In this document: positions 1-64,000 of the stretch, one piece after another
Numbering within the stretch: the first letter of the stretch is position 1
Layout of the letters: each line of letters begins with the position of its first letter
IMG/VR virus record: IMGVR_UViG_3300025695_000009
Source of the DNA: an uncultured virus (IMG/VR IMGVR_UViG_3300025695_000009)
Lineage: Duplodnaviria > Heunggongvirae > Uroviricota > Caudoviricetes
Strand: one strand, 5' to 3'
DNA: 64,000 nucleotides
Notes under the pieces: model-generated
What the model saw: the letters and a program-made list of their open reading frames with translations, nothing else
The model's database searches: none
Told to the model about the DNA's origin: nothing
Position numbers and translations under genes: made by a program

Positions 1-54
1 ATACTTTCTTCCCCTTTTTCATATACTTTTTACTCTAAATATTTATACTTTAAT

Positions 55-825
55 ATGAGAATTATATACAGTTTCAATACATCAGTTGAGGACGACGACC
101 TTTACTATAAAGGCATCAATTTAGAACATAACTTTTTGTATTACGAATTATCGATTAGACTATGTCGACAATATTACCCTGTGACGTTATATACTGACGA
201 ATACGGGGCTAGTCGATTGGGACACTTAGTAGATGAGGTAAAACTATTAAAGAAAGACCCTGATAATTACATTTGGAGTGAACCAAAGTTTGAAGCAATA
301 AGTAATGAGTCTGGGGAATTTTTACACGTAGATGGGGACTTATTTATTAGTAGACCTTTCAAATTAAATGACTCTGACGTTTATTATGACTACACAGAAA
401 CTACGTTATATGAGTATTACTATAAAGATAACTTAAAAAACTTTACTGATTACGGGATTGGTGAAGTATTCCCTGAATGGTCCAGTGAATATTTAGGGGC
501 GTTCAATATTGGGATTTTAGGGTTTAAAACGGATGAAATAAAAAATATCTATTTAGATAGGTATTATAAAATGAAAGAATGGTATTATAACGTATTTCCG
601 AATAAGGAGATTTATTCCCGTATACCGAGTATGACATTAGGGGAGCATAGTCTATCGTGTCTATCCAATTATTATGGGTGGAAGTCGACCCCATTATATG
701 ATGAAAATCAATACTTACACATGTACGGTGGTCGTAAACATTTAGACATGTTCCATAAATTCGTTGGGGCTTACTTAGCAAGTAGAGAGTTTAAAACGTA
801 TAAAGACAATGGACATAATTTCTAA
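55..825 (+). CDS. glycosyltransferase-like protein (DUF6734-like); paralog of 29545..30435
   Basis: LYTD...W..K...FLHVDGDLF (DxD) and NIGILG motifs shared with 29545..30435; TATTTAT at 40-46. Confidence 0.55.
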   Translation: MRIIYSFNTSVEDDDLYYKGINLEHNFLYYELSIRLCRQYYPVTLYTDEYGASRLGHLVDEVKLLKKDPDNYIWSEPKFEAISNESGEFLHVDGDLFISRPFKLNDSDVYYDYTETTLYEYYYKDNLKNFTDYGIGEVFPEWSSEYLGAFNIGILGFKTDEIKNIYLDRYYKMKEWYYNVFPNKEIYSRIPSMTLGEHSLSCLSNYYGWKSTPLYDENQYLHMYGGRKHLDMFHKFVGAYLASREFKTYKDNGHNF

Positions 826-1288
826 CAACCATTTAGAAACTATTAGGGAAATAAATACGATAACTAATAACCAAGTTTTTTACGGAGGTAGTTTAGAGGA
901 TTATTTTTTATTAGGAGGGTCTGATAAACCAATAGGGGATTTAGATGTTTTAATTTATAATCCTGACCTTATTAATATATTTAGTAATCGATATTCATTA
1001 ACAAATCCTAAAGGGTCGTATTTCAACAGGTTTATGGGTGAAAAATTCACAAAATACAATACATACATCAATGACATTAAAATCGATTTTTTGTTATCGC
1101 ATAGTGAATTAGATGAAAATAACTTTACAGAATCTATTTTCGATTCAGTGGTTGTCCCTCATAGAACATTACTATTTAAACGTACGATATTAATGGAGTG
1201 GATAGAAAAATCAGTTCCTAATGATATGTGGGCTCATGATAAGTTCTCTAAAATATTAAAAAAATATGAGGGTCTTAATAGTATGTAA
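809..1288 (+). CDS. nucleotidyltransferase-fold protein
   Basis: YGGSL...GDLDVL (GS/DxD) motif plus later IDF strand. Confidence 0.5.
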   Translation: MDIISNNHLETIREINTITNNQVFYGGSLEDYFLLGGSDKPIGDLDVLIYNPDLINIFSNRYSLTNPKGSYFNRFMGEKFTKYNTYINDIKIDFLLSHSELDENNFTESIFDSVVVPHRTLLFKRTILMEWIEKSVPNDMWAHDKFSKILKKYEGLNSM

Positions 1289-1793
1289 TTCAAGGTGTGG
1301 TTCGACAAACTTAATGAAGTCAATATCTTCATACTACGAGATACCTTACTTATTTGAACCTTTTACCAAACAAAAAGAAATACCAATGTATGGTGATGTG
1401 GTAGTAAAGAGTCTGATTAACCATAGTACGGTATCTAACTATATTGAACTTTCTAAACACTTTGATAAAGTGATTTTACTTAGTCGTAGAGACATTATTG
1501 GAATGTCTGAATCATTATATTGGGTTTCTAAAACATGGGAAAAGAATGGTTATAAAAAGGACGGTGAGTATCATTTATCGGAATATGAGTTTAATGAAGG
1601 AATTGATGTTACTGAAAAAGATTTATATAATAAAGTAGTTGATAGGATTAATATGTTGAAAAGTTTATCTAACGAATTAAATATTCCAATAGATTACTAT
1701 GAAGACATTTTTTATAAGGATAAAAAACTAATCGATACCGAAATTGGATTGGATTTAAAGTATTTAGACAATAGTCTTAAACTTAGGAAATAA
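1266..1793 (+). CDS. sulfotransferase-like P-loop protein
   Basis: N-terminal NSRCGSTNL loop, FEPF, VILLSRRD, YYEDI. Confidence 0.6.
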   Translation: MRVLIVCNSRCGSTNLMKSISSYYEIPYLFEPFTKQKEIPMYGDVVVKSLINHSTVSNYIELSKHFDKVILLSRRDIIGMSESLYWVSKTWEKNGYKKDGEYHLSEYEFNEGIDVTEKDLYNKVVDRINMLKSLSNELNIPIDYYEDIFYKDKKLIDTEIGLDLKYLDNSLKLRK

Positions 1794-1807
1794 TGTCTAT
1801 TAAAAAC

Positions 1808-1830
1808 AAAAGAGGACCAAGTCCTCTTTT
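1808..1830. terminator. bidirectional intrinsic terminator
   Basis: AAAAGAGGAC-CAA-GTCCTCTTTT inverted repeat after stop at 1793. Confidence 0.75.
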
Positions 1831-1900
1831 GATAGATAATTTCACCCCCCTTTCTATTAAATGTTATGGATAACATCCTTTTGAATCTGTTTTGATTCTA
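1808..1900 (-). ncRNA. candidate late small RNA carrying an extended SD-like sequence
   Basis: TATTTAT (1904-1910, minus) upstream; two hairpins; TAGAAAGGGGGGTGA at 1842-1856; terminator at 3' end. Confidence 0.35.
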
Positions 1901-1949
1901 ATTATAAATATCTTACATTTACATAAAATAACACTTTTAGAAATAAAAT

Positions 1950-2420
1950 ATGTCCATTATTAATGAATTAACTTTCAGAAAATTATCTGACAAAAAACCT
2001 GTAGATTTGGGTGAGTATGTAATAAATTACCTGTTAGATAACCCTGGTACTGATATTTATGTGGGTTGTGATTCTCAAAATCATAAACACGGAACCATTT
2101 ATGCGACTGTCGTGGTTTTACATAAAAATAACAAAGGGGGTCACGTATTGTATACAAAAGAACTTTTACCTAAGGTTCTGAATAATTTTAACAAACTATG
2201 GGGTGAAGTGGATAGGAGTATAAGACTCGCCACGGACTTAAATCATAATTTTGGTGTACCTATTAAGTGTGTTGATTTAGACTTAAATCCTGACCCTAAA
2301 TACCGTTCCAGTCAGGTATTACCAGCTGCAGTTGGGTATGTTGAGTCTATGGGATTTACCCCGAGAGTTAAACCTCAGGAGTTATGGGCTATCTCTGCGG
2401 CAGATTCTATATGTAAGTAA
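1950..2420 (+). CDS. RNase H-like YkuK family protein (DUF458-like)
   Basis: IYVGCDSQ, ATVVVLH, KGG, EV..SI, DLDLN, AAD motifs. Confidence 0.75.
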   Translation: MSIINELTFRKLSDKKPVDLGEYVINYLLDNPGTDIYVGCDSQNHKHGTIYATVVVLHKNNKGGHVLYTKELLPKVLNNFNKLWGEVDRSIRLATDLNHNFGVPIKCVDLDLNPDPKYRSSQVLPAAVGYVESMGFTPRVKPQELWAISAADSICK

Positions 2421-2431
2421 TATTTATTATT

Positions 2432-3109
2432 ATGGGTAAGAATATAATAATAACAGAAAAGCAACTTATAGAGATTGCTAAAACACAAATAAATGATGGT
2501 CGTCTTTTAGACTCCATCAAGTCAGAACTTAAGGCGTTTAAAGATGACCTTAAAGAATTATACGATATAGAGAATTATAGTAAGGAAATATTTACCTTCT
2601 TAGATAATTTAAGATTATCGGGTATTACCAATATGTTTGGTGCTTCACCATTCCTGTATTCAGGTAAACAATGGATTGAGAACTACGCAAGGTTAAACTC
2701 ACCACATCTATTCGACGATGACGAATCTTTTGGAGAAATGCAAGAATCTTACCAAGAAGTGATTGACGAGGCGGATAATATGAAAAACATTATGATTAAT
2801 ATTTGTATTGACCGTGGTGATGTGGATTATGATAATATAAGTAGAGAAGTAACTAAAGTATCATCAAGCATGGTTAAACTATGGATGAAGCACTTCAGTT
2901 CTGAATTAGGTAAAAAAGTACGCAATGAAAGTGAATCTATGGAAGAGGGTGAGAATGTTGTATGTAACAACTGTGGACACTCATGGGAAATAGTTTTACC
3001 CGATGAAGACCCACTATTGTGTCATATGTGTGGTTTTGATGAAAAAGACCAAAGTTTTAAAGTAGAGAAAGTCACAGACTTTTGGACAAATAAAAAAGGA
3101 GATAATTAA
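2432..3109 (+). CDS. hypothetical late protein with C-terminal zinc ribbon
   Basis: MGKNIIITEKQL N-terminus; LRLSGITNMFGA motif; CNNC/CHMC; TATTTAT at 2421-2427. Confidence 0.7.
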   Translation: MGKNIIITEKQLIEIAKTQINDGRLLDSIKSELKAFKDDLKELYDIENYSKEIFTFLDNLRLSGITNMFGASPFLYSGKQWIENYARLNSPHLFDDDESFGEMQESYQEVIDEADNMKNIMINICIDRGDVDYDNISREVTKVSSSMVKLWMKHFSSELGKKVRNESESMEEGENVVCNNCGHSWEIVLPDEDPLLCHMCGFDEKDQSFKVEKVTDFWTNKKGDN

Positions 3110-3123
3110 TTATCTCCTTTTTT
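3092..3123. terminator. bidirectional intrinsic terminator
   Basis: AAAAAAGGAGATAATT/AATTATCTCCTTTTTT palindrome between convergent genes. Confidence 0.8.
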
Positions 3124-3152
3124 TATACTCAAACAATAATCCCTAATTTTAT

Positions 3153-3791
3153 TTAAGCTCCAGCTAATGGAGAATTTGCAATATTATTTTTTAATCCGTC
3201 AGCCGCTCCACAAACAACATCTGATACCTTCATAGATATTTTGTTTATAAACGCTGAGTTCTCAATAAATGATTTATCTAACTCCTGTCTAATTGTATCA
3301 ATAAATATACTATCTAATTTTAATTTCGATAACATAGATGTTAAAACAAATTCAAAGAATCCTAAGACTAATATTTTAGTCATCTTTGCACAGTTTGTAA
3401 TTGTTGACATAATCTCCATAAGAGGTATATCTGCGAATGTTACCTGTACGTAAGTTCTTAATGAAGAATATAGTCCCTCATCAGCACCAAGTCTAGTTAC
3501 TAATGGTTTAACGAACCAATCCATAACTTTACCAATCGCCCATTCCTTTAATTGTTCAGATACGTTACCACCTAAACCACCTAATAGATTACCAAAAAAA
3601 TCAAATAACCCTTCATTTAGGTTATCTTCACCATTAAATGATTCTCTTAATATAAATGTACCTAATTTATCTATGTTTACATTTGATTCGTTAATGTCTT
3701 TAAACTCATTATTAAATCTCTGCTCTATAGTTGAATTTTTCTTATTATATAAATCAACTAGTTCACTATGTATCGCTTCTCTTAATTTCAT
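3153..3791 (-). CDS. hypothetical protein, possibly virion-internal
   Basis: 212-aa ORF; INES/LRES/LNEG sites followed by amphipathic GLFDFFGNLLGG. Confidence 0.7.
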   Translation of the reverse strand: MKLREAIHSELVDLYNKKNSTIEQRFNNEFKDINESNVNIDKLGTFILRESFNGEDNLNEGLFDFFGNLLGGLGGNVSEQLKEWAIGKVMDWFVKPLVTRLGADEGLYSSLRTYVQVTFADIPLMEIMSTITNCAKMTKILVLGFFEFVLTSMLSKLKLDSIFIDTIRQELDKSFIENSAFINKISMKVSDVVCGAADGLKNNIANSPLAGA

Positions 3792-3792
3792 A

Positions 3793-5604
3793 TTATTCTT
3801 CCTTTTTTATAAATACGTATAATTTATTTTTAGACATAAACTTATTTCTAGCCTTATCTAAGTACCAATCACCACCGTAGACACTCTCTAATTCAATTTC
3901 AATGTCACTAATGATATCAGTAATATCTTCATTTGCCACGTAGACTACTTTTGAATCGTCTGAAGTGATTCTAACTTTCTTAATCCTTTTAGCATCGATT
4001 TTTAGTTCATTATTTGATTTAGCGACTGCATCGTCACCAATTTCGTCAACTGCATCAATTTCTATAGGTGTAGGTTCTTCAATCTTAGTAACGACATCAA
4101 TAACCTTTTCCTCTTTTTCCGCTTGTTTTTCAAAGTTGGTTTTACCACTGGATGTAAACGTAAGCATTTTCTTATCAATTGATTCAATAGCCTTTTCAGC
4201 GTATATGTCCTCCTCGCTTTTCATATACTCCTCTGTGGTAACCGTTTTACGTAGAAGGGTACTAACACCTAATGAACATACTTGAGCTCTTCTCTTATCG
4301 TCATTTACTAGTGTTTCACTCGCTCCTTTTTCAACCATAAATAACTTAAGTTTATCCGTATTAGGAGTATCACTTACTTCTTCAGGTTTCGTTGTTGTTG
4401 TATCTGTAGTTGTATCGTTTTGATTTGTTTCAGGTTCCGTTGTTGTATCTGTAGTTGTATCGTTTTGATTTGTTTCAGGTTCCGTTGTTGTATCTGGGTC
4501 TTTTTTAGTAGGTTTCCCATTTACCGCAATGTCGAGTTTACTAAATAGTTCTGGTGTAATAGTATAACTAACTTCTCCGAACTTAACAGTTATTGGGGTA
4601 TCACTCGTCTGTTCGTTAAGTCCTCCAAATTCCATATCCGAAGCATTATCTCCACCACCACAAGTTATATTTGTAGTAGTCCCTAGTGGGGTTCTTATAT
4701 CGCTCTTATGATAGAAACTACCACTTAACTTTCCTTCCTTATTTAAATAAGTGACCGTAATTATACCATTACTTTCTTTCTTTACTGCGATATCCATACC
4801 TGACTTTAACTTTTTAAACTCATATTTTGCAGTCTTATAACACGGTAAGTTAATTGCCATATAGGTCTCTAACTCACTTTGAATATCACCATCTTCTTTC
4901 TTAGTCTCAATGACATTTGCGATATCGGCAACAAAGGTAGCTAATTTCGATGTTTCCCAATCACCATCTAACCTATCGGTATTCCAAAAGGCCGTGAAAG
5001 ATTTACCTGACTCAAAAAACTCAACTAAGAAGTTTTGAATTTCTTCCGATTTATCATTCGATATGATATTAAAACTATCTGAACTTTCAATCTTTGATGC
5101 GACAAACTCGGCAACATCATCTATATTGTTCTCTTCCATATGGTCAGACCACATGTCTTCATAATTAAAAGACCCACCTTTAAATCTTTTAAAAATACCA
5201 TATGTGAGAGATTCAAGACCTTCCCATAGTTCAAACCCTTTACCTTCACCATCAATAATACTTCCACTCTCAACTCCTTGAATAAAGTTACTTAGTATAA
5301 TTAATAAATTGTATATTGAAGTATTTGTTTGTAGTTTATCGTGTTGAGCCACAAATAATTTGGACGTACTTTTCACTACATCGTCTAACTTACCCCTAAA
5401 AGGTCCTGGTTGTAGTATTTTTTCTTGACTAGCTTTATCTACTAAATATGGTATTCCGTTTGATACCATCGTTTTAAGTCCGTCAAACGCACTACCAATA
5501 CCATCGGCAATTGTACCTAAAACGGTCTCGTCTTGTTCAGAAATTGTAAAGTCAGAACGTTCTATTTTTTCAATTAAATTTAATATTCTCTGTGTTTCTT
5601 TCAT
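3793..5604 (-). CDS. large hypothetical protein with Thr-rich repeat, possibly virion-associated
   Basis: 603-aa ORF coupled to neighbours; ISEQ and LNEQ sites. Confidence 0.75.
   Translation of the reverse strand: MKETQRILNLIEKIERSDFTISEQDETVLGTIADGIGSAFDGLKTMVSNGIPYLVDKASQEKILQPGPFRGKLDDVVKSTSKLFVAQHDKLQTNTSIYNLLIILSNFIQGVESGSIIDGEGKGFELWEGLESLTYGIFKRFKGGSFNYEDMWSDHMEENNIDDVAEFVASKIESSDSFNIISNDKSEEIQNFLVEFFESGKSFTAFWNTDRLDGDWETSKLATFVADIANVIETKKEDGDIQSELETYMAINLPCYKTAKYEFKKLKSGMDIAVKKESNGIITVTYLNKEGKLSGSFYHKSDIRTPLGTTTNITCGGGDNASDMEFGGLNEQTSDTPITVKFGEVSYTITPELFSKLDIAVNGKPTKKDPDTTTEPETNQNDTTTDTTTEPETNQNDTTTDTTTTKPEEVSDTPNTDKLKLFMVEKGASETLVNDDKRRAQVCSLGVSTLLRKTVTTEEYMKSEEDIYAEKAIESIDKKMLTFTSSGKTNFEKQAEKEEKVIDVVTKIEEPTPIEIDAVDEIGDDAVAKSNNELKIDAKRIKKVRITSDDSKVVYVANEDITDIISDIEIELESVYGGDWYLDKARNKFMSKNKLYVFIKKEE
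4394..4496. repeat. 45-nt in-frame tandem repeat (2.3 copies, EPETNQNDTTTDTTT)
   Basis: GTTGTTGTATCTGTAGTTGTATCGTTTTGATTTGTTTCAGGTTCC repeated directly. Confidence 0.95.
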
Positions 5605-6866
5605 TACATTTTTCTTTTTTTACCTACCATATCATGAGTTGGTTTATATTTACTCTTCTTCTTGTCCAATATCTCAATATCCTTATCTCTACTGTACTCT
5701 TCATCCGATTTGTAATCTTTTAGTGTTGTGGCAGTTATAAACGATGCTCCTGATTTTTTTAAATAACTAAAAAATCCTCTAGTATCCTTTACCACTGATG
5801 GGTCCACTGTCCTTAAGAATCTTTCGGTTCTTTGTTTAAATGAAGAACCTTTAAGGAAATCGTCAAAAGACTTATGTCCGTTAACCATAACTAAATTAGC
5901 GAACTCTCTTTGTAGTTCTTTGTTTGTTGACAAAACATTTTTTCCTTTAATGTTTAGATTTTTACTTGCTTCGTATAGAATACTATTTAAATTTAAATTT
6001 TTAGATAAAGGTCCGTTTGTCATTTCTTTTACTAAGTGATTTTTAAACATGTCCTGAGTCGCGTAAAACGCTCTTTGTCTGTTCTTTTTAAATAATCTAC
6101 TACCAGCGGGTAGTAAAATCCTACCCTGTTTAGTTAACTTATTTGACGGAATTTGTTTTATTAGTTTAGAAGCTACCGATTTAGCACCGCTCTTAGTTGA
6201 GGTTTTCTTACCTAAACCAAGGATGAACTTCTCAAGTCGATTCAACAGTTTAATACCCTCCTTTGATAATACATCATCGATTTTTGTAAAAGGGATTATA
6301 GCAATGGCCCTTATAAGTCCACGTAATATATCAAATCCCGATTTTATATATTTAGTGCTTTTATTGATAACGTTTATTACGGGGTCGAATATGTCTTTAT
6401 AGTTTTTAAGTGTTGAGGTAACTGCATCCCCACCTTTTTGAATCGTCTCCATTATTTTAGATAATGCCCCAACAGGCATCATTTTAAAAACGGATTTAAG
6501 GGGGATAGCGATAGCAGAACCCACAACAGGTATAACTGCAATTAGGGATAAAAGACCGTTAGTTGCGTGAGGAACCCACTTACCCTCGAAGGATGCTCTT
6601 ATAAATGAAATAATTGCGTTTATAACATCAAGTGCGTCTCCAACGACTGGTATGATACCTGCATAGTCTAAAACGGTTTGAACACCATCCAACCACTTTT
6701 GTTCATTTATTTCTTCTTCACTTATTAACCCTCCTTTATTTTTGGAGTAGTCAAAACCGTTAACTCTATTAAATTGTTGTTTTTCGGATAGTATGTGACT
6801 ATAATCTCCAATTCTTTTTATAGTCTCCTCTAAGGAGTATGTTAATTGTAATTCTGTATTTTTCAT
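5604..6866 (-). CDS. protein with pre-toxin-TG-like hydrophobic hairpin and basic C-terminus
   Basis: LDYAGIIPVVGDALDVINA...LIAVIPVVGSA after INEQ. Confidence 0.55.
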   Translation of the reverse strand: MKNTELQLTYSLEETIKRIGDYSHILSEKQQFNRVNGFDYSKNKGGLISEEEINEQKWLDGVQTVLDYAGIIPVVGDALDVINAIISFIRASFEGKWVPHATNGLLSLIAVIPVVGSAIAIPLKSVFKMMPVGALSKIMETIQKGGDAVTSTLKNYKDIFDPVINVINKSTKYIKSGFDILRGLIRAIAIIPFTKIDDVLSKEGIKLLNRLEKFILGLGKKTSTKSGAKSVASKLIKQIPSNKLTKQGRILLPAGSRLFKKNRQRAFYATQDMFKNHLVKEMTNGPLSKNLNLNSILYEASKNLNIKGKNVLSTNKELQREFANLVMVNGHKSFDDFLKGSSFKQRTERFLRTVDPSVVKDTRGFFSYLKKSGASFITATTLKDYKSDEEYSRDKDIEILDKKKSKYKPTHDMVGKKRKM

Positions 6867-6869
6867 ATA

Positions 6870-7082
6870 TTACGGTATTGGGTTCGCCTTACCTCTTGTT
6901 ATTTGAACAATTTCAGACCACTTAGTGACACCTACTCCATTGGCAGGTCCCCTTTGGACACCGGTCTCCCATTGTGGGTATGACGTGGTACCTTCACCCC
7001 CTTCCGCGTCTTGTTCGATTATATCGGATGCGTGATTGGTGGTTAATCTACTATATTGTTCTTTAGTTAATATAACTTTCAT
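6870..7082 (-). CDS. small hypothetical late protein
   Basis: MKVILTKEQY N-terminus; twofold W..G..RG.AN repeat; TATTTAT at 7087-7093. Confidence 0.7.
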   Translation of the reverse strand: MKVILTKEQYSRLTTNHASDIIEQDAEGGEGTTSYPQWETGVQRGPANGVGVTKWSEIVQITRGKANPIP

Positions 7083-7133
7083 CTATATAAATATTTAGAT
7101 ATACTAAAAAATATAGTTATAACCCTTAAAAGG

Positions 7134-7661
7134 TCAATTTACTTTAAGTGTACATTTTAAAGATACATTACCTATATCGGTTTTTTGACTTTTAACCTGT
7201 TTAAAAAACTTGATAAGTAAGTCGTCCCATATCTCCTCATACTGGTCCCTGTAAAGAATATTAATTTCTGAAGACATAATACTTAACTCTCCTTCCTTAT
7301 CATCATGACCCAAACCAAAGATACAATGACCTATTTCGTGGTAGACAATATATTTTAAAATGAACTCATCATTTATTTTGTCGTTTATATAGATATCCCT
7401 ATATTTGTAGAACAAATTGGCATCGGTAATACAAATACCTAAGTCATTATCGGACATAGTGTTTTTATTAAGATTGCTTAATCTAGGGTAATCAGTCATA
7501 TTAATCCCATGTGTTTTAGCGTCCTCAATAAAACCAACGTATATCGACAATAAATCCCTATCAACATTAGTCCCACGATGTCTTGGAGTACAAGAAATCA
7601 GAGTAAAAATTAGGAATATCGAAAAATAAAATTTATATTTGTACATAATTAAAATAGTCAA
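7134..7661 (-). CDS. zinc metallopeptidase lipoprotein (metzincin-like)
   Basis: HEIGHCIFGLGH (HExxHxxGxxH) plus SIM Met-turn; lipobox ISC; likely start 7646. Confidence 0.75.
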   Translation of the reverse strand: MTILIMYKYKFYFSIFLIFTLISCTPRHRGTNVDRDLLSIYVGFIEDAKTHGINMTDYPRLSNLNKNTMSDNDLGICITDANLFYKYRDIYINDKINDEFILKYIVYHEIGHCIFGLGHDDKEGELSIMSSEINILYRDQYEEIWDDLLIKFFKQVKSQKTDIGNVSLKCTLKVN

Positions 7662-7675
7662 TAAATAAATATCTT

Positions 7676-7900
7676 ATGAGTAGAATAAAAGAGTATCACA
7701 TCAACAATTTAACCAAAGAAGAAATCGAGATGGTTAGAAACATGTCAGTCATTCACGAAGAAGTGGAATTTGTGGAATCACAAATTGATGAAATAAGAAA
7801 TAAAATCATCAGTTTAAAGATAGAAACACCAAAAACGGTGGATAATAAACTTAAAATTCAAAAACTCCAACAAGAGTTAGATTCTATAATTAATGGTTAA
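7676..7900 (+). CDS. hypothetical coiled-coil protein
   Basis: 74-aa ORF overlapping next gene. Confidence 0.6.
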   Translation: MSRIKEYHINNLTKEEIEMVRNMSVIHEEVEFVESQIDEIRNKIISLKIETPKTVDNKLKIQKLQQELDSIING

Positions 7901-8261
7901 AAATAAAACTATATTCTGTGATATTGACGGAACAATATTCGAATACCGAAAGTTTGAGACATATACTTCGTCAACCCCAACACCAATTGAGGATGTGGTT
8001 GAAAAGATTAAAGAGTGGTTTGACAATGGTGAGCAAATTATTTTAACCACTGCAAGACCTGAGTATATGAGGTATCGTACAATGGAAGAGTTAAATATGT
8101 TTAATATACCATACACAACATTACTTATGGGTATCGGAAGAGGTCCTCGATACGTCATCAATGATATGGACCCAAACAAACCAGGAAAACGGGCAACAGG
8201 AATTAATTTAAAAAGAAATGAAGGATTTAAAGACATCAATTTATCGGTTTATAGTTTATAG
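7893..8261 (+). CDS. HAD-superfamily phosphatase
   Basis: FCDIDGT motif I, TTAR motif II, IND. Confidence 0.8.
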   Translation: MVKNKTIFCDIDGTIFEYRKFETYTSSTPTPIEDVVEKIKEWFDNGEQIILTTARPEYMRYRTMEELNMFNIPYTTLLMGIGRGPRYVINDMDPNKPGKRATGINLKRNEGFKDINLSVYSL

Positions 8262-8745
8262 TGTTCTAATACTCTCAACCTTAGGTTGTGAAGCGGAATA
8301 TGAGATGGAGACGTACCCAACACTTAGTGGGTCGTATAAAGTCGAGTTTATATCCGCAACAGGTCAAAACTTAATTACTGGTCAGGTTATAGATACTATG
8401 ATTGTCGCTGGTAGTTTTTCAATGAAAGACCCAATCGAACCTTTTGATATATTAGATATCGGTGAGAGAATTCATTTTACTAATAGTAACGTTTACGGAG
8501 GATACTACCTATCAAACTTAGGAGATGAATGGGAATATAACTTTCATTATTATGTTCATCGTGATTTAATTACAGGGGCGTATCGAAGAATTGAAATTGA
8601 TTACTTCAATACAAAAAGGGTTTTTACTATTGTTGCCGATGGAGTTGATTATCTGATACTATCGAGTTCAGGTCAATGGGAAGATGGTTCACCTGAAAAA
8701 ACTTTTACTAAGTTCACCATGCATTTAGAAAGAATCGGACCTTAA
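8218..8745 (+). CDS. putative lipoprotein (lipocalin-like beta fold)
   Basis: signal peptide with lipobox LGC; LSGSYKV motif. Confidence 0.6.
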   Translation: MKDLKTSIYRFIVYSVLILSTLGCEAEYEMETYPTLSGSYKVEFISATGQNLITGQVIDTMIVAGSFSMKDPIEPFDILDIGERIHFTNSNVYGGYYLSNLGDEWEYNFHYYVHRDLITGAYRRIEIDYFNTKRVFTIVADGVDYLILSSSGQWEDGSPEKTFTKFTMHLERIGP

Positions 8746-8758
8746 GTCCGATTTTTTT
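8733..8758 (+). terminator. intrinsic terminator
   Basis: AATCGGAC-CTTAA-GTCCGATT plus T-tract. Confidence 0.75.
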
Positions 8759-8760
8759 AT

Positions 8761-9213
8761 TTAGTTAGATACCGTACTTTCGTCGATATCATCAGGATTT
8801 ACACCTTCAGGGTAAATGTCATTACCTAATTTAGCGAACTTCTTAACTATTTCACCCGCTTTAGCATTTGCCTCATCTTCTATTGGACCTCCAACATCTG
8901 CAGGTTTCTCATCCAACTGACCATTTTCAAATTGCATGTGATGGGTCATTTCGTGAGCAATAGAACGAAGTATGTCTACTAATTGTCTGTCCCTACAATA
9001 CACTTTAATAGATGATTGTTCACCACCACCGTAGTTATACACTGCAGTCGTTTTAATACCATTCTTATCGTTTTGTAAGTTAACAGTAATTTCTTCTTTA
9101 ATACCTAACTCTCTCATCGTAAATTTGACAAAGTCCTCAATAAGTTTCTTATCGTTAGATTCAAACTGAGCTTGGTATTTAATTTCTTCCTTAAGTAGTG
9201 ATATAAACTTCAT
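8761..9213 (-). CDS. HExxH metallopeptidase-like late protein
   Basis: IAHEMTHHMQ...EDEANA; MKFISLLKEE propeptide; TATTTAT at 9218-9224. Confidence 0.7.
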   Translation of the reverse strand: MKFISLLKEEIKYQAQFESNDKKLIEDFVKFTMRELGIKEEITVNLQNDKNGIKTTAVYNYGGGEQSSIKVYCRDRQLVDILRSIAHEMTHHMQFENGQLDEKPADVGGPIEDEANAKAGEIVKKFAKLGNDIYPEGVNPDDIDESTVSN

Positions 9214-9224
9214 ACTAATAAATA

Positions 9225-9491
9225 CTACAAAATCTCTTCTTCGGGAACATCATTTTCATTAAATGATAAAAAATGTTCTAAGATGTCATAGATATAATCC
9301 TCGTCCTCTAAAATCTCTTCAACTGACATATCATCAATTAATGAAGGAAGTGGTAGATTAGATATAACACCTTCATTATCTAAATTTAATATTCGATAAC
9401 TAACCTCTGAGTCATTCTCTAAAGAGAATTGTATCGTAAGTTCTTCTGTGTCGACCTCATAATTAAAGTCGTAAATTTCTTTTATTTTCAT
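9225..9491 (-). CDS. acidic hypothetical protein
   Basis: ORF; start refined to MKIKEI to avoid overlap with divergent gene. Confidence 0.65.
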   Translation of the reverse strand: MKIKEIYDFNYEVDTEELTIQFSLENDSEVSYRILNLDNEGVISNLPLPSLIDDMSVEEILEDEDYIYDILEHFLSFNENDVPEEEIL

Positions 9492-9547
9492 ATTGTTAAA
9501 TATTACGTTATTTGATTTATTATAAATCTTATCGTATATTAAATACA

Positions 9548-9895
9548 ATGAAACTAACAAAAGTACGTGTAATTAATGAATGGTATGAGATAGATGGGTT
9601 TATACATATCGATTTTATGATGGATAAAGATTACCATAATCTCGACTATACTGATTCGCATGCTCGTATATTGAATGTGGATATTGATGAGTTCAGACAA
9701 TATATTGACGGTATGGGATTATTAGAAACCACCCAAGATAGATGGGACTATGGTTCAGAATCTCATTATACCATTGATAGTGTTATGGATTTTGACGAAT
9801 GGATGGATAACTATATGGATGACCAAATAGTTAGACAATACGTTTTAGATTATATGAAGGAGGGTAATACCCCCGACTTAATGGTATTAGATTAA
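9548..9895 (+). CDS. acidic hypothetical protein
   Basis: ORF; start refined to MKLTK. Confidence 0.65.
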   Translation: MKLTKVRVINEWYEIDGFIHIDFMMDKDYHNLDYTDSHARILNVDIDEFRQYIDGMGLLETTQDRWDYGSESHYTIDSVMDFDEWMDNYMDDQIVRQYVLDYMKEGNTPDLMVLD

Positions 9896-10743
9896 ACTTT
9901 AATAGTTTTATCAATTAACGCTAAAATTTCATTACCCGTTAAAAACGACTCACCTAAATATGTTGACTGTGTACCACCTATAGGTGATGTATAGTCCCCA
10001 ACGAACTCTTCAAACTCTCTTTTAGACCCAAATGCTAATTTATCGTCTTTGTTATCCGTGGCGTGATACAAGTAAACTCCCTTTTTATTCTTTCTAATAA
10101 ATTCATAAAATTTCTCGCCATATTCAAAAGACTCAGGAAAATCATTTTCCTCTTCATAGTCCAATGTTATATCTGCTTCTTTTTCAAAACTCTTGGTGAA
10201 CTTAGTTATGAATTGTTCTAAGAATAGGGCACCCTTAAATGTGGCTCCCATTATTAAGTAGTTGAATATATTATCGATATTGAAATCTGTATTTCTACCC
10301 ATCAACTCGTTGATTCCTGTCATAAGTGGGTGTAATATACTAGCAAACCCTAATATTCCTGAAACGGTACCCGCAGTATACCCCATATCCTTTAATACCC
10401 CACTACCGATTTTAAGTAGTTTGGTTATTTTATTTGTAGTCTCACTTACTTTGTTTTGAATGTTTTGAGATTCTAAATATTTTTTTAGTTCCTGTCCTCC
10501 TTTAAACCTATCGTATGATTTAAAGATAAATTGACAAGTACCTGCAACTATCAGTGAGGTAATTTGGTCCTGAGTTAATTCAGGGTTACCGCCCACTAAA
10601 AAGGTATTTATCGGTTCAAATGTTGCGTCGATAACTAATGAAAATGTTGGGATTAATCTAAGGTTAAATAAAATAGATTTAACGGTATCGTCCTTTGTTG
10701 ACTTTAAAAGTTCTTCGACTTTTTTTGATTGGTATTTGCTCAT
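9892..10743 (-). CDS. hypothetical protein with hydrophobic helices
   Basis: 283-aa ORF. Confidence 0.7.
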   Translation of the reverse strand: MSKYQSKKVEELLKSTKDDTVKSILFNLRLIPTFSLVIDATFEPINTFLVGGNPELTQDQITSLIVAGTCQFIFKSYDRFKGGQELKKYLESQNIQNKVSETTNKITKLLKIGSGVLKDMGYTAGTVSGILGFASILHPLMTGINELMGRNTDFNIDNIFNYLIMGATFKGALFLEQFITKFTKSFEKEADITLDYEEENDFPESFEYGEKFYEFIRKNKKGVYLYHATDNKDDKLAFGSKREFEEFVGDYTSPIGGTQSTYLGESFLTGNEILALIDKTIKV

Positions 10744-10919
10744 AACATGTCTTTTATTCTTTTGGGTAATGTATTACGGTTTTTTGCCCACTTCATTTGT
10801 AATTTAAAACTGGTTCTTATTTGAGAATCTTCTTCATCAGTGATAATATTACCGTCAGTGTAAACTTTATACATTAATAAATCTAAGAATTTGTTTTTAG
10901 TTGCTTTATTATGTTCCAT
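10740..10919 (-). CDS. small hypothetical protein (59 aa, not in ORF track)
   Basis: MEHNKATKNKF...; ATGA overlap with downstream gene; TATTTAT at 10944-10950. Confidence 0.55.
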   Translation of the reverse strand: MEHNKATKNKFLDLLMYKVYTDGNIITDEEDSQIRTSFKLQMKWAKNRNTLPKRIKDML

Positions 10920-10967
10920 ATTTTACATACCTTTTATACAATAATAAATATAGTCAAACAATAATAA

Positions 10968-11573
10968 ATGGAAGTTAACGTAATAATCATAGACAATTTT
11001 TATCAGGACCCTGACTCGGTTAGAGAGTTTGCTCTTAATCAAGAGTTTGGTGTTCAAGGTAATTACCCTGGTAATCGTACCATATCTTTTTTAGATGATG
11101 AATTAAAACACTATATAAATTCAATAATTAAACCCCACGATGGTGAAGTAGTTTACTGGGGAGATAGTGAGGAATCATGTTATACAGGAGCGTTCCAACT
11201 AACAACCGCACAGGACAGAACGTGGATACATTCTGACCAAACAACGGGTTGGGCCGGTGTTTGTTATCTAACCCCTAACGCTCCACATACAGGAGGTACA
11301 GGACTATTCAGACATAAGGAAACTGGGTTATATAAAGTCCCTAGAGATGAGTATGGTAATAAAGTAAGTTACGACCACGAATTAATGGATGAAGTTAGTA
11401 GGGATTATCAAGACTACACTAAATGGGAAAGGGTTGATACCGTAGGTAACGTTTATAATAGATTGGTACTTTATCGTGGAGATATTTTCCACGCATCCTT
11501 AGATTACTTTGGTAATGATTTAGATGATGGTAGATTGTTCCAAACGTTCTTCTTCAGTACTGAAAACTCTTAA
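10968..11573 (+). CDS. 2OG-Fe(II) oxygenase (DUF6445-like)
   Basis: IIDNFY.DPD, YPG.R, WIHSD, GGTGLF, YNRLVLY, FH, RL.QTFF. Confidence 0.8.
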   Translation: MEVNVIIIDNFYQDPDSVREFALNQEFGVQGNYPGNRTISFLDDELKHYINSIIKPHDGEVVYWGDSEESCYTGAFQLTTAQDRTWIHSDQTTGWAGVCYLTPNAPHTGGTGLFRHKETGLYKVPRDEYGNKVSYDHELMDEVSRDYQDYTKWERVDTVGNVYNRLVLYRGDIFHASLDYFGNDLDDGRLFQTFFFSTENS

Positions 11574-11577
11574 AAAC

Positions 11578-11609
11578 AAAAAAAGAGGGCTTAATGTCCT
11601 CTTTTTTTT
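11578..11609. terminator. bidirectional intrinsic terminator
   Basis: A-tract GAGGGC-TTAAT-GTCCTC T-tract between convergent genes. Confidence 0.75.
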
Positions 11610-11631
11610 GTTATATGTTTTTTTATTTAAA

Positions 11632-12894
11632 TTATAAGTTTTTTAAATGTGGTGGTAATAAACTAACTGGTATACCGAATTTCTTTTTTTCGGGTTTTCC
11701 TTTAAAGTTACGACCATCAATACTAAATTCGTATCCACTAGTATGTGCCCACGTTTCGTAACCCCTATTAAGAACTTGTCCTATTTGGAATGGGAACCTT
11801 ACCTTATATGGGTTATCAATACTAACAATTTCACCGTTAGGGTGTTTTTCTACTGTTAATGTTACTCTAGGGTTAACTATCTTTCTAAATATTACTTTAT
11901 CGACTCTTCTATTCATAAACGAATCACTTTCATTAAGACTATTAAGTTTATTTGAAATTTCGTCTTTATTAGAGTATATGTACGCCAATACTTCAGGTCT
12001 CAAATACTTCTTAACCTCGTCATTGAATATATCATATACTTGGTCAATATCTCTTTCTCCGCCATCGACAGGTAAATACTCATCGACTTCTTCCTTTGAT
12101 ACTTTAGGGAATTTTATGGTGTGTTCTTCACTATAGTTAATTTTTAATCCTAAAGAGTTATCACCTATTTTACCAGAAACTGGTTTTTCTGATTTGAAAT
12201 TTTTAAGTATTTCGTCTTTTACCCTTTCGATATCATAAATAACATAATTAAATGACCTTTCTTCTTTAATGATATAACAGAACATATATAAAATGTCAGA
12301 AGGAAAACAAGTATCTAAAAACTCTCTTTTAACTGTATCACTATCTTCAGACATTAAAAACTCTTTAACTGTTTCGTAATCAATACCACTCTCATTTTTA
12401 AAGTCGTTAAACTTTCTTAGGAATGAACCAATACCGTAACGTTCTTTATTATCTTTTACTAACTTCAATGATATCTTCTTCACACCTGAATTTTTACTGA
12501 TTATAATATCAGAGATAGGGTTTTTATCATTATTTTCAGGGTCTTCATATGTTAGTTTTGCGGTAGTGTCTCCGCCAAATAAACCAGCAACCAATCCTTC
12601 AAATGCGAAACCTCTACCATCCGTTGTTGTTGAAAGTCTATTCCAGTATTCGTGAAAACGGATTTTATCTTTTAATTTAAGGGAGTCTGATTCATTAGAC
12701 CCTAAATCGTATGATTGATTTAACCTTAAAGAGTATCTCATCTTATTAGTGGATAAAATTCCTCTAATCATATCTGATGATGCGATGTTGTCTGAATGTA
12801 TACCACCCAATAACTTAATTGCCTTAACAATGTAATCCTCAGACGCTTCGTTTAAGATACCTGCAATTTGTTTATTTGTGAATTTTAATTTCAT
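11632..12894 (-). CDS. late protein with possible PD-(D/E)xK nuclease domain
   Basis: GFAFEGLV...SDII...ISLK; MKLKFTNKQI/LNE propeptide; TATTTAT at 12916-12922. Confidence 0.5.
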   Translation of the reverse strand: MKLKFTNKQIAGILNEASEDYIVKAIKLLGGIHSDNIASSDMIRGILSTNKMRYSLRLNQSYDLGSNESDSLKLKDKIRFHEYWNRLSTTTDGRGFAFEGLVAGLFGGDTTAKLTYEDPENNDKNPISDIIISKNSGVKKISLKLVKDNKERYGIGSFLRKFNDFKNESGIDYETVKEFLMSEDSDTVKREFLDTCFPSDILYMFCYIIKEERSFNYVIYDIERVKDEILKNFKSEKPVSGKIGDNSLGLKINYSEEHTIKFPKVSKEEVDEYLPVDGGERDIDQVYDIFNDEVKKYLRPEVLAYIYSNKDEISNKLNSLNESDSFMNRRVDKVIFRKIVNPRVTLTVEKHPNGEIVSIDNPYKVRFPFQIGQVLNRGYETWAHTSGYEFSIDGRNFKGKPEKKKFGIPVSLLPPHLKNL

Positions 12895-12946
12895 AATTAA
12901 TTAAACGTATAGTATATAAATATTCGATTTATTGGGTTTTTTGATT

Positions 12947-12954
12947 TATCTTTG
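12947..12954 (+). promoter_or_regulatory. Bacteroidota sigma70 -7 element
   Basis: TATCTTTG upstream of 12992. Confidence 0.55.
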
Positions 12955-12991
12955 TCAAATACAATTATAAACATAGTAATTTAAAATTAAA

Positions 12992-13231
12992 ATGGAAGAT
13001 AATAAGTTTTATGAAGTTTCTAAGGTGAGTGATATTATTTTTGTAGAAACTAATATTGGTGGAATTATTGAGACAAAAAAGGGTGTGATTATCAATAATC
13101 GTGTTGAGATTAGTGAGGGTAATAACTTTAGTTTTAATGGGGATGTTTATAAAGTCGATACTAAACCTGATGTTATATCATACGGCCCATCAGGATGGGT
13201 TAAGGTTACTTTCAGAACAAAAAATCACTAA
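12992..13231 (+). CDS. hypothetical protein
   Basis: 79-aa ORF with A-rich start context. Confidence 0.65.
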   Translation: MEDNKFYEVSKVSDIIFVETNIGGIIETKKGVIINNRVEISEGNNFSFNGDVYKVDTKPDVISYGPSGWVKVTFRTKNH

Positions 13232-13340
13232 AATGTTGATTTTTTTACGATTAACACATATTTATTAGTATACTCGCAATATTACCGATTTTAATTTACC
13301 AAAGTAAGATTGAGAATAACATACCAAAAACAATATTTTA

Positions 13341-13367
13341 AAAGAACCCTTCGGGGTTCTTTTTTTT
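13341..13367 (+). terminator. intrinsic terminator
   Basis: AAAGAACCC-TTCG-GGGTTCTTT plus T-tract (UUCG loop). Confidence 0.85.
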
Positions 13368-13385
13368 GTTGATTAATCTCAAAAT

Positions 13386-13583
13386 ATGTTCTATACTTTT
13401 CATATGAACAAAAAGGATAAATGCGTTATCTGTGGACAAGACAGTCCCTATTCAATAGACACACCGATTTATAATCGATACGGATACATCGAAGGTGCTG
13501 GTCAAGGGTGTGCAACCAATGAAGATACGTGTGAAAACAAATTAATCGTTCGTAATAAACAAATTCATTTAATAAAAACATGA
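13386..13583 (+). CDS. small Cys-containing hypothetical protein
   Basis: CVICG...R.GYIEGAGQ.C; ATGA overlap with cysC. Confidence 0.65.
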   Translation: MFYTFHMNKKDKCVICGQDSPYSIDTPIYNRYGYIEGAGQGCATNEDTCENKLIVRNKQIHLIKT

Positions 13584-14035
13584 TATACTGGTTCACAGGA
13601 CAACCTGGTCACGGTAAGACCGTATTAGGTAAAACATTAGTAGAGTATTTAAAAATTAATTACCCACATAAGAAAGACATCTTTCATGTGGATGGTGATG
13701 ACTTAAGGTCTCTCACAGACAATAAGGATTATAGTAGAAAAGGTAGAGAGGCCAATATCGAAAGAGCTCAAAACATTTCTCAGTACCTTAACAACAAAGG
13801 TTATGACGTAGTAGTTTCGTTAGTAGCTCCTTACGAAGAAATGAGACAGAATTTTAAAAACCGACTTGACGGAGAGGTAAAAGAGTTCTATGTTCATACT
13901 ACAGAGATTAGAGGGAGAGAACATTTTCATAGTGATGAATATGAAAAACCAACTGAAGATTACTTAGATTTAGATACTACGGACACTCCTGTAGAATCTA
14001 GCTTGGTAGAAATAATAAACTATATAAAACTATAA
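13580..14035 (+). CDS. cysC: adenylylsulfate (APS) kinase
   Basis: WFTGQPGHGKT P-loop, VDGDDLR, YSRKGREANI, VSLVAPY, YEKP. Confidence 0.85.
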   Translation: MIYWFTGQPGHGKTVLGKTLVEYLKINYPHKKDIFHVDGDDLRSLTDNKDYSRKGREANIERAQNISQYLNNKGYDVVVSLVAPYEEMRQNFKNRLDGEVKEFYVHTTEIRGREHFHSDEYEKPTEDYLDLDTTDTPVESSLVEIINYIKL

Positions 14036-14038
14036 AAA

Positions 14039-14197
14039 ATGGAAAGCAATTCAATTATTTTCAATATTGATGGATTAGACACACCGATTTTAGAACTTAG
14101 AGAAAATGGAGACATTTATGTGAAGGGTAAATTAATCGAGAATGATGTCGAAGTAGTAGAAGCACTACGAGAATTCATCCAAGAGCAAGTAAACTAA
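14039..14197 (+). CDS. small hypothetical protein (52 aa, not in ORF track)
   Basis: MESNSIIF...ENGDIYVKGKLIEND; fills the operon gap. Confidence 0.65.
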   Translation: MESNSIIFNIDGLDTPILELRENGDIYVKGKLIENDVEVVEALREFIQEQVN

Positions 14198-14225
14198 TAA
14201 ACATTAATTAAAAACAATTTGAACT

Positions 14226-14624
14226 ATGGCGGAATTTAAAGCAACTGCAGACAAAGAAAGTTCATCGACTGAAAAGAAATATTCTTTCTTTATTGGTAGA
14301 TGGCAACCTTGGCACGCAGGCCATCGCTGGTTGATTGACCAGAGACTGAATGAGGGTAAAAATGTATGGATAGCAATTAGAGATGTTAAGCCAGACGATA
14401 AGAACCCTTTTACGGCAACCGAAGTATTAAAGAATCTAACAACAGAATTAGAAGATTTAATCAGAGAAGGTAGGATATTCATTAATATCGTACCGGACAT
14501 TGAGTCCATTAATTATGGAAGAGGAGTGGGATATGATGTTATCGAACACGTACCACCACAACAAATTCACGATATTTCAGCGACTAAGATACGTGAACAA
14601 ATGAAGGCTGAAGGTAAAATATGA
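14226..14624 (+). CDS. HIGH-family nucleotidyltransferase (cytidyltransferase-like)
   Basis: IGRWQPWHAGH and ISATKIR motifs. Confidence 0.8.
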   Translation: MAEFKATADKESSSTEKKYSFFIGRWQPWHAGHRWLIDQRLNEGKNVWIAIRDVKPDDKNPFTATEVLKNLTTELEDLIREGRIFINIVPDIESINYGRGVGYDVIEHVPPQQIHDISATKIREQMKAEGKI

Positions 14625-14845
14625 CAAAAAAAACTAAAGTTTCGTTAAAGAGACACGTTTTAAAAACAATTACATGGCGTATCGTTGGTACGATTGATAC
14701 TATGGTTTTAGGATGGGTAGTCTCGGGAGACCCAATAGTTGGGTTAACGATTGGAGGTTTTGAAGTAGTGACTAAAATGATTTTATATTTTTTTCACGAA
14801 AGATTATGGTATCGTAGCGATATCGGATTAGACAGAGAACAGTAA
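14621..14845 (+). CDS. DUF2061 family membrane protein
   Basis: KTITWRIVGTIDT...KMILYFFHERLW. Confidence 0.85.
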   Translation: MTKKTKVSLKRHVLKTITWRIVGTIDTMVLGWVVSGDPIVGLTIGGFEVVTKMILYFFHERLWYRSDIGLDREQ

Positions 14846-14850
14846 TAACT

Positions 14851-15192
14851 ATGAAAAATCATTTTGAATGGGATGTGATAATGGAGGAGTATCCACATTC
14901 ATTTAAGTTTTTTAGAGAGACAGTATTCCCAAATACTACGATAGTAAACAAAAGTATACTGTCTCTTTATCACGTTAGAAACCTATATAACTTCTTTGAT
15001 TCTGTTGGTGTATTACTCACCGTAGAATGTATTGGTGAGAATATATGGTTAGGTAACATTCAATTGAGGAGTGGTTTTTCATTCTCAGTTTCAGGTTCAC
15101 ATATGAACCGAATTGATTTGGAGGTTGCTGGATTCACAGAGTGTTTTCAGCAACTTAACAAACGTTTAATAAACTTAAAAAATAAAAAGTAA
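14851..15192 (+). CDS. hypothetical protein
   Basis: 113-aa ORF in operon. Confidence 0.65.
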   Translation: MKNHFEWDVIMEEYPHSFKFFRETVFPNTTIVNKSILSLYHVRNLYNFFDSVGVLLTVECIGENIWLGNIQLRSGFSFSVSGSHMNRIDLEVAGFTECFQQLNKRLINLKNKK

Positions 15193-15248
15193 TTGTTTTA
15201 TTTTTTAAAAAACTATGTTAACTTATAATAACATAAAATATCAATCTA

Positions 15249-15983
15249 ATGATAAATAAAGAACTAAACGTAAGAGAGCTTAAGTACGATTTCCTTAAAA
15301 ATGGTATTGTAACCATTAAGGATTGGTTGGAACCTGAGTATGCGAATAACTTATGGAATCACTTAAATGATATGCCTCAAGATTGGTGGTTTGTATCTTC
15401 TAGACCTGCGGTTGACGGGGATATGCACGTAACACGATGGATACCAGAAAATGAGAAATACATTAAGGATTCGGATAAAGTCGCAAGGGAATCATTCAAT
15501 AAAGGAATATTTTCATATTCGTTTAGAAGAACTAATGATGACCACGTACCTGAATGTCGTTGTCACGAATGTGTCTTTAGAGAAGACTTACTATCTGATG
15601 AAGTGGTAGGGTTCTTAGATTATATTACGAGTTATAAAGTTACTAAGATTAATGAGTTATTTGCGTCGTGGTATACTGATGGGGATTTCTTAGGACCACA
15701 TAGTGATGGACCTAACGGAGTTTTAGGGTTTGTTTATAACTTAAGTAGTGATTGGAAACCTCATTACGGTGGAAATTTACATTTTCAAAATAATGAAGAT
15801 GAGAGCTTGATTGAGAAAATTAATGTACCTAAATTTAACACGTTGACGATGTTTGACCTTTCAACCAGTATGGGACATATGCATTTTGTTTCAGAAGTGG
15901 TTAAGGGAGTTCCGTCAAAGAGAATGGCTTTCGCTGGATGGTGGGGTCAAAACGATGAAAATAAAAATACAATAAATTATTAA
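15249..15983 (+). CDS. 2OG-Fe(II) oxygenase (prolyl-hydroxylase-like)
   Basis: GDFLGPHSD, W..YGGNL, PKFNTL..F, HFVSEV, R.AFAGW. Confidence 0.85.
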   Translation: MINKELNVRELKYDFLKNGIVTIKDWLEPEYANNLWNHLNDMPQDWWFVSSRPAVDGDMHVTRWIPENEKYIKDSDKVARESFNKGIFSYSFRRTNDDHVPECRCHECVFREDLLSDEVVGFLDYITSYKVTKINELFASWYTDGDFLGPHSDGPNGVLGFVYNLSSDWKPHYGGNLHFQNNEDESLIEKINVPKFNTLTMFDLSTSMGHMHFVSEVVKGVPSKRMAFAGWWGQNDENKNTINY

Positions 15984-15984
15984 T

Positions 15985-16614
15985 ATGAAATTTAAAGACA
16001 CAGTAGGTTATTTTGAATCTGCATTTACAGTTGAAGAGTGTGATGCTCTATTAGAGAGGTTCGAAAGAGCAAAAACATTAAAGTTGGCATATTCAGGTCA
16101 ATCAGGTATGGGGGTTAATGATAGTATCAAAACTTCTACAGATTTCGACCTACTTACGTCACCTATTGAAGATGATATTATTTTTGGGTACAGTGTTATC
16201 GAAAAATTTAATGATATCATCATTAACCAATACTTAGGTAATTTCCCACATAAAGAAGAATATTCTGCGGGTGATGACTTATTCCAAGCACAAACATTCT
16301 ACGAGTTATTACAAATTCAAGAATACCCAAAAGCTAAAGGTCATTATAATGCATGGCACGCAGAAACAGGTAACTTCGAAATGAGTAGACGATTATTCTC
16401 ATTCTTACTTTATTTAGATGATGTAGAAGAAGGTGGTGAAACAGATTTCTTATATGTTCAAAATGATGAAGGTGAAATGTTATCAATTCAACCAAAGAAA
16501 GGGACTTTATTAATTCACCCAGCATCTTTCCCATACATACATAGAGGAAGAACACCGGTTAGTGGAGATAAAACAATTTTAACTACGTGGTTATCATATG
16601 AACCAGAATACTAA
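15985..16614 (+). CDS. 2OG-Fe(II) oxygenase (P4H-like)
   Basis: WHAE, LYLDDVEEGGET.F, PKKG...HP...HRG, K.ILTTW. Confidence 0.85.
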   Translation: MKFKDTVGYFESAFTVEECDALLERFERAKTLKLAYSGQSGMGVNDSIKTSTDFDLLTSPIEDDIIFGYSVIEKFNDIIINQYLGNFPHKEEYSAGDDLFQAQTFYELLQIQEYPKAKGHYNAWHAETGNFEMSRRLFSFLLYLDDVEEGGETDFLYVQNDEGEMLSIQPKKGTLLIHPASFPYIHRGRTPVSGDKTILTTWLSYEPEY

Positions 16615-17209
16615 TATAACACAAAAGACTTTATCGAGAGCGTTTTATGAGGTTATGTCAGATTTGTCGACCTCAGAAGATGACCCGGTAGTTTTAGGAT
16701 GGAGAGACAGAGAGAGTCAAACTAAAAGGTTTGATGTCTTTGTCGACCATTGTGTGAAGAGTGGGGATACAGTTATGGATTTCGGTTGTGGAACTGCTGA
16801 CCTATACCCATACCTAAAAGATAAAGGTGTGGATGTTACTTATACAGGTATCGAGATTATGGATAGTTTTATAGGTAAAACAAAAGAAAGATTTAATGAT
16901 GAAATCCGTATCTTAGATACTAATGTACTATTCTTTATGGAGAAATTTGATTGGGTATTTGCCAGTGGAGTTTTTTCTGTTGGATTTACAACTGAGATGT
17001 TAATGGAACACATCGAACATTTAGTTTCTATTTCTAATAAAGGGATATGTTTTAATTTATTAGATAAAAATAACTTTAAAGGTGATGTTCAGGTATCTTT
17101 TGAATCTGAAGATATCGTGAATAAGATTGATACTCTTATACCTAATTTGACCATAAAGATTATAAACAATTACTCAGATGATGACTTCACGGTTATCATC
17201 ACCAAATAA
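16598..17209 (+). CDS. class I SAM-dependent methyltransferase
   Basis: VMDFGCGTAD, YTGIE, FDWVFASGVF. Confidence 0.85.
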   Translation: MNQNTNITQKTLSRAFYEVMSDLSTSEDDPVVLGWRDRESQTKRFDVFVDHCVKSGDTVMDFGCGTADLYPYLKDKGVDVTYTGIEIMDSFIGKTKERFNDEIRILDTNVLFFMEKFDWVFASGVFSVGFTTEMLMEHIEHLVSISNKGICFNLLDKNNFKGDVQVSFESEDIVNKIDTLIPNLTIKIINNYSDDDFTVIITK

Positions 17210-17310
17210 AAAAATACGGTTTTTACTACTTATATAGTGAAAAATATTAATTCTCCGCTTTATTATCTTAAATAATATTCGTAGTTTTGTATAAATAAAA
17301 AAATAATAAA

Positions 17311-18207
17311 ATGCCTGATACACAATTTAAAAGTTTAGCCCTCTTACTATCACATAAGTTAAACGCGATTATAGATAAGGTTAATACGAACACTAACTCT
17401 AAAATTTCCAAAAGCGGAGGTGAGTTTACAGGTCCTATTGTTTTCTCTTCTATTTCAAGTAATATATACCCATCAAGTTCAAGTGTCTACACTATTGGTA
17501 GTGACACATCAATGTATAACAATGTCCATACCAATAACTTAAATGTTGGTAATATTCTTAGTATTAATACTGAGAGTGACAGAGTTTCATTCAATTTTAA
17601 ATCTTCAGATGGTACAGATACAGATAGTATTCAAATTATTGATGGAGGGTTAGTTAGGATTAATAATTCATATAACTTACCTATTACAGGTGGGGAAGTA
17701 GGTCAAACATTATTCTTAGATGAAGATGGTGACTTATATTTTGATTTCCCTAATGACGATACAGAGTCTTCAGACTATGCAAAGTATATCTTAGAACAAT
17801 CGTTTATTGGTGATGGTGAGACAATCGAATTTACAGTAAGTGCTACAAATCTTAATCAGGTTATGTTTGTGGAGATTAATGGACTAATACAGAAAGAGGG
17901 AACGGACTTCACTGTGGATAACAAGACTATCACATTTAGTGAACCACCACAAATAGGTACTGAAGGAACTATTAAGTTTTGGGGTAACGATATTAATAGT
18001 GTGTTTAGTAAAACAGATATTGTCACAGATGGTGAGGAAACATCATTTACTACTGATACACCATTAACAACTATCGTATATGTAGAGATTAATGGACTCG
18101 TCCAAAAAGAAGGGGTGGATTATAGTGTGAACGTAGATACGAACACCGTTCTATTTTCAGAACCATTCGGGGAACCTTCTACAGGGACCATCTTATATAT
18201 CTCCTAA
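17311..18207 (+). CDS. putative virion structural or fibre protein with two repeated beta domains
   Basis: KSGGEFTG motif; duplicated DG...F...VEINGL.QKEG.D..V....FSEP domain. Confidence 0.6.
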   Translation: MPDTQFKSLALLLSHKLNAIIDKVNTNTNSKISKSGGEFTGPIVFSSISSNIYPSSSSVYTIGSDTSMYNNVHTNNLNVGNILSINTESDRVSFNFKSSDGTDTDSIQIIDGGLVRINNSYNLPITGGEVGQTLFLDEDGDLYFDFPNDDTESSDYAKYILEQSFIGDGETIEFTVSATNLNQVMFVEINGLIQKEGTDFTVDNKTITFSEPPQIGTEGTIKFWGNDINSVFSKTDIVTDGEETSFTTDTPLTTIVYVEINGLVQKEGVDYSVNVDTNTVLFSEPFGEPSTGTILYIS

Positions 18208-18483
18208 AAATCGACGAAGTCGTAACCGGCGCATGAAAGATGGAACAAAGTTAATTTAAGACCTTTAATCGGGTCTTTTTTTATACGTATAACTTAAGAC
18301 AACCTCAACAAATCGACGCAGTCGTAACCGGCGCATGAAAGATGGAACAAAGTTAATTTAGGGTTTCCCCGAGAGAATGTACAATTAATTAACCTTTCTT
18401 CATTAACCATCTAAAATCACCTGACCCAACAATTCGACGGAGTCGTTTCCGGAGTATGAAAGATGGTACAAAGTTAATTTAAG
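18208..18483. repeat. three ~52-nt direct repeats with unique spacers
   Basis: AATCGACG(A/C/G)AGTCGTAACCGGCGCATGAAAGATGGAACAAAGTTAATTTA at ~18208-18260, 18310-18360 and 18431-18483 (third copy diverged). Confidence 0.9.
18258..18282 (+). terminator. intrinsic terminator within first inter-repeat spacer
   Basis: AAGACC-TTTAATCG-GGTCTT plus T-tract. Confidence 0.6.
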
Positions 18484-18521
18484 TCTTCTTTCTTATATCT
18501 CTTAAAAGTATTCTAAAATAC

Positions 18522-18576
18522 ATCAGTAATTCGTTAACCCACTCCCATTCGGTCGTGGCAAACACGATTTACTGAT
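18522..18576. other. imperfect stem-loop
   Basis: ATCAGTAATTCGT/ACGATTTACTGAT outer stem; inner CCAC/GTGG. Confidence 0.6.
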
Positions 18577-18603
18577 TTACTTAAAATGGATAGGAGTGAT
18601 ATC

Positions 18604-19335
18604 TTATGAAGAAGTTCTAAGGGGTAGTGCTAGTATTTCCTCTATGAGAGGTATAATACGTTTAGCTACTGAGGGGAGTAAGTTTAATGAGATTTCACTT
18701 TCGGAATGTGTATAATTATCGATGTTTTCAACATCAACAGACATGGGACACATTTCAATTAGTTCCTTCTGATACTCCATAATAGAGTTTATAAGTTCCT
18801 GTGGTCGAGTTTCGTCCTCTAAGTATTCTGTGATAGTGTACCTAATATGACTGAAGTGTTTCTCTAAGAGGTATTCTGCCATATCATTCGGGGTGTAGTT
18901 AGGACTTATGACGTTTTTAACTACATACTCTTCATCTATGTCTAAACCATAATCCTTATCTATGATGTTTTCATTCATATATATCTTACGGAATATTACA
19001 TATTCTAATAGGAATATATTAGGAACATCTTCTATGGGATTATCTGTGAGTATTTCATTAATGAGAGTAAAGAATAGAAAACGAACATCATTAGTGACTT
19101 TCCCTTCTATTAGTCTTATGAACTCTAAGTCATATTCATCAGAGATATTATAACTAACAAATTTGTCACTACAGTTAATAAGGTCTTCTCTTAATGTAAG
19201 AATATCTTGTATATAATCTTCTTTGTTCTTATATTTGGTAATAATACTTTGGATACTTTCTTTAATGGGTTGAAGGTATCTTTTATTCCATATAGTGTTA
19301 AGAAATACTCTGTACTGTTGAGTATGTATTTTCAT
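18604..19335 (-). CDS. hypothetical protein
   Basis: 243-aa ORF. Confidence 0.65.
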   Translation of the reverse strand: MKIHTQQYRVFLNTIWNKRYLQPIKESIQSIITKYKNKEDYIQDILTLREDLINCSDKFVSYNISDEYDLEFIRLIEGKVTNDVRFLFFTLINEILTDNPIEDVPNIFLLEYVIFRKIYMNENIIDKDYGLDIDEEYVVKNVISPNYTPNDMAEYLLEKHFSHIRYTITEYLEDETRPQELINSIMEYQKELIEMCPMSVDVENIDNYTHSESEISLNLLPSVAKRIIPLIEEILALPLRTSS

Positions 19336-19459
19336 TGTATTAATATTAAGAAAGATTATTATAGTTTTACTTAAAAAGTAAACAAAGGTCCGCGGCCTGT
19401 AGTGATAAAATAATTATAAAAAAATAAAAGTGTAGTGATAAAAAAACATAGGGATAATC

Positions 19460-19675
19460 GTGGGGATTAGATATGATAAAATAATGAATGATAAACTGAG
19501 AAGGAGATACTGTATAGTGGAGAACACGGTTAGAGATAAAAAAAACTTTGTAGTGCAATACAAACATTATGTCTTAGGGTTTTTTCCTATATGGGTGGAT
19601 ATACTGATGCATGACACATTAGAGGAATCCATAAAATCAATAGACTTATTAATTTCTTTAAAAGTTAGTGAATAA
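19460..19675 (+). CDS. hypothetical protein
   Basis: 71-aa ORF; VVQYK..LGFFPIW. Confidence 0.55.
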   Translation: MGIRYDKIMNDKLRRRYCIVENTVRDKKNFVVQYKHYVLGFFPIWVDILMHDTLEESIKSIDLLISLKVSE

Positions 19676-19749
19676 TATTTTCTTTTTTAGAAATTTATGT
19701 TTATACTTCTAATAGAATAAGAATCCATATATGGATTAAATAGAATATT

Positions 19750-20136
19750 ATGTCAGAGACAAAACAAACACAGAACAATAGACCATCTACTCCTCGTAAT
19801 AGTAGAAACAATAATGGAGGTAAGAAAAGGTATTATAAGAAAAAGAAACCTAATACTAACAACAATAGTAGGTCAACACAGGAGACTCCTAAAGAGATTA
19901 AAATGCCAAAGGTAAGGTCTTATAAACCTAACCATAAAAAACCTGTTACGTTCGGGGAGATTCAGTATAGTGATAAGATTACTATGTTATTAGGGGGAGT
20001 TACTTTACTAGCCTCTTTAATAATGTGGTTTATGGGTAAGACTGAGGAAGCCATTTACTTAGGTATATGGGTACCGGGTGTATTCGCGGCTAGTTCTTTC
20101 ATTAGACTTTCATATACTCGTGCGAAGCGTAAATAA
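19750..20136 (+). CDS. membrane protein with basic disordered N-terminus
   Basis: N/K/R-rich N-terminal half; two hydrophobic helices at C-terminus. Confidence 0.7.
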   Translation: MSETKQTQNNRPSTPRNSRNNNGGKKRYYKKKKPNTNNNSRSTQETPKEIKMPKVRSYKPNHKKPVTFGEIQYSDKITMLLGGVTLLASLIMWFMGKTEEAIYLGIWVPGVFAASSFIRLSYTRAKRK

Positions 20137-20139
20137 GCA

Positions 20140-20451
20140 ATGGATAATTATATAGTACTTTACGGATTATTAGTATTGGTGGTGTTTATAAAGACATCAT
20201 GGATAGAATACTTACTTATGAGTAAGAACCCATCTAAATATAGGAAAGGGTTTATAGATAATACTGCCCGTAGAGAAACTGTATTTGAGATAATTCATAA
20301 ACTATATACTCACCCTAAGTTAATCAACAAAAATAATAAGAACTCAGTGTCTAATAACATGGACGATATACGTCAGGTTATTAAGGAGTATCTAAAAGAT
20401 TGTGAACACAATGATGAGAACACCAAAGATAGACAAAGTAAAGGTAGGTGA
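20140..20451 (+). CDS. hypothetical membrane-anchored protein
   Basis: N-terminal transmembrane helix. Confidence 0.6.
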   Translation: MDNYIVLYGLLVLVVFIKTSWIEYLLMSKNPSKYRKGFIDNTARRETVFEIIHKLYTHPKLINKNNKNSVSNNMDDIRQVIKEYLKDCEHNDENTKDRQSKGR

Positions 20452-21037
20452 TTATTATGTATACACTACCGAAATAGAATACATAAAGAACTTAGACCAG
20501 GAAACATTAATAGATGAGGTTTGGTCTAACGATTTTTTAGGTTCAAACTATAACGATGAAGGGGAATTGGAGGACCAAGGACCTGGGGTTCATTATAGTA
20601 TCGATGTTAATAATGGTGAATTACCACATTTCTTTGTCGATGCTCATTCTTTCGCTACCAACTTTGCTAGTTCACTTAGAGCTTTAAGGGGTGAGAATAC
20701 TGAAATATTAAATGAGTCTGCTTGGATTATCGCAGCCCAAGATGAGCATACACCTTATTGGCATACTCATAGACGAAACATTGCAGACCCTAGACTTAGT
20801 GATGATGATGAACAGGTAGATTCTACATACTCATATTCCTTTTATTTGAATACACCTGAATGTGGTTCACCATTCTCTGATTTATTATTCGCACATAAAG
20901 ATGATGTATTCTCTATGCCGATTACAACGGGTAAGTTATGTTTATTTGATGGTGACATTTTTCATAAACCACAATTGGTCCCTAAAGAGTTTGGATGGAG
21001 GTACTGTATTGCTGGTGATATTCTCTATAAAGATTAG
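20402..21037 (+). CDS. putative 2OG-Fe(II) oxygenase
   Basis: WHTH, YSFYL, G.LCLFDG.IFH.P, RYCIAG. Confidence 0.7.
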   Translation: MNTMMRTPKIDKVKVGDYYVYTTEIEYIKNLDQETLIDEVWSNDFLGSNYNDEGELEDQGPGVHYSIDVNNGELPHFFVDAHSFATNFASSLRALRGENTEILNESAWIIAAQDEHTPYWHTHRRNIADPRLSDDDEQVDSTYSYSFYLNTPECGSPFSDLLFAHKDDVFSMPITTGKLCLFDGDIFHKPQLVPKEFGWRYCIAGDILYKD

Positions 21038-21080
21038 TGAATTTTTCACTACTTATAGTACGAATTATTAAACTATTATT

Positions 21081-21425
21081 ATGAAAAATCTTATATGGGG
21101 ACTTGTAATGTTCACAGTAGCACAAACTTTAATATGGATTCAAACTAATGGTCAGTTTGTATGGCCGTGGTTTAAGAAAAACCCATTAATTATCTCCATA
21201 TTAGGAGGTACAGTAATATCTTATGTTTTTATAAAGGGGACTGCTTTGGTTGCTGAGTATTTTGACGGTCAATTATGGCCGGGTAGATTCTTAGGTCAGG
21301 CCAGTGGTATTGTCGTTTTTACTGTTCTAACATTCGCATTATTAAACGAAGGTATTAATACTAAGACAGGTGTGTCATTAATGTTAGCAATCATCTTACT
21401 GTTGATTCAAATTTTTTGGAAATAG
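21081..21425 (+). CDS. small 4-TM membrane protein (DMT/SMR-like)
   Basis: four hydrophobic segments; LLNEGI loop. Confidence 0.6.
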   Translation: MKNLIWGLVMFTVAQTLIWIQTNGQFVWPWFKKNPLIISILGGTVISYVFIKGTALVAEYFDGQLWPGRFLGQASGIVVFTVLTFALLNEGINTKTGVSLMLAIILLLIQIFWK

Positions 21426-22121
21426 ATGAAGATAGCTATAGTATCTTTTTATTATTACAACAACAATTACTGGTGTAATCGAGAGATATTACAATCCTAC
21501 TGCGATTTACACGGTTATGACTTACACTATACAATAGAGAAAGTGGAAAGTGAGAATATCCATTCACCGACATACGATGGTATGGTTTATATGAAAAATC
21601 TTTTTTCAGAAGGTTATGATTGGGTTTTTTGGTTGGATGGGGCCGATATTATCATATCAAACCCAAAGTTAAAATTGGAGGATATGATTTCCGATAGACC
21701 AATTCAATTTTCAAATGACGTTATAACAAATAACCCTGTAAACTTATATGAGTGTAATAGTGGTTTTTGGGGAGTAAGAAACTGTGATATATCAAAAACC
21801 TTTTTAAACGATGTTTTAGAGAGTTATGACGATAATTACCATAATGGGTGGTCTGAAGAGTTTTGGGGTGACCAAGACGCCCTTAAGGGTATTGGTGAGG
21901 GTTATAGTGACCATATAGATACGTCATCATTACATCAATCGTATTGGTTCTATAATACCCCTGATTTTTATAATATGGACATTAAATCAATGATAAACTA
22001 CTTTGGGAATCAAAGTAATAATAGAAATGTCTTTAAATTTGGTGATTTTTTAATACATTTTGCAGGAAGAGTCCTCTCACCAAAAGAGATGGAGAATATA
22101 TATGACAAATTACAACCCTAA
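21426..22121 (+). CDS. glycosyltransferase (GT34/MNN10-like)
   Basis: YC..HGYD, YDWVFWLD, NSG.W..RN, DQDAL, GDFLIHFAG. Confidence 0.7.
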   Translation: MKIAIVSFYYYNNNYWCNREILQSYCDLHGYDLHYTIEKVESENIHSPTYDGMVYMKNLFSEGYDWVFWLDGADIIISNPKLKLEDMISDRPIQFSNDVITNNPVNLYECNSGFWGVRNCDISKTFLNDVLESYDDNYHNGWSEEFWGDQDALKGIGEGYSDHIDTSSLHQSYWFYNTPDFYNMDIKSMINYFGNQSNNRNVFKFGDFLIHFAGRVLSPKEMENIYDKLQP

Positions 22122-22884
22122 AATATTAATATTAAATCCTGATACTTTAATTGGTGAATCCTACTACAACGAAAGTGAATTACATTTTGCCCGTACCGTA
22201 TTATGTGATGTAACTAAAAAATATTGTGATAAGTGGGGATATGATTACATCAGAGACACTGAAATCATAGAAAATATTAATGAAGTTAAAGGAAATAATC
22301 GTAGTGGGTGGACTCTATCAACGTGTAATAAAGTCCTACAGGTTCAAAAACACCTACCGAATTATGATTACGTGTGTGTGATTGATACCTATGACGTTTT
22401 AATCACCAATATGAACAAACCACTTACCGATTTTATAGACGAAGATTACTCATTTTTTATTGGTGAGGATGTGTACCATCCTGAAACGCCAAAATTTATG
22501 GAAAGAATTAATTCAGGTTGGATAATTTTTAAGAACGATGAAGTGTCTCATATGATACTTAAAAATTATGTAGATTGTCTGTATGAGTTAGATTATGGTT
22601 ATGATGATTATAATGACCAAAACTTATTACTCTGTTCGGTTAACAAATTAACTAACGAACAAAAGTCAAAAATTAACCATGCCGATAAAATTAAACAATC
22701 GTATTGGATTTATAACACTCCGAGTGAATTTGAAATTGGTAATGGGGATTACAGTAGAATGGAAACCCTAATTAAATCAAAATACCTATGGAAACCTGGT
22801 GACTTTATGATTCATATGTGTGGTCACATAAATAGAATGCAACTTTTAGAGAAGTTTTATAATACCATATATGGAACTAATTAA
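22102..22884 (+). CDS. glycosyltransferase (GT34/MNN10-like), tandem paralog
   Basis: YC.KWGYD, YDYV..ID, INSGW..FKN, DQ, GDFMIHMCG. Confidence 0.7.
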   Translation: MTNYNPKILILNPDTLIGESYYNESELHFARTVLCDVTKKYCDKWGYDYIRDTEIIENINEVKGNNRSGWTLSTCNKVLQVQKHLPNYDYVCVIDTYDVLITNMNKPLTDFIDEDYSFFIGEDVYHPETPKFMERINSGWIIFKNDEVSHMILKNYVDCLYELDYGYDDYNDQNLLLCSVNKLTNEQKSKINHADKIKQSYWIYNTPSEFEIGNGDYSRMETLIKSKYLWKPGDFMIHMCGHINRMQLLEKFYNTIYGTN

Positions 22885-23959
22885 ATTATTCGAGGATATG
22901 ACAACCATAAAAGATGGTAGTGAGAAAATTACTTCATTGGATGGTTTTAATTTTAGTTTGTCAGAAGAAAAATATACTACTCCTTCAGAAAAAAGTAATC
23001 TTGCGGTGGTTTGGTTCTTATTTGGAGAGAGAAAAGAGTATGTGTTACTTACTTACTATTCGGTATTATCCTTTTTAAGGAATACCGACCTTAAAGAATT
23101 TAATAGGTACATAGTCATACCTAATGATTATCAGTTTGAATATCTTTTACCCTTATTTAATCAATTTGGTGTTGAGGTTAGGTATACGTCAAAACCATTT
23201 AAGTATATCGATTCTGAATCTGATATTGTTACTAACCATACTCACGTATTTTCTGTTGATAGTGATTGTTTCTCATACTCAGTAAGTGAACCTAAAAGTT
23301 ACTTCAATAAATTAAGTTTGTATTTACAAAACTTGTCGAAAGTAGGTGTACTTAGTCCATACCTATGTATGAACTTAAATAAGGGTGGTGGATTGATAAT
23401 GCATCGTTTATATGGTTATTTTATTGCCCTCACCGAATCTACAGATACGGAACTTAAAAAATACCGAACAGAAGAAGAGGTATCTAAAAAATACTTTGAG
23501 TCTTACCACGTAGACGATATAAAAATTGCATTAACCCCGCTAATTGAAGAGTTTGGAGATAGATTTGATTTGAATGAACTAGTCACAAACTTTATCTCCT
23601 CACAATGGCCAGTTAATGAAGTTTTTTGTGTATCAACAGAAGTATTCAAAGACCATCTGTTGTATAAATTAATTGAAATATCGCAGAAAAATCAAAAATG
23701 GTTTTGGGATGATGAAATAATATATAAGATTTACTTTGCTCTGACTCAACAACATAATCATCATATAATTCCTCTAACAAAAAAACCTGACGATGTGTCT
23801 TCATTTATGATTAGACCTCACGGAGTTCCACCATTAGAGTCAATGAGTGAGGATTATTTATACTTTGTACACCCATATAATGAGATTGGTGGTTGGTGGG
23901 ACATAAAAGACCTACATAGGGTGTTATATAACGATAAACCCTCCGAAGAGGGCTTATAG
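22871..23959 (+). CDS. glycosyltransferase-like hypothetical protein
   Basis: YSVLSF, VDSDCF (DxD), WDDE; located in GT cluster. Confidence 0.45.
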   Translation: MELIKLFEDMTTIKDGSEKITSLDGFNFSLSEEKYTTPSEKSNLAVVWFLFGERKEYVLLTYYSVLSFLRNTDLKEFNRYIVIPNDYQFEYLLPLFNQFGVEVRYTSKPFKYIDSESDIVTNHTHVFSVDSDCFSYSVSEPKSYFNKLSLYLQNLSKVGVLSPYLCMNLNKGGGLIMHRLYGYFIALTESTDTELKKYRTEEEVSKKYFESYHVDDIKIALTPLIEEFGDRFDLNELVTNFISSQWPVNEVFCVSTEVFKDHLLYKLIEISQKNQKWFWDDEIIYKIYFALTQQHNHHIIPLTKKPDDVSSFMIRPHGVPPLESMSEDYLYFVHPYNEIGGWWDIKDLHRVLYNDKPSEEGL

Positions 23960-23960
23960 A

Positions 23961-25346
23961 TTACATATTGTCTAATTGGTCGTAAAGGGTATTTATTTTA
24001 CTTATAATAGTATTTTTCTCTGATTGTGTTAGAAAGTTCTTTGACTCAACAAACTCTTTAAGGTCAGGTGCGTTAGTGTCATTCTTCAAATATCCCATTG
24101 ATATATCAATTGACTGTTGGTAGTTTAACTTAAATCGGTTAGGGTTATTTAAGTTACCGTTAATTAAATGATTCAATCCAAAGATTACTGATTCGTAAAA
24201 CATATCATCTCCCGTGATGTATCCCATTGTGAATACGTCATCATACATACGTTGACTATTGTCTGAACGAGATACTAAACATTTTAAGATGACTAATGAT
24301 GCTAAATCTACCTCACCGTAATCTTTAAGTGCGGTTCCGATGTATTGAGATTCAAATGAGTTACGTTTCCCGTAGTTTGTTAACCAACCTAAGTATAACC
24401 ATTGAACTTCATTAAGTAATCTATTATTAATCTCAGCCCCATTACCCACATTAGAACCATTGTCCTGACTTCTACGAGCGATATTACCGACATCCCATAT
24501 ACCATCACCGATTGAGAAATAAGCTACGTTGTAGTTACCTAATTCCTCTCCAAAAGATAAATCACTATTTGGTTTGATTACGTGTTGCATGTATAGTGTT
24601 GCCATCCATCTTTGGTAATCGAAAGAAGTTTCGAAGTCATTAAACCCGTGTTCTCCTGGGTTACGTTCACCTTCAGTCATAGAATGGTGTGATACGTATA
24701 ATAGTGACTCTAAATTTTGTTTGGTTGGATTCTCTAAGTAGTCTTCATATTTACCCTGTAAGTCTTTTTCTGTTTGTAAGTCTAACTCAGGTAACCAATC
24801 TAAGTTATCATCGTAGAGTGTGTTTGTTTCATCACCTTTGAACCAACGTGGGAACTCAAAATCGTATGTCACTCCATTACGGAAATCCCAACTATTAATT
24901 ACTGTTGAGGTAAGTGAAGTACTACCGTCCCATAGTTGATTCGGTTCAACCCCATTAGAATTATCAATACCTATCATACTAGCTAGTGAACTATTATTAT
25001 TAGGTGTAACATTTAATGTTTTAAGGTAAGCTGCGATGTGGTAAGACTCTTCTTTACTGATGTGTGTCATAGCACGAGTAACAACGATAGAATCCTGTTC
25101 TTTAATGTTAATCTTACCAAACTGTACGATATCAACACCGGTTGGTGAAAGATGACAGTTAACACAAGAACGACCGTTGATGTCTTTAGAGTTGAGGTAT
25201 ATATCCAACCCTAAGTCAGAATCACCATACTCGTCCACTGAGTCTGAAATACTTTTGTAAGTGGGTTGTACTGGTTCGATATAGATTTCTTCTTTTTCAC
25301 AAGAAAAAAGGGATAGTACGATAAGAGGTAGAAGTAGTTTTTTCAT
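23961..25346 (-). CDS. lipoprotein with CXXCH heme-c binding motif
   Basis: MKKLLLPLIVLSLFSC lipobox; SCVNCH; TATATTTG at 25368-25375 (minus). Confidence 0.7.
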   Translation of the reverse strand: MKKLLLPLIVLSLFSCEKEEIYIEPVQPTYKSISDSVDEYGDSDLGLDIYLNSKDINGRSCVNCHLSPTGVDIVQFGKINIKEQDSIVVTRAMTHISKEESYHIAAYLKTLNVTPNNNSSLASMIGIDNSNGVEPNQLWDGSTSLTSTVINSWDFRNGVTYDFEFPRWFKGDETNTLYDDNLDWLPELDLQTEKDLQGKYEDYLENPTKQNLESLLYVSHHSMTEGERNPGEHGFNDFETSFDYQRWMATLYMQHVIKPNSDLSFGEELGNYNVAYFSIGDGIWDVGNIARRSQDNGSNVGNGAEINNRLLNEVQWLYLGWLTNYGKRNSFESQYIGTALKDYGEVDLASLVILKCLVSRSDNSQRMYDDVFTMGYITGDDMFYESVIFGLNHLINGNLNNPNRFKLNYQQSIDISMGYLKNDTNAPDLKEFVESKNFLTQSEKNTIISKINTLYDQLDNM

Positions 25347-25390
25347 AATGTTTTGTTTTTAACACTACAAATATACAACATAACTTTGGA

Positions 25391-26170
25391 TTATAAAAAT
25401 AACCCTCCGAAAAATTTTCTTAATTCCATATCTGTGTTGATTTCGTTTGGTGCTCCACTCTTGTTTGAAACCAAAACATATGCGTCATCGTCATCAGAAT
25501 ATAATTTTATACCATTATCTTTAAGTATTTGGTCAGCATACTCTACCGTAGTATTGTCTATTTCAACAGTGACAACTCCTCTACTCACATAGGCATAATC
25601 AATTCCCGATTCCTCCATATCTTTTAATGTTTCTACATTACGCATAGATTTTAATATGGTATCTAACTTTTCTAATGAAAGGTAAATGTCATAGTCCACT
25701 TCTATCGTTAATGGAGACATATAATTACCGTCACACACCTCACATGCTGAACTCATACCTTCACATTCAGGACATTCTATATAATCACCTTCTTCATCAC
25801 TATATATCGTTCCATCACCAGGACAGGTTTCACATTCCTTTTCCCCTTCTGTACAGTGTGAACACTCTATAGGTTCTTCGGTATCGCTATGTCTTGCAAA
25901 TAAAAAATACGTTATATTTTCGTTCTCAATCAAAACCTTATAGGTGTCCTCAAAGTTTTCGTCATAAGTAACCATTGTATGTGCGATTATACAGGAGTTT
26001 AAAAGGTCGACCTGTCTTACAGGTTTGTTACCCATCGCCATCTTGACAAATTTTTTTAATTTGGTATCTTTAGATAAAGAAATATGAAAGTTCAAATTAC
26101 CTTTTTTGTATTTTGACTTTACATATAATAAAACAATTTTAGTTATTTCTTTTAATGTTGACTTATCCAT
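25391..26170 (-). CDS. hypothetical protein with DnaJ-type CxxCxG zinc finger
   Basis: CSHCTEG, CETCPGDG, CPECEG, CEVCDG; start refined to MDKSTL with TATTTAT at 26191-26197. Confidence 0.7.
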   Translation of the reverse strand: MDKSTLKEITKIVLLYVKSKYKKGNLNFHISLSKDTKLKKFVKMAMGNKPVRQVDLLNSCIIAHTMVTYDENFEDTYKVLIENENITYFLFARHSDTEEPIECSHCTEGEKECETCPGDGTIYSDEEGDYIECPECEGMSSACEVCDGNYMSPLTIEVDYDIYLSLEKLDTILKSMRNVETLKDMEESGIDYAYVSRGVVTVEIDNTTVEYADQILKDNGIKLYSDDDDAYVLVSNKSGAPNEINTDMELRKFFGGLFL

Positions 26171-26239
26171 ATCGGGTTTGTTATCATAATATAAATATAA
26201 TGGTTTACGATTTAAAAATAAACGACTATACTTAAAAAT

Positions 26240-26398
26240 ATGAGTGAACTTAGTCATATCGCTAAAGATTTGGTTAGTACCGTTTTAAGGTATCCTAATG
26301 ATATGGAATTAGGTAACTACATAAGACAACAAACTTTACTCATTGAGAGACAACATAAAAGAAATAAAGATATACATATTAAAAAAGATATTGAATGA
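26240..26398 (+). CDS. small hypothetical protein (52 aa, not in ORF track)
   Basis: MSELSH...YPNDMELG; ATGA overlap with 26395. Confidence 0.6.
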   Translation: MSELSHIAKDLVSTVLRYPNDMELGNYIRQQTLLIERQHKRNKDIHIKKDIE

Positions 26399-27015
26399 TT
26401 ATTATTGACAATTTTGTACAGGATGAAAAACTCCTTTCAAGAATACGAGAAGAATTAGGTAAAGAGGACTCTGAATTTTGGGGTGACTATGGTAACTACT
26501 CTTGGTATGAAGGGTGGTGGAAAAGAGAACCTGAAACACTAAGAGAAGAACTTATTAAGTATATTTGGGGAGATAACTGTCCATTAAATTATGATTTAGA
26601 TGTTGAGGGGTTTGAACATTGGACAGGGTCACAATCAGCAAGTGACGAAAAGAAAGAGGACCATTTAAAACAACATTTCGATAAAGATGAAGACCTTTGG
26701 CATGTAACAGGTGAGGTTAAAAGACCGGTTATTGGTACCGTATACTATCCAATCGAGCACGATATAGATGGAGGACAGTTACAGGTATGGGACACATACG
26801 AAGTTGACTTTGAAGCCGAACACGAATTAATATCACCAAAACCAAATAGATTAATCATATTTGATGCTGGTAAATTACACAGAGTTAATCAGGTGACTAG
26901 AGGAACTAGATACGCAATTGCAATTAACTTATGGGATTACCTCCCTGAAACGATTAAGAATATCCAAAGTGATAAGGGAACTTTCTACGAGCAACAGGAA
27001 AAAGGATTAATATAA
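26395..27015 (+). CDS. 2OG-Fe(II) oxygenase
   Basis: IIIDNF, HFDKDE, GG.L, PKPNRLIIFD, H.V, R.AIAINLW. Confidence 0.85.
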   Translation: MIIIDNFVQDEKLLSRIREELGKEDSEFWGDYGNYSWYEGWWKREPETLREELIKYIWGDNCPLNYDLDVEGFEHWTGSQSASDEKKEDHLKQHFDKDEDLWHVTGEVKRPVIGTVYYPIEHDIDGGQLQVWDTYEVDFEAEHELISPKPNRLIIFDAGKLHRVNQVTRGTRYAIAINLWDYLPETIKNIQSDKGTFYEQQEKGLI

Positions 27016-27021
27016 AAAGAG

Positions 27022-27048
27022 AAGGGGGACCTAATGGTCCCCTTTTTT
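27022..27048 (+). terminator. intrinsic terminator
   Basis: GGGGACC-TAAT-GGTCCCC plus T6. Confidence 0.8.
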
Positions 27049-27272
27049 ATTCTTTTCATTTATTTTTACCTCTACTGAGTCAACTACCTTGGATTCCTCG
27101 GTTGTTGAATCTTCATCAAATATGGGTTCATCCCAATAGAGAAATCTCCATCCATCTTTCTCTTCTCTCATAAAATATTTTGATTAATTAAATTTAATTA
27201 CTTAATATTAAGTAACCTTAACAACAAACTCAAGTTAATGTTGAGGTAAAGATATAAATAATAAGAAATGTA

Positions 27273-27842
27273 ATGTATAAGTACGTAATTGAGATTGTCG
27301 GTATCGGTTGCGAAATTTTTTCAGGCGAGTTAGATTTAAAAGACCTCGAAAAGATTGAATCACTTATTAATGCGACAAAGTTACCACTTAATGAGGTGAT
27401 TGAAGATTCTGACTTAATTCGTTCTTTAGATATTGGTGTCGATAACTGGTATGAATTAGATGATATTTGTCACGTTTATGGTTCTTATCATAGAATGAGT
27501 CGAGTTAAAGTAATTGGAGAGGACGTTGAGGTTTTTAACCCATCAAACTTATCTACTTCAGTTGATGATTTCTACTCTTTAGATGAATTCAACTCAATCT
27601 ATACCATCACACAGGAGAAAGGGATATTAGTTAAATCCAATTTAGTGACTAAGGAACCTTTTGATTCAAATAGACTTACATTATTAGTAACTAAAGTTAT
27701 TAAGAATAATAAAACATTATATGTTATTACTGGGTTTACTTATAATGACGAATACCTTAAATTAGAAAGTACACTTACCGAACAAATTAGTGCTTCGACA
27801 CATTTACGTAACACAACAGTAGATGACTGTACATTAATTTAA
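27273..27842 (+). CDS. hypothetical protein
   Basis: 189-aa ORF; G.G.E, WYELDD..H, EKG motifs. Confidence 0.7.
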   Translation: MYKYVIEIVGIGCEIFSGELDLKDLEKIESLINATKLPLNEVIEDSDLIRSLDIGVDNWYELDDICHVYGSYHRMSRVKVIGEDVEVFNPSNLSTSVDDFYSLDEFNSIYTITQEKGILVKSNLVTKEPFDSNRLTLLVTKVIKNNKTLYVITGFTYNDEYLKLESTLTEQISASTHLRNTTVDDCTLI

Positions 27843-27864
27843 TATTTATATTTAAATTCTTATT

Positions 27865-28188
27865 ATGGTTGAACCTAGAGGATTACATACTCTTCAAGAT
27901 AATCTATTACTGTCATTTGAAATAAGTGTTAGTGAAAGTGAACTTAGAGATATGGATTATTTGTATGTAAGTAGATTTTTAAAATCATTAGTGGATGAAG
28001 AACTAAACGCCCTTTGGATGTCTTCAATAACCGTTAGTTTTGTTTCAGACTTGGATTTAGTATTACACCTTTGTAAATGGGTACTTCCATTTATCGAAGA
28101 AAAAGAATGGTATGAGTTATGTTCCGGGGTATTGACTACAATGAATAACTGTAAGTTATTCTCTAATGAACATCCGGGATTATTATAA
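27865..28188 (+). CDS. hypothetical protein
   Basis: E.YE.C motif; TATTTAT at 27843-27849. Confidence 0.6.
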   Translation: MVEPRGLHTLQDNLLLSFEISVSESELRDMDYLYVSRFLKSLVDEELNALWMSSITVSFVSDLDLVLHLCKWVLPFIEEKEWYELCSGVLTTMNNCKLFSNEHPGLL

Positions 28189-28191
28189 AAT

Positions 28192-28219
28192 AAAAAAGGG
28201 GTCGTGAGACCCCTTTTTT
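28192..28219. terminator. bidirectional intrinsic terminator
   Basis: AAAAAAGGGGTC-GTGA-GACCCCTTTTTT. Confidence 0.85.
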
Positions 28220-28237
28220 ATATCTTTTAGTATGATA

Positions 28238-28537
28238 TTATCTAATACCACCTAATCCACTGTAGTTTGTGTGTGACCCAGTATTGGACCCTGTGTGTGA
28301 CCCTGTGTGTGACCCAGTATTGGACCCTGTGTATGAAGTGATTACCTCACCTTCGTCACTAGACGAACCACCACCTCCGTGATTACTATCGCTAGATGTA
28401 CCACCGCCGGTGTATGAACCTCCATTGTTACGAGTAGTTGTTGGTGTTACCACCACGTTACTTTTTTTCTTTGTTAATTTTTTATAAACAAAGAATACAA
28501 TTGCTATTACAACTGCTACTATTAAAAATTTCCACAT
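28238..28537 (-). CDS. membrane-anchored G/S/T-rich protein with GS(N/H)T repeats
   Basis: N-terminal TM; 12-nt tandem repeats at ~28268-28332. Confidence 0.7.
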   Translation of the reverse strand: MWKFLIVAVVIAIVFFVYKKLTKKKSNVVVTPTTTRNNGGSYTGGGTSSDSNHGGGGSSSDEGEVITSYTGSNTGSHTGSHTGSNTGSHTNYSGLGGIR

Positions 28538-28550
28538 AATATATAAGTTT

Positions 28551-29198
28551 TTAAGGTTTATGTATTTTACCTATACTGTATCGTTTAATACCCATAGGTT
28601 TTAACGTATTTAAAATCTTTTCTTCTAATTTAAACACAGTTTCTTTATTTCTATCATTAACTGAGTCGGTTAATAAATTAATCTCCTCATTTTCTTGGTC
28701 AATTATATCAATAATCATAATTTGTTCTTCAGTGAAATAAACGCTATCAACATCAATGACTTTGTTTAGTTGAAGTCTTACATCGTCTAACACTGTTAAC
28801 AATGATTTATTTAATTTAGATAACTCACCACAATTAATGTGGTAATCATCTTTATATTTTTTATTTGATATACTGATTATCTTAAATGTCTTAATTATAG
28901 ACTTATTTATGATATTAGTCAATGTAACGTGGATATCTTGATATACCCATCCAGTATCTTTAAAGATAGAATCGTAGTAGTATTCTACGTAATCTCCCTC
29001 TTTAGGTTTTAAATTTTCAACTTCATACCAGTTATTACCGTTAAAAGTGACTTTTCCTTTTAAATCCCATATACTTAAATAAAGAACCCCCGAACAAACC
29101 TTAGGTGAGTTCGTTGTGAATGTGAATGATGCGTATGGATGTGAAACCGTAAAGGTCTTATCCGTTAATTCAATTAATGTATCATTTATACTCATCAT
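28551..29198 (-). CDS. hypothetical late protein
   Basis: ORF; TATTTAT at 29206-29212. Confidence 0.65.
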   Translation of the reverse strand: MMSINDTLIELTDKTFTVSHPYASFTFTTNSPKVCSGVLYLSIWDLKGKVTFNGNNWYEVENLKPKEGDYVEYYYDSIFKDTGWVYQDIHVTLTNIINKSIIKTFKIISISNKKYKDDYHINCGELSKLNKSLLTVLDDVRLQLNKVIDVDSVYFTEEQIMIIDIIDQENEEINLLTDSVNDRNKETVFKLEEKILNTLKPMGIKRYSIGKIHKP

Positions 29199-29246
29199 AT
29201 ACTATATAAATATTTATAATTAATAAATAATCACTATATTATTGTT

Positions 29247-29465
29247 ATGAGTAAAATATCTGATACAATAATCGCTTGGTATGACGAAATGATTAGTCAT
29301 CACGAGAGTGTTGAAAATTACGAAGCGTGTAATTTTCTGAAGATTTCTAAAGAGTCATACTTAGACTTCCAAAAGGAAGGTACGGTACTATTTAGAGGTG
29401 AGAGATACACGGCAGAAGAGGTTATTGAGATATTAAAAGAAATTAAAGATAAACGGCCTCAATAG
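29247..29465 (+). CDS. hypothetical protein
   Basis: 72-aa ORF; ENYEAC motif. Confidence 0.65.
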   Translation: MSKISDTIIAWYDEMISHHESVENYEACNFLKISKESYLDFQKEGTVLFRGERYTAEEVIEILKEIKDKRPQ

Positions 29466-29529
29466 GAGGCATTTTAGGACCGTCTATAGTTATAGGCGAA
29501 ACAAAGGGGGAATTCGCTACTCCCCCTTT
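29456..29529 (+). ncRNA. three-hairpin element with segments complementary to 23S rRNA H69-H71
   Basis: TTAGGACCGT-C-TATAGTTA (29474-29492) and GGAATTCGCTAC (29509-29520); hairpins GCCTC/GAGGC, CGTCTAT/ATAGGCG, AAAGGGGGA/TCCCCCTTT. Confidence 0.5.
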
Positions 29530-29544
29530 ACTAAAAACAAAAGA

Positions 29545-30435
29545 ATGTTAGGAATCCATACAGTATATACGAAACCAAAAAGTGTGTTTGATGATAAGTC
29601 AGTACATGAAAATCAATATCTATTTGAGGTACTCACTATGGTATTATCCTGTTTAAATTGGAAAAGACACTGTGGTCCAATAAAATTATATTGTGACCAA
29701 CCCTTTTATGATTATATTGATGATTTAGAATTACTGTGGTTATGGGATGAAATTGATACTGAAACTATACAGAACATACCTGGTGATTATGATAGTAATA
29801 TTTATTGGGCATATGCTAAAGTATATATCAATTCACTACAAACCCAACCATTTGCCAGTTTAGATACAGACCTTTATATTAGGGGTGGGTTTAAAGAAGG
29901 TGATTTTGATATTTTATTTTGTAATATTGAGAAATGTGACAACAAATTTGGTTATCCTCCGTATCATAAGATGGAGGAATATAATGAACATTTAATCTTT
30001 GATGGGGTCAATGATTATGCCGCTAATGTTGCTTTATTAGTGGTTAATGATTTAGATTTCTATAAGGAGTATGTTAACGTTGTAAATGAATTTGTTTTTA
30101 ACACAAAAAAAGGGCCTTTAGAGGGTAGTGCTCAGTCATCTTTAATGACTTTTACTGAACAAAGAATACTCTATGGTATGTTAGTAGATTATAATAAAAA
30201 GTTCGACCATCACGTTGAAGGTATGTACGATTCAGGAACAACTCTTTTTGAGGATGAATGGTTTAATGCCAATAACTTAACTCATTTGTGGGGATGGAAA
30301 CATATGTGGAAAATGGAAAGAAACGAACATAAACGTAATAAATTAACCAACGAGTTAATCGAAGAGGTAATGAATGACTTCCCTGATGACTGGGATAAGT
30401 GTTATACTATGTTACGTAAAGTTAAATTTATATAA
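29545..30435 (+). CDS. glycosyltransferase-like protein (DUF6734-like); paralog of 55..825
   Basis: KLYCD, YWAYAK, LDTDLYI, NVA, EQR, THLWG. Confidence 0.6.
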   Translation: MLGIHTVYTKPKSVFDDKSVHENQYLFEVLTMVLSCLNWKRHCGPIKLYCDQPFYDYIDDLELLWLWDEIDTETIQNIPGDYDSNIYWAYAKVYINSLQTQPFASLDTDLYIRGGFKEGDFDILFCNIEKCDNKFGYPPYHKMEEYNEHLIFDGVNDYAANVALLVVNDLDFYKEYVNVVNEFVFNTKKGPLEGSAQSSLMTFTEQRILYGMLVDYNKKFDHHVEGMYDSGTTLFEDEWFNANNLTHLWGWKHMWKMERNEHKRNKLTNELIEEVMNDFPDDWDKCYTMLRKVKFI

Positions 30436-30466
30436 GGTTTAAACTATTTATATAAAACAAATTAAT

Positions 30467-30781
30467 ATGAATCCAAATTACACTCAAAGAGAAAAAATAA
30501 TTTCATATCTAACCCTTAGGAGATACGATACCAAATGGGGTGAAATTTATAGAGACATGCGTGAAGAAATGAAGTCTATAGGTGTTACTGACCCAACAAG
30601 AGTTACTCAAATAACCCCTAGATTAATTCACCTTAAAGGTAAGATGAATACTATTCATGAAAAACTACGTAATGAGTTGAAGTTATTTAATGTTGATGGA
30701 ATCGAAGAGGCTAACGAACTAATTATAGATTTGTTTAAAGATACTGCCGACAAAATTGATAAAGAAGTACCGTTAGGTTAA
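30467..30781 (+). CDS. hypothetical protein
   Basis: ORF; TATTTAT at 30445-30451. Confidence 0.65.
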   Translation: MNPNYTQREKIISYLTLRRYDTKWGEIYRDMREEMKSIGVTDPTRVTQITPRLIHLKGKMNTIHEKLRNELKLFNVDGIEEANELIIDLFKDTADKIDKEVPLG

Positions 30782-31194
30782 CTTCTTTCTTTTTTTGATT
30801 CTAACTCGTCAAAAGACTTAGATGCTATCATATCCTGTAAGTTTTTAATCTCTTGACTTAACTCCTCATCTCTTTTTTCAGACTCACCCTTTTTCTCGAA
30901 TGATTTGAATTTCTTATTTTGAGATGCGTATTTGGTGTCTGTAGTATAAGCTTTGTTATGAGACCCTGCATCGTCTAAACCTTTCTCAACACGTATCATT
31001 CTTTTATATAATTCTTTAACTGCCTTTTGAACATCCTGTAGAGAATTAAACTTACTTAGTATGATAGTATCAGATAAGAATTCCGGTAAATCATAATCAA
31101 CAACATCTGAGTTGTTTCCATATAATCCCTGTTCGTTCAGTGTGTCTTTAAGTACTTCCTTAAATTGTACTTCAGTTATTTTAATTTTCTTCAT
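30778..31194 (-). CDS. hypothetical late protein
   Basis: MKKIKITEVQF...LNEQ; TATTTAT at 31229-31235. Confidence 0.7.
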   Translation of the reverse strand: MKKIKITEVQFKEVLKDTLNEQGLYGNNSDVVDYDLPEFLSDTIILSKFNSLQDVQKAVKELYKRMIRVEKGLDDAGSHNKAYTTDTKYASQNKKFKSFEKKGESEKRDEELSQEIKNLQDMIASKSFDELESKKERS

Positions 31195-31276
31195 TATAAT
31201 AAAATGATTTTCTTTATGTCGTATACTAATAAATATAAAGTTATTTGCTATTTATATAGGTAAAACAGAAAAATGT

Positions 31277-31939
31277 ATGGATTTTGAAAAAGTAGAGGAA
31301 AGTTTTGATACTATGTTTAAATCTCTAAACGGTGAGATTTTTATGATTGGTAATTCAATTAAGGTTAAATACTTAGGGTTGAATGATACCATTATTAATG
31401 CTGGTGGTTCGTATATTCTAACACCTAACTTTGAATTTATTTCAACAAATAAAAGTTTCACATATGAATACATAGTTTCTCAGACTTTAAAAAAATTGGG
31501 TAAAGTCTCTAAGTATTTAGGGTTAAATGAGAAGACTTTTAATGTTACTGTGAGTTATGACTTACCTGAGTTTTACATTACCGAAGAAGATAATAAACAT
31601 ATCAATACCTTTTTAAAGGGTATAAAAACTTTAACTTTAGAGTCTAATATGGAACAATCTATCGAGGTAACTCCAATAGATTGGTCTTATCGTCACGATT
31701 CGGAATATAATGAAATAATGTTAATTGAGTTCCAATTCTTCATAAAAGGGGGTAGTATAACTATTAGAACGGGGGAAAAGTTAAATTTACCTTCAACACC
31801 AGATAATGACTTCTATATTCAAAATACTTTTGATGGTTCAGAAATAAAAGAGTTAAAGGACTGTGTAGATAGTTTATCATCTAGAACCCTTATGACGCCA
31901 GGTATGGACTTTAGATATAGAGTTATCCCTATATTTTAA
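31277..31939 (+). CDS. hypothetical protein
   Basis: 220-aa ORF; TATTTAT at 31249-31255. Confidence 0.65.
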   Translation: MDFEKVEESFDTMFKSLNGEIFMIGNSIKVKYLGLNDTIINAGGSYILTPNFEFISTNKSFTYEYIVSQTLKKLGKVSKYLGLNEKTFNVTVSYDLPEFYITEEDNKHINTFLKGIKTLTLESNMEQSIEVTPIDWSYRHDSEYNEIMLIEFQFFIKGGSITIRTGEKLNLPSTPDNDFYIQNTFDGSEIKELKDCVDSLSSRTLMTPGMDFRYRVIPIF

Positions 31940-32016
31940 TTTTAAACAGTCGTATTCATATACTTGAAAAGTTTATTTTATTTACTATTATTAAATAAAA
32001 TTAAACAGTCGTTAAT

Positions 32017-32568
32017 ATGCAATTTAGAAAAACATTTATTGAGGGTCCGTATGAATTCACGCCGACAACTCGAAAAGTAGAGAACGTTCAAATCACTGAA
32101 ACCTATAATCAGATACTATTAGAATCTAACGGTTTTAATTATAAGTTTATTCAGGACGAAACTATCGTGGTTGATAAAGGAGTTTTTATTGGGATTCATT
32201 GTCAGATGCCTCCATATACTCAGGGTAAATTAGTTACTTGCTTAAAAGGTAAGATAATTGACTTTGCAATTGACCTTAGAAGAGGTTCAGACACTTATGG
32301 TCAATGGGAGAGTGTGATATTGGATTCAGAAAAAATGAATCAGTTTTGGATTCCTCCTGGATTCGGTCACGCATACTACTCACTTGAGGATGGTTCGGAA
32401 TTATCTTGTAGAAGTACTAACCTTTATGACGAAAAAAGTGAGGTAGTAATTGATTACAGAGATGAAGATTTCAACTTACCACTAAGAGACTTAAAAGACA
32501 TTAAAGTGTCTAAGAAAGACTCTGAGGGGATTAGTTTTATGGAATTCAACAAAAAAAATCCTTGGTAG
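32017..32568 (+). CDS. rmlC: dTDP-4-dehydrorhamnose 3,5-epimerase-like cupin (divergent)
   Basis: GIH.Q, QGKLV, G.I.D.AIDLR.GS.TYG.W, IPPGFGH; the usual D.RG and RG residues are altered. Confidence 0.75.
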   Translation: MQFRKTFIEGPYEFTPTTRKVENVQITETYNQILLESNGFNYKFIQDETIVVDKGVFIGIHCQMPPYTQGKLVTCLKGKIIDFAIDLRRGSDTYGQWESVILDSEKMNQFWIPPGFGHAYYSLEDGSELSCRSTNLYDEKSEVVIDYRDEDFNLPLRDLKDIKVSKKDSEGISFMEFNKKNPW

Positions 32569-32570
32569 AG

Positions 32571-32601
32571 TTTGTGTAGTCAATATTTTATCTTATCTTT
32601 G
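32571..32601 (+). promoter_or_regulatory. Bacteroidota sigma70 promoter
   Basis: TTTG-N19-TATCTTTG upstream of 32624. Confidence 0.8.
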
Positions 32602-32623
32602 TAGTGAACAAAAAAGGAAAGAT

Positions 32624-32959
32624 ATGGCTAAGAGAGAAAAACTTTGGAGAAACGTAAACAACGAGTATAACTACCAATTCAATTGGATTGATGAAAATGG
32701 TGATACTACGGGTTTCAATGATGTTTGGGCAGCTAACAAACGTGAGGCCGTGAAAAGAGCTAAGAAAATGGAGACAAAGGCTCATTGGTCACTTTGGTCT
32801 GAGGACGAAAGAAAGTATATTACAGTACCTAATGAAGTTAAGGGTCAAGGTCATTGTTTCAGAATGAAAGGGATGTATGTCGATGTAAAGTCAATGTATA
32901 AGGCAACCTACAGTCAGGCCAACAGAATGAATGAATTAGGTTGGATGATGAGTATTTAA
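32624..32959 (+). CDS. hypothetical (early) protein
   Basis: YQFNW...GFNDVWA...EA motif; strong host-type promoter. Confidence 0.7.
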   Translation: MAKREKLWRNVNNEYNYQFNWIDENGDTTGFNDVWAANKREAVKRAKKMETKAHWSLWSEDERKYITVPNEVKGQGHCFRMKGMYVDVKSMYKATYSQANRMNELGWMMSI

Positions 32960-32970
32960 AATAATTAATT

Positions 32971-33225
32971 ATGATAAAAGAGTGGAAAGAGGATATTATT
33001 TTTGAATTCGATAATGGTTATCGAGTAAGAATCCCTTACGTTAAAAGTACCAATTTAGCAATACCAACAAAACCCGTGTTTGACGTTTTAGGTCCTAATG
33101 ATGAGTACCTAACTCCAAACTTTACAAATAAGAAATACCTTAAAGGTGTTACGGCAGATGAGCTAATAACTATACTGTCAAAGATAAAAGATTTAGAACC
33201 AAATAGACAATTCGATATATTATGA
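32971..33225 (+). CDS. hypothetical protein
   Basis: FEFDNGY motif. Confidence 0.65.
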   Translation: MIKEWKEDIIFEFDNGYRVRIPYVKSTNLAIPTKPVFDVLGPNDEYLTPNFTNKKYLKGVTADELITILSKIKDLEPNRQFDIL

Positions 33226-33467
33226 GTAATACAACAGAACCTAAATATTCATTATTTAATGGACAGATTAAATTCGATGACCCAGCAGAATTAAAAAAAT
33301 ACATTCAAAATGCTGACGGTCCTGAAATAGCCAAGATACTTAGTAATGTCTTAGACACGGCAAACTTAAGTGGGTCATACACCTTAGGGGAATCAGTAAT
33401 GGTTTCTGAAATTTTTGAGAGAACTATGGCACTACTTTCATTAGTAACTAAAAAAGTTGAACAGTAA
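33222..33467 (+). CDS. hypothetical protein
   Basis: ATGA-coupled ORF. Confidence 0.65.
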   Translation: MSNTTEPKYSLFNGQIKFDDPAELKKYIQNADGPEIAKILSNVLDTANLSGSYTLGESVMVSEIFERTMALLSLVTKKVEQ

Positions 33468-33571
33468 TGATTAAGAACATAATTAAATTATTTGTAGTTG
33501 GGGTTGGACTTTACCTATTCAAAGAAGTCACGGATAAATGGGTTGAAAATAAAGAGTCAAAAGAAGAGTAG
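33467..33571 (+). CDS. small membrane peptide (34 aa, not in ORF track)
   Basis: MIKNIIKLFVVGVGLYLFKE; TAATG coupling. Confidence 0.5.
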   Translation: MIKNIIKLFVVGVGLYLFKEVTDKWVENKESKEE

Positions 33572-33574
33572 GTA

Positions 33575-33970
33575 ATGAGATTAATTACAACACACCCAAT
33601 CAAGAAAAGTGATTTGGGTTTCCACGCAAATCTTTTCGGGGGTAAATTATTAGCATGGTTAGATGCTTCAGCAGCGGCATACGCGATGGAATTTTGTGAT
33701 ACACCAAGAATGGTGACGGTAAAGATTGACGAATGTGTTTTTAATAAACCTGCTAAGGAGGGTCAACTTATAAAGATATACGGTAAGGTTGATGAGATAG
33801 GTAATACATCGATTACTATGTACTTAGAGGCTCGTGCTCACAACGTTTATAGTGGTGACCAAACAACTATATTGTCTACTAAATTTAAGTTCGTTAGAAT
33901 TGATGAAAATAATGAGTCAATACCTATTTCTCAAAAGGTGAAAAATAAGTTTAAGGAGACTAATTATTAA
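33575..33970 (+). CDS. acyl-CoA thioesterase (hotdog fold)
   Basis: NLFGGKLLAWLD..AA, VTV, F.KP, GNTS, FV.ID. Confidence 0.85.
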   Translation: MRLITTHPIKKSDLGFHANLFGGKLLAWLDASAAAYAMEFCDTPRMVTVKIDECVFNKPAKEGQLIKIYGKVDEIGNTSITMYLEARAHNVYSGDQTTILSTKFKFVRIDENNESIPISQKVKNKFKETNY

Positions 33971-35061
33971 TTTTTATTTTCTTTGAAGTATTGGTGAATG
34001 ATGGACTCTTCTAGTTGGTCTTCATAAACACTACTTTCTTCACCCCATGATATAAAACTATCACCATCAACAGAGGGTTTAACTCCATTTACTGAAGAAA
34101 CTATAATTTCATCTCTCGTATAAAATTCGTACTCACCACTGAGCATAAGCTTGTTCATCTTATATATCTCGTCTGATAGGTTTTCATATTCCCTAAGACC
34201 TAAATACCCTACATTATCTTCGTAGGCTATGGTATCAAATAATGCACAAATGCCGGATGAAATATCGGTAGTTATAGTTATGTTATTTAACTTATCCTCA
34301 TCTATATGGTTAAATAATATACTTGATAATGTCCCACTTAAAAGATGAAACTGACCATCTCCAGATTCGACATCTAATTTTACCCCGTGAAAAGTATCAC
34401 CATTTAAATCTGCGTTTTTTATGTAGTTAATTGCAGCGTCGACTTTATCCTGAGATAAGTCCTGAGTATTTGGTCCTGAATGTCTATCTCTTTTACTTAT
34501 CTTATCTATTACGATTTCAAAATCTAATGAAGTTACATAATAAACGTCATCAATAAAGAAATTACTTTTACTCCAACCACTTGGTTCTATAACGTTAGAA
34601 ATAGTATAGTCGATTATAAATGAAGACCCCGTAAAAAATCTACCTTTTTGTCCAATAAATCGGTTAGATAATTCTTTAAATGAGTATTTTTCGGGAACGA
34701 CCATATTCTTTAATTCTGGAATTGATTTTGTCCTCCACCATTCACTTACATCCAGATGTTTGTTGGTGAAAGTATACTCTTCTCCGTTCACATCTGCAGA
34801 TACTTTAAAAAATATTTCTTCACCAATACTATCTACAATTCGATATTTCTTTACCTCGTTTATTATTGATTCAGTAATATAAAGACCTAAAGATTCTGAA
34901 CTTAGTAACCAATCTCCCTGATATGTGTAATTAAAGCACAGTATGGGGTGTGTTTTATTTATGTGCATCTCGCACACTCCTTCATACGTTAAGCCCTTAA
35001 ATGGTAACTTTAAGGGTACTATCTTTAAAAACTTATTTAGGTTAATTATATTTTGGTCCAT
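33967..35061 (-). CDS. hypothetical late protein
   Basis: 364-aa ORF; TATTTAT at 35069-35075. Confidence 0.7.
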   Translation of the reverse strand: MDQNIINLNKFLKIVPLKLPFKGLTYEGVCEMHINKTHPILCFNYTYQGDWLLSSESLGLYITESIINEVKKYRIVDSIGEEIFFKVSADVNGEEYTFTNKHLDVSEWWRTKSIPELKNMVVPEKYSFKELSNRFIGQKGRFFTGSSFIIDYTISNVIEPSGWSKSNFFIDDVYYVTSLDFEIVIDKISKRDRHSGPNTQDLSQDKVDAAINYIKNADLNGDTFHGVKLDVESGDGQFHLLSGTLSSILFNHIDEDKLNNITITTDISSGICALFDTIAYEDNVGYLGLREYENLSDEIYKMNKLMLSGEYEFYTRDEIIVSSVNGVKPSVDGDSFISWGEESSVYEDQLEESIIHQYFKENKN

Positions 35062-35136
35062 ATATATTATAAATACTAAATAAATTAGTTTGTTTAATCC
35101 GTATATTTTAATTAATTTTACTTAAAATATTTTAGT

Positions 35137-35721
35137 ATGATAAAAACAAAAATTATTAATTTATTCGGTGGTCCTGGTGTTGGTAAGTCTACGACCGCAG
35201 CGAAGGTATTTAGTGAATTACAACTTAAGGGGTATAAGTGTGACTTACCTTATGAGTTTCCGAAACAGGTTGCGTGGGAGTCTAATGTGTCCCAAATAAG
35301 TGACCAGTCATATATTTTCTCAAACCAACATAGGGGAATCGTGAGGTCCTTTGGTAAGGTAGATTACATTATACTTGACTCTCCAATATTATTATCTATA
35401 GTTTATAAAAATCGATACCATCAGGGGTATCCTTCAAATCTATACGGAGATTCGTTCGATAACTTTGTATTAGAAGTTTTTAAAGGTTATGATAATATTA
35501 ACTTTGTATTAGAAAGAAACACCGAGACTTTTGAGGAGAATGGTCGACTACAGACTAAAGAAGAATCATTAGAGATTGATAACGATATTGTTAATCTCTT
35601 AACAAATAATGACATCGATTATGTTCCAATTAATCAGACTAACGATATTGGAGATAGAATCGCAGAACATTTGGTTCTGTTAGATAAGTCAGAAAAAAAT
35701 ATTATTGAAATATATGAGTGA
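35137..35721 (+). CDS. P-loop kinase (NadR/AAA_28-like)
   Basis: INLFGGPGVGKST, DSPILLS, GR.Q. Confidence 0.8.
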   Translation: MIKTKIINLFGGPGVGKSTTAAKVFSELQLKGYKCDLPYEFPKQVAWESNVSQISDQSYIFSNQHRGIVRSFGKVDYIILDSPILLSIVYKNRYHQGYPSNLYGDSFDNFVLEVFKGYDNINFVLERNTETFEENGRLQTKEESLEIDNDIVNLLTNNDIDYVPINQTNDIGDRIAEHLVLLDKSEKNIIEIYE

Positions 35722-36157
35722 TAGAGAAATAATGGAAGCTAAGGGGTTTAGTAGAAAATATACTAAAGGTGTTATTGCTGGTAACTTTGATGTGATACAT
35801 CCAGGATACATAAAAATGTTTAAGGACGCAAAAAAAGAGTGTGATGTATTAGTCGTACTTCTTCATACTGACCCTTCAGTTGAAAGACCTGAGAAATTAA
35901 AGCCTATACTTTCTATTGAGGAGAGAAGAGAAACGCTAATGGAGTTGAGGTCAATTAACGATGTTTTTATTTACACATATGAGGCACAACTAATTGACTT
36001 ACTTAAAATGGGCGAGTTTGATATCCGTTTCTTAGGTGATGACTATATTGGTAAACCATTTACGGGAGACAATTTAGATATTAAAATTCACTACTTAGAT
36101 AGAAGTCACGGATGGTCAACAACTAAATTTAAAAAATTAATATCTGAAACTATATAA
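35714..36157 (+). CDS. cytidylyltransferase (TagD/RfaE-like)
   Basis: GNFDVIHPGY, KP, ER, GDDY, STT. Confidence 0.8.
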   Translation: MSDREIMEAKGFSRKYTKGVIAGNFDVIHPGYIKMFKDAKKECDVLVVLLHTDPSVERPEKLKPILSIEERRETLMELRSINDVFIYTYEAQLIDLLKMGEFDIRFLGDDYIGKPFTGDNLDIKIHYLDRSHGWSTTKFKKLISETI

Positions 36158-36978
36158 TGAAAATAGGAATAGTAGGACAGGGGTTTGTTGGTAATGCAGT
36201 TTATCAAAAGTTTAAGAATTATTATGAAGTATTAACTTACGACCTAAATGAGAATAAGTCGAACTCATCTAAGAGGGAAGTATATGGTTGTGAGTACGTA
36301 TTCTTATGTCTACCGACCCCAATGAGTAAAGATGGTAGTTGTTATGTCGGGTACTTAGAAGATGTCTTAAACGAACTTAATTTGATTGGTGACAAAAAGA
36401 CAGTCGTAATAAAATCCACTGTCATACCAGGCACTACTAAGAGATTTAACTCATTTTATAATAATTTAAGTGTGGTATTTAATCCTGAGTTTTTAACTGA
36501 ACGTAATGCAGTTAATGATTACAACAATCAAAAAAGAATTATATTAGGAGGTCCTAGACCATCAACCACAATACTTAGACAGATTTTTAGTAAGGTATTC
36601 CCAACGGCAGATATCGTTAAAACAGATGAAACGCACGCTGAAATGGTTAAGTATTTAACCAACACTTTTTTGGCGACAAAAGTTTCTTTTGCGAATGAAA
36701 TGTACCAAATATGTAATAAGTTGGATATTGATTACGATAAAGTAGTTGAATATTCGGTATATGACGAAAGATTAGGTAATTCTCATTGGAGTGTTCCAGG
36801 ACCCGATAATGACTTAGGGTATGGTGGACATTGTTTTCCAAAAGATGTTAAAGCTCTGATATCCCTAAGTAAGGAATTAGATGTCTTACCAACGATACTA
36901 AACGCAACAGATGAGAAAAATAACTCCGTAAGGGAAAATAGAGATTGGGAAGATATGAAAGGTAGAGCGACTTTATAA
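36157..36978 (+). CDS. UDP-glucose/GDP-mannose dehydrogenase family protein (lacks C-terminal domain)
   Basis: GQGFVG, LPTP, KSTV.PG, NPEFL, AEMVKY..N, GYGGHCFPKD. Confidence 0.85.
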   Translation: MKIGIVGQGFVGNAVYQKFKNYYEVLTYDLNENKSNSSKREVYGCEYVFLCLPTPMSKDGSCYVGYLEDVLNELNLIGDKKTVVIKSTVIPGTTKRFNSFYNNLSVVFNPEFLTERNAVNDYNNQKRIILGGPRPSTTILRQIFSKVFPTADIVKTDETHAEMVKYLTNTFLATKVSFANEMYQICNKLDIDYDKVVEYSVYDERLGNSHWSVPGPDNDLGYGGHCFPKDVKALISLSKELDVLPTILNATDEKNNSVRENRDWEDMKGRATL

Positions 36979-37794
36979 TTTAACGAAAGTACATTCACAA
37001 TTTCCATTCACACCACTAAGATTTCCATCAGCATTTACCTTAATTTTGTTTTCACCTTTAAGGAATTTGTTGATAATATCTTTAGATTCAGGGGAATTAA
37101 TTGTGAATTCCGCACCACTCTTTGAAGTTCCAAAGATAGAGTCGTCATTTTTTAACTCAATAGTCTTAAGATTGACCTCACCATCGTAAGCTTTAATACT
37201 AAACTTATAACATTTAGCGGTTGCTTTATACTTTAAAGTGTTGTTTTTATTAGTAACTATTAATTTACCATCTTCAACATCCATTAACGCACCACCACTG
37301 GAAATATTCTCATCTAATGGTTCGTCTTTTTCTTTAGGTTTCCAACTTTCTAAACTCACATAATTAATACCATAGTTTTCTCCCAAATGATTAAATATCA
37401 CTTCAATATGTGGTCTAACAAATTCATCCCAAAAACAATTAGGATACTCTTTATCTTTACAGGTATAGTTTTCTTTACCAATTCCTTGCACTTTAACCTT
37501 AAATCTAGCGATTCCAAACCATGTAATATCCATTGAGGATTCTGGTCCTTTTTTGAACTTAATTGGTTTAATATTAATATCAACTCCATCAGGTTTCTCT
37601 TGAGAGTCTGAAAGAGTCTTTATTAGGTCGTTAAGGTAGTCTGAAAAATCAACACCTTTATACTCACTATAAAGTTCATAGTATTCTTCCCACGATGGAG
37701 ATTCGGTTTGAATGTATCTGAAGGACTTTAATGGGTTACCTCCAAGGGTATCCCATAATTTAAAAAGACCTTTTTTAGTTTCTCCTGTTAGCAT
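36973..37794 (-). CDS. two-domain hypothetical late protein
   Basis: ETKKGLFKLWDTLG domain shared with 41274 and 55553; LDEN linker. Confidence 0.7.
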   Translation of the reverse strand: MLTGETKKGLFKLWDTLGGNPLKSFRYIQTESPSWEEYYELYSEYKGVDFSDYLNDLIKTLSDSQEKPDGVDINIKPIKFKKGPESSMDITWFGIARFKVKVQGIGKENYTCKDKEYPNCFWDEFVRPHIEVIFNHLGENYGINYVSLESWKPKEKDEPLDENISSGGALMDVEDGKLIVTNKNNTLKYKATAKCYKFSIKAYDGEVNLKTIELKNDDSIFGTSKSGAEFTINSPESKDIINKFLKGENKIKVNADGNLSGVNGNCECTFVKL

Positions 37795-38639
37795 TACCTT
37801 AGTTTTTTAGAAATAAACTTATCCCCATCTTGATAGGTTACAAAGTCAACTGCCGTGTATCTATTAGACATTTTAAGGAATGATGTCGCCTGTCTTTCAG
37901 AAGTCTTTACCTGAATTGTTTGAATATTCCCTTTTGGTGATTTTACGATTAAGTCGATACCAAATTTCATATCGATAAAATCTCCATTACCTCCCTGATA
38001 TAATATTTCATATCCTTTAGAGTTTAATATGTCGGCAACTAAGTCTTCGTTACCTTCACCAACATCAGACCACTTAGTAATCTTATCGGTATAGTTTAAC
38101 AAATCTTTAGGGTTAGGTAGAAAGGTGTCTATTAGGTTGTAAATAAAATCTTTGTGGTAATTGAAAATCTCTTTAATATCTCCTTTAGGTGTATTGATAA
38201 CATCCAAAATATCTTTGGTTCTATCCTCATCACCCTTATCAAAAGACATTAAAAGTACGTCAGTTAAAACAGTTGCAAGCTGAGAGTAATTTGTGTTTAA
38301 CTTATTTGACGGATGCCATTCACCATCGACAAAGACTAATTTACTATCGGATAGTGTCCTCACAAACCAATCGTATTTACTTTTATTTATCTTACCACCA
38401 CTTAAAAGGTAAGTAGCTCCCAATTCATATTTCTTAATGTCTTCATCACTAATATTTGACTTAAGAGACTCTAATCTTTTATTAATGTAATTTGCCAATC
38501 CAAATCCATTACTTTGATGTAACCACGAACCCAATGAGTTAATTCCGTAGAATATTGATTTTTTACTATAACCACTCGTGTCTTCGGTGATTACACCCAT
38601 TATATCTTTTATTCTATTTAAATCTTCGTTAATCTTCAT
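37794..38639 (-). CDS. late protein with C-terminal PD-(D/E)xK-like domain
   Basis: G..NE, GIDLIV...IQVK; MKINEDLNRIK..M..ITED propeptide; TATTTAT at 38663-38669. Confidence 0.6.
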   Translation of the reverse strand: MKINEDLNRIKDIMGVITEDTSGYSKKSIFYGINSLGSWLHQSNGFGLANYINKRLESLKSNISDEDIKKYELGATYLLSGGKINKSKYDWFVRTLSDSKLVFVDGEWHPSNKLNTNYSQLATVLTDVLLMSFDKGDEDRTKDILDVINTPKGDIKEIFNYHKDFIYNLIDTFLPNPKDLLNYTDKITKWSDVGEGNEDLVADILNSKGYEILYQGGNGDFIDMKFGIDLIVKSPKGNIQTIQVKTSERQATSFLKMSNRYTAVDFVTYQDGDKFISKKLR

Positions 38640-38748
38640 ATGGTATTCATTTAAGGTTTAATATAAATACAAATATACAAAATAAAATTCAATAATTACT
38701 ATTATAATAGAATATATTTACTTATATTTGTTTAATAAATATGAAAGT

Positions 38749-39033
38749 ATGAAAAATTTAGAAGAGGTTAGAGGTAAGGTTGAAAACTACCTTAAGAATA
38801 ATGGGTACTATACGGTAATTAACTTAACTGAGTCAGATTATCCTCATATTGTAAAAACAGGTGTGGATATCTTATATACTAAATGGTTACCATCCTACGT
38901 TGGTGGTGGATTTGCGACCTCAGTTGTGAATAATGATTTACAACGAGCAACAATGTGTGCTGATATTACTAACATACGAGCACTTAAATTCTACGCACTG
39001 TTGTTAGAAAATACTAAGAACCCCTTATTATAA
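38749..39033 (+). CDS. hypothetical protein
   Basis: GGGF..SVVNNDL..A...AD motif; TATATTTG at 38723-38730. Confidence 0.65.
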   Translation: MKNLEEVRGKVENYLKNNGYYTVINLTESDYPHIVKTGVDILYTKWLPSYVGGGFATSVVNNDLQRATMCADITNIRALKFYALLLENTKNPLL

Positions 39034-39035
39034 AT

Positions 39036-39069
39036 AAAAATGGGTGACTCTAATAAAAGAGTCACCCAT
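39036..39069. terminator. intrinsic terminator between convergent genes
   Basis: ATGGGTGACTCT/AGAGTCACCCAT 12-bp stem. Confidence 0.8.
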
Positions 39070-39090
39070 CATATATAAATTTCTATTTAA

Positions 39091-40560
39091 TTAAGAACAC
39101 GTTCCGTATAGGTCGTTATCTGTTTTAATACCTGAATATTTGTTACCAACATTAATAATGTTATTAACGACTCCATTATTAAACTCAACCATTAAGTAAT
39201 CCATAGGACTGTAAGTGTCACTGTTAACTACCATATTAAACGCATAAATACCATTGTAATCCGTTATAAGTACGTCGTTAGTGTCGTAAATTTGAGAACC
39301 TATCTGGAAGTCACCATAATATTTTAGTGGTGTTGCACTACCTGATGTTCCGTTCTCATGTGTTATAGCATCAACTAAATTACAATACATACTACTTTCA
39401 TCATCTCTATAGTCAGAATCTCTAAATAATTCTATATTAGTATCTTGTTCACTCAACAAATATACATTGGAAAGACTATTAGATGATTGTCCTGAAGATG
39501 TGGTCGTAGTTGTTACAGTAGATTCAGAACACGTTCCATATAGGTCGTTATTTGTATAAATACTACCTTGAACGGTACCATTACTATACGTATAAACTTT
39601 ATTACCTACATTAATAATTTTTTGGATGATACCTTCTCTAAATTCAACAATTAAATACTCATTAGAGGCGTATTCACCATCACTACCATTCATCTTCATA
39701 GTATAAAAACCTTCATACCACCACAGTAGACTTCCCTGATAACTAAATAATTGAGTCCCTGGTTTAAATTCACCGTAATATTTCTTTGAATTTCCATTAG
39801 AGGTTTTATGGTTAACTGTAGGGTCACCTACTGTTAACTCGTCTACAAACGCACAATACATTCCACTTTCGTCTTCTCTATAATCGGAAGGTGTAAATGT
39901 TACATTACCATTAGTTTTATATGTGGTAATTTCACTCACCGCTTTGAACGGTTGACCTGAATAGGTCGTGGTTGTTGTTACAACCTCTGAGTCACCTCCA
40001 CTTGCTATTGTAGTAGTGGTTGTAGTTGGTGCCACCGTAGTAGTAGTGGTTGTAGTTGGTGCTACCGTAGTAGTTGTTGTTGTAGTTGGAGGGATAGTAG
40101 TTGTTGTTGTACTAATCTCAAACGTCGGGTCACCGTCAGGATATGCCTCGACACCAGGGAAACCATTAATAACCAATTCTTTACCATTGGCTAAAAATAG
40201 AATAATCTTATCGTTATTATCAATAGAACCAGCGACGATTCTATCCTCAATCTGTTCAAAGAATAAACGTTTTCTATCTTCAACAACCTGAGTAAAATCG
40301 GCTGGAGACCCATCAATAGATATTGTAGACCCATCACTATTTTGAAGTACTAAAGTCTCCCCAACAAAAGAACCTGATATGATATTATCGAATACCTGTC
40401 CTTTATGTACTTGTTGAAGTGGGTAATTCTCAGATAGTGGTTTTGGATGATTTGGTTCGACATTTATAGTATTACCTAATGAGGTAATGAAGTACAGATT
40501 ACCACCAATAAACTGCCCCGAAACTATAGTCTCTAAAATTTGTGATTTTATTTTTTTCAT
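39091..40560 (-). CDS. modular putative virion protein with Thr-rich linkers and duplicated C-terminal domain
   Basis: three N-terminal repeats; (TTTTTTVAP)n; two DYR.DES.MYC...NDLYGTCS domains; TATTTAT at 40575-40581. Confidence 0.7.
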   Translation of the reverse strand: MKKIKSQILETIVSGQFIGGNLYFITSLGNTINVEPNHPKPLSENYPLQQVHKGQVFDNIISGSFVGETLVLQNSDGSTISIDGSPADFTQVVEDRKRLFFEQIEDRIVAGSIDNNDKIILFLANGKELVINGFPGVEAYPDGDPTFEISTTTTTIPPTTTTTTTVAPTTTTTTTVAPTTTTTTIASGGDSEVVTTTTTYSGQPFKAVSEITTYKTNGNVTFTPSDYREDESGMYCAFVDELTVGDPTVNHKTSNGNSKKYYGEFKPGTQLFSYQGSLLWWYEGFYTMKMNGSDGEYASNEYLIVEFREGIIQKIINVGNKVYTYSNGTVQGSIYTNNDLYGTCSESTVTTTTTSSGQSSNSLSNVYLLSEQDTNIELFRDSDYRDDESSMYCNLVDAITHENGTSGSATPLKYYGDFQIGSQIYDTNDVLITDYNGIYAFNMVVNSDTYSPMDYLMVEFNNGVVNNIINVGNKYSGIKTDNDLYGTCS

Positions 40561-40657
40561 TATAATGTTTTAATATAAATATTTGTAAAAACACATAACA
40601 ACAAACTTAATAGTAAAAAGATACTGATTAATTAAATCGAGGGTATATTTATACTCA

Positions 40658-40750
40658 ATGATAGTAACATTATTAAAGATGGCGGGGATTTTAGTCCTCT
40701 TCTATTTCGGAATGAATAGGTTTTTACACTGGTTGGATAATCGTAAATAG
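40658..40750 (+). CDS. small membrane peptide (30 aa, not in ORF track)
   Basis: MIVTLLKMAGILVLFYFG; TATTTAT at 40646-40652. Confidence 0.45.
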   Translation: MIVTLLKMAGILVLFYFGMNRFLHWLDNRK

Positions 40751-40756
40751 TACGTA

Positions 40757-41272
40757 TTACGCTTCAACCCATTCAGAGTTTCTACCTAAAGATATATCAT
40801 CGAAGTTATAAGTCTCATAACTCTCCAAATCAATACTTTCAATTAGTTCACCTTTTTGGTATAGGTCAACATCTATATTAAAGAAAGTAACATGAGAATT
40901 AATATTAAAATATCTAAAAACCTTTCTTTCTAAGTTTTCAAATACGATACGAGCAAATACTCTTTTAGCTAATGGTATTGGAGATGAGGTTAATATAACA
41001 GTAATTGAAAGATTACCCAATCCTTTAAAATAAAGTCCGTCCTTTCCAAAGTCTCCATCTTGGTCCAAAGGTAAGTCGATATCTTCAGGTTTCACCAACC
41101 TATCACTATAGAAAGAATCCTTTTCAAAGGTAACTCCAATTTTAGAGATACAGTCTCTTAACATATTGTGGTCAATCACATAAGAACTTTTAAGGTCCTT
41201 CATCATTTTTGCAAACCCAGGTCCCTCCAGATAGGTATTTACTGCGGACTCCAATTCTTTTCTATAATCCAT
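40757..41272 (-). CDS. hypothetical protein
   Basis: start refined to MDYRKE, adjacent to upstream stop. Confidence 0.65.
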   Translation of the reverse strand: MDYRKELESAVNTYLEGPGFAKMMKDLKSSYVIDHNMLRDCISKIGVTFEKDSFYSDRLVKPEDIDLPLDQDGDFGKDGLYFKGLGNLSITVILTSSPIPLAKRVFARIVFENLERKVFRYFNINSHVTFFNIDVDLYQKGELIESIDLESYETYNFDDISLGRNSEWVEA

Positions 41273-41273
41273 A

Positions 41274-41801
41274 TTATATTTCTTTCTTTGTTTCAAAGGA
41301 TACACTACCCAGTCTAACCCCATATTTGTTTTTCACGTCCCTCATTGCCAAACTTACTGATTTGGTAACACAACGGTCATCGTGACATTGCAAGTCATAA
41401 AATACCTCTTCTTCATAATCCTCAGGACATTCTTCATACTTCTCATCCACAGTACCATAAATCTTAATACCGTTAATACCTCCATGTCCGTCATAGATGT
41501 TCTTCATAGTCGAAGGGGATTGGACATCGAAATTGGGGGTTATCTCCAAACATACAATTTCATTATCGCAAGTAAGGTGTTCTTTAACCTTTTCATTAAA
41601 GTACTCAACCATATCTTTATATACCTCAGTAGCCCCAACAAAAGAATTGAAACGAATACCGTAATACTCAGCAACCGTTTCCAAATAATCATAATAGGTA
41701 AAGAACTTTACACTCGAACCCAAATAACGGGTATGGTCATAACTAACTCCCAACTTACCCCATAAAGTTAATAATTGTTTTTTTTCAATATCAGTCATCA
41801 C
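41274..41801 (-). CDS. hypothetical protein (EKK.L..LW family)
   Basis: DIEKKQLLTLWGKLG. Confidence 0.7.
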   Translation of the reverse strand: MMTDIEKKQLLTLWGKLGVSYDHTRYLGSSVKFFTYYDYLETVAEYYGIRFNSFVGATEVYKDMVEYFNEKVKEHLTCDNEIVCLEITPNFDVQSPSTMKNIYDGHGGINGIKIYGTVDEKYEECPEDYEEEVFYDLQCHDDRCVTKSVSLAMRDVKNKYGVRLGSVSFETKKEI

Positions 41802-42167
41802 TTAATCTCTATCTATTTTATTACTCAACTCAACGGAAGGTACTTCCAATTCAAATCTATCTTCAAACCAATCTCCAATAACATCCATTGCTCTAACACT
41901 ACGGATATTAAATAACTTGGTCATTGATATAACCAACATCTCAGGGACCATTAATAACTTTGAATTATCCTTAGGATTACTCATCACATAATTATGGTGA
42001 GTTATTCTATAACTACCACCGTTAATAGTAAAATGAACATCGTGACGGTCTATCCAACTATAACCTTCAGGGTTGGGATACTTCTCAATATTGGTACCCA
42101 CCTTACTATCCAATAATTTATAACAAACCATATATAGTTGTTCTTCACTAATTTTAAACTTCCTCAT
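41802..42167 (-). CDS. hypothetical late protein
   Basis: MRKFKISEEQL; I.DWFE.RF motif; TATTTAT at 42172-42178. Confidence 0.7.
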   Translation of the reverse strand: MRKFKISEEQLYMVCYKLLDSKVGTNIEKYPNPEGYSWIDRHDVHFTINGGSYRITHHNYVMSNPKDNSKLLMVPEMLVISMTKLFNIRSVRAMDVIGDWFEDRFELEVPSVELSNKIDRD

Positions 42168-42178
42168 ATCAATAAATA

Positions 42179-42682
42179 CTATCCAATATAATTATCGTCT
42201 GACCAACTAATACCACAATCCATATTGAATCTTTTCTTAGGTTGGGACCAATCATCCTTAACTTTATAACCAAACTTATTCTCAATCATATATAAGAAAG
42301 ATTTATAATTGTTAACAACCCAATCGTGGTTTACAACAATACACTTATCCTTAGGGAGAGACATACCATAATCAATATATTTAGAATACGTATCATAGTC
42401 AACAGGATACATATACCAATCTTTTCTCTTTATGGATTCAACCCACTTATCATAATCCTTATAGATAACAATAACATAATCAGAGTAATCCATACTCGGC
42501 CACGCATGTTTAACAGAACCCGTAATATTATTTCTAATAATTAAATCATCAGAATTAGAATCAAACAACTTATCATCATTCAAAGGAACATAATCCAAAC
42601 CCAATATATTAACCCGAAGGGTGTGCTCAATAAAGTTTGTGCCACTACGAGGCAAACCAAATACCTGAATATTATTTCTCAT
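42179..42682 (-). CDS. sulfotransferase-like protein
   Basis: VFGLPRSGTNF, KH, IVIYKD...W..S; TATTTAT at 42687-42693. Confidence 0.65.
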   Translation of the reverse strand: MRNNIQVFGLPRSGTNFIEHTLRVNILGLDYVPLNDDKLFDSNSDDLIIRNNITGSVKHAWPSMDYSDYVIVIYKDYDKWVESIKRKDWYMYPVDYDTYSKYIDYGMSLPKDKCIVVNHDWVVNNYKSFLYMIENKFGYKVKDDWSQPKKRFNMDCGISWSDDNYIG

Positions 42683-42796
42683 ATCTATAAATACCACATA
42701 TTATCAAATGATACACCTATAGACATATAGGTGGTTCGGACGACCAGAAAGATTACCATTTATATATTTATAACCAAACGAAAGACAATCAATAGT

Positions 42797-43471
42797 ATGG
42801 GATGGATACAAAAAGACACAGGATGGATAAAAGCCATATTAGTAGCAGACTTAATAACCACAATCATAGAACATAACCCACAGATGACAGACTATCTCGA
42901 AATAGGAACTCAAACAGGGAAAACATTCAATAGAATAAACATAAAGAATAAAGTAGGGGTAGACATAGTAGACCAAAAAGAAAAGTTTAAATTCACGGCA
43001 ACACATATAACAACATCACAAAACTTCATACATAATATTAATAACCAAACTTACGACATAATACTTTGTGACGGAGATAGAGATGGTAAAGTATCATCAA
43101 AAGATATTGTAGACTCATATAACATATTAAACGATAATGGGTATATCATATTCCAAACAATACTAACAACAAACCCAATAGAAGAAAAGGTACCAAGACA
43201 ATCAATACGTTGGACAGGAGATACATGGAAATATATTCAAGACCTACAACATAATAAAACATTCCCCATATATCTTATTCATACAATGGATGAAAATCTA
43301 CCATACCACTTAGTTATCTCAAATAACCTACCATTCCAAAAAACAAATGGTAATCCACCAATGAAAGACTTTAATAAACTAATGTCCAATGTTGATGAAT
43401 ATTTCCATACACTTACAGTTGATGAACTTATTACACTAATGAATAAAAAAAATACTTCATACACCCGATAG
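42797..43471 (+). CDS. class I SAM methyltransferase-like protein
   Basis: YLEIG...G.TF, KVGVD, YDII..DG, L...G.I, WTGD.WK. Confidence 0.7.
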   Translation: MGWIQKDTGWIKAILVADLITTIIEHNPQMTDYLEIGTQTGKTFNRINIKNKVGVDIVDQKEKFKFTATHITTSQNFIHNINNQTYDIILCDGDRDGKVSSKDIVDSYNILNDNGYIIFQTILTTNPIEEKVPRQSIRWTGDTWKYIQDLQHNKTFPIYLIHTMDENLPYHLVISNNLPFQKTNGNPPMKDFNKLMSNVDEYFHTLTVDELITLMNKKNTSYTR

Positions 43472-43824
43472 GGATTCCTAAGTTTATCATAACCCAAATT
43501 AACAAACCATTAGTTTGGATACACACACATATATAAACCCAATCCCCCACGAAATTTTCCAAAAATTTTTTTTAGGGATTTCTACAGATTTTTTCCAAAA
43601 ATTTTTTTTTAAACTTTTACATACTTTATAGTCGGCATAGACCCCCCTTTTAGAGGTGTCAAAATGTCCTATATATACGGGGGCCCGGAGGGGGGGGGAC
43701 CCCCTATATTAGAGGGGGGTAGGTAGGGGGTTGTGTATCAGATACTTAGGGGGGGTGTCTTATGTTAATAACTTAGGTGTATTGTTAATAACTTTCTTAG
43801 GTGATAAATTGTCAGTAGATATAT

Positions 43825-43855
43825 TTTGTGGTTACAAATAATTGTTGTATCTTTG
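43825..43855 (+). promoter_or_regulatory. Bacteroidota sigma70 promoter (cassette 1, rightward)
   Basis: TTTG-N19-TATCTTTG. Confidence 0.7.
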
Positions 43856-43939
43856 TGTTGACGCTTTAGATATTTTCTTAGGGGAGAATATAAGGCAGGA
43901 TGGAGTCTACTCTTTCGGGGTGTTAACCTCAGACCATAA

Positions 43940-43970
43940 CAAAGATAGTGAAATCTTTTTTCATATACAA
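43940..43970 (-). promoter_or_regulatory. Bacteroidota sigma70 promoter (cassette 1, leftward)
   Basis: TTG-N20-TATCTTTG on minus strand. Confidence 0.7.
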
Positions 43971-43971
43971 C

Positions 43972-44002
43972 TTGTGTGGTAATTATTTTAGTTGTATCTT
44001 TG
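43972..44002 (+). promoter_or_regulatory. Bacteroidota sigma70 promoter (cassette 2, rightward)
   Basis: TTG-N20-TATCTTTG. Confidence 0.7.
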
Positions 44003-44050
44003 TGTTGGTGCCTTAGAGATTTTCTTAGGGGAGAATGTAGAGCACCATAA

Positions 44051-44082
44051 CAAAGGTAGTGAATATATTTTACATATACAAA
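44051..44082 (-). promoter_or_regulatory. Bacteroidota sigma70 promoter (cassette 2, leftward)
   Basis: TTTG-N20-TACCTTTG on minus strand. Confidence 0.7.
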
Positions 44083-44552
44083 TAAAGTTATTAACAGTGG
44101 GGGTGTTCATAAAATAATATACCGAAGGTATTCTTCAGGAACACCCCGTAAGTATGTGTGTCTTAGGGGATTACCTTAGGTGGTAAATTGTGGTAGACCC
44201 ATTAGGTACATATAAAAATAAAGTTATTAACAATACAAATTAGGGATAGTGTATAAAAAAATAGGGATTTTAGACAAATTGTCACCCCATTTATTTGGTT
44301 TTTAGAAAAAAAAGACGTAGAGGACGCGGACGGGTCAGACATTTTCCCCCACTTTCTACCACTTGGTGATTATAGTCTATAACTAAAAAAACCCCGATTT
44401 CACGAGGAAAAAGGGGAATTAATTAGGGTTTCATAAGTATAAATAGAAGTAATAAAGTGACTAACTTTTTACGACAAATACATAAGAAAAGTCCTGTTTT
44501 TAGTGGTAAAAAGGGGAATAAATCCCTGTTTTACATATAACTTTGTAGTGTA

Positions 44553-44837
44553 TTAATCTGTAGTATCAGTACCTTTAGAAAGGTTAGATAGTTCATTATT
44601 AATAGTATTGTTATTTAGTGTAAGACCTTCTTTCATTTTAAACTTAGAAGGGTTTTCAGTAATTTCTTTGGATAGTAGTTCCATTGATTCATTGATAAGC
44701 GTGAGACCCTTTGAAAGTTTCTCTTCAACTGAATCTATTAGGGTAATATCCATATCATCGACATCTATATTTTTATCCAACACTTGAATGACGTAGGTTG
44801 ATGAAAGTAATTCGTTTGTTAATTGTAGTAAACTCAT
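44553..44837 (-). CDS. hypothetical protein
   Basis: 94-aa ORF. Confidence 0.5.
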   Translation of the reverse strand: MSLLQLTNELLSSTYVIQVLDKNIDVDDMDITLIDSVEEKLSKGLTLINESMELLSKEITENPSKFKMKEGLTLNNNTINNELSNLSKGTDTTD

Positions 44838-45327
44838 AATTTAATGTATCTAATTTTATTTTTATACGTTCTAATGTTAATGTATTAATAATCTTTCATA
44901 AGTGAACACTATTATTATATATGTTTATGATGTCTTAGTTATTTTTACTTATCTAAAGACTGTTATACATATCTTCATTTGTGTTCTTTTGTTTTATCTT
45001 AGAGTCATTGTATCTTATCATCCCCGTGTATGTGTCTCATCCTTTGTTTTAGACACTTTATAGTTCTTTATGATAACTTATACCATTTAACTTTAGATAA
45101 ACTCTTATATAAAGATTCTTCTATAAGGAATGTTCACGGATGTGGTAAGTGAATCCCCCTTTGTGAGTGGGGGATGAGATTACTTCATACGTTAATAGTC
45201 CTTTGGTTATATTATAAAAACTATAATTGATAAAGACAAGTCCTTTTATTGTGTGGCTAGTTAGAATCCCCTTTATCCCCTTTACTATTAATCTGTTGTT
45301 GCGATATTTATTATAAACAAATATATT

Positions 45328-45459
45328 ATGGGAAGTAAATTCTTTGGAAACAAAAACGACAACAAAAACAATACTAACAAATCGTCTAATAAGATGAAAC
45401 AGAATAACAATAAGAAGAACGGTGGGTCAGGTATTAAGAAATCAGGTAGAGGTAAGTAA
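45328..45459 (+). CDS. small basic K/N-rich protein (43 aa, not in ORF track)
   Basis: MGSKFFGNK...GIKKSGRGK; TATTTAT at 45305-45311. Confidence 0.6.
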   Translation: MGSKFFGNKNDNKNNTNKSSNKMKQNNNKKNGGSGIKKSGRGK

Positions 45460-45515
45460 TACTATATCTTTCTTTATGGGGCTAGTTTAAATCCCCCCTT
45501 ACCCCCTTTTGTTTA

Positions 45516-45725
45516 TTACCTTACTATCTTAAAGGAAACTATCGTATCACAGTCATTACATACAGTGGTATCTATTCTTCCTCGTATACACGAATCCTGT
45601 TCCCATAATACTATATGGTTTGAACCATCACACTTACACGTAACGACGCCTTTCTCTGTACACGACACAGAACCCCACTTACGCAATTTAATGTCCTTAA
45701 TCCACTCCTCTCGTAATAACTCCAT
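45516..45725 (-). CDS. small Cys-rich hypothetical protein
   Basis: CKC...CNDC; TTTG-N20-TATCTTTG promoter at 45747-45778 (minus). Confidence 0.6.
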   Translation of the reverse strand: MELLREEWIKDIKLRKWGSVSCTEKGVVTCKCDGSNHIVLWEQDSCIRGRIDTTVCNDCDTIVSFKIVR

Positions 45726-45820
45726 ATATATCTTTTTTGATTACTACAAAGATACAATATTTACTGATACCACACAAATCTTTCTTTATGTGGCTGGTTT
45801 AAAATCCCCCGACCCCCTTT

Positions 45821-46396
45821 TTACTTAATTAACCCTGAGAGTCTTTTATAGTTTTCGTAGACCTTAATCACCTCAGCAGTATCAATCTCCGTTTCAGAGT
45901 CCCATGTATCAAAGACCTCATCATTTTGATACTGTCCATCAAAAATGTAAATATCTCCTTCGTAATACATCTGTTCTATACCTCTTTTAGAATACCCATC
46001 GTGAGTATCAGTATAATAGTCTGACTTTCTAGCCGTATATGTCTCTGAACCATTAACCCTAAACTTTTTATACTTAGGAACTTCATATACACTCTCGTCT
46101 CTCTCTTTCTCCAATAACCTGTCGTAATTAAGAATAACGAATTCATAACAGAAATCTTTTAAGTCATCACTATTTAAATTTAAACCAACGTATTTTATCT
46201 TATCAAGAACATCTTCAATAGTATCGTAATTGTCCTCAAATCTTTCTAATGGTGTAGACTCAAAGTCATACCTTCTTACTTCAAACAAATACCATAATAG
46301 CACCTTTGTTGTGATTGGAGGTTTCCTACCTGACTCACTATCATTTTCGATAATTAAGTCTTTTAAAATGTTCTTGAATTTAAATGTGTCTGACAT
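45821..46396 (-). CDS. hypothetical late protein; paralog of 48021..48638
   Basis: Y..P..KK..V.G.E.Y...DTWDSE shared; IIEN site; TATTTAT at 46416-46422. Confidence 0.7.
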   Translation of the reverse strand: MSDTFKFKNILKDLIIENDSESGRKPPITTKVLLWYLFEVRRYDFESTPLERFEDNYDTIEDVLDKIKYVGLNLNSDDLKDFCYEFVILNYDRLLEKERDESVYEVPKYKKFRVNGSETYTARKSDYYTDTHDGYSKRGIEQMYYEGDIYIFDGQYQNDEVFDTWDSETEIDTAEVIKVYENYKRLSGLIK

Positions 46397-46442
46397 TATA
46401 TTTATGAATATAAAGATAAATATACCATAAAGTTATTTAAAG

Positions 46443-46994
46443 ATGGAAGAAGATAAAGGAATAATCATACAACTACGTAAACTATTTAAATCATTAATAT
46501 TGGATAAGTACAACGCCAATGGTGAAATTAAAGTTATTAACTTCCTTAACGATGAATACTACGATGTTAATAGTGATGATGAATTTCCCACTGTTGGAGG
46601 TATTGAAGTAATCTTTGATTTAGATAGTAAACGTTTATACTCACACCTGACAGAAACTTATGATAAGGAATATTCTGACCTATTCATTATAGGACTACAT
46701 TACGATAAGTTTGATTCTATTCTTAAGTACTTACCTGAACTTCCATTCTATCACGAAATCTATCACAACCATATTAACTTAGACGCTCTTATCGATACCT
46801 TCCCTGAAATGATTGATAATATTAATAGTAAATCAACGTCAAAACTTGAAAGTATCGAATTGTTAGACCGTGAACATCTTTCTAAACTTAGGGGAACAAA
46901 CTTTAGTCTGAAGTTACATGCTGAGTCAGGATTGGAAGATTTACACTATATCGCCTCAGGAACATATCCCGACCTATTGTGGGTAATCTCATAG
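46443..46994 (+). CDS. hypothetical protein
   Basis: 183-aa ORF. Confidence 0.65.
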   Translation: MEEDKGIIIQLRKLFKSLILDKYNANGEIKVINFLNDEYYDVNSDDEFPTVGGIEVIFDLDSKRLYSHLTETYDKEYSDLFIIGLHYDKFDSILKYLPELPFYHEIYHNHINLDALIDTFPEMIDNINSKSTSKLESIELLDREHLSKLRGTNFSLKLHAESGLEDLHYIASGTYPDLLWVIS

Positions 46995-47005
46995 GTAAGG
47001 TATTC

Positions 47006-47131
47006 TTATCCCTTATCAGTGACTTTATCCGTTTCTTTATATTCGTACCACGCAGGATTTGGTAACTCACTGTAGTGGTCCCATAACTCCCTCTGTACTA
47101 TCTCTGTATCATTGTTAGTCTTACTCGACAT
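47006..47131 (-). CDS. small hypothetical protein (41 aa, not in ORF track)
   Basis: MSSKT...LWDHYSELPNPAWY; starts 1 nt after upstream stop. Confidence 0.5.
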   Translation of the reverse strand: MSSKTNNDTEIVQRELWDHYSELPNPAWYEYKETDKVTDKG

Positions 47132-47132
47132 A

Positions 47133-48017
47133 CTACTGTTTTCTTTTTGACGTACTACCTCTTCTAATTACCGTTGTGTTTCCTCTCGTCCTCGTAGGTG
47201 TTGACCTAACAGGATTTGTTCTCGTTGGTGTAGTTCTAATAGGTCTAACAGTATTCGTTCTCGTTGGTGTGGTTCTTACCCTCGTATCTCTATTAGGTGT
47301 AGTTCTTACCCTCGTATCTCTATTAGGTGTAGTTCTTACCCTCGTATTATTTGTTCTAGTCGGAGTAACCCTAACAGGTCTTGGGGTGACTGTGTTGTTA
47401 GTCCTAACTCTTCTACCATTTGTAACTCCACCTCTTCTACCATTTGTATTTATGGTTCTATAATATCTTTGACCGTAATAGTTGTTCCATCCGTAATAGT
47501 TGTTCCATCCATATCCGTTGTAAACATTACCCATCCAATTATTATAACCCCATCTATCGTATCCAAATGGAGACCATCTATGTGGTGTATAACCCCATTG
47601 ATTAAATCTGTTATTCCACATTAGATTATTATTCCAGTGGTTAGGTCCTCCCCAATTCCAATTCCATTGAGAAGCGGCTATAAACCCTGAACTAGGCCTA
47701 CAAAAATAAGGAGAGTAACTAAAATCAGTCCAATTGTTTAAGTTGTGAAAACCATGGACTCTACAATGCACCCAATTTCCCGTACTATTCAATCCTAAAT
47801 CTTCAGGGTCTAAGTTTTTAAACGTTTCAAAATTTGTAGAGTATACTTTAACAGGATATTGTGGGTTTACCTGTTGGTGTGGTATTGGTTGAGAATTAAA
47901 CCCGATTCTAATTGACCCACACGATGATAACCCTAACAACATTAATCCAATAACTGTAGATTTTATTATAATTGATACTCTTTCTTCGGTACTGAATCTG
48001 TTTAATAGTCTTCTCAT
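47133..48017 (-). CDS. lipoprotein with W/N/G/Y-rich and R/T-rich low-complexity tail
   Basis: lipobox LSSC; GWNNYY repeats; RVRTTPNRDT repeats. Confidence 0.7.
   Translation of the reverse strand: MRRLLNRFSTEERVSIIIKSTVIGLMLLGLSSCGSIRIGFNSQPIPHQQVNPQYPVKVYSTNFETFKNLDPEDLGLNSTGNWVHCRVHGFHNLNNWTDFSYSPYFCRPSSGFIAASQWNWNWGGPNHWNNNLMWNNRFNQWGYTPHRWSPFGYDRWGYNNWMGNVYNGYGWNNYYGWNNYYGQRYYRTINTNGRRGGVTNGRRVRTNNTVTPRPVRVTPTRTNNTRVRTTPNRDTRVRTTPNRDTRVRTTPTRTNTVRPIRTTPTRTNPVRSTPTRTRGNTTVIRRGSTSKRKQ
47272..47347. repeat. 30-nt in-frame tandem repeat (2.5 copies)
   Basis: GTTCTTACCCTCGTATCTCTATTAGGTGTA. Confidence 0.9.
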
Positions 48018-48020
48018 CTC

Positions 48021-48638
48021 TTATTTGTTTTTGTTATTATTTTTTAATAAATCCCTTCTTTTTGTTAATACCTCAATAATCCTGCCCAACTGTTCTGTGT
48101 CGGTCTCGTGCATTATTTGGTTTAAGATATTACTATTGTATTTTATATCCCCCAACTTAGATTCGTTAATCTCCACCTCATCAGTAATTTCCTCAATACT
48201 ATCAATATTCACTTCAGAGTCCCACGTATCTAAAATATCTTTACGGTAAAAATCACCATACTCGTAAATATACAACATATCATCACCAAAAAAGTCAGTT
48301 TGTAATATCTCCTTAGCATATACCTCACTATACGATTCAATATTATACGTATATAAATCAGCAACCGCTTGACTATATCTCTCCTCACCCGACACTTTAT
48401 ATTTTTTAAGTACAGGTTCCACATATTTGGATGGGTCCGTTTCACCACTTTTAAACAAATCAATGTTTTTATCTATCAACTCAAATAAGTAAGATTTAAT
48501 CGGACTATTCACATAGTCAGTTTCAATATACCTCAACTTCTTAAAAGGAAAGTTATTAACCCAATCACCATCAAGGTCTGGCTTAGCGATGTTAAGTACA
48601 AACTTAACTACTACATTTTTATCGAACTTCTTACTCAT
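48021..48638 (-). CDS. hypothetical protein; paralog of 45821..46396
   Basis: shared motifs; INES linker. Confidence 0.7.
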   Translation of the reverse strand: MSKKFDKNVVVKFVLNIAKPDLDGDWVNNFPFKKLRYIETDYVNSPIKSYLFELIDKNIDLFKSGETDPSKYVEPVLKKYKVSGEERYSQAVADLYTYNIESYSEVYAKEILQTDFFGDDMLYIYEYGDFYRKDILDTWDSEVNIDSIEEITDEVEINESKLGDIKYNSNILNQIMHETDTEQLGRIIEVLTKRRDLLKNNNKNK

Positions 48639-48641
48639 AAC

Positions 48642-48884
48642 TTACTTTTGGTTTTTTGATTTAAATCTATTAGATGGTGAGGTCTTACTATGTTTGGTCT
48701 TTCTACCTTTTACTCTTTCTCTCCATAGTTTGAATGATGATTCTTTTAAATGTGTTCTCATAATCTTACGAACATCATTTTCCTTAATACCGAATTGGAA
48801 CTCTATTGCTTCGAAAGGTGTTCTATCCTCCCAAGCCATTTCAATTATTCTATCGATATCTCTAAAATCATCACTATACACCAT
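48642..48884 (-). CDS. TIGR03643/DUF2805 family protein
   Basis: RIIEMAWEDRTPFEAI..QFG...SF.LWR.RV.GR.TKH. Confidence 0.85.
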   Translation of the reverse strand: MVYSDDFRDIDRIIEMAWEDRTPFEAIEFQFGIKENDVRKIMRTHLKESSFKLWRERVKGRKTKHSKTSPSNRFKSKNQK

Positions 48885-48899
48885 ATATTAGTAAATATA

Positions 48900-49298
48900 T
48901 TAAACCAGACTTTTACGTACGTTCCTCTTTCTAAACCAACTTTTAGTATATAAAGTAACCGTAGTGATAATACCAATACCAATTAAAAAGAATAGTCCCG
49001 TATAGTTGGTACCCGTAAAGAACTCATAAGTCAATAACGTCCATCCCATTATATATCCGAACCATAAGACCAACCATACACCATCAGGTATCCTTTTAGT
49101 CTTCTCCTCAATCTTATCAACCTGCTCATCATGCACCACTCTACTTAACGCATCCTGTAAGTCTTTACCATACGCAGGGATTAAATCAGTCTCACCATTG
49201 GTGAACTCAATCTTAATTTCATATTTACTCCACCCGTCAAACGTAATACTCTCTTTACGTAACTCCGCATGAATTACTCTCTTCATCGTCCTTTTCAT
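48900..49298 (-). CDS. membrane protein
   Basis: PAYGKDLQDALSR plus two TM helices. Confidence 0.7.
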   Translation of the reverse strand: MKRTMKRVIHAELRKESITFDGWSKYEIKIEFTNGETDLIPAYGKDLQDALSRVVHDEQVDKIEEKTKRIPDGVWLVLWFGYIMGWTLLTYEFFTGTNYTGLFFLIGIGIITTVTLYTKSWFRKRNVRKSLV

Positions 49299-49304
49299 AT
49301 TCTG

Positions 49305-49523
49305 TTAATATAAATTACTTTTTATAACTTTCTTTACTATCATCTGTGATGTTGGTGATACACCAAACTTTCTTTCCCCATATATTTCATTACAGGTATT
49401 CATCACATACTTCGGGTCATACTCCTGATGTACATCCTCATACATCAATGGATACCATTTTGTTTCGTATCCGTCATCTGAGAAGGTCACCCAAGCCATC
49501 TCTCTAAAAAAATCAATAACCAA
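49305..49523 (-). CDS. hypothetical protein
   Basis: ORF in operon. Confidence 0.55.
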   Translation of the reverse strand: MVIDFFREMAWVTFSDDGYETKWYPLMYEDVHQEYDPKYVMNTCNEIYGERKFGVSPTSQMIVKKVIKSNLY

Positions 49524-49884
49524 AATAGTAGTTTATTATTTTACAATCAGAACTCAATCCTGTCAAATCAGGAAATGTAACATCACCTATCTGATTGTCG
49601 TTAATATGCGATATGTGAATCTCAGTGAATTGTTTAACATACTTCTCATATGTCTTCTTACCTCCAATACACCAATCACACGTAATATCAAAAACATCCC
49701 GTTGGTCCACAATAACATCACGACCCTTCAACGTTGGTAATCCTTTATTGGTATTGTAACCAACCAAACACCTACCACCTAAAGTCATTTCCTTAAAGTG
49801 TTTCAAATCTTCTTTGTTATGCCATATCAATTCGTCACCTCTACCAATGAACCCCAAATTGTTAACCGCAACTATCGCCCTCAT
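49513..49884 (-). CDS. folA: dihydrofolate reductase (compact)
   Basis: IVAV...G.IG...L.W...DL.HFK..T, L.GR, IGG...Y, GD..FP. Confidence 0.75.
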   Translation of the reverse strand: MRAIVAVNNLGFIGRGDELIWHNKEDLKHFKEMTLGGRCLVGYNTNKGLPTLKGRDVIVDQRDVFDITCDWCIGGKKTYEKYVKQFTEIHISHINDNQIGDVTFPDLTGLSSDCKIINYYFGY

Positions 49885-49885
49885 A

Positions 49886-50344
49886 TTAGAAGTTTCCCTC
49901 GTTGACCTGCATACAGGATAAACCGTTGTCTCTCCACATCTTCACTACCTTATCTCTATCATCAAACACACATAAGATATCTTCTTTGTTAGGGAACAAA
50001 TCGTCCAACCATTTTTTCTTTAAGTCATCATCCGGCATGAACATAAACTCTTTACTGGTAGGTCGCATCTTTAATATATCAAATGGTACATTGAAATTAT
50101 TTAACCATTGTTTAGTGGCGTCTTTAGTCGCTTTACTACGACCTGAAAAGATTACAATTCTATGTCCCGACTCTTTTAATAATCTCGCCATAACAATCAC
50201 AGGAGTATTTGGTAAATCCAAATCAATATTCTTAGGGTCAAAAAAGACATCCCAATCCATCTTACCATTTTCCTTTGTTGATAATTGTCTTCTCTCCTCG
50301 ATATCCGCTATCGTACCATCTAAATCAAAAATTACTGTTTTCAT
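49886..50344 (-). CDS. HAD phosphatase resembling the T4 PNK 3'-phosphatase domain
   Basis: FDLDGT, FSGR, T..WL, MRP, D...K, FDDR..VV.MWR..GL...QV..G.F; TATATTTG at 50366-50373 (minus). Confidence 0.8.
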   Translation of the reverse strand: MKTVIFDLDGTIADIEERRQLSTKENGKMDWDVFFDPKNIDLDLPNTPVIVMARLLKESGHRIVIFSGRSKATKDATKQWLNNFNVPFDILKMRPTSKEFMFMPDDDLKKKWLDDLFPNKEDILCVFDDRDKVVKMWRDNGLSCMQVNEGNF

Positions 50345-50412
50345 ACTACTTTTTATTGTTCCATACAAATATAACACATATTTTTCACATTATAAAAAGA
50401 AACCTAAAACTT

Positions 50413-51780
50413 TTAATTAATATCCCTCTCAAAATAATATGTATCCACTCCTCGACCAACTATCGTAACCCTTTCACCTAAGTCTTTAATGAACGAATCG
50501 AATAATCGTTCCCTATCATCTTTAGTATAAAATAAATTTATATAATCCGTTGAAAATATGTTTGAGATGTTTATAAGATTATCACCATTTGTAAGTTCAC
50601 TAATTATTGGTCCGTAGTCTTCAATTATATTCGTATGTATGAAACTAATATTTAGTGTTCTAAATTTAGTTAAGTAGTCTTTGAAAGATTTCTCACCACC
50701 TAAGTATTCATATAACTCTTTAATGTGATTATTTAAATTCTCTGATGGGATTTCACCATTAAATAATGGTTCCACTCTTTTACCTATTAAATTAATTTCT
50801 TTTGGTCCCTGTTTTATTAATTGAATAATGTCAGTATCTTTACTACCCATTAAATATTCATACCATTCAATACTTCTCACATTATAATCATAGAATACTA
50901 TCTCTGACTCATCATCAATTAGGTTTGAATGAACCAAATCTAAGAATTTAAATCCAGCACACGGTAAGAATACTTTTTCATATTTCTTACCATTTGCCTT
51001 TTTAAGTATTGTCAATTCTTCAGTATTAAAAATCCACACACCTGGGTTTGGATTTAATACCATATAAAGTAATTGTTTTTTGGTGTAGTCAATATTATCC
51101 GTACATTCTTTGTTTTGAATTAAACTATAAAACTTATCCGAATTATATTCAGGGTAACAATAAGACTTCATACTACGTATTTCATAGGTAAACGGAGATA
51201 CCTCAAACCCCATACTCAATAACCCATTTAACATTGACCACCCATATCTAAGTGGTGAGTCTGAAATATAGTCATCACCACCCTTTTTAACCCATATTGG
51301 AGTATAATCATCATGAAAGTTATCATCAGAACGCTCAATATTTGTAAGAGTATTATGAATATCACCCTCTAACCCAAATGATGGTCTACCTGATTTCAAC
51401 CAATGTTTTGTTCTAATGACCACGAACTGTGGGTGTACTTCATACCACTCATCTTTGCGGTCCAATATATGCCCCATCATAGATAAATTTTCATTCTCAT
51501 CGAACTGAGAAATTATTTTATCCATAATATGTTTTGAGTTATAGATACGATTACCCGAAGACATTAAAATTATGAAATCAGATGTACCCGTTAGAGTCTC
51601 TAACCCTTCATCAAACGTATTAGAGTGAGTCACATCATATACATGTAAAGGATTTTGTGACATTCTATTAATATAGAAGTCAGTGAAATCCCTCATCTTA
51701 ATAGATAACTTATCGTTTTTAATCCTATAATTGTGTGAGTGTATTACCGATATCTTATATTTGATACGTTTATGACTCAT
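50413..51780 (-). CDS. hypothetical protein (GT-like N-terminus, methyltransferase-like C-terminus possible)
   Basis: GHILD, HPQ, HDDYTP.W; VFYDYN, SNIF. Confidence 0.6.
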   Translation of the reverse strand: MSHKRIKYKISVIHSHNYRIKNDKLSIKMRDFTDFYINRMSQNPLHVYDVTHSNTFDEGLETLTGTSDFIILMSSGNRIYNSKHIMDKIISQFDENENLSMMGHILDRKDEWYEVHPQFVVIRTKHWLKSGRPSFGLEGDIHNTLTNIERSDDNFHDDYTPIWVKKGGDDYISDSPLRYGWSMLNGLLSMGFEVSPFTYEIRSMKSYCYPEYNSDKFYSLIQNKECTDNIDYTKKQLLYMVLNPNPGVWIFNTEELTILKKANGKKYEKVFLPCAGFKFLDLVHSNLIDDESEIVFYDYNVRSIEWYEYLMGSKDTDIIQLIKQGPKEINLIGKRVEPLFNGEIPSENLNNHIKELYEYLGGEKSFKDYLTKFRTLNISFIHTNIIEDYGPIISELTNGDNLINISNIFSTDYINLFYTKDDRERLFDSFIKDLGERVTIVGRGVDTYYFERDIN

Positions 51781-51876
51781 TAATCCTCCACTGTGTTTTC
51801 ACCAATTTTAGATGGGTAACTTATCCAATCATCAACACCGTCCTCTAATATATCTCCGTAGTAGTCATCCATATCC

Positions 51877-52104
51877 TTATCCTAAATTAAAATTTTCCTC
51901 TAACTCAGAAATTAATGTCTTAATCTGCTCTTTGTTTAAAGTGATGTGAGTGAAAAATGGGTCTTGTGACCTCATAGTGATTTGTAACTTCATTCCTTCC
52001 ATACCTCCACTGAAACGAGTTAAAGACATTTCCGTATCCTCTAATACCCCTTCACTCTTAGTGTTGAAGAATTGACCCTTAATTGATTTTAGTTCTGTTG
52101 ACAT
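51877..52104 (-). CDS. hypothetical (early) protein
   Basis: LTRFSGG...LQIT; TTG-N20-TATCTTTG at 52127-52157 (minus). Confidence 0.7.
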   Translation of the reverse strand: MSTELKSIKGQFFNTKSEGVLEDTEMSLTRFSGGMEGMKLQITMRSQDPFFTHITLNKEQIKTLISELEENFNLG

Positions 52105-52207
52105 ACCGTTTATTTTTTGTTCACTACAAAGATAAACAATTTTTTGATTTATGACAACTAATTACCTTAATTTAATTTCAAATCATATCTTGTTTCACTA
52201 TGCTTTC

Positions 52208-52777
52208 CTATAACTTGACCTTTATGTTCTCAGTACCTGGCGATGTTAAATGGATACTACTATCTACTGTTATATTACTTCTATTCTCATCCTGCTCCCA
52301 AAACTCATGTCTTATAACCTGAATTATATCATACGCTTCTCTACATGATTCATCAACATTAGGATTGTGTATTCCCCAACTACCATTCCTACCAATTTCA
52401 GTGTCATTATATAACATATTTCTTGGTTGAACTAACACATTGTCGACAGAATCTCTAACTGCATGGTATCTCTCATAATCGGTAGTGTACTCAATCTTAT
52501 CAATATCTGTCCACTTTTTAACCTCTTCACCATTTCCCCAGCTTCCTTTAGTTTTTATCCATTTATATTTTGGACCAACTTCTACAACTTCACCTCTCAT
52601 TGTTCTATCACCCACTTTAAAAGGACCGCTACCTAAAGCAAACTCTTTATGTAAATGTTTTTCAAATGTTGGATGTTCTTTAATTACGTTGAATTGACCA
52701 ATACCAACTCTACTATAAAAATCTAATGCTCGTTGGATTAATCTTAATTGTTCGTTGTTTAATTCTATTGTTGCCAT
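52208..52777 (-). CDS. hypothetical protein
   Basis: ALDFYSRVGIGQF...AYDI.QVIRH. Confidence 0.7.
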   Translation of the reverse strand: MATIELNNEQLRLIQRALDFYSRVGIGQFNVIKEHPTFEKHLHKEFALGSGPFKVGDRTMRGEVVEVGPKYKWIKTKGSWGNGEEVKKWTDIDKIEYTTDYERYHAVRDSVDNVLVQPRNMLYNDTEIGRNGSWGIHNPNVDESCREAYDIIQVIRHEFWEQDENRSNITVDSSIHLTSPGTENIKVKL

Positions 52778-52782
52778 AATTT

Positions 52783-53169
52783 TTATCTTAATTTAACGTT
52801 AAATCTGTCTTCCATTTTTTGTAAACTTTCTTCTGGTACTCCATGTTCATTTACACCACCATGTCTGTTTTCAACAATTAGTGAATAAACTCTGTACCCA
52901 TACTTTTCTGCAAGTTCAAAATATGGTTTCATTTCCCATTCTTGGGTGAATGTGTTTGAAACTACTATTTTTTCTCCTAAAGCCATTGCTAATTCGGTAT
53001 TGGATTGGCACCAATTATGTGCCCTTTTAAGTTTATCCGCATCGAATTTATATTCACCCTCTGAATCTATGAAGTACATATCGGCTTCTAAATGTTTACC
53101 TCCTAATGATTTTGCTAATGTTGATTTACCACTACCTGGTAATCCTCTTAATAAGAATAACTCTTTCAT
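52783..53169 (-). CDS. P-loop kinase (AAA_33, PNK kinase-like)
   Basis: LRGLPGSGKSTLA, EAD.YF, AH.WCQ, VSNTF, HGVP. Confidence 0.85.
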   Translation of the reverse strand: MKELFLLRGLPGSGKSTLAKSLGGKHLEADMYFIDSEGEYKFDADKLKRAHNWCQSNTELAMALGEKIVVSNTFTQEWEMKPYFELAEKYGYRVYSLIVENRHGGVNEHGVPEESLQKMEDRFNVKLR

Positions 53170-53172
53170 AAT

Positions 53173-54180
53173 TTATAATTTTCTAAATTCTGGTTTAATA
53201 ATTCTCCATAAGGTTTCTGAGTAATCTGAACCATCTAACATCTTAAAAAGAAGTTGTGGATATTTGTATCTTTTTGCTAGTTTCGCAAATTCAGCTCTAT
53301 CATTTATTAGATGTCCCATTTTATTAAAAATCCAAACATATTCAGTCTCTAACATAATGTATTGGTGTTTTAATTCTTCTACATATTCTTCGATTTTATT
53401 GAAGAACTCATCTGGTACATCTTCTAATATTTTATAAATATCATTTCCACTACTCAGACATTCCCATACAGATTTAGTTGAGATTTCTGTCATAATCTTA
53501 TGAAGTCTAATATATTCTTCACCTTTGATTTTACATCTATCTCCATTTGAGAACTTAACTACAAATCCTTCTCTATTTTTACCTATATTTTGTTTTAAGT
53601 ATTTGTAATTCTTAATGTTATTGTAATTTTTAACAACATCATATCCATTCTTTCTAAATTGGTCTAACGAATATTCTTCACCTGATTTGGTTCCGATTCT
53701 ACCTAATAAAACTAATCTCTCTGAACCTGCGTAATCTACAACAATTCTGTTTTCTGGATAGATGATTTCAAACATATAGGTTGAATCTTTAGAAAAATGA
53801 GATTGTTGAAAATTATCCTTAAACATCTCACCACCTTTAATTGCCTGCTCAGAAGTAAAAGAACCTCTACTTGCAAAAATCCATTTACCGTCATAGTAAA
53901 ATGCAATACCTAAAGAACCATCCATTTTCTCATATACTTCAAACTCATCAGTTATTGTATGTTTCCCCTCCTCAATATTAAAGAACTTTTTAAATGGTCT
54001 TGCAACTATATTACCCATTTCATCGGTAACCAATCCTCTACATTGTAGAGTAATTTCATCCCACTTACCTTCATATTGAGTCGCCTGAGAATAGTTCCAT
54101 ATTGTTAATGGAAGAGTTAGATGAGTTTGTTTAATCAACCATCCCTCGTCATAATACTTCTCTAATAACTCTAAGTTCAT
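53173..54180 (-). CDS. RNA ligase 1 (T4 Rnl1-like)
   Basis: CRGL, RPFKKFFN, EKMDGSL, SRGSF, FEII...NRIV, EGFV, KIK...Y; TATATTTG at 54196-54203 (minus). Confidence 0.9.
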   Translation of the reverse strand: MNLELLEKYYDEGWLIKQTHLTLPLTIWNYSQATQYEGKWDEITLQCRGLVTDEMGNIVARPFKKFFNIEEGKHTITDEFEVYEKMDGSLGIAFYYDGKWIFASRGSFTSEQAIKGGEMFKDNFQQSHFSKDSTYMFEIIYPENRIVVDYAGSERLVLLGRIGTKSGEEYSLDQFRKNGYDVVKNYNNIKNYKYLKQNIGKNREGFVVKFSNGDRCKIKGEEYIRLHKIMTEISTKSVWECLSSGNDIYKILEDVPDEFFNKIEEYVEELKHQYIMLETEYVWIFNKMGHLINDRAEFAKLAKRYKYPQLLFKMLDGSDYSETLWRIIKPEFRKL

Positions 54181-54227
54181 TTTGTAATGTTTCTGCAAAT
54201 ATAAGGGAAAAAAAGTGGGTTTAAAGA

Positions 54228-55139
54228 CTATTTTACGATTTTTTTGTAAGTTCCGTCATTATACTTAATTAAGTATAATTTATTATCCGAAGGAATTACA
54301 TTAATATCTTTTGATATATAACGTCCTCTCCAATCCCAAACACCTATAACTTCTCTTTTAATACTATGTTCTTCTACCCCTAATATAGAACTTCGAACAA
54401 TGAATGTCCATTGAATTCTCTGCGTAGTCATTAAATAACCACTACGGTATTTGTCAATTTGAAATCCATACCCATATCTTCCAAGCGTTGTTCCTACAAA
54501 TGTAATTGAGTCATTATCCGCAAGTACATTACTACCTGTTTGAGTTTGTGGTACGAATACTCCATTTGAATATGATGAGTAAAGGTCTGATAACGTCAGA
54601 TTTACTGAATCGTTTTCTGGATTTGTGAAGTGACAGTTGTAATTTCCCCACACTGGTTTCATTGAATTAACCACATTTGATTCAACATTAACCCAAAGAG
54701 GTTGTTCCATAAATGGTGTTGAACTATTTGGTACGTGCCAGTAATCTGTTGACAATACAAAATCCGATTGATTCGAATTTGTAGAGTTGTTTAACATTGG
54801 CCAACAACAGTTCTTATAGATAAACCTATATTTGTTTGAATCTAAATCCAAATAATCACTACCGTAATTTGCAGTGTTAAATCCTTGATGTGTTGATTGA
54901 TTAATCTTATCTAAGGTAACATAAGAATCGAATGTATACCACCCTTGAGAATCCATCACCCACATTTCAAGTGATACCTGATTCGGTAATGGTGGAAACG
55001 CATCAGCAACCACATACATTCCAATCGATGTAGAGTCCTGTGATGTTTGTGCAACCTGAATAATACCACCCATCATATGAGAGGCATTTGTCACAAATGT
55101 TGTCAAAATTAGTGACAGTGTTAGTAATTGTTTTTTCAT
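54228..55139 (-). CDS. secreted protein with T9SS-type C-terminal sorting-like domain
   Basis: signal peptide then ASHMMGG; CCW; C-terminal LGVEE...D..GR...Y.DG..KK. Confidence 0.65.
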   Translation of the reverse strand: MKKQLLTLSLILTTFVTNASHMMGGIIQVAQTSQDSTSIGMYVVADAFPPLPNQVSLEMWVMDSQGWYTFDSYVTLDKINQSTHQGFNTANYGSDYLDLDSNKYRFIYKNCCWPMLNNSTNSNQSDFVLSTDYWHVPNSSTPFMEQPLWVNVESNVVNSMKPVWGNYNCHFTNPENDSVNLTLSDLYSSYSNGVFVPQTQTGSNVLADNDSITFVGTTLGRYGYGFQIDKYRSGYLMTTQRIQWTFIVRSSILGVEEHSIKREVIGVWDWRGRYISKDINVIPSDNKLYLIKYNDGTYKKIVK

Positions 55140-55363
55140 ATCTATTTATTTTCTTTAGTTACAATTTCTCTTCTCCACCATTTTGAGAATAGAGTCTTTG
55201 GGTTTCGTTTAACATATCTTTCCCCCACCACTAAAACAATGGCGATGAAAGTTGTAAACACAACGTAAACCTCAATCATTAATATTAATTCTTTCATACG
55301 AATCTGTTTAACCAAATGTAAGTCTAATATTTACAAAAACAAATATAACCCTAAATTTATTTT

Positions 55364-55567
55364 ATGATTAAATTAACCACATTATCAGAAACAAAAAGTT
55401 CCGAACTCTATGTGAATCCAGAACTTATATGTTATATTACTAAGACATCCATGTGGGACGCATCGATTAGTGAGAATATTGACCTCACTAAAATATATTT
55501 TAATCAGGAACACTACCTAATGGTAAGTGAAACCCCTGAAGAGATTATAAATCTAATTAAGAGGTAG
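55364..55567 (+). CDS. small FlbD-like protein
   Basis: MIKLT...YVNP..I..I...T.I...V.ETPEEI. Confidence 0.55.
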   Translation: MIKLTTLSETKSSELYVNPELICYITKTSMWDASISENIDLTKIYFNQEHYLMVSETPEEIINLIKR

Positions 55568-56860
55568 TACGTTAAACATTAACTCTACGAACCCCTCATC
55601 ATTAAATCCAAACGAACTAATCTTAGGTTGTAGATACTCTTTGATACAGTCACCAACTTCAGTCTCTATCTCCCACAATTGGTTTTCCTCCATATACTCA
55701 CTGACGTTGAATATATCACCTAAATCGTGTAAGGTACCGTCGAGTAAACTAACATTACTACCACTATCAATTTCAACATTAATTGTTATATATTCTTTAA
55801 CCTCTAAACTTTTAATTCTAAAAATTAAGTCGTACCCTCCACAGAAAAATTCATGAATGCCCGTTTCAGACGCAGTTTCATTAATCTTATCTATAATAAC
55901 CTGTATTCCTCCGATATAGTCAACTTTATGTTGATTAATGTCCTCAACACTACCACGTATATATTTCGACTTATTACTATCCAAACCGTTTCGGTCCCAT
56001 AAATAAGATAATGTTTTCTTTTCAACATCAGAAAGTTGCGAACTCGGTTTTTTGTCCGGCCTTTGGAAGCGCTGAAGAGATTCGTTCAATCCCTCAACAT
56101 CTTTCTCAATTGAATCACCAATAATGTCACTAATGATTATCTGCACATTAGGAATATATCGACCAATGGATACTTCCAACTCACCAATAAAGTTATCGTA
56201 TTCAATCCTTGCACTATTCACATACAGATTAACATTCACAATAGGAACCTCATCATTTGTAAAGCTAATAACATCAATCCTATCTACAGAACTGATTTCA
56301 TCTAACTCATCCATCTCACCTAATCCCATATCGAACGCGTAATCTTGAATCTTTTGAACACCGTTATTAATTAAAGTCTGTATTGTCGATAAATTATTAC
56401 TTTCATTCAATCCCTCAACATCACTACTCTCTACGTTCTGATTTAAATCACCGATAAAGACCATTGGGGTGAATCCTATTGCTGCCGAAACACATAAACG
56501 AGTGTTACCCGATACCAAATGATATCTGTCGTTAAACTTAACGATAAGTGGTCTCTTATAGGTATCCTCCATAAGTTTAAGTCTTAACTTATATGGGTTA
56601 CTCTTACCATACATACTGGCAATATGTATTACCTTCTCAAACTCACCTTCTTCTATTGTGTTTGATTCTGTATTTTCTAGTTTATCCCATATTTCTTTGG
56701 TTAACTCTACGGCTTCTACACCTTTAAATGATTTCTTTACCTCTTTAACCGACACTGGGAAATTATCGTTTCGGGTTATTTGTTGAGACACTCTCTTTAT
56801 CTCATCCATCTCACCCTTTATATCAGGTACACTATTTAATGTATTAACTACCTTATCCAT
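55553..56860 (-). CDS. three-module protein: ParB-like N-domain, middle domain, EKK.L..LW domain
   Basis: RPLIV...HLVSGNTRL; two DVEGLNES linkers. Confidence 0.65.
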   Translation of the reverse strand: MDKVVNTLNSVPDIKGEMDEIKRVSQQITRNDNFPVSVKEVKKSFKGVEAVELTKEIWDKLENTESNTIEEGEFEKVIHIASMYGKSNPYKLRLKLMEDTYKRPLIVKFNDRYHLVSGNTRLCVSAAIGFTPMVFIGDLNQNVESSDVEGLNESNNLSTIQTLINNGVQKIQDYAFDMGLGEMDELDEISSVDRIDVISFTNDEVPIVNVNLYVNSARIEYDNFIGELEVSIGRYIPNVQIIISDIIGDSIEKDVEGLNESLQRFQRPDKKPSSQLSDVEKKTLSYLWDRNGLDSNKSKYIRGSVEDINQHKVDYIGGIQVIIDKINETASETGIHEFFCGGYDLIFRIKSLEVKEYITINVEIDSGSNVSLLDGTLHDLGDIFNVSEYMEENQLWEIETEVGDCIKEYLQPKISSFGFNDEGFVELMFNVLPLN

Positions 56861-56862
56861 TA

Positions 56863-57240
56863 TTAATTGTCTTTATTTCTTAATTGAGTAAATATACTCC
56901 CAAACCTATCCTTTAGACTTTTTACTATATCTATTGGAGTGTATTCTAATGGTGAGTTATATCTATCAGACTCTAATTTATCATAACAATATTTCACCAT
57001 AAAGTGAACATCTTCTTTTGGTAATCTTAAAAAGAATCTTCTACACATTACGTTTATCCTATCTCTTATACGTATAGATGAAATATCATAAAGAAACTCA
57101 TCAGTACACTTACTATCTTTAAACCTATTAAATGTTTCATAGGTCAAAACATACCCCTTACCATTTAACTTAGTATATATCAACCCCTTTAGTATATATA
57201 CATCACATAACACCCTTAATCCACCCTTAGGATATCCCAT
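56863..57240 (-). CDS. hypothetical protein
   Basis: 125-aa ORF in operon. Confidence 0.55.
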   Translation of the reverse strand: MGYPKGGLRVLCDVYILKGLIYTKLNGKGYVLTYETFNRFKDSKCTDEFLYDISSIRIRDRINVMCRRFFLRLPKEDVHFMVKYCYDKLESDRYNSPLEYTPIDIVKSLKDRFGSIFTQLRNKDN

Positions 57241-58048
57241 AGTCTCTCCAACTTTCAGGAACTCTACCGATAGTATCTTTTACTTTCTGAACTGATGGTC
57301 TATATATGTCATACAACATCTCGTATTGAGACTCATCAATATCCGTTAATACTGACTTATCAGATGAATTCTTAATCATAAAAGGTAATTCTTCGTGTCC
57401 AACCTCTAAGTATTTAAATAACTTTGTTAACTCAACACTACGATTCGTCTTAAACTCTTCAGTAATAATATAGTGACAGTTGTCACCAAATACGGATTGT
57501 ATATTATCCAACAATATGTCGTAACGACCTAACTGTATCTTATTCATCGAACTCATCCTATAAGGTTGGTGTTTATCTAAAAAGTAATACCTTTCCAACT
57601 GAAACGATAAGAAACTCTCAAATGTCGTATTCTCATCCATCTCATCCCATATTGAACTGTAATAGTCAGGCGAATACCTACTATAGTCCTCGTCAATCTT
57701 TGACCTCAGTACTGAATTCATAAAAGACCACCACGATAAAAACTTATCAATAGGGTCTCTCATCATAAAGATGTTTTTTACGTCATCCCCACAATAATGT
57801 TTAATCGCCTCTAAATATGTTTTTGAGTTTGAGTGTGTAACACTTTTGTCACCTATAATCTTTTTGTCTTGTCCGTCAATGAAATATTCATTAACCCATA
57901 ACTCAACAGGGGTAGTATAAAAACTACGACTAAAATAATGCGTTTCGTCATCCGTAAAATACATCTCTGAATGATGACTTAGGACTTTCTGTAAGGTAGA
58001 AGTGCCACATTTGGACCCTCCTAAAATAAATGTATTTGGTAGTTTCAT
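57227..58048 (-). CDS. sulfotransferase (heparan-sulfotransferase-like fold)
   Basis: LP.TFILGGSKCGTSTL...L..H, E.HYF, GDKS, RDP....S, G.Y, F.YL; TATTTAT at 58069-58075. Confidence 0.85.
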   Translation of the reverse strand: MKLPNTFILGGSKCGTSTLQKVLSHHSEMYFTDDETHYFSRSFYTTPVELWVNEYFIDGQDKKIIGDKSVTHSNSKTYLEAIKHYCGDDVKNIFMMRDPIDKFLSWWSFMNSVLRSKIDEDYSRYSPDYYSSIWDEMDENTTFESFLSFQLERYYFLDKHQPYRMSSMNKIQLGRYDILLDNIQSVFGDNCHYIITEEFKTNRSVELTKLFKYLEVGHEELPFMIKNSSDKSVLTDIDESQYEMLYDIYRPSVQKVKDTIGRVPESWRDYGIS

Positions 58049-58108
58049 TTAACTGATTATATTATTCCATAAATATAGTCGTTAAATTTTTAATAGTGAA
58101 GTGATTTG

Positions 58109-58351
58109 TTAATTAGACCCCGAAATACGTTCCGTATTCATTATTTGGTCTAACTTAGTGGATGTGATATGAATCTGTTCCCTGATTTCTTTTACTTTGT
58201 CTGTTGTGGTATCTGTAGATTTTAAGTGACTAACACTTACTGGAGTTTGGAGTCTACAATGATGTCCAGTCTCTGTGGTTGAAACTAGTAATATAGTGAA
58301 TGTCATTAACAATAATGTAACGACTGTCGGTATATATTTATTCTTTTTCAA
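58109..58351 (-). CDS. membrane-anchored small protein
   Basis: N-terminal TM plus coiled coil. Confidence 0.6.
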   Translation of the reverse strand: MKKNKYIPTVVTLLLMTFTILLVSTTETGHHCRLQTPVSVSHLKSTDTTTDKVKEIREQIHITSTKLDQIMNTERISGSN

Positions 58352-58592
58352 GTTTTTCTAAAATTTTATCAACTTTACCGTCTACAGATTTAAGGTCTCT
58401 CTTGATGTAGTCTAATTCTACTTGTAGAGCCTCAGGATTTACCTTTTCTAATTTCTGTTCCATTCTCTCAACCTTATCCTTAAGTAACTCAGTCTTAGTA
58501 TCCATACGATAGTATAGACCAACTGCAGATAAAATAAGAACAGTTATCGTGATGTAATCTTTAAGTGCGAATTTTGGTGCCGTTATTGCCAT
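58338..58592 (-). CDS. membrane protein with coiled coil (holin/XhlA-like possible)
   Basis: single TM then heptad repeats ending KVDKILE; TATTTAT at 58611-58617. Confidence 0.55.
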   Translation of the reverse strand: MAITAPKFALKDYITITVLILSAVGLYYRMDTKTELLKDKVERMEQKLEKVNPEALQVELDYIKRDLKSVDGKVDKILEKLEKE

Positions 58593-58714
58593 GTTTAAAA
58601 TCTTATACTAATAAATATCATTAAAAAATAGAAACTACAAACTTAAATAAAGTTTTTTTTAACTTATTTAATTTATTTAGTCTCTTTATATAAATACCTT
58701 AAAAAAGTTTTTAC

Positions 58715-58748
58715 AAAAAAAAACCTCTGCAGTTTTACTACAGAGGTT
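58715..58748 (-). terminator. intrinsic terminator of the large ncRNA
   Basis: minus strand AACCTCTGTAG-TAAAA-CTGCAGAGGTT plus T-tract; wobble works only on minus. Confidence 0.85.
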
Positions 58749-58759
58749 GAGGGGTATTG

Positions 58760-59495
58760 AACGCTGAGACTACACGTCTATGTGATTCGTCTTTAGGTGG
58801 TGTACCTCAATGATGAGTTGCCATCCTGTCCACCATACTTTAGTATAGTATCGAATCAGTGTCGGTTATTTACGTGAACCACTCGTTTCGTTGAACAACT
58901 ACTCAACTACAAAATTAAACTATCGAATCTTGCGGACTCACTAAGGGCTGACCACCCACTAATTTTATCGTAATCGACATCGGAAGACTTGCGGTCTTAC
59001 GAAGACTTCATTAATCCTATGGACCTGAAGTATTAGACACCTTTCGTTGTCAACGCCTGAAGTCTTTTGCTTGTATCTATCTTATAATAGTAGCAAAATG
59101 TGAGTTAAGTAAAGATGTGCTTCAGGAGAAGGTTCATTCCTTTTGGGAAAGAAATACTTCACACCTTTATGTAAGTCTGTCAACCTACGGTATTTCAGGA
59201 CTACGTTTACTTTAACGTATCGGTAACCCTTAATACTGGTACTCAGCCCTACAATATCTGACAGGATATGTCGAACCGTCACCTGTGGTTTATCCTATTG
59301 GTATCACTACCTCAACTTCGAAATCTCACAAATTCAAAGTATCTTCTTTCCCTCAACAGTTGTCCTCAGGAAATTAGACGTTACCACTTTGTTTAGTTGT
59401 CAGAGTTAAACTCTGCGGGTTTCCAATAGATACTACTCTACCTTCTACCCCTTTAGTCCTGTTGCCAGGTTTATCTAACGACGCTAAACCGCCAA
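58760..59495 (-). ncRNA. large (~735 nt) structured non-coding RNA, GOLLD-like
   Basis: GC-enriched and ORF-poor; many hairpins including GCAA-loop stems; own promoters, boxA and terminator; family name from size and recalled resemblance only. Confidence 0.7.
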
Positions 59496-59574
59496 TTTGA
59501 TTATATATTTACACTTTTTAAAGGGGGTTAATCCATCAACAAAATATTGATATAATCAAACTAATACATTAAAT

Positions 59575-59728
59575 AAAGAACTCGTCTAAATTTTATTACC
59601 TTACAAATCTAAGGATAGTTTTTCATTATGTCAAACTATTTTTTAAATTTTTAAGGTTTTTTTTGTATTTGTTATAATCTTAACGACTTTAACTATACAA
59701 ATGTAGAAAATAAATATAACAGTATCAA
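59575..59728 (-). promoter_or_regulatory. tandem promoters and boxA-like site for the ncRNA
   Basis: TTG-N20-TACATTTG (59698-59728); TTTG-N20-TAGATTTG (59604-59635); TATTTAT (59710-59716); AGTTCTTT (59575-59582). Confidence 0.7.
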
Positions 59729-59765
59729 CTAAAGTTCTATTTTATTTGACACTTTTTTTAGTTTT

Positions 59766-61601
59766 CTACTCTACCGTCACACTTTTTGCTAAGTTTCTAG
59801 GTTTGTCAACGTCTTTACCATTCAATGATGCGATTTTATACGATAGTAATTGTAGTGGTACAACCGTCAATAACGGAGATACATACTCATTAACTTCATC
59901 AATATAAATTACGTCATCAACAATAGTCTTAGTCATTTCATCACCTTTGTAACAAATAGCAATAACTTTACCACCTCTCGCCTTTACCTCTTGGATATTA
60001 GATAAAACTTTATCGTAGTGAGGACCTGATTGTGCTATGAACACACTAGGACAATTCTCATCAATCAGAGCGATTGGTCCGTGTTTCATCTCACCAGCAG
60101 GATATCCCTCAGCATGAATATAAGATATCTCTTTTAGTTTTAACGCTCCCTCCAATGCAGTTGGGAAGTTAATACCTCGACCCATAAATAAAAAGTCTTC
60201 ATAGTCCTTATACTTTTCAGCAATTCTAAATATCTCTTCCTTATTATCAAGTATGTTCTTAATCTTCTCAGGAATAAATCTTAGAGACTGTTTGATATTA
60301 TAGAACTCATGGTCTGTAATGTTATTAAGTTGTTTCGATAGTTTTAACGCCAACAACATAAAAGCCGTCACCTGTCCTGTGTACGCCTTTGTAGATGCAA
60401 CCCCAATCTCAATACCTGAGTGTGTGTATATTCCGGCATCTACCATACGTGCGATTGAAGAACCAACGGAATTGACCACACCGAATAAAGTAGCACCCCT
60501 TTCCTTAGCCATCTCCAATGCCGCTTTGGTATCTGCAGTTTCTCCTGACTGAGAAATCGCAATAACAACATCTCCGTGTTGAATAATAGGATTACGATAT
60601 CTGAACTCAGACGCGTAATCAACCTCAACGGGTATTCGGGTTAAATTCTCAATTAAGTATTTCCCCACTAACCCAGCGTGCCAACTAGTACCACAAGCAA
60701 CAATAAAAATACGTTGTGCTCTTAATAGTTTTGGTAATATACTCTCCGTTCCTCCCATCATAAGTGGTAAGTCCCCGTCTGTTAAACGACCCCGTAAGCA
60801 ATTTAAAATGGTTTCTGGTTGTTCAGCAATTTCCTTTAACATAAAAGAATCAAAACCACCTTTCTCGATTGTTTCTAAGTCTAAATCAACTTTCTCAATC
60901 ACAGGATTAACATCTTTATTATCCATATCAATAATACGAATACCACCCTCTGTAATTGTGGCAATCTGATTATCCTCGACATAAATAATGTCATCCGTAT
61001 GAGTAAGGATTGGAGTGGCATCGGATGCAACCATAAAGTAGTCCTCACCGATACCTATCGCCATTGGTGAACTTTTCCTTGCGGTTACAACCTTATCCTC
61101 GTTAGTATCCATCACTAAGATAGCATACGCTCCAACAACTTCTTTTAGTGAGAGTCTAACAGACTCCTCTAATGAACATTCACACTTTACCTTAACATAG
61201 TGAATCCAATTCACCAAAACTTCAGTGTCAGTATCCGAATGGAATTCATACCCTTCAGACTTTAACTTAGTTTTAAGTGTTTCGTAATTCTCAATAATTC
61301 CGTTATGGACTAATGTGATTGTCCCATCGTTGGATGAGTGTGGGTGGGCATTTCTAACTTCAGGTGCTCCGTGGGTAGCCCAACGAGTATGACCAATAAC
61401 CATATTAGTCTCACTAAATGTACTATCCAACTTATTAACCAATTGGTCAACACCTCCCACCGCTCGAGTAACAGTAATCCCGTCTTTAGTACGTATCGCA
61501 ATACCTGAAGAATCATACCCTCGATATTCCAAACGAAACAATCCGTTGATTACTTTATTGACCGGTGAGTCATTACCTATATATCCTACAATCCCACACA
61601 T
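59766..61601 (-). CDS. glmS: glutamine-fructose-6-phosphate aminotransferase (isomerizing)
   Basis: MCGIVG, LEYRGYDS, GHTRWATHG, SQSGETADT, EGALKLKEISY, PRNLAKSVTVE. Confidence 0.97.
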   Translation of the reverse strand: MCGIVGYIGNDSPVNKVINGLFRLEYRGYDSSGIAIRTKDGITVTRAVGGVDQLVNKLDSTFSETNMVIGHTRWATHGAPEVRNAHPHSSNDGTITLVHNGIIENYETLKTKLKSEGYEFHSDTDTEVLVNWIHYVKVKCECSLEESVRLSLKEVVGAYAILVMDTNEDKVVTARKSSPMAIGIGEDYFMVASDATPILTHTDDIIYVEDNQIATITEGGIRIIDMDNKDVNPVIEKVDLDLETIEKGGFDSFMLKEIAEQPETILNCLRGRLTDGDLPLMMGGTESILPKLLRAQRIFIVACGTSWHAGLVGKYLIENLTRIPVEVDYASEFRYRNPIIQHGDVVIAISQSGETADTKAALEMAKERGATLFGVVNSVGSSIARMVDAGIYTHSGIEIGVASTKAYTGQVTAFMLLALKLSKQLNNITDHEFYNIKQSLRFIPEKIKNILDNKEEIFRIAEKYKDYEDFLFMGRGINFPTALEGALKLKEISYIHAEGYPAGEMKHGPIALIDENCPSVFIAQSGPHYDKVLSNIQEVKARGGKVIAICYKGDEMTKTIVDDVIYIDEVNEYVSPLLTVVPLQLLSYKIASLNGKDVDKPRNLAKSVTVE

Positions 61602-61607
61602 ATAATA

Positions 61608-61823
61608 CTATCCTACTAATGTACCTTTAAGACTTCTAAGAGCCTCCATCTTATCTTTTGCCGATGCTAATTGGTCGATAAGACCATCAATCTCTTCCGT
61701 GTGTTGTGGGTGTTCCCCAATCGCCACAGGGTTTTTGAAATAAATGGTTAATCTTGCCGTTGCATCTGCAATATCAGATTCGTACTTTTTGACTGTTGCG
61801 TCGTATAATAATTCACTAATCAT
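61608..61823 (-). CDS. small conserved phage protein
   Basis: Y..NPVAIGEHPQ..EE. Confidence 0.7.
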   Translation of the reverse strand: MISELLYDATVKKYESDIADATARLTIYFKNPVAIGEHPQHTEEIDGLIDQLASAKDKMEALRSLKGTLVG

Positions 61824-61840
61824 AATTCTGTTTTTTAGTT

Positions 61841-62896
61841 TTACTTTATAAATGTAGTATTTGTTTTTAGTCTTTTCAAGCTCTCGATAAACATTTTTAT
61901 CACAGATTCTACATCATCTTTATGTGCCATCTCAACAGTTGTATGCATGTACTTTAATGGTGTTGCAACAATCGCAGTTGGTATACCACCATCAGCTAAG
62001 AAGAATCCCATAGTGTCGTTACCATACGAACCAATCGTTAGTTGGTAAGGTATCTCATTTTCATCTCCAACTGTTCTGAATAACTCAATCAACTGTCTAT
62101 GGTTTTGTGCGGTGTGTTCAATAGCGCAACCGTTACCACCAATAGTCTCACAGTCCTTCTTAACATCATACATCGGTGCCTTTGTGATATGACACACATC
62201 AGTTACCAATGCAACATCTGGTTTGATATTATTAGCAATCATTCTCGCTCCGTACAATCCAACTTCCTCCTGTACTGAATTGACAACATACAAATCAAAC
62301 GGTAACTTATCACCATTCTCTTTTAATCTACGAGTAACCTCTGCGATGATGTAACCACCAATCTTATTATCCAATGCCTTTCCAACATAATAGTTACCCA
62401 TCTCGTGTAGTCGGTCATCGAAGTTTACAATGTTACCCACTTCAATACCCATTTCGATAACCTCATCCTTAGAACTCGCACCCACATCGATAAAGTTATT
62501 CTTCAATGATGGATTGTCCTCTTTGTCTTTTCTTACGTGAATCGCTGGCCAACCAAATACTCCCTTTAGTCTACCGTTCTTTCTCGTATGAATAACCACT
62601 GTTTTTGATGGGGCAATCTGATGGTCTGAACCACCGTGTCTAACCACATATACAAAACCGTCAGCATCAATGTGAGAAATCATCCATGAAATCTCATCAC
62701 AATGTGCCTCAATAACAACTTTCTGTGCTCCTTCAATACCTGACTTTACAATACCATAAGCAGTACCATAGTTATCGTGATGAATCTCATCAACATACTC
62801 AGTTAAATAATCCGTCCACACCTTTTGTCCCTCACCTTCTTCGGCAACAGGAGAATACGCATTTAGGTAATCATATAAAAATTCCTTACTGTCCAT
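61841..62896 (-). CDS. M42 family metallo-aminopeptidase
   Basis: EAHCDEI, GG, DVG, ALDNK.G, VQEEVG..GA, DV, PLKYMHT..E; start refined to MDSKEF. Confidence 0.9.
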   Translation of the reverse strand: MDSKEFLYDYLNAYSPVAEEGEGQKVWTDYLTEYVDEIHHDNYGTAYGIVKSGIEGAQKVVIEAHCDEISWMISHIDADGFVYVVRHGGSDHQIAPSKTVVIHTRKNGRLKGVFGWPAIHVRKDKEDNPSLKNNFIDVGASSKDEVIEMGIEVGNIVNFDDRLHEMGNYYVGKALDNKIGGYIIAEVTRRLKENGDKLPFDLYVVNSVQEEVGLYGARMIANNIKPDVALVTDVCHITKAPMYDVKKDCETIGGNGCAIEHTAQNHRQLIELFRTVGDENEIPYQLTIGSYGNDTMGFFLADGGIPTAIVATPLKYMHTTVEMAHKDDVESVIKMFIESLKRLKTNTTFIK

Positions 62897-62930
62897 ATTT
62901 ATTAATTTAATACTATTTATTAAAAGAAAT

Positions 62931-63275
62931 ATGAATATAAAATTTAAAGATATCAACTTACCAGTCACTTTATGTGTCACTCCAGAACAAATACGTAAAG
63001 GTATTCAGGGGTTGGACTCATTAAACGGTGAAGGATACTTATTTTTCTTATCGGAAGGTCAACATTCCTTTTGGATGAAAGACTGCCTAATCCCAATAGA
63101 TATTATATTTCTTCAGGACGGTAAAATTACAGAAATTTATTCGGATTGCCAACCCTGCACCTCAGAAGATTGTGAAAAATATTTAGGTACTGGTAATATG
63201 GTATTAGAAGTTGAATCAGGTTTTTGTTCACAACACGACATAAAAAAAGGAGAATCCTTTCGAATTCTCCCTTAA
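62931..63275 (+). CDS. DUF192 family protein
   Basis: G..F...SFWMKD.LIPIDIIF...VLEV..G. Confidence 0.85.
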   Translation: MNIKFKDINLPVTLCVTPEQIRKGIQGLDSLNGEGYLFFLSEGQHSFWMKDCLIPIDIIFLQDGKITEIYSDCQPCTSEDCEKYLGTGNMVLEVESGFCSQHDIKKGESFRILP

Positions 63276-63298
63276 TAATTTATAGTTTTAGTTTTAGA

Positions 63299-64000
63299 TT
63301 ACTCAGCTAATCTACCAATGATTGTCTTAAACTGACTCTCAGTAATCTTAAAAGTCTTAGCCGATTCTTCTATGTTTGAATTTGCTATCTGTGCTCTTAA
63401 TTTCTCAACCATCTTACCCTGTACATTTTTAGTCAATGCAACATATGGTGTAACACTATTATCTTTTTTTGGTGTATACTTACCATAACTAGGTTTCATT
63501 GCTCTTCTAAAGTATTGTAACCCTGAAATGTTGGTAATACATTTATGACCACCTGAGTTTCTTTCGATTATCTTAATTAATGGAATACCAATTTTGTTTA
63601 ATACGTCCCATTGTTTGTCCGTCAACTCATTTGATGGTTTACTCATAATACTTTCAATTACTTTTAAGTAACTTCTACTCATACCTTCTAACTCTTCATC
63701 CGCGTATAGTGCTTTTAAATCTGAGAATGTGAAACCTATTGGGTTTTCTAACTTCTCAACTTTACTCCCTTCTGAAACGTGTTTGATAGTTGAAAGAGGT
63801 ACAATCTTATCTTTACCCCAATCTCTCATCTCATCAATGATTTCATTAGCAATCTCACCTAAGTTAACACCTTTCAACGCTCTGTCCTCCTTAAATGGAT
63901 TACACGAAGCCTGTACTAATCCCATTGGCCAAGCAATAACTAAAAAGTCAGCGTCAGGATAGTTTTTAAACGGAGTATATCTATCATACGAACCTGGTTT
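63299..64000 (-). CDS. C-terminal part of a protein with DHHA1-like GGH motif (runs off the window)
   Basis: frame open to 64000 (KPGSYDRYTPF...); SGGHKCITN; C-terminal IEES/KITESQF. Confidence 0.65.
   Translation of the reverse strand, partial: KPGSYDRYTPFKNYPDADFLVIAWPMGLVQASCNPFKEDRALKGVNLGEIANEIIDEMRDWGKDKIVPLSTIKHVSEGSKVEKLENPIGFTFSDLKALYADEELEGMSRSYLKVIESIMSKPSNELTDKQWDVLNKIGIPLIKIIERNSGGHKCITNISGLQYFRRAMKPSYGKYTPKKDNSVTPYVALTKNVQGKMVEKLRAQIANSNIEESAKTFKITESQFKTIIGRLAE

What the first reader, a model, noticed from the sequence alone, without database searches (positions are those of the whole stretch)
58760..59495. ~735-nt ornate non-coding RNA (GOLLD-like) with its own transcription unit
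Seen: an ORF-poor, GC-enriched island on the minus strand, bounded by promoters and a terminator and packed with stems, e.g. CCTG-GCAA-CAGG (59458-59469), CAGAGT/ACTCTG (59401-59415), TACGTT/AACGTA (59202-59219), AAGAC-CGCAA-GTCTT (58984-58998), GAGTC-CGCAA-GATTC (58925-58939), and longer-range CCTGAAG/CTTCAGG. It ends ...GTGTAGTCTCAGCG. Established: GOLLD and ROOL are large phage-associated structured RNAs of unknown function that form RNA-only multimeric cages; GOLLD is ~800 nt and often near tRNAs. Inference: this is a GOLLD member or a new relative. No tRNA is adjacent here; it lies between glmS and two membrane-protein genes.
Basis: partly seen in the sequence, partly recalled or inferred. 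Interest (0 to 1): 0.85.

Follow-up and report, generated by a model that had tools for sequence, protein, structure and literature searches.

The report
Compact phage GOLLD RNA, rRNA-style leader
This gene-free stretch of a large marine phage encodes a compact member of the known cage-forming GOLLD RNA family, which appears to be transcribed with the same start signals that its likely host bacteria use for ribosomal and transfer RNAs.

Summary
Rfam RF02032 matches 58761-59169 (-) over the whole model at 244.8 bits (cut-off 150). Relatives fix the conserved body at 59493-58761 (733 nt); 37 of 76 pairs in the 5' half, which Rfam does not model, covary. It belongs to a compact group (about 725-760 nt) of related large phages. 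That group lacks the P11a-c arms of the solved env-38 RNA but keeps most inter-chain contacts, including a covarying L10-L12 kissing loop, so an RNA-only cage is likely. In five related phages, 11 of 16 promoter+boxA sites head GOLLD, tmRNA or tRNA genes. Marine metatranscriptomes from 19 studies hold the stretch, and four contig sets stop just before the terminator. No close relative has an adjacent tRNA, and glmS is not a conserved neighbour. This scan already reported GOLLD with a boxA leader on other DNA. Verdict: new member of a known family; its biological role is inferred, not shown.

The parts
59698..59728 (-). Upstream Bacteroidota sigmaA-type promoter P1 (TTG, spacer, TACATTTG -7 box); predicted +1 near 59693
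   Evidence: Pattern match; -7 box TAnnTTTG at -12 to -5 per PMC9723704 passages; a second upstream box is seen by eye in many relatives. Start site inferred.
59604..59634 (-). Main Bacteroidota sigmaA-type promoter P2 (TTG, 20 nt, TAGATTTG); predicted +1 near 59599
   Evidence: a -7 box lies within 60 nt upstream of the boxA-like motif in 38 of 47 distinct GOLLD loci.
59574..59581 (-). boxA-like motif GUUCUUUA (relatives mostly GUUCUUUGAAA); presumed NusB/NusE loading site
   Evidence: 46 of 47 distinct loci carry it within 200 nt upstream; same arrangement before Bacteroidota 16S, 23S and tRNA genes and before phage tmRNA and tRNA genes. Nus binding inferred.
59496..59560 (-). Leader stem-loop that abuts the GOLLD 5' end; sequence variable, fold kept
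   Evidence: MFE z -3.3 here; median z -3.2 over 22 compact members, weak (about -0.8) in the two with a short leader (mononucleotide shuffles); covered by RNA contigs of runs X1, X8 and partly X11.
59170..59493 (-). GOLLD 5' cap domain, P2-P12 (numbering by eye from env-38): GNRA L3, P7 GGRCAAC motif, L8 (59330-59325), GNRA L8a, L10 CUGUCA (59264-59259), short P11 without P11a-c, L12 UGACAG (59182-59177)
   Evidence: Alignment A1; 37 of 76 pairs change on both sides, 98.9% of cells paired, 0 of 500 shuffles; joint alignment with long forms; coordinates.
58761..59169 (-). GOLLD conserved 3' domain (P13/14-P27), with a 37-nt linker (59109-59072, no tRNA), L15 pseudoknot, L20 CGCAA, L21a UGGUCA, L21b CGCAA
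   Evidence: Rfam RF02032 244.8 bits, model 1-416 of 416; tertiary pairs.
58751..58752 (-). Place where RNA contigs of four runs from four studies stop, 9-10 nt past the conserved end and just before the terminator stem
   Evidence: contigs only, no DNA run laid: a weak hint of a defined 3' end.
58714..58748 (-). Intrinsic terminator hairpin with U tract
   Evidence: kept with base changes in the compact relatives.
59766..61601 (-). glmS (glutamine-fructose-6-phosphate aminotransferase); not a conserved neighbour
   Evidence: Pfam SIS and GATase domains; singleton among neighbour proteins of 47 other loci.
61608..61823 (-). 71-aa viral protein of unknown function (phrog_1811); the conserved upstream neighbour of the compact group
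   Evidence: homologue upstream in 25 of 25 compact loci (window included) and 0 of 23 long-form loci; Atlas: unnamed viral clusters only.

Best explanation
A compact GOLLD RNA gene of a large tailed phage that probably infects marine Bacteroidota. Shown by computation: family membership, the fold, the conserved leader anatomy, and presence in RNA libraries. Inferred steps: (1) Host RNA polymerase with sigmaA starts at P2 (and P1). The boxA-like motif loads host NusB/NusE, so the long untranslated RNA is made by the rRNA-type elongation complex, which resists Rho and aids co-transcriptional folding, as the phage's tmRNA and tRNA genes appear to be (about 0.75). (2) The leader is probably removed and the 3' end sits just before the terminator, giving a stable RNA of about 735-745 nt (about 0.55). 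(3) Copies assemble through GNRA/A-minor contacts and kissing loops into a dihedral RNA-only cage, most likely about 12 chains because it lacks P11a-c as the 12-mer Streptococcus RNA does (cage about 0.8; 12-mer about 0.45). (4) Role, my best guess at about 0.35: an abundant stable RNA in the phage's translation-support kit (with tRNAs, tmRNA, RNA ligase and kinase) that binds or shields host translation components, or soaks up host ribonucleases, during infection. The confidence given is for steps 1-3 with the identity.
For: Rfam match. Covariation in the 5' half and in the long-range pairs: L10-L12 95% paired, with 2 of 6 pairs changing on both sides; L15 pseudoknot 4 of 7; L8-linker 3 of 6, two of them changed in this copy alone. 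L3 and L8a are GNRA in 22 of 22. These sites correspond by eye to bridges B1-B4 and B6-B10 in the residue tables of PMC12286853. boxA-like motif in 46 of 47 loci. 24 of 120 bacterial hits of the promoter+boxA pattern precede 16S, 23S or tRNA genes, and all 16 of these with a title are Bacteroidota. In five related phage records 11 of 16 sites head GOLLD (5), tmRNA (3) or tRNA genes (3); the reversed pattern gave 2 hits. No phage NusB in those 5 records, so host factors are implied. 20 runs hold the stretch, 19 on record as RNA, from 19 studies. GOLLD-ribosome pull-down is mentioned in PMC12286853.
Against: No Nus binding, start site, processing or assembly was measured. This copy's boxA departs from the group consensus (GUUCUUUAUUU against GUUCUUUGAAA). 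The host scan used the motif itself as query, so it does not give the share of rRNA operons that carry it; 96 of 120 hits had no rRNA or same-strand tRNA detected downstream (some end at a contig edge). Three GOLLD loci with a different 5' half (L005, L029, L064) show no such motif by eye. Only contigs were laid: they give no strand, start or level, and the X1 contig runs through glmS, which could be read-through or DNA. Bridge B5 is missing, and B7 scored only 77% paired in the alignment, partly from misregistered columns. The host is inferred from promoter type only. Nothing here tests the biological role.
Confidence: 0.7

Rival explanations
1. The cage is a container or storage scaffold for tRNA, here bound in trans or no longer used, as proposed for GOLLD RNAs that carry a tRNA in the linker.
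For: Proposed in PMC12286853 and PMC12990946. The five related phages checked carry 5-21 tRNA matches elsewhere. 10 of 23 long-form loci have a tRNA within the held flanks.
Against: 0 of 36 compact loci (24 distinct) have a tRNA in the held flanks (eight flanks are short). The linker is 33-61 nt in 22 of 22, too short for a tRNA. The nearest tRNA genes in five phage records lie 33 kb or more away. Covalent tRNA cargo is therefore not general.
Confidence: 0.2
2. The GTTCTTTGA motif is not a Nus site for GOLLD; it is a leftover of an ancestral tRNA-operon leader, or a processing or DNA-level signal, and GOLLD is made by ordinary transcription or read-through.
For: Divergent copy in this window; an RNA contig continuous with glmS; GOLLD is often in tRNA clusters.
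Against: The motif is invariant or nearly so over 7 columns while the leader around it diverges. It is kept in both compact and long forms, with or without tRNAs. It matches the B. subtilis boxA (AUGAUCUUUGAAA) shown to bind NusB in PMC13753749.
Confidence: 0.2
3. This compact form does not make a closed cage; it works as a monomer or small oligomer, perhaps with a protein such as the linked 71-aa product.
For: P11a-c (bridge B5) and the P7 bulge are missing, and the two P21 loops are in swapped order relative to env-38. The 71-aa gene is upstream in 25 of 25 compact loci.
Against: The Streptococcus RNA also lacks P11a-c and still forms a 12-mer (PMC12990946). The L10-L12 kiss covaries, and L21a keeps a self-complementary GC, GGCC, AGCU, GGCU or GGUC core. 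Gene linkage in related phages may be plain synteny; 1.8-2.1 kb of other genes separate the two in 3 of 25 loci.
Confidence: 0.15
4. A cis-regulatory RNA for glmS (ribozyme- or riboswitch-like) or another ornate family (ROOL, OLE, intron, RNase P).
For: Position next to glmS.
Against: It lies 3' of glmS; glmS is absent from 47 of 47 other loci; no other family reaches its cut-off.
Confidence: 0.01

Closest known systems
GOLLD RNA, Rfam RF02032
   Same: Full-length match of the 3' domain at 244.8 bits; phage-borne; variable 5' half; AU-rich linker.
   Different: Rfam models only the 3' 416 positions. This copy is 66.7-78.4% identical to its 21 aligned relatives and has no tRNA nearby. Five close relatives score 264-300 bits, which suggests the model already represents this group.
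GOLLD env-38 (833 nt, D7 14-mer; PDB 9MEE; PMC12286853)
   Same: By eye: P2-P8a homologous, GNRA L3 and L8a, P7 B2 motif, L10-L12 kiss, L8-linker pairing, A-rich L14, both P21 hairpins.
   Different: 100 nt shorter. P11 is 47-62 nt with no P11a-c (no B5). The L10-L12 kiss is CUGUCA/UGACAG instead of UAAUCCC/GGGAUA. The CGCAA loop is on the second P21 hairpin and the GGC-type loop on the first (swapped). env-38 lies downstream of a tRNA-Met.
Streptococcus agalactiae GOLLD (700 nt, 12-mer; PDB 9L0R; as reviewed in PMC12990946)
   Same: Similar size; both lack P11a-c; both keep the L10-L12 kiss and the L3 contact.
   Different: The review says it also lacks P9 and P21b. This RNA has a second P21 hairpin and an L8-linker pairing that I take to be P9. 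Its sequence was not compared here.
Bacterial rrn leader and antitermination system (promoter, boxA, NusB/NusE/NusA/NusG/SuhB/S4)
   Same: Promoter, then GUUCUUUG/A within tens of nt, then a stable RNA; the same arrangement precedes Bacteroidota rRNA and tRNA genes.
   Different: Drives a phage orphan RNA. No boxC or leader-trailer helix was identified. Nus binding in Bacteroidota was not found in the papers searched.

Membership tests
GOLLD (RF02032) | Covariance-model match of the conserved 3' domain above the gathering score | tested here: met
   244.8 bits against 150, model 1-416 of 416
GOLLD (RF02032) | Structured, more variable 5' domain homologous to that of known GOLLD RNAs | tested here: met
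   37 of 76 pairs covary; aligns with long forms over P2-P8a; match to env-38 by eye only
GOLLD (RF02032) | Long-range pseudoknots and kissing loops | tested here: met
   L10-L12, L15 and GGUGUC/GACACU pairings; L8-linker
GOLLD (RF02032) | Phage or prophage location | tested here: met
   Relatives in IMG/VR viral contigs up to 297 kb, CheckV 99%; window has phage RNA ligase and other PHROG matches; 0 of 151 sampled Bacteroidota-phylum genomes had GOLLD (control did not ring)
GOLLD (RF02032) | Often next to or containing a tRNA (typical, not defining) | tested here: not met
   No tRNA in the window or near 36 compact loci; linker 33-61 nt
GOLLD (RF02032) | Expressed as a discrete RNA | tested here: inconclusive
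   19 RNA runs hold it; four contig sets share a 3' stop; strand, start and level not available
GOLLD (RF02032) | Protein-free multimeric cage | not testable with these tools
   Bridge motifs conserved; needs mass photometry or cryo-EM
rrn-type boxA antitermination leader | boxA-like sequence shortly after a promoter, upstream of a stable RNA | tested here: met
rrn-type boxA antitermination leader | NusB/NusE binding and read-through of Rho-dependent terminators | not testable with these tools
   No binding or reporter data
ROOL, OLE, group I/II intron, RNase P, glmS ribozyme | Covariance-model match | tested here: not met
   None listed at E up to 10 in 58400-59900

The most novel reading that the evidence does not exclude
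The compact group is a third GOLLD architecture, with a Streptococcus-like reduced cap on an env-38-like ring with swapped self-kissing loops, free of tRNAs. Its phages single it out, with tmRNA and tRNAs, for the host's ribosomal-RNA transcription machinery. GOLLD would then be a phage 'ribosome-class' stable RNA whose cage depends on Nus/SuhB-chaperoned folding in the cell and which acts on the host translation apparatus. A tRNA-free, naturally expressed 733-nt member makes that directly testable.
Probability: 0.3. Interest if true: 0.65.

Novelty: new member of a known kind. Interest (0 to 1): 0.33.

Why it matters
GOLLD function is an open question. This copy adds three usable facts. (1) A whole group has no adjacent or embedded tRNA, so covalent tRNA storage cannot be the general role. 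(2) The shared promoter+boxA signal with phage tmRNA and tRNA genes points to how it is made and to a Bacteroidota host, which gives a simple test in Flavobacterium. (3) Its mix of kept and lost bridges is a natural test of what sets cage size. The family and cages are published, and the boxA leader has been noted by this scan on other DNA, so the surprise is modest.

Tried and rejected
No whole genome is held for the window. blastn against 50,697 phage records gave one 61-nt hit only. The first viral pattern was too strict (3 loci). The glmS search of genome contigs found no relative, so it gave no host; tblastn in phage records gave 83 records, all under 60% identity and none informative. 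The loose pattern TTTG..GTTCTTTRA in three Bacteroidota genomes was at control level (26/22/50 against 16/21/48) and is not used. GOLLD was not found in 151 sampled genomes of that phylum, but the control did not ring either. The sigma-70 promoter scan was at chance level. An idea that leader CCCUUU pairs with AAAGGG after P3 was dropped untested: AAAGGG overlaps the covarying P4 stem. Two RNAalifold long-range helices (columns 20-26 with 783-790, and 484-486 with 667-669) were left out as near-invariant and in conflict with the Rfam structure. Lack of contig cover downstream of 58751 is not taken as evidence of silence. Rows dropped: 15 of 80 long loci lacked the 5' anchor motif and 19 were duplicates before the 47-locus count; 36 loci with 300-nt flanks were not used for context; L039, L059 and L068 were left out of alignment A1 as near-copies of L007. 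The published GOLLD alignment could not be read (archive cut) and PMC7549688 is not held, so I cannot say whether this compact form or the leader is already drawn there or in the 2009 discovery paper. Searches for GOLLD with boxA and boxA with Bacteroidetes and NusB listed no paper on the point; most subscription papers and bioRxiv supplements are outside the library.

Full report
Observation. It holds no ORF longer than 66 aa, folds better than 20 of 20 shuffles (z -2.7), and the window has no tRNA.

Identity. Rfam gives one match in the whole window: GOLLD RF02032, 59169-58761 on the minus strand, 244.8 bits against a cut-off of 150, model positions 1-416 of 416. Nothing else reaches a cut-off locally. 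The window looks like part of a large tailed phage: RNA ligase and polynucleotide-kinase-like genes, PHROG matches, and relatives in viral records up to 297 kb. No whole genome is held.

Relatives. A 3' motif scan found 116 viral loci, 80 with long flanks. In 36 of these 80 (24 distinct) both halves of the RNA match strongly (E 1e-28 or better). Conservation begins at GGCGG (59493), ends at CUCAGCG (58761), and is followed by a terminator kept with base changes. These forms are about 725-760 nt, against about 790-825 nt for the others whose length could be measured. On a tree of the 3' core the 22 compact rows form one side of a branch (98/95), though the group was first picked by likeness to the window; this copy is 66.7-78.4% identical to the others.

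Fold. In 22 aligned sequences the 5' half, which Rfam does not model, has 76 pairs: 98.9% of cells paired, 37 pairs with changes on both sides, 0 of 500 shuffles as high, slid controls at 31-43% (the structure came from RNAalifold on the same alignment). I mapped stems by eye to env-38 with the sequence and residue tables of PMC12286853. Changed: P11 is 47-62 nt, without the P11a-c arms of the long forms, and the two P21 loops are in swapped order. B7 scored only 77% paired. The review PMC12990946 states that the 12-mer Streptococcus RNA lacks P9, P11a-c and P21b, while env-38 makes a 14-mer. This RNA lies between the two, so a cage is likely and about 12 chains is my guess.

Upstream lie two promoters of the Bacteroidota sigmaA type (59728-59698 and 59634-59604; consensus in PMC9723704), then GUUCUUUA at 59581-59574, then a stem-loop (59560-59496) that abuts the RNA. 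46 of 47 distinct GOLLD loci have the motif within 200 nt upstream by a slightly loose pattern, and 38 of 47 have a -7 box just before it; the strict 8-mer occurs at 0.14 per kb in these loci (15 loci without the 5' anchor and 19 duplicates dropped). 24 precede 16S, 23S or same-strand tRNA genes, and all 16 of those with a title are Bacteroidota. In five related phage records the pattern gave 17 matches at 16 sites, against 2 for the reversed control: 5 head GOLLD, 3 tmRNA, 3 tRNA genes, and 5 lie in or against ORFs. None of the five records has NusB (one is near complete). boxA loads NusB/NusE to build the rRNA elongation complex, and the B. subtilis form AUGAUCUUUGAAA binds NusB (PMC13753749); that complex also acts as an RNA chaperone (PMC8632103). 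I infer that the phage makes GOLLD as the host makes rRNA. Against this: the copy here ends UUUAUUU rather than UUUGAAA, the host scan was motif-led, a looser pattern was at control level, and three GOLLD loci with another 5' half show no such motif by eye.

Expression. 20 public runs hold the stretch, 19 on record as RNA, from 19 studies, nearly all marine or seawater. In four runs laid, contigs stop at 58751-58752, just before the terminator stem; upstream they reach 59450, 59548, 59734 and beyond 61700. One ends in letters that I recall as an Illumina adapter. These are contigs and no DNA run was laid, so this shows presence and a weak hint of a defined 3' end, not strand, start or level. 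The leader is covered in three of the four.

Context. None of the 36 compact loci has a tRNA in the held flanks, against 10 of 23 distinct long-form loci; kinship makes this about one event. The five records checked do have tRNA genes, 33 kb or more away. The linker is too short for a tRNA. glmS is found beside none of 47 other loci; a 71-aa gene of unknown function is upstream in 25 of 25 compact loci and 0 of 23 long ones, so glmS looks like an insertion between it and GOLLD.

Mechanism and odds. Identity 0.98; rRNA-type transcription 0.75; leader removal 0.55; cage 0.8; role in supporting or shielding translation 0.35, tRNA container 0.2. GOLLD function is unknown in print as far as I read; ribosome binding in pull-downs and tRNA cargo are suggestions in PMC12286853.

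What is known. Family, cages and 5' variability are published. Searches for GOLLD with boxA found no relevant paper, but this scan has reported GOLLD with a boxA leader on other genomes (e1-8125475, e1-5979021, e1-6231409); I saw those notes after my own tests of the leader. PMC12990946, PMC13753749, PMC8632103, PMC9723704 and PMC6582537: passages only. The 2009 discovery paper: not seen. Whether the compact form is already drawn there is open.

Verdict. A real, well-supported new member of a known family with a compact architecture and an rRNA-style leader. Interest 0.33.

Noticed in passing
window 43470-44550: About 1 kb without ORFs of 90 aa or more, with G/C runs and four Bacteroidota-type promoters in two convergent pairs (43826+, 43972+, 43970-, 44081-). 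Direct repeats of 54 nt (spacing 147) and 38 nt (spacing 111), and a 21-nt inverted repeat. It could be a genome end, an origin or paired small RNAs.
   Followed up: partly
window 52783-54198 (-): T4-type RNA ligase next to an AAA_33 / polynucleotide-kinase-like gene: a likely RNA repair pair, 4.5 kb from GOLLD.
   Followed up: partly
L009 1145-2188; window 59766-61601: In L009 a gene that looks like glutamine synthetase (recognised by eye) sits directly upstream of GOLLD, where this window has glmS: two separate glutamine-related insertions after the 71-aa gene.
   Followed up: no
L005, L029, L064: Three GOLLD loci with a different, shorter 5' half, no obvious boxA, and tRNA-like fragments nearby; they form their own branch.
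   Followed up: partly
L273, L275, L285 (1528-1928): tmRNA genes in related phages, each directly behind a -7 box and boxA-like motif.
   Followed up: yes
window 59710-59717 (-): An ATATTTAT motif overlaps promoter P1 and is seen by eye upstream of many GOLLD relatives; possibly a phage-specific promoter. Not tested.
   Followed up: no
PMC12286853 supplement 4, ROOL alignment: A few ROOL rows begin with UCUUUGA, a boxA-like string, so ROOL genes may share the leader type.
   Followed up: no
window 57227-58048 and 61841-62980 (-): A sulfotransferase-like gene and an M42 aminopeptidase, host-like metabolic genes near GOLLD.
   Followed up: no
run X8, record 13 (59471-59493): A short RNA contig from a related GOLLD carries 69 letters of a leader like that of L013, so a relative's leader is also present in RNA.
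   Followed up: no
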